A stretch of DNA of 13,381 nt from assembly GCA_048268245.1 (NCBI GenBank), contig JBLWVX010000050.1, positions 1 through 13,381 on the forward strand, written 5' to 3'. This DNA is from Arcobacteraceae bacterium (GTDB lineage Bacteria > Campylobacterota > Campylobacteria > Campylobacterales > Arcobacteraceae). The translations under genes were made by a program, and so were the position numbers. Below, piece by piece: positions 1 to 13,381 of the stretch. The notes under the pieces were generated by a model. The model did not search any database. It worked only from the letters and a program-made list of their open reading frames with translations, and was not told the origin of the DNA. Every line of letters begins with the position of its first letter. The first letter of the stretch is position 1.

Positions 1-125
1 TCTTCAACTCCATATTGAATAAGTGGTTTTGTAAGAACAGGCAGCATCTCTTTTGGTATAGCTTTTGTGGCTGGCAAAAATCTTGTACCATATCCTGCTG
101 CTGGGAATAAACATCTTTTTATCAT
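1..125 (-). CDS. galU: UTP--glucose-1-phosphate uridylyltransferase, 5' part (runs off the window edge)
   Basis: Not in the ORF track. Manual translation from ATG at 125 gives [41 protein letters not shown], the GalU N-terminal signature ([22 protein letters not shown]). SD-like AAGAGG lies at 135-140 within the end of the upstream gene. Confidence 0.95.
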
Positions 126-129
126 ATTT

Positions 130-1509
130 CTATACCTCTTCTTTTATTTGATTAAATAGTCTCATAAGTGAGTCTTCATATAATTTTGCATTTTCTTGTG
201 ATTTTGCTTCAAATCTTGTTACAAGTTTTGGTGTAGTATTACTAGCTCTAACTAGTCCCCAACCATCTTCAAAGTTTACTCTAATACCATCAACTGTGAT
301 GATATCTTTTATCTTTGGCATAAAACTTGGTGGATTTTCAAGTGAACTTTTTAGTTTCTCAACTAAAGGAAACTTTGTATCCTCAGTTACTGTGATATTT
401 ATCTCATCTGTACTATATACCTTTGGCAAAGCTTCATACTCTTTATCAAAATCAAATCCATCAGCTATAAGCTCTAAAGCTCTAAATGTAGAATAAATAG
501 CATCATCATATCCAAAGTATCTGTCATTGAAGAAAAGATGTCCTGATACCTCTGCTGCAAAAGAAGCATTTAACTCTTTGATTTTTACTTTTAGGTTACT
601 ATGTCCTGTTTTATACATAACAGCTTTTCCGTAAGTATTGATAGTATCATACATAATTTGGCTACATTTCACTTCACCAATAACAGTAGGATTTTCTATA
701 AATTTAGAGAAAAAGATAGCTAAAATATCACCTTTGAAGTTATAATTTTTTGATAAAAGTGCTATTCTATCTGCATCTCCATCATACGCAAATCCAAAGT
801 CATACTCACCACTAGCTAATTTTTCTTTTATATCTTTTAGAGTTGACTCATCACTTGGATCTGGATGATGATTTGGGAAAGTTCCATCTGGCTCTTCAAA
901 TAAAATATCATATGAAATATCAAGCCTATCAAGAATATCTCTTAAAACTACACCAGCAACTCCATTTCCACAGTCAAAAATAAACTTTTTATCTTTTAAA
1001 TCAAGTTTTGAAAAATGTTCTACTATATAGTCTATATATTTATCTTTTGCATCTATACTTATAGTCTTTGTATTGTCTTCTATAGTTTGAGTATCTTCTA
1101 AGATTTCTCTTCCAAGTGAATAAATATCTTCACCAAAAAAAGGATATTTATCAAGTGTGATTTTAAAACCATTATATTCAGGTGGATTATGTGAGCCTGT
1201 AATCATCACAGAACCATCCACTTGTCTTTCTTCAAACTCTACATAGTTTGAAAAATAATTTGCAGGTGTAGGAACAAGTCCCATATCAAGTACTTCAAGT
1301 CCTGCTTTATTTATACCACTACTTAACCACTCTTTTAGTATAGGTGAATGAGTTCTAGCATCATACCCTACAGCCATATATTTAGCAGTTGATACCTTTT
1401 GTTTTAGTTTATTTGCTAGATGAAAACCTATTTTTTTTACTATATCTTCGTTTAGCTCCTGCTCAAAGATACCTCTTATGTCATATTCTCTGAAAATTGA
1501 TGAAGGCAT
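130..1509 (-). CDS. Phosphomannomutase/phosphoglucomutase (alpha-D-phosphohexomutase, AlgC-like)
   Basis: N-terminal IFREYDIRG, catalytic phosphoserine loop [11 protein letters not shown], metal-binding DGDADR, sugar-binding AEVSGH, C-terminal VRASNTTP. Confidence 0.95.
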
Positions 1510-1547
1510 ATTTTATTTCCCTATATATTTATGTATTTTTGGGATGT

Positions 1548-1555
1548 AGTATAGC
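1548..1555 (-). promoter_or_regulatory. Putative sigma70 -10 box (GCTATACT) for the pmm/pgm-galU unit
   Basis: The minus strand reads GC-TATACT about 38 nt upstream of the ATG. SD AGGGA is at 1518-1522. It lies downstream of the 1610-1637 hairpin. Confidence 0.5.
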
Positions 1556-1609
1556 TAAGTTTTTATAAAGTATGATTTAAGTTATTATTTTTGATTTAAT
1601 AAGAAGTTG

Positions 1610-1637
1610 TAGAAACCCAAAGTATATTGGGTTTCTA
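1610..1637 (-). terminator. Hairpin (terminator or mRNA-stabilising stem-loop) after the small Gly/Ala protein gene
   Basis: Perfect 11-bp inverted repeat TAGAAACCCAA-N6-TTGGGTTTCTA, 9 nt after the stop codon at 1647. The U-tract on the minus strand is weak. Confidence 0.7.
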
Positions 1638-1646
1638 TAGTTTTGA

Positions 1647-1970
1647 TTAGTGGTGACTTGGTGTTGAGTTGTTACCAGTAGAAAGGGCAGTAGCGGCAGC
1701 AGCAGCGGCAGCAGCAGTAACAGCACTAATTCCACCAATAGCAGCTCCACCAGCAGCGGCAGCTCCTGCTCCAGCAGCGGCAGCTCCACCAGCAGCTCCT
1801 GCTCCAGCTCCAGCACCTGCGGCACCCGCACCAGCACTAGCAGAACCAGCAGCACCCGCACCAGCTCCTCCTGCACCTGATCCAGCACCTGCACCAGTAG
1901 CTGGAGCTTGTGCCATTGCACTAGCTACAAATAAAGAAGAAGCGAAAACGATTGATAATAATTTTTTCAT
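1647..1970 (-). CDS. Small secreted Gly/Ala-rich protein with YjbE/GfcA-like architecture
   Basis: SD AAGGA at 1979-1983, 8 nt from the ATG. Sec signal peptide MKKLLSIVFASSLFVASAMA|Q with an AxA site. The mature 87 aa are 64 Gly/Ala, ending in a hydrophobic Ala-rich segment and a Ser/Thr tail. Codons mostly end in A/T like the host. The gene is adjacent to a YjbH/GfcD-family gene. Confidence 0.85.
   Translation of the reverse strand: MKKLLSIVFASSLFVASAMAQAPATGAGAGSGAGGAGAGAAGSASAGAGAAGAGAGAGAAGGAAAAGAGAAAAGGAAIGGISAVTAAAAAAAATALSTGNNSTPSHH
1692..1865. repeat. Mosaic of short coding direct repeats within the Gly/Ala gene
   Basis: (AGCGGCAGCAGC)x2 at 1692-1715. CCAGCAGCGGCAGCTCC at 1750-1766 and 1771-1787. 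GCAGCTCCACCAGCAGC at 1741-1757 and 1780-1796. GCACCCGCACCAGC at 1822-1835 and 1852-1865. All offsets are multiples of 3. Confidence 0.85.
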
Positions 1971-1999
1971 ACAAAATATCCTTTTTTAAGTTTTGCAAT

Positions 2000-2008
2000 A
2001 TTTTACCA
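2000..2008 (-). promoter_or_regulatory. Putative extended -10 promoter (TGGTAAAAT) for the small Gly/Ala gene
   Basis: TGnTAAAAT lies in the 66-nt gap between the YjbH stop and the small gene, about 30 nt upstream of the ATG, with T-tracts upstream as in Campylobacterota sigma70 promoters. Confidence 0.65.
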
Positions 2009-2036
2009 TAAAATCTTTAAATTTAAAAATTTTATT

Positions 2037-4184
2037 TTATTCTCTTAGATTATTTATATACTTTTTCATAATTTGTGTGTTATTTTCACTACTATTCATA
2101 GGATATAAACTATCAAGTGTTGAAGCACTTACACCAACATCTCTTGTCCATGGCGTTAGACCAAATCTAAGTCTATCTTTTACATTTTTATATGTAAACA
2201 CTTCAAGAGGCACTTTTATATATACACCTTTATCAATATAACCCTTGTTATCTTCGTTTTCAAATACCTTATTTGAGTTTGTATATGTAGCAAAAGCTCC
2301 AAATGTAAAGTCTTTATAATTTCTAGCTACTTCAAGTCTGATACCCTTATCACCTGCTAAAAACTGCCCTATTTTTGCACCCAGATGCAAATCATACTTT
2401 TGATTTACTAAATAATAAAGGTTCAAAAACTTTGCATCATATTTATATTCATCTTTGATTCCAAGTAGCTCACCCACTTCTCTTTTATATACATTTTGAT
2501 ATTGAAGTCCTACTCCAAATCTCTCATCAAACATAGGTTTATACCATTCTAAATCAACTCCTGCAAAAGCGAACTCCAAGTATCCAAGTTCAGCTTTGAA
2601 AAAAGAATCGTTAAAAGTATTTGCTTTATATACCATACTTAAGTGTGACATTTGAGTATCATTGTAAGTGAAATGTTCTGTTATATCACCTCTTAGTGAT
2701 AATTTTCCTTCTTCAAGAGGAGAAGAAGAAAGTTCTGTTCCACTATGATAAAAAGGATGTTCTATTGAACCATGTATTTCAAGATTATCTGTAAATACAT
2801 AAGAAGCATTTAGAGCCATAGACACTTTCATAGCAAAGGGTTTATCTTTGTGATTTAGCATTGTTCCAATTTTTGGAGCAAATTTATATCTAAATCTCTC
2901 AGTAGCAACTGTATCACTTATATATAAGTCTTTTCCTTTAGCAAACTTTTCATACATACCATCGGTATCATTTGAAATTAAAATAGCATCTCTCATATAT
3001 GAGTCACTTACTTTTTGATTTTCATACATATCAAATTCAGCTCTATTTACTTTGATAGTTTTCTTTTTTATCTCTTTATCTTTAATAGTCATATAAATAG
3101 TGTCATATTTCTTTGGTGCAACTTCATCTATAGCTGAGATGGCTCGTCCTGCTGCTTTTAGTTCGTTGTAGTATCTTGGGTTGTCTATCTCTGTCCAAAT
3201 ACTGTTTTCATTTACAGCTGTTTTTACATACTTGAACTTTTCTGCAGCTACTTCTTTTGAGAGTTTATCTGATAAATCTTTTTCATTTAGATTTTTATAC
3301 TCAGCTTTTTTCTTTTCATCTGCTTTCCATCTAGGATCTGGAAGATGATCAAACATACCTGTTCTATCAAAACCAAACTGATATGTATATCCAAATGATA
3401 TAGTATTTCCTCTTTGATAAGATAGATTTAAAATAGAATTATTACTATATTTGTATTTTAATCCATAATTGAACTTTGATTTTGGAAGTTCATAATCACC
3501 AATAGTATAAGGGTTTACTTTATCTTTAGCATAATCAATAGGTGCATATTCAGCCATAAAAGAAAAAGATGGACTTGCATTAAAAACTACTGAACCAAAT
3601 GGTTTACCACCACCCCAATCAGTGTTTTTTAAAAAGTTTACAGAGTTATTATCAAAACTTCCTGAGTTTGATGAATTTGCATCATATTTTTTAAGATCTT
3701 CACCTCCTAGTCTTCCTTTTGCATAACCTAAAGACAGATCAAAATATCCTATATTTTTAGAAACAACTAAATATTTTGAAGTATAAAGAGAAGTACCCCA
3801 AATATCATCAGCACCTATAGCAACTGATGGTGTATACTCGCCCTCTTCTTTTAAAAGAATTTTTACACTTAGAGATTTATCTTTATAGCTTCCATATCCT
3901 TCACTATCAGAAAATCCAGCAACTCCAGATACTTGAGTCATATGAAAGTTAGCTTCAACAAAAGGCAAAGGAGTTGCTGTAAGACCATAATATCTATAAG
4001 GTTTATCTTCATTTAGAAAAAGTCTCATAGACCAGTCTTTCATAATTCTAGCATTTGGTGTTTCAAAAACACCTGTGTTTCCACTGTATGTAGCTGTGAT
4101 ATTTTCAGGTGTTTTTGCTGCAAGTAAAAAACTTGCAGTAAGAGGAAGAATACTAAGAGTTTTTAAGTTCATCAATTTTTTCAC
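2037..4184 (-). CDS. YjbH/GfcD/WbfB-family outer-membrane beta-barrel protein (exopolysaccharide / group 4 capsule associated)
   Basis: Signal peptide, then GNTGVFETPNARIM, YKDKS, GYLEFAFAGV, GQFLAGDKG, DKGVYIKVPLE and PWTRDVG, which match YjbH-family motifs as I recall them. Length about 710 aa with many aromatic alternating beta-strands. The start could be GTG 4184 or ATG 4172; both overlap the wzz stop. Confidence 0.88.
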   Translation of the reverse strand: MKKLMNLKTLSILPLTASFLLAAKTPENITATYSGNTGVFETPNARIMKDWSMRLFLNEDKPYRYYGLTATPLPFVEANFHMTQVSGVAGFSDSEGYGSYKDKSLSVKILLKEEGEYTPSVAIGADDIWGTSLYTSKYLVVSKNIGYFDLSLGYAKGRLGGEDLKKYDANSSNSGSFDNNSVNFLKNTDWGGGKPFGSVVFNASPSFSFMAEYAPIDYAKDKVNPYTIGDYELPKSKFNYGLKYKYSNNSILNLSYQRGNTISFGYTYQFGFDRTGMFDHLPDPRWKADEKKKAEYKNLNEKDLSDKLSKEVAAEKFKYVKTAVNENSIWTEIDNPRYYNELKAAGRAISAIDEVAPKKYDTIYMTIKDKEIKKKTIKVNRAEFDMYENQKVSDSYMRDAILISNDTDGMYEKFAKGKDLYISDTVATERFRYKFAPKIGTMLNHKDKPFAMKVSMALNASYVFTDNLEIHGSIEHPFYHSGTELSSSPLEEGKLSLRGDITEHFTYNDTQMSHLSMVYKANTFNDSFFKAELGYLEFAFAGVDLEWYKPMFDERFGVGLQYQNVYKREVGELLGIKDEYKYDAKFLNLYYLVNQKYDLHLGAKIGQFLAGDKGIRLEVARNYKDFTFGAFATYTNSNKVFENEDNKGYIDKGVYIKVPLEVFTYKNVKDRLRFGLTPWTRDVGVSASTLDSLYPMNSSENNTQIMKKYINNLRE

Positions 4185-5079
4185 TTCTTATAAACTCATA
4201 AAAAAATACCAAAAATATTCCAAATATAAATGAAGTCACAAAAGAAACCACAAGTATTACAGCTCTTTTTGGTTTACTTTTTTCTTTTATATAAGAGACT
4301 CTACTATCCACTACTTTTGATACAAAGTAATAGTCATTTGCTTGAGAGAATACTTTCTTTTGATATAAACCTGACAAAGATTTACTTAATTGTTCTTTTA
4401 ATGATACATCATAAGTTGAGCTTAGCTCTTTGTTGTAGTACTTAATTTGTTCATCTATTTCTTTCATATCAGAAGTTTTTACTTTATCCACTATTTCTTT
4501 TAGATATATATCCACAAGCTCTTTTGCTAAATATCTATCTTGAAGTTCAGCACTTAAAGTAATAAGCCCTGTTTTTTTATCACTAGATATAGAAAGTACT
4601 CCTTTTAAAGCTTTTATTGTTAAGTAGATTTTCTCTTCTTTTGATCTAATATCTTGTGCATTTTCAACTTTTGAATTAAAAAGATTATAAATTGTATCAA
4701 GACCAAAAGCAAATACTAGATTTTCTTGATTTTCTAGTTTAGAAGTAAGTTTATACTTTTCTACCATCATTTTATTAAAACTATAATCTCCTAGTACTGT
4801 TTGCATCATCACAGCTGGATCATTTGAACTTCCTCCCCCAAGACTAACTCCAGCTAGTGAGGCTAAAGAAGAAAGATCTCCATGTGATTTTTGTTCACTT
4901 TGAGGAGATAAAACAACACTAGATTTATATGAGTTTGGAATACTTAAAACATATACAAAAGTAATAGCTATTATTACAAATACAAAAAGCAATATTTTGT
5001 ATTTGTACTTTAAAATTGTATTAAAAAGTTCTCTTAAATCTATCTCATCTTGTTTATTTATACTAAGCTTTTCACTCAT
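4153..5079 (-). CDS. wzz: Wzz/FepE/Etk N-terminal domain polysaccharide co-polymerase (chain-length regulator, OtnB-like)
   Basis: DEIDLRELF N-terminal motif plus TM1, a periplasmic coiled region, and a KSKPKR motif plus TM2. There is no kinase domain. The start was moved from GTG 5091 to ATG 5079 because SD AGGTGG (5088-5093) lies 8 nt upstream of it. Confidence 0.88.
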   Translation of the reverse strand: MSEKLSINKQDEIDLRELFNTILKYKYKILLFVFVIIAITFVYVLSIPNSYKSSVVLSPQSEQKSHGDLSSLASLAGVSLGGGSSNDPAVMMQTVLGDYSFNKMMVEKYKLTSKLENQENLVFAFGLDTIYNLFNSKVENAQDIRSKEEKIYLTIKALKGVLSISSDKKTGLITLSAELQDRYLAKELVDIYLKEIVDKVKTSDMKEIDEQIKYYNKELSSTYDVSLKEQLSKSLSGLYQKKVFSQANDYYFVSKVVDSRVSYIKEKSKPKRAVILVVSFVTSFIFGIFLVFFYEFIRSEKIDELKNS

Positions 5080-5080
5080 A

Positions 5081-7687
5081 TTATATACCACCTATAGTTT
5101 TAAGAGAAGCAGCTGTTATTGCAAACTGATAAAGTATAGTTGATACATCTTTTGCAAACTTCATATCAGAAAACATATCATACTGCATAGGTACTACGAT
5201 AGTGTCACCTTTGAATATCTCTTTATCATTACCCCAAAAATAGCTTGATTCATATTTTATAGTTTCACCATTTGCTTTTACTATATAAATATAATCTCCA
5301 TTTGCAAGTTCAGTTACACCACCAGCTTTTGCTAAGTAATCATCAGTATCAAGTTTATTGTTATATACAAATGTATTTTGATTTAAAACTTCACCTACAA
5401 CTGAAACCGTATCACTAATAGATGGTACATATAAAGTATCTTCATCTTTCAGTGCTATATCATAAGGTGAGTTTTTAAACCTGTTTAAATCATGATATAA
5501 GTTTAAAGATACTCGTCCTATAGGCTTATTTCTTTTTGCTTCATTTTCTAGTTGTTTTATAGCTTGAAGTTTTTTTGCTGCATCATCTTTATCTTCACCT
5601 AAATTCTCACTTGAAGTACTAGCTTTCAGTACTTGATTTCCAATTCTATCAAGTGTTTCTTGAAGTCTCTTTTCTTGAAGTTCTCTAACTTCTTCTCTAG
5701 TAAATACAGCACCTTCTACAAAGGCATTTGGCAAGAATCCGCCAGCTCTTAAAATCACACTTGATAGTTTCTCACCCTCTTCTATAGCGTATTTACCTGG
5801 ATACCTAACTAATCCTTTGATTTCTACATATTTTTTGTCATTCCAGTTTGCTATTGGGAAAATAGTAATTTCATCATCTGCAAAAACTTTTATTTTTAGA
5901 TTTAAGGCTTTATCCATATCTAAAGCTAAAACTTTTCTTTTTCTTTCATAATCTTCTGTATAGTATCTAACAACTTCAAATCTAGCTCTTAAAGCTTTTT
6001 TTGTAAGTCCACCTGATATATTTACTATATCATTTATCGTTGTATTTTCATTTATATCATAAGTTCCAGGGATAAATACTTCACCTTTGATAGTTGCTTT
6101 CATTCTATCGTTTACAGCTGTAAAATCAAAAAATCTTACTTCATCATATTTTTTAAGTTTGAAGTTTTTGTTTTCACTTAAGTTTACTAAAAATGTTGAT
6201 TTTTGATTGTTATCAAGTCTTGTGATTTGAACTTTTGTTTTATCTACCCTTACAGATTTTCGTACTTCATCTTCAAAAACTTCACTATTAAACTTCACAA
6301 GTCCGAAGAGATCTGATACACTCATGCCTTCATAAAATTCATATTTTCTTTTACTATTATCTACTACTTCACCTTTTGCATAGATATAAGGTTTCTCTTT
6401 CAAATCTGAGTTTTTAAAGATAGTGATTTCATCACCAGCTTTAATAGTATAATCTTCTTTTTTATCAAGCACATTTTGAAGATTGAAACTTTTGATTTTG
6501 TTGTCATTTTTTATAACTGCGAAGTTATAGTTTGTATCTTTTTTAAAGTATCCATTCTCTCCAAACTGCTTTAGTTCATTTTGAAGAAGTGTTGAAAGTT
6601 TCATATCTGATGGAAGTTCTTTCTCACTTGGTGCTACAATATTTCCTGAAATTTTTACTAAATTTGCACCAAGTGTACTAGTAGAATACACATGAATTTC
6701 ATCCCCATTTTTAGGTGTAAATTTATATAGTTTTTCTTTACTTAAAGTATAAACTTTAATAGTATCATTTTCATATCTTTTAAGACTAATTGCATTTTGG
6801 TTAGCCTTTGCTTTAAATCCTGCTGCAAAGTTAAGAAGTGTTCTAAAACTCTCACCTTTCTTAAGTTCAAATATTGCATTGTAGTTTACATCACCTGTAA
6901 GCTTAATCTCTTTACTAATAGGCTTAACTAAAATTATGTCACCATTTTTTAAAATAGTATCACTACTTGCATCACCATATCTTACAAGTGAATATAAATC
7001 AAATGACTTATAAACCTTCCCAGCTCTTTTAAGTAATATATTCCTATATGAACCATTTTCTAAAATACCACCACTTGAAATAAGTGCATCTTTTATAGTA
7101 GAAAAAGAAGAAAGATTATAAAGACCTGGTGCATTTACAAGTCCAGATATTGTAACTTGAATAGATGAAAACTCAGAAATATCAACTAAAATATTTGTAC
7201 TATTTGGATATGCTTTTTTAGTCTCTTCTTTGATAAGCTTTTTAGCTTCTTGAAAGTTTAAACCTATTACTTTAAGCTCTTTTACTTGAGGAATGTTTAT
7301 ATTACCATCTTTATTAACATCTAAAATAAAATCTTCATTTGTTCCACCATAAATCTTAAGTGAGATTTTATCCCCATGATTTAAACTATAGTTTGATGGA
7401 GTTGGAATACTATATGGGTTTAGTTTATTTTTGTTATTGAAAAATAAAGAAGCAAATCTTTCTAGTTTTTCATCTTTTTCAACTTCTTTTTTCACAACGA
7501 TTGGAACATTATTTTTAATTATCTGTTCTTTTAAAGCATCACTTTCTAAACTTTGTTTCTTTGATAACTCTTTTTTTATATCAGCTTCACTGTAGCCAGC
7601 AACCTTCGCTAATTCTAATTGAGTAGGTGTTAATGTAGCAGAGAATAACACACTACATACAAGTAGTAAACTATATATAATCCTCAT
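5081..7687 (-). CDS. Large polysaccharide export protein (OPX; Poly_export plus multiple SLBB domains; KpsD/OtnA-WbfF-like)
   Basis: Signal peptide. Poly_export motif YSLNHGDKISLKIYG...DGNINIPQV. Repeated SLBB units (GLVNAPGLY, GEVFIPGTY, GLVRYPGKY, VVGEVLNQ; AGG and GD motifs). C-terminal amphipathic helix. SD GAGGA at 7696-7700. Confidence 0.9.
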   Translation of the reverse strand: MRIIYSLLLVCSVLFSATLTPTQLELAKVAGYSEADIKKELSKKQSLESDALKEQIIKNNVPIVVKKEVEKDEKLERFASLFFNNKNKLNPYSIPTPSNYSLNHGDKISLKIYGGTNEDFILDVNKDGNINIPQVKELKVIGLNFQEAKKLIKEETKKAYPNSTNILVDISEFSSIQVTISGLVNAPGLYNLSSFSTIKDALISSGGILENGSYRNILLKRAGKVYKSFDLYSLVRYGDASSDTILKNGDIILVKPISKEIKLTGDVNYNAIFELKKGESFRTLLNFAAGFKAKANQNAISLKRYENDTIKVYTLSKEKLYKFTPKNGDEIHVYSTSTLGANLVKISGNIVAPSEKELPSDMKLSTLLQNELKQFGENGYFKKDTNYNFAVIKNDNKIKSFNLQNVLDKKEDYTIKAGDEITIFKNSDLKEKPYIYAKGEVVDNSKRKYEFYEGMSVSDLFGLVKFNSEVFEDEVRKSVRVDKTKVQITRLDNNQKSTFLVNLSENKNFKLKKYDEVRFFDFTAVNDRMKATIKGEVFIPGTYDINENTTINDIVNISGGLTKKALRARFEVVRYYTEDYERKRKVLALDMDKALNLKIKVFADDEITIFPIANWNDKKYVEIKGLVRYPGKYAIEEGEKLSSVILRAGGFLPNAFVEGAVFTREEVRELQEKRLQETLDRIGNQVLKASTSSENLGEDKDDAAKKLQAIKQLENEAKRNKPIGRVSLNLYHDLNRFKNSPYDIALKDEDTLYVPSISDTVSVVGEVLNQNTFVYNNKLDTDDYLAKAGGVTELANGDYIYIVKANGETIKYESSYFWGNDKEIFKGDTIVVPMQYDMFSDMKFAKDVSTILYQFAITAASLKTIGGI

Positions 7688-7715
7688 TTAAAGATTCCTC
7701 ATGATTTTTTTAGAT

Positions 7716-7724
7716 ATTATATCA
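7716..7724 (-). promoter_or_regulatory. Consensus extended -10 promoter (TGATATAAT) for the export operon
   Basis: Perfect TGnTATAAT 28 nt upstream of the ATG at 7687, with T-tracts upstream. It lies downstream of the 7795-7821 terminator. Confidence 0.75.
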
Positions 7725-7794
7725 TAAAATAATGAAGATTTAGATTAATGAAAAATTTGATTTTTGATTTAAAAAATAATATTCTTGTGTCATT

Positions 7795-7821
7795 AAAAGA
7801 TGCGAACAATTCGCATCTTTT
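7795..7821 (-). terminator. Rho-independent terminator after the prepilin-like gene
   Basis: Perfect 12-bp inverted repeat AAAAGATGCGAA-caa-TTCGCATCTTTT directly abutting the stop codon at 7822-7824, with T-runs on both strands. Confidence 0.85.
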
Positions 7822-8229
7822 TTATAATCTATAAGTCACATCTTCAATATCATAATCAACTTCTAACTTTTCACAAACTGAATCAGTTGAAGTGTCATCA
7901 ATATCTATAACTAAACTTTTTACATCACTTACATCTTTTATTTCTATAGTAACGCAAGCTTTTCCACTATCATCATTGAAAACAGCTTTTCCAGCTGTAA
8001 CCACCCAATTTGTTTTACTTAATACAATTGCTGTATCAATATTAGTCAAACTACTATCAAGCATAGCATAACTTTGAATAGCTGTAGTAGCACTTACTAT
8101 ATCTCTTTTTATAGTAGAAGCTTTTGCTTCGTCTTTTGAGTCAATAAACTTTGGTACAGCAACAGAAGCAATAATCCCTATGATTAAAATTGCGAAGATT
8201 AGTTCAAGTAAAGAGAAACCATTTTTCAT
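7822..8229 (-). CDS. Prepilin-type N-terminal cleavage/methylation domain protein (type IV pilin / pseudopilin-like)
   Basis: Class III signal MKNG|FSLLELIFAILIIGIIASVAVPKF with Glu at +5. Two C-terminal-half Cys could form a disulfide. SD AAGGA at 8237-8241. Confidence 0.9.
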   Translation of the reverse strand: MKNGFSLLELIFAILIIGIIASVAVPKFIDSKDEAKASTIKRDIVSATTAIQSYAMLDSSLTNIDTAIVLSKTNWVVTAGKAVFNDDSGKACVTIEIKDVSDVKSLVIDIDDTSTDSVCEKLEVDYDIEDVTYRL

Positions 8230-8312
8230 AATACAATCCTTTATAAAGTAATATAAAAGATTATATTCTGTGTTAGTTTAAATTATAATTAAATTAATTA
8301 TATATTTATAAA

Positions 8313-9761
8313 TTATAAAATATCAGGCATATCCATATTTGTCTCTTTTTCTGTATCAGCTACATTTTCAAATACAACTTCTACAGGTGCTCCATGCTGA
8401 TGACTATCATCAGGCTTATCCACAAACTTAGTAAGTGCTTTATGGAAGTCAAGTTTTACTGTACCTATAGGTCCATTTCTTTGTTTACCTATTATTATCT
8501 CAGCTTCTTCAACTGGCTTATCAACAAAGTTAGATTTATACTCTTCACCTTTGTCTTTCGCTTCTTTTTCTTTTCTTGCTTCATCTCTTTGTTTATACAC
8601 ATCATCTCTATATACAAACATAATAATATCAGCATCCTGCTCAATAGCTCCAGACTCTCTTAAATCTGATAACATAGGTCTTTTATCAGGTCTATTTTCT
8701 AGTCCCCTATTTAACTGAGAAAGAGCAACAATTGGTATTTTCATCTCTCTTGCAAGCATTTTAAGACCCCTTGAAATATCTGAAACTTCTTGGTGTCTAT
8801 CTTTATTTCCAGTACCTTGCATAAGTTGTAAGTAGTCAATCACAACTAATGAAATATTATTATCTTCATTTTGTGCAAGTTTACGCACTCTTGCTCTAAG
8901 TTGATTAATATTAATACTACCACCATCATCAACAAAAAGCTTTTTAGTATTTAAATCATCAAATGCAGCACTTAAATTTGACCATTGGCTATCATCTAAA
9001 TCACCTTTTCTTAAATTCTGTAAAGGAATAGAAGTCTTTGCAGCAAGCATCCTAAGCATAAGTTGTTCTGCAGGCATTTCAAGAGAGAAAAATATTACAC
9101 CTTTATTAGCTTCTACATTGGCTAAAGCCATATTTAAAACAACGGCAGTTTTCCCCATTGCTGGCCTTGCAGCGATAATTACTAAGTCACCTTCATTTAG
9201 TCCTGTCGTTCTTCTATCTAGTGCATCAAAACCTGTTGTTTCACCGATTAGATGTGTATTTCCAAGTTCTTTCATTCTTTTTATATATGAAAGTGTGTCA
9301 CTAGTTATATGTTCCATATCTTTTAGTTCACTTGTAGCACTATCAGTTGAGATTTTATATAACTCACCTTGGATAGTATCTAAAGCATCATTTGCAGGTA
9401 TTTCTTCTTCTATTGCAACTTTTTTAATAGTAGTTGCAAGAGTTGAAAGTTCTCTTTTTATAGAACCATCTTTTATCTCTCTTACATATGCAATAGTATT
9501 TGTGATTGGGTTTGCTGAAAGAATTTCTATTAAAATAGAATCATCAACCTCTTTTTGATCAAGTCTTTTTCTAATAAACTCTTCATCAATAGGCATATCT
9601 TCTTCATGAAGTTTAATCATTACTTCATAGATTTTTTGATGAGCAGGAAGATAAAAGTCTTTTGCTTTTAAAACCCCTAAAATCTCTTCTAACTCATCTG
9701 GATTAAATAAAATGGAACTTAATACAGCTCTTTCGATATTTATACTATAAACACTATCCAT
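8313..9761 (-). CDS. dnaB: Replicative DNA helicase
   Basis: Walker A AARPAMGKT, SLEM, IDYLQLM, LSQLNR, DLRESGAIEQDAD and KQRNGP motifs. Confidence 0.98.
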   Translation of the reverse strand: MDSVYSINIERAVLSSILFNPDELEEILGVLKAKDFYLPAHQKIYEVMIKLHEEDMPIDEEFIRKRLDQKEVDDSILIEILSANPITNTIAYVREIKDGSIKRELSTLATTIKKVAIEEEIPANDALDTIQGELYKISTDSATSELKDMEHITSDTLSYIKRMKELGNTHLIGETTGFDALDRRTTGLNEGDLVIIAARPAMGKTAVVLNMALANVEANKGVIFFSLEMPAEQLMLRMLAAKTSIPLQNLRKGDLDDSQWSNLSAAFDDLNTKKLFVDDGGSININQLRARVRKLAQNEDNNISLVVIDYLQLMQGTGNKDRHQEVSDISRGLKMLAREMKIPIVALSQLNRGLENRPDKRPMLSDLRESGAIEQDADIIMFVYRDDVYKQRDEARKEKEAKDKGEEYKSNFVDKPVEEAEIIIGKQRNGPIGTVKLDFHKALTKFVDKPDDSHQHGAPVEVVFENVADTEKETNMDMPDIL

Positions 9762-10822
9762 TATTTTCTTTTTTGTGCTTCAAGTTCTACTTCTTCAACA
9801 AACTTATTTATAAGTTCATCACCTTCTAATTTAGCAAGGATTTCACCTCTTTTCATAACTAAACCACTTCCTTTACCAAAAGCAATAGCAACATCAGCAC
9901 TTTTTGCTTCTCCAATTGCATTTACAACACATCCCATAACAGATACATCTAAAGGAGTTTTAATATGATTTGTTCTTTTTTCAATCTCAGCTACTGCACT
10001 TACTAAATCAGCTTCAATTCTTCCACAAGTTGGACAAGATACGATATTTAATCCCTCTTTGGCAATTCCTACATCTTTTAAAATTGCTTTTCCTACTTTA
10101 ATCTCTTCTTCTAACTCGCCTGTCATTGAAACTCTTAAAGTATCACCTATACCATCAAGTAGTAATGAACCTAAGGCAATTGAAGATTTAATTGTTGAAT
10201 GAAACTGAGTACCAGCTTCTGTAACACCTAAATGGAAAGCATAATTATTCATAGGTCTTAACATTCTATAAGCTTGAACTGTTCTTTGAACATCACTAGC
10301 TTTTAGAGATACTTTTAAATCTGTAAAACCTAAATCTTCTAAATATTTAATATTATAATCAGCACTTGCTACCATTCCCTCAGGTGTTTGACCATATTTA
10401 TCTTCAAATTGTTTTTCAAGTGAACCTGAATTAACTCCAATTCTAATAGGAATTTGTCTTTCTTGACAAGCTTTTACAACCTCCGCTACTCTTTTTTTGT
10501 CACCTATATTTCCTGGATTAATTCTAATACAGTCAACTACCTCTGCTGCTATTAATGCTAGTTTATATTTAAAATGAATATCAGCAACTAGTGGTAAATC
10601 AACTTGACTTTTTATATCTTTTAATGCATTAGCAGCATCCATATCAGGAACTGCAACTCTTACAATATCAGCTCCTGCAAAGTGTAAAGCTCTTATTTGC
10701 TCTACTGTTGCAGCAACATCACTTGTTTTTGTAAATGTCATTGATTGTACTGGAATTGGTGCATCACCACCAATTAGTACATTTCCTACTTTTATTTGTT
10801 TTGTTGGGTATCTTTTTATCAT
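9761..10822 (-). CDS. ispG: (E)-4-hydroxy-3-methylbut-2-enyl-diphosphate synthase (GcpE)
   Basis: [51 protein letters not shown] and MGCVVN Fe-S ligand motifs. Confidence 0.98.
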
Positions 10823-10828
10823 AAAAGG

Positions 10829-10836
10829 ATTTTATC
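10829..10836 (-). promoter_or_regulatory. -10 box (GATAAAAT) 6 nt upstream of the ispG ATG; candidate leaderless promoter
   Basis: The minus strand reads TTTTTTAGATAAAAT-CCTTTT-ATG, with no purine-rich SD before the start. Confidence 0.65.
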
Positions 10837-10891
10837 TAAAAAAGATTAAATTTTGACAAAAACTTTTTAAAGTTTTCTTATGAATTGATTA

Positions 10892-10899
10892 GATATACT
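10892..10899 (+). promoter_or_regulatory. Putative -10 box (GATATACT) for cvpA-lysS
   Basis: GnTATACT 25 nt before the ATG at 10925. SD AAAGGA at 10914-10919. T-tracts upstream. Confidence 0.55.
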
Positions 10900-10924
10900 A
10901 TCGCATATTATGTAAAGGAAATCT

Positions 10925-11716
10925 ATGCAAGAGTTTACTATTTTTGATATGGTAATACTTGGTATTACTTTAGTGTTAGGACTTAAAGGGCTTTTTAGAG
11001 GTCTAATCAAAGAAGTTTTTGGAATTATTGGGATAATTGGTGCGATTTTTGTTGCTTCAAGAATATCTGAAAATATTGGAGATTTAATAGCTCCTATTTT
11101 AGCTTTAGAAAATGAAACAACTATTAAATTAATAGGTTTTATTGTTGCATTAATTGGATTTTGGGTTCTTGTTTATATTTTAGGAATGATTATAAGTAAA
11201 ATCTTTAGTGCAAGTGGTTTAGGTATAGTTGATAGAGTTTTTGGATTCATATTTGGTGCAGGAAAAGTATTTTTAATATTTTCAGTTATTGCATATGCAC
11301 TATACCAAGTAGAGTCATTTAAAAAAGCTATTGATGAAAAAACAGCAGGTTCTATAGTAATGCCTCATTTAATTAGTGTTGGTTCATATATTATAAAACT
11401 TGATACAACTAAAATCACTGATTCAGTTGGTGGAGCAGTAGATAAAGTAGTTGAAACGACAAAAGAAGCTACGTCAAACAATAAGCCAACTTCACAAAAA
11501 GTTCAAGAAGCATTAGAAAATACAAAAAATGAAGTGAGCAAAACAGTTGAAGATACAGTAAATGATGTAAAACAATCTGTTGAAGATGAAGTTATCAATA
11601 AAGTAGAAAAACAACTTGAAGATACAAAAGCAGCAACACAAGAACAAATTAACACTGTAAAAGAAAAACTTAACAGCATAGTAAATACACAAGAAAATAA
11701 AGAAGAAACTAACTAA
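10925..11716 (+). CDS. cvpA: CvpA family membrane protein with extended C-terminal repeat tail
   Basis: FDMVILG...GLFRGLIKEVFG, four hydrophobic segments, and a DRVFGFIFGAGK motif. It has a hydrophilic tail of about 100 aa. Confidence 0.9.
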   Translation: MQEFTIFDMVILGITLVLGLKGLFRGLIKEVFGIIGIIGAIFVASRISENIGDLIAPILALENETTIKLIGFIVALIGFWVLVYILGMIISKIFSASGLGIVDRVFGFIFGAGKVFLIFSVIAYALYQVESFKKAIDEKTAGSIVMPHLISVGSYIIKLDTTKITDSVGGAVDKVVETTKEATSNNKPTSQKVQEALENTKNEVSKTVEDTVNDVKQSVEDEVINKVEKQLEDTKAATQEQINTVKEKLNSIVNTQENKEETN

Positions 11717-11728
11717 AGGAATTTTATA

Positions 11729-13252
11729 TTGTTTGAAAATAAATATATACAGCAAAGAATTGAGAAAGCAGATAGATTAAGAGACTTAGGTGTTAATCCA
11801 TACGCAAATAATAGTGATAGAAATACAACAATTAGTAAATATTTAAATGTTAATACAGATATTTTTCAAAAAGAAGATAAAAGAGATGAAAATAGACACT
11901 ACACTGTTGCAGGAAGAATTAAGTTCTTTAGACTTATGGGTAAAGCATCATTTTTAAAAATTGAAGATGAATCAGGAATTTTACAAATTTATGTTGCAAG
12001 AGACAACTTACCAGAAGGTTTCTACAATGACATTTTCAAGAAAAATGTAGAAGTTGGTGATATTATTGAAGTAAGTGGATACCCTTTTGTTACAAATAAA
12101 GGTGAATTATCACTTCATGTACATGATTTAAAAATCTTAACAAAATCTATCTCTCCTCTACCAGAGAAATACCATGGTATCCAAGATAAAGAGTTAAGAT
12201 ATAGACAAAGATATTTAGATCTAATCATGAACTCACAAGTTAGAAAAACTTTCCATGTAAGATCAAAAGTTATCTCTTTAACAAGAAGATTCTTTGAAGA
12301 TAAAGGTTTCTTAGAAGTTGAAACTCCAATGATGCACCCAATTGCAGGTGGAGCAAATGCAAAACCATTTGTTACTCATCACAATGCACTTGATGTTGAT
12401 AGATTTTTAAGAATTGCACCTGAACTATACTTAAAAAGATGTATCGTTGGTGGATTTGAAGCTGTATTTGAAATCAATAGATGTTTCAGAAATGAAGGTA
12501 TGGATGCTACACATAATCCTGAATTTACTTCTATTGAGTTTTATTGGGCTTATAAAACATATAAAGATTTAATTGAACTTACAAAAGAGTACTTTGAATA
12601 TTTATTTGAGCATTTAGATTTACCTACAATTTTACCATATGGTGAATTTGAAATTGACTTCACTAAATTTAGTGAAGTTCCTCTAATTGAATCACTTACA
12701 ACTATTGGTGGAGTTCCAGCTGATATTACAGAAGATAAAGATAAAATTATTGCTTTCATGAAAGAAAAAAACTTAGAAGTAAATGAAGCTATGAATTTAG
12801 GTCAATTACAAGGTGAACTATTTGATGAATACGTAGAAGACAAACTTATCAATCCTACTTTCATTACAGAATATCCAGTTGAAATCTCACCACTTGCTAG
12901 AAGAAATGATGAAAAACCACATTTAACTGATAGATTTGAGTTATTTATTGCAGGTAAAGAAATTGCAAATGCATTCTCTGAGCTAAATGACCCATTAGAC
13001 CAACTAGGAAGATTTGAAGGACAAATGGCTGCAAAAGAATCAGGTGGTGATGATGAAGCACATGAAATGGATGAAGATTTTGTAAATGCATTATCATACG
13101 GTATGGCTCCTTGTGCAGGACAAGGTATTGGTATGGATAGATTAGTAATGATGCTTACAAATGAGCACTCAATTAGAGATGTATTACTATTCCCAGCAAT
13201 GAAACCAATTAAACACGAAATTGATCTTCATGGAGAAGAGGAAGTAGAATAA
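11729..13252 (+). CDS. lysS: Lysine--tRNA ligase (class II)
   Basis: OB-fold ([14 protein letters not shown]), [48 protein letters not shown] and GIGMDRL motifs. TTG start with SD AAAGGA at 11715-11720. Confidence 0.98.
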
Positions 13253-13257
13253 GAAGA

Positions 13258-13290
13258 AAAGTAAAAAGTGAAAAATCACTTTTTTACTTT
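13258..13290 (+). terminator. Hairpin / putative terminator between lysS and glyA
   Basis: AAAGTAAAAAGTGA-aaaa-TCACTTTTTTACTTT, a 14-bp stem with one bulged T, 5 nt after the lysS stop. It is AT-rich, so likely weak. Confidence 0.6.
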
Positions 13291-13315
13291 ACTTAATAAA
13301 ATATAGGAGAAAACT

Positions 13316-13381
13316 ATGAGCTACATATCAAACGCATCGTTAAAAGAGGCAGATAAAGAGATATTTGATATTGTTGAGTCA
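13316..13381 (+). CDS. glyA: Serine hydroxymethyltransferase, 5' part (runs off the window edge)
   Basis: SD AGGAG then ATG giving MSYISNASLKEADKEIFDIVES, which matches the GlyA N-terminal L..D.EI...I..E pattern. cvpA-lysS-glyA synteny is common in Campylobacterota. Only 22 codons are visible. Confidence 0.75.
   Translation, partial: MSYISNASLKEADKEIFDIVES

Follow-up and report, generated by a model that had tools for sequence, protein, structure and literature searches.

The small gene behind yjbH in the window (the whole 13,381-nucleotide stretch analysed, from an Arcobacteraceae bacterium; Table 1) encodes a GfcA/YjbE-type peptide whose conserved module is a weakly hydrophobic stretch of about 19 residues followed by a Ser/Thr tail nearly without Lys or Arg. 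Its silk-like Gly/Ala repeats appear to be merely a flexible, variable spacer. Within Arcobacteraceae the gene goes with the outer-membrane barrel and not with Wzz or OPX. The peptide may well be cargo of YjbH, placed in the outer membrane and tethering a Wzx/Wzy polysaccharide, an explanation to which we give slightly less than even weight.

Table 1. Features of the small gene and its locus (positions in the window)
Feature	Position	Strand	Basis
Small GfcA/YjbE-type gene, 107 aa	1647..1970	-	Sequence, codon composition, relatives
Predicted Sec signal peptide, residues 1-20	1911..1970	-	By-eye prediction; kept in relatives; model helix 2-20 confident
Gly/Ala 'silk-like' spacer, residues 21-77	1740..1910	-	Length and composition vary across family
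Weakly hydrophobic small-residue stretch, residues 78-96, predicted helix, conserved	1683..1739	-	Model helix 82-95, low confidence
Ser/Thr/Asn tail, residues 97-107, HH end, without Lys/Arg	1650..1682	-	Sequence, family comparison
YjbH/GfcD-family outer-membrane protein, 715 aa	2037..4184	-	Pfam PF06082, 3.3e-120
Wzz-type polysaccharide co-polymerase	4153..5091	-	PF02706, PF13807
Long OPX export protein, Poly_export and 5 SLBB	5081..7687	-	Pfam; weak GfcC-like C-terminal part
Phosphomannomutase/phosphoglucomutase (manB)	130..1509	-	Pfam; in relatives opens the sugar cluster downstream
Stem-loop, terminator-like, 11 bp stem, weak U tail	1610..1637	-	-15.3 kcal/mol, z -6.6
Shine-Dalgarno-like AAGGA, ATG 8 nt downstream	1979..1983	-	Sequence; relatives purine-rich there
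Extended -10 box TG-n-TAAAAT in yjbH-small gene spacer, predicted own promoter	2000..2005	-	Promoter scan, alignment

The ORF begins 66 nt past the yjbH stop. Cleavage between AMA and Q, a site read by eye, leaves a mature part of 87 residues, 40 of them Ala and 24 Gly (73.6%), with no Asp, Glu, Lys, Arg, Phe, Trp or Tyr. GAGAGS and A8 each occur once in it, A4 twice and (GA)n runs several times, and it ends in HH. A recount thus bore out the first-pass annotation on the length of the ORF, its cleavage site, composition, motifs and spacing. GAGAGS, (GA)n and poly-Ala are motifs of silk fibroin and spidroin, which have long arrays where this protein has a single, unconserved GAGAGS. The poly-Ala run occupies the position of the conserved hydrophobic helix, in which relatives have Val, Ile, Leu or Gly.

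The ORF is a genuine gene: its codons resemble those of the host, its length varies in frame, and it is preceded by a conserved -10 box and followed by a hairpin. Its third-position GC is 0.148, compared with 0.08 to 0.15 in six neighbouring genes, and its length differs from those of five relatives solely by multiples of 3, indicating in-frame indels. The -10 box aligned in 12/12 yjbH-small gene spacers, with five positions invariant, against a background of 70/216 same-strand gaps. The hairpin lay directly 3' of the stop in all eight sequences folded; a consensus scan for terminators left it uncalled. Together, the gene's own -10 box and the hairpin suggest that the small protein is made in excess of the barrel. 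In its own genome it was the sole ORF of its kind among 200 short signal-peptide-like ORFs passed by a crude filter; one further row of the same filter, of 55 aa, gave a weak match at 0.54. Seven RNA runs had small shares, and four were compared with the stretch. One contig of run X3, at depth 2.2, spans 1732-1977 and differs at one position; runs X1 and X6 hold an approximately 88% relative of the same stretch, but also yjbH and OPX pieces. Several short matches are repeats of other organisms, and contigs reveal neither strand nor level; on all these grounds the runs were not taken as evidence of expression.

Comparison of 117 YjbH partners separates what is conserved from what is not. GAGAGS occurs in 6 and GAGAG in 28; Gly plus Ala make up less than 50% of the spacer in 38 and at least 70% in 42, and GA-rich spacers recur in several phyla. 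Spacers range from 10 to 115 residues and some are charged, Pro/Thr/Glu-rich or globular; in one Arcobacteraceae orthologue, Gly/Ala gives way to a charged sequence without repeats. These figures tell against the silk or fibre reading drawn in the first-pass annotation. The helix is itself loose in sequence (mean column identity 34%), the last His alone being nearly invariant. Asp or Glu is present in the tail of 84/117 partners, Lys and Arg are absent from 105/117, and two or more Ser/Thr occur in 115/117 (five in the window protein, one in each of two relatives). The ending is specific to lineage: His is found among the last four residues in 13/13 Campylobacterota and 46/46 Desulfobacterota/Nitrospirota-type partners, compared with 1/55 of gammaproteobacterial type, some of whose tails have an alternating Thr/aliphatic pattern. 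Long forms carry an insert of about 150 aa and then end in HPG...TTxH(H)G...Y.T..H. PglB-type N-glycosylation of the tail was considered because it contains NST/NNS, and rejected, as by eye the sequon is absent in several Arcobacteraceae orthologues.

YjbH was present in 12 of 184 Arcobacteraceae genomes. The small gene stands complete behind it in 11, and in the twelfth (L009) is cut by the contig end. A profile of the small protein matched 13/184 genomes, namely these 11 and two with weak signal-peptide matches in unrelated proteins; the same search found no true copy in the 172 YjbH-negative genomes. The co-occurrence for which a flank scan had been proposed is therefore tight in this family. 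All 12 long-OPX loci taken from YjbH-negative genomes were without the small gene; one of them (G011) carries Wzi. Another of the 12 comes from genome G125, where the OPX is 63% identical but a different protein, of 526 aa, comes next; this protein was tried as Wzi and as YjbH and is neither. Five distant YjbH-like genes in other Campylobacterota had no such small neighbour.

Equivalents flanking yjbH were found in Desulfobacterota, Nitrospirota, Deferribacterota and alpha-, beta- and gammaproteobacteria, including E. coli GfcA and YjbE. Among 80 mostly Desulfobacterota/Nitrospirota loci, 52 have the small gene, 16 are cut short and 12 have no nearby copy; the gene lies elsewhere in 8/10 of the latter genomes tested. 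In one Desulfobacterota order it was present in 20/31 YjbH-positive and 4/120 YjbH-negative genomes. Gammaproteobacterial-type loci, many of them from near-identical enterobacteria, have it at the gfcA position in 69/80, and the 11 misses have < 1.75 kb of upstream sequence. Four of four alpha/beta records have a small ORF of the same layout. At split Desulfobacterota loci the gene is often with OPX, not yjbH (seven loci; also L130-L133). The helix-plus-Gly module is not exclusive to these partners, because similar modules occur in other proteins of two YjbH-negative genomes (L293 and L299).

Whole-genome searches that gave a match found one module-bearing gene per genome, with a second, weaker copy in L130; these searches are insensitive, having missed 3/5 known cases, one of them frameshifted. 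In the window's own genome the background reached a maximum of 13.2 bits among 28,884 frames. A search of 1.84 billion proteins gave 19 matches, all small, with the module C-terminal or nearly so. There was no support for a general sorting signal that serves many substrates in each genome, the own genome having yielded one match. The first wide alignment was too divergent to serve the locus scan.

Shared layout and linkage to YjbH across phyla support the earlier proposal of a divergent YjbE/GfcA counterpart. E. coli GfcA (YmcD, 101 aa) and YjbE (80 aa, Pfam PF11106), from the operons gfcABCDE-etp-etk and yjbEFGH, have the same signal peptide, low-complexity spacer, small-residue hydrophobic stretch, acidic-Gly turn and Ser-Thr tail, and are likewise linked to a YjbH/GfcD gene. 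With a profile made without E. coli or gamma-set sequences, GfcA (33.3 bits) and YjbE (20.9 bits) were each top of their locus and outscored all 100 shuffles. Held-out Pseudomonadota partners scored higher forward than reversed in 56/58 cases and above all 100 shuffles in 51/58, with composition correction off. Composition accounts for most of the window protein's profile score (forward 44.0, reversed 45.6, shuffles 33.6). Alignment of the module with GfcA and YjbE by hhalign was not significant (probability 2.6% and 1.7%), and Pfam YjbE (PF11106) does not match the small protein; E. coli GfcA likewise fails. ESM Atlas offered no more than a lead, at 0.85, to a cluster that is 23% YjbE.

There are also clear differences. 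The spacer is Gly/Ala here and Thr/Ser in GfcA/YjbE, the window protein has an HH end, and its gene follows the barrel gene instead of lying three genes before it. In the group 4 gfc operon comparison the GfcD/YjbH barrel is present here (Pfam), whereas Wzz takes the place of Etk/Etp: no Wza/Wzb/Wzc-type GfcE-Etp-Etk was found at the locus, where a long OPX and a Wzz lacking the kinase are encoded. The locus has no separate GfcC gene, and the OPX C-terminus contains weak GfcC_N (E 0.0075) and GfcC_C (E 0.0092) matches, both short of the Pfam cut-off. Neither the own genome (0/1) nor near-complete relatives (0/5) yielded GfcB/YjbF, with a positive E. coli control, and no GfcC is annotated in three alphaproteobacterial loci; the small protein and the barrel thus form the common core. 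Vibrio wbfDCB/orf1-wbfDCB and the gfcABCD of soft-rot Pectobacterium/Dickeya, named gfcABCD homologues in PMC8592465, keep GfcB and GfcC and have a Thr-rich end without His. Soft-rot gfcA is highly variable yet always upstream (bioRxiv 10.1101/391854). At some loci of the gamma type and of alphaproteobacteria, the protein in the GfcA position is just as silk-like (L146, L147, L149 and L220).

The locus order in Arcobacteraceae is OPX-wzz-yjbH-small gene-manB, which in relatives heads a Wzx/Wzy polysaccharide cluster. The first-pass annotation spoke of a dedicated export system for a protein, which is too strong given the OPX and Wzz of the locus and the cluster that it heads in relatives. GfcD/YjbH is described as the largest family of multi-barrel outer-membrane proteins, and GfcA and GfcD as uncharacterized (PMC11494523, PMC13621845, PMC8346858). 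Members are described as double barrels (PMC11494523, PMC8346858), and GfcD as having a lateral gate (PMC11494523), both as concluded from E. coli GfcD and not from the protein studied here; the N-terminal barrel is reported to be FapF-like (PMC9603273, PMC8346858). For the group 4 capsule the anchor is unknown and all seven gfc genes are required (PMC13621845). The gate has been accounted for by a lipid A anchor, with no peptide involved (PMC11494523). A sequence search found no solved structural relative of YjbH, and literature searches found no cryo-EM work on YjbH since 2023 and nothing relevant on YjbH in Arcobacter, on GfcA glycosylation, on capsule anchoring via O-glycosylation or on yjbE as a small signal-peptide protein.

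Of the roles previously suggested for the peptide, that of an anchor or scaffold agrees best with these results and is a candidate role. A short transcript of its own would yield more of the small protein than of the barrel. Once exported by Sec and freed of its signal, the whole chain would reach the periplasm, since the helix is too weakly hydrophobic, and too poor in positive-inside charges, to be retained in the inner membrane. YjbH might then recognize the tail, and the helix would pass into the outer membrane by way of the lateral opening predicted in the C-terminal barrel. There the anchored peptide could hold the polymer, made by Wzx/Wzy/Wzz and presumably guided by the long OPX, through a covalent bond to Ser/Thr or by non-covalent contact; no transferase dedicated to O-linkage was found. 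A broader, rather unlikely extension is that YjbH/GfcD and its GfcA-type partner constitute an unrecognized sorting route. The module would be a sorting and anchoring signal, inserted into the outer membrane by the double barrel at its lateral gate, that accepts any type of passenger before or after it (Gly/Ala, Pro/Thr, globular or the ~150-aa helical insert), and would be the unknown anchor of group-4-type capsules in many phyla.

Instead of being cargo, the peptide could be a structural cofactor of the export machinery, as LptE is for LptD, its tail pairing as a beta-strand or hairpin with the edge left open in the C-terminal barrel of 13 strands, or its helix sealing the gate or packing with the OPX membrane helices. 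This is possible, if on balance unlikely. It is favoured by the usual single copy per genome, the small size and near-C-terminal module of all 19 database matches, the ending retained by long forms, the alternating gamma tails and the gene's staying with OPX at split loci. The signals suggesting excess over the barrel speak against it, and a loose helix with a phylum-specific tail end is unusual for a fixed interface. Quite unlikely is a carrier anchored by its helix in the inner membrane, which would accept or chaperone the polymer in the periplasm and never cross the outer membrane. Annotations list E. coli GfcA among inner membrane proteins, as a threonine-rich one, one to three transmembrane segments were predicted in 80% of soft-rot gfcA orthologues (bioRxiv 10.1101/391854), and 21/117 helices score as membrane-inserting (below zero) on a crude insertion scale. 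However, Lys or Arg occurs within 15 residues past the helix in 12/117 partners, compared with 12/12 control membrane-anchored proteins that follow the positive-inside rule, and two or more occur in 1/117 and 9/12, respectively. The acidic tails, and a gene that follows the barrel and not Wzz/OPX in Arcobacteraceae, also disagree with such a carrier.

A functional amyloid or silk-like fibre subunit, exported via the N-terminal barrel, is highly improbable. Like the Fap (FapC/FapF) and curli (CsgA/CsgG) systems, the locus pairs a small signal-peptide protein with a barrel, and silk motifs and GA-rich spacers in several phyla suit a fibre. FapC and CsgA have an Asn/Gln repeat consensus, whereas here there is no such consensus, no repeat is conserved and the locus is one for polysaccharide. 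A Pfam scan of the window genes found no nucleator, chaperone or second-subunit gene, and the spacers vary too widely among partners. The AlphaFold model has no strand, a weak point against a fibre because pLDDT is under 50 across residues 37-90, and a monomer model is uninformative on aggregates. Amyloid export was suggested in PMC9603273 and noted in PMC8346858, and the anchor idea in PMC8592465; both are published speculation for GfcA/GfcD. That the ORF is non-functional, a GC-rich repeat or a dispensable hitch-hiker, has next to no probability: a Pfam and NCBIfam scan of the small protein gave no match, but codon usage, in-frame indels, conserved signals and presence across phyla all oppose it.

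What is new here is the cross-phylum module and a minimal system without GfcB; distant gfcA-like proteins may already be listed in Table S7 of bioRxiv 10.1101/391854. The conserved part of YjbH's tiny partner is now defined across phyla as helix and tail, not repeats, and a four-gene system without GfcB offers a simple setting for the capsule-anchor question. The small-protein family is widespread and poorly annotated, and even if the peptide is not the anchor, the module lets many small genes now labelled 'hypothetical' be annotated. An anchoring role for the peptide would mean a protein-based capsule tether and a new route of insertion into the outer membrane.

The small ORF behind the yjbH barrel gene behaves as a gene. 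Its third-position GC (0.148) is like that of neighbouring genes, its length differs from those of five relatives by multiples of three, and in 8/8 sequences the stop codon is followed by a hairpin. A TAnAAT box is aligned in 12/12 spacers between yjbH and the small gene, these 12 being kin and 70/216 same-strand gaps of the genome having such a box in the same window. The features read from the sequence in the first-pass annotation were all borne out: 107 codons, a distance of 66 nt from yjbH, and a mature part (87 residues) with 73.6% Gly+Ala, one GAGAGS, an A8 run and, apart from two His, no charged or aromatic residues. No second ORF of such composition occurs in the genome. That the ORF has no function is scarcely credible.

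The gene order is long OPX (outer-membrane polysaccharide export protein), Wzz (co-polymerase), YjbH, small gene and phosphomannomutase. The barrel protein (715 aa) matches Pfam YjbH at 3.3e-120, with its nearest named relative in Arcobacter roscoffensis (95%), hence the assignment of the window to Arcobacteraceae; the OPX contains Poly_export, five SLBB domains and a weak GfcC-like end. In relatives, the locus stands at the head or close of a Wzx/Wzy cluster. Flippase, polymerase-like, glycosyltransferase and nonulosonate genes belong to this cluster, the scan covering 26 of the ORFs listed. As in gfc/yjb loci, a small protein of GfcA/YjbE layout is linked to a YjbH/GfcD gene; unlike them, the locus has no GfcB, and GfcB/YjbF was not found in its own genome or in five relatives. 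A lone prepilin-type (N-methyl) gene lies between dnaB and the OPX gene, and two relatives have one too. The DnaB orthologue of genome G001 has 824 aa vs 482 in the window, possibly through intein insertion.

YjbH is present in 12/184 Arcobacteraceae genomes. The small gene lies behind yjbH in 11 of these, and in the twelfth (locus L009) the contig end truncates it at the start. A small-protein profile matched 13/184 genomes, the 11 and two with weak signal-peptide matches; its 12 sequences came from these same genomes, so hits in its own sources are circular. OPX-like genes are commoner (42/184 genomes, some short or distant), and the small partner is absent from twelve long-OPX loci of YjbH-negative genomes, some on short contigs. 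Thus, within Arcobacteraceae the small gene tracks the barrel, not the OPX, in keeping with the proposed co-occurrence. In YjbH-negative genome G125, an OPX of 63% identity and Wzz are present, then an unrelated 526-aa predicted outer-membrane protein (no Pfam match) in YjbH's place and no small partner gene. YjbH-negative G011 has Wzi. In G004 and G005 (L266, L267; same genus, no YjbH) a long OPX lies away from any sugar cluster, directly before what appear from sequence to be type II secretion-like pseudopilin genes.

The first-pass annotation had proposed a silk-like fibre as one possible role of the small protein, a reading not supported by comparison of 117 distinct complete partners (a few loci were dropped where the start filter failed). 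GAGAGS occurs in 6/117 and GAGAG in 28/117; the spacer has ≥ 70% Gly+Ala in 42/117 and < 50% in 38/117. Its length varies between 10 and 115 residues, and it can be globular or rich in Thr, Pro or Glu. In one Arcobacteraceae orthologue the spacer is charged and without repeats, and the proteins at the canonical gfcA position of L146, L147, L149 and L220 have silk-like spacers too. The silk likeness is incidental. What is constant is a C-terminal module: an Ala/Val/Ile/Gly stretch of about 19 residues, a Ser/Gly/Asp/Asn turn and a Ser/Thr tail with two or more Ser/Thr in 115/117. The tail ends in His in 13/13 Campylobacterota and 46/46 Desulfobacterota/Nitrospirota-type partners and in 1/55 of the gamma set. 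In long forms L064, L092, L284 and L289 the helix is followed by an insert of about 150 residues, and the three complete ones (L092, L284 and L289) keep a common His/Thr end, HPG...T-T-x-H...G...Y...H, beta-hairpin-like in appearance. In two subfamilies a conserved, probably globular passenger of 60-90 aa replaces the Gly/Ala spacer (no Pfam match in the two scanned).

Co-occurrence, predicted from the window, was also found in other phyla. Of 188 matches, 80 loci were kept, most of them from Desulfobacterota and Nitrospirota and some from Deferribacterota or Campylobacterota. The module is present in 52 of the 80 (two partial, one frameshifted); 16 were cut near the barrel and 12 had no module nearby. 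Whole-genome search of 10 of those 12 genomes located the gene elsewhere in eight, in most cases next to OPX, Wzz or a gene of 165-180 aa. In one evenly sampled Desulfobacterota order, with mostly incomplete assemblies, the module occurred in 20/31 YjbH-positive vs 4/120 YjbH-negative genomes. Of the four, one is a true member (short contig), one a lipoprotein signal and two are different proteins in which a similar stretch occurs. Seven split copies in this order adjoin OPX. In the gammaproteobacterial-type set (80 loci kept from 452), the top match lay at the gfcA/yjbE position in 69, and all 11 misses had under 1.75 kb upstream. Three alpha records and one beta record have small ORFs of the same layout. 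Exceptions to the linkage rule are five distant YjbH-like genes of other Campylobacterota, which have no such small neighbour.

In many Desulfobacterota/Nitrospirota loci, the small gene is followed by one for a signal-peptide protein of 165-185 aa, even with both away from yjbH. This protein has no Pfam match; ESM Atlas gave unnamed clusters and a DUF4878 lead scored as fairly strong. It may stand in for GfcB and is absent from the window locus. The L113 frame is either a fusion of OPX with YjbH or an OPX that reads into yjbH after a frameshift, and the frameshift in L035 is an assembly error or marks a pseudogene. YjbH was not found in G651, which encodes the L293 protein.

Coordinates of the small gene, its barrel and features of compared loci (L) and genomes (G)
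Locus	Position	Feature	Remarks
Window	1647-1970 (-)	Small gene	
Window	2037..4184 (-)	YjbH barrel gene	
Window	7822-8229	Prepilin-type gene	Between dnaB and OPX gene
L049	8063-8617	Passenger subfamily 1	Also L052, L082, L085, L097, L102
L063	8021-8479	Passenger subfamily 2	Also L076, L079, L080, L091, L094, L106
L284	1330-2094	Long form	
L289	1342-2169	Long form	
L092	8305-9207	Long form	
L064	5419-5961	Long form	
L065	8274-8792	165-185-aa protein	
L094	8641-9195	165-185-aa protein	
L130	961-1488	165-185-aa protein	
L132	1732-2256	165-185-aa protein	
L113	4474-7971	1165-codon open frame	SLBB + YjbH domains
L035	5470-5744	Small gene upstream of yjbH	Frameshift between signal peptide and module
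L293 (G651)	1093-2280	388-aa signal-peptide protein	Internal helix-plus-Gly module; no Pfam match
L274 (G125)	7362-8942	526-aa protein	
L224 (G001)	81-2552	DnaB orthologue	

The window protein is very probably a GfcA/YjbE-type counterpart by position and layout, descent not being proven from sequence alone. This part of the first-pass annotation stood, whereas hhalign comparison with GfcA/YjbE was not significant and Pfam YjbE did not match the protein (E. coli GfcA fails Pfam YjbE too). With a module profile from 40 non-gamma seeds, E. coli GfcA and YjbE rank first in their own loci. Held-out Pseudomonadota partners score above their own reversed sequence in 56/58 cases and above all 100 shuffles in 51/58, scores that depend on composition correction being off; for the window protein itself, the score comes mostly from composition. 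In the literature, gfcA is shown to vary greatly but to occur only in gfc/yjb operons (bioRxiv 10.1101/391854), GfcA is described as natively unstructured and the family as ancient (PMC8346858), GfcC modules are noted in class 2 OPX proteins (PMC9603273) and the capsule anchor is called unknown (PMC13621845). Passages of PMC13712831, PMC7414163 and PMC3599342 gave nothing further on the small protein. No paper on Arcobacter YjbH, GfcA glycosylation or YjbH structure was found in main texts of the open literature.

Lys/Arg follows the helix in 12/117 partners (two or more in 1/117) vs 12/12 control membrane anchors, a crude set from the same genome, and the stretch is marginal on a rough insertion scale without position terms (median +1.4, window +2.4, 21/117 below zero). 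An inner-membrane or periplasmic carrier is distinctly unlikely. Export of amyloid by a FapF-like N-barrel is suggested in PMC9603273. The AlphaFold model of the small protein shows one helix at 2-20, then disorder and a second helix at low confidence (82-95); it contains no strands. A fibre subunit is improbable. Single copy, strand-like tails and split loci that keep the small gene with OPX favour a fixed cofactor of the barrel or OPX, which we consider possible and rather unlikely.

From the gene, its linkage to YjbH and the module, all directly observed, we lean, at somewhat short of even confidence, towards a YjbH-recognised polymer tether. The protein would be made from its own transcript in excess over the barrel and fully exported to the periplasm, where YjbH would recognise it. 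The helix would then exit by the lateral opening predicted for the 13-stranded C-terminal barrel in PMC11494523, and the protein would tether the polymer. Modification of GfcA by O-antigen and its export by GfcD are speculated upon in PMC8592465. That YjbH/GfcD and the partner's module form a sorting and anchoring route for group-4-type capsules is a bolder and doubtful extension.

The small gene is a real partner of YjbH/GfcD, widespread and under-annotated, in a minimal locus that lacks GfcB. By this comparison, the question of what GfcA does and what anchors group-4-type capsules is narrowed to a module of 30 residues that can be tested.
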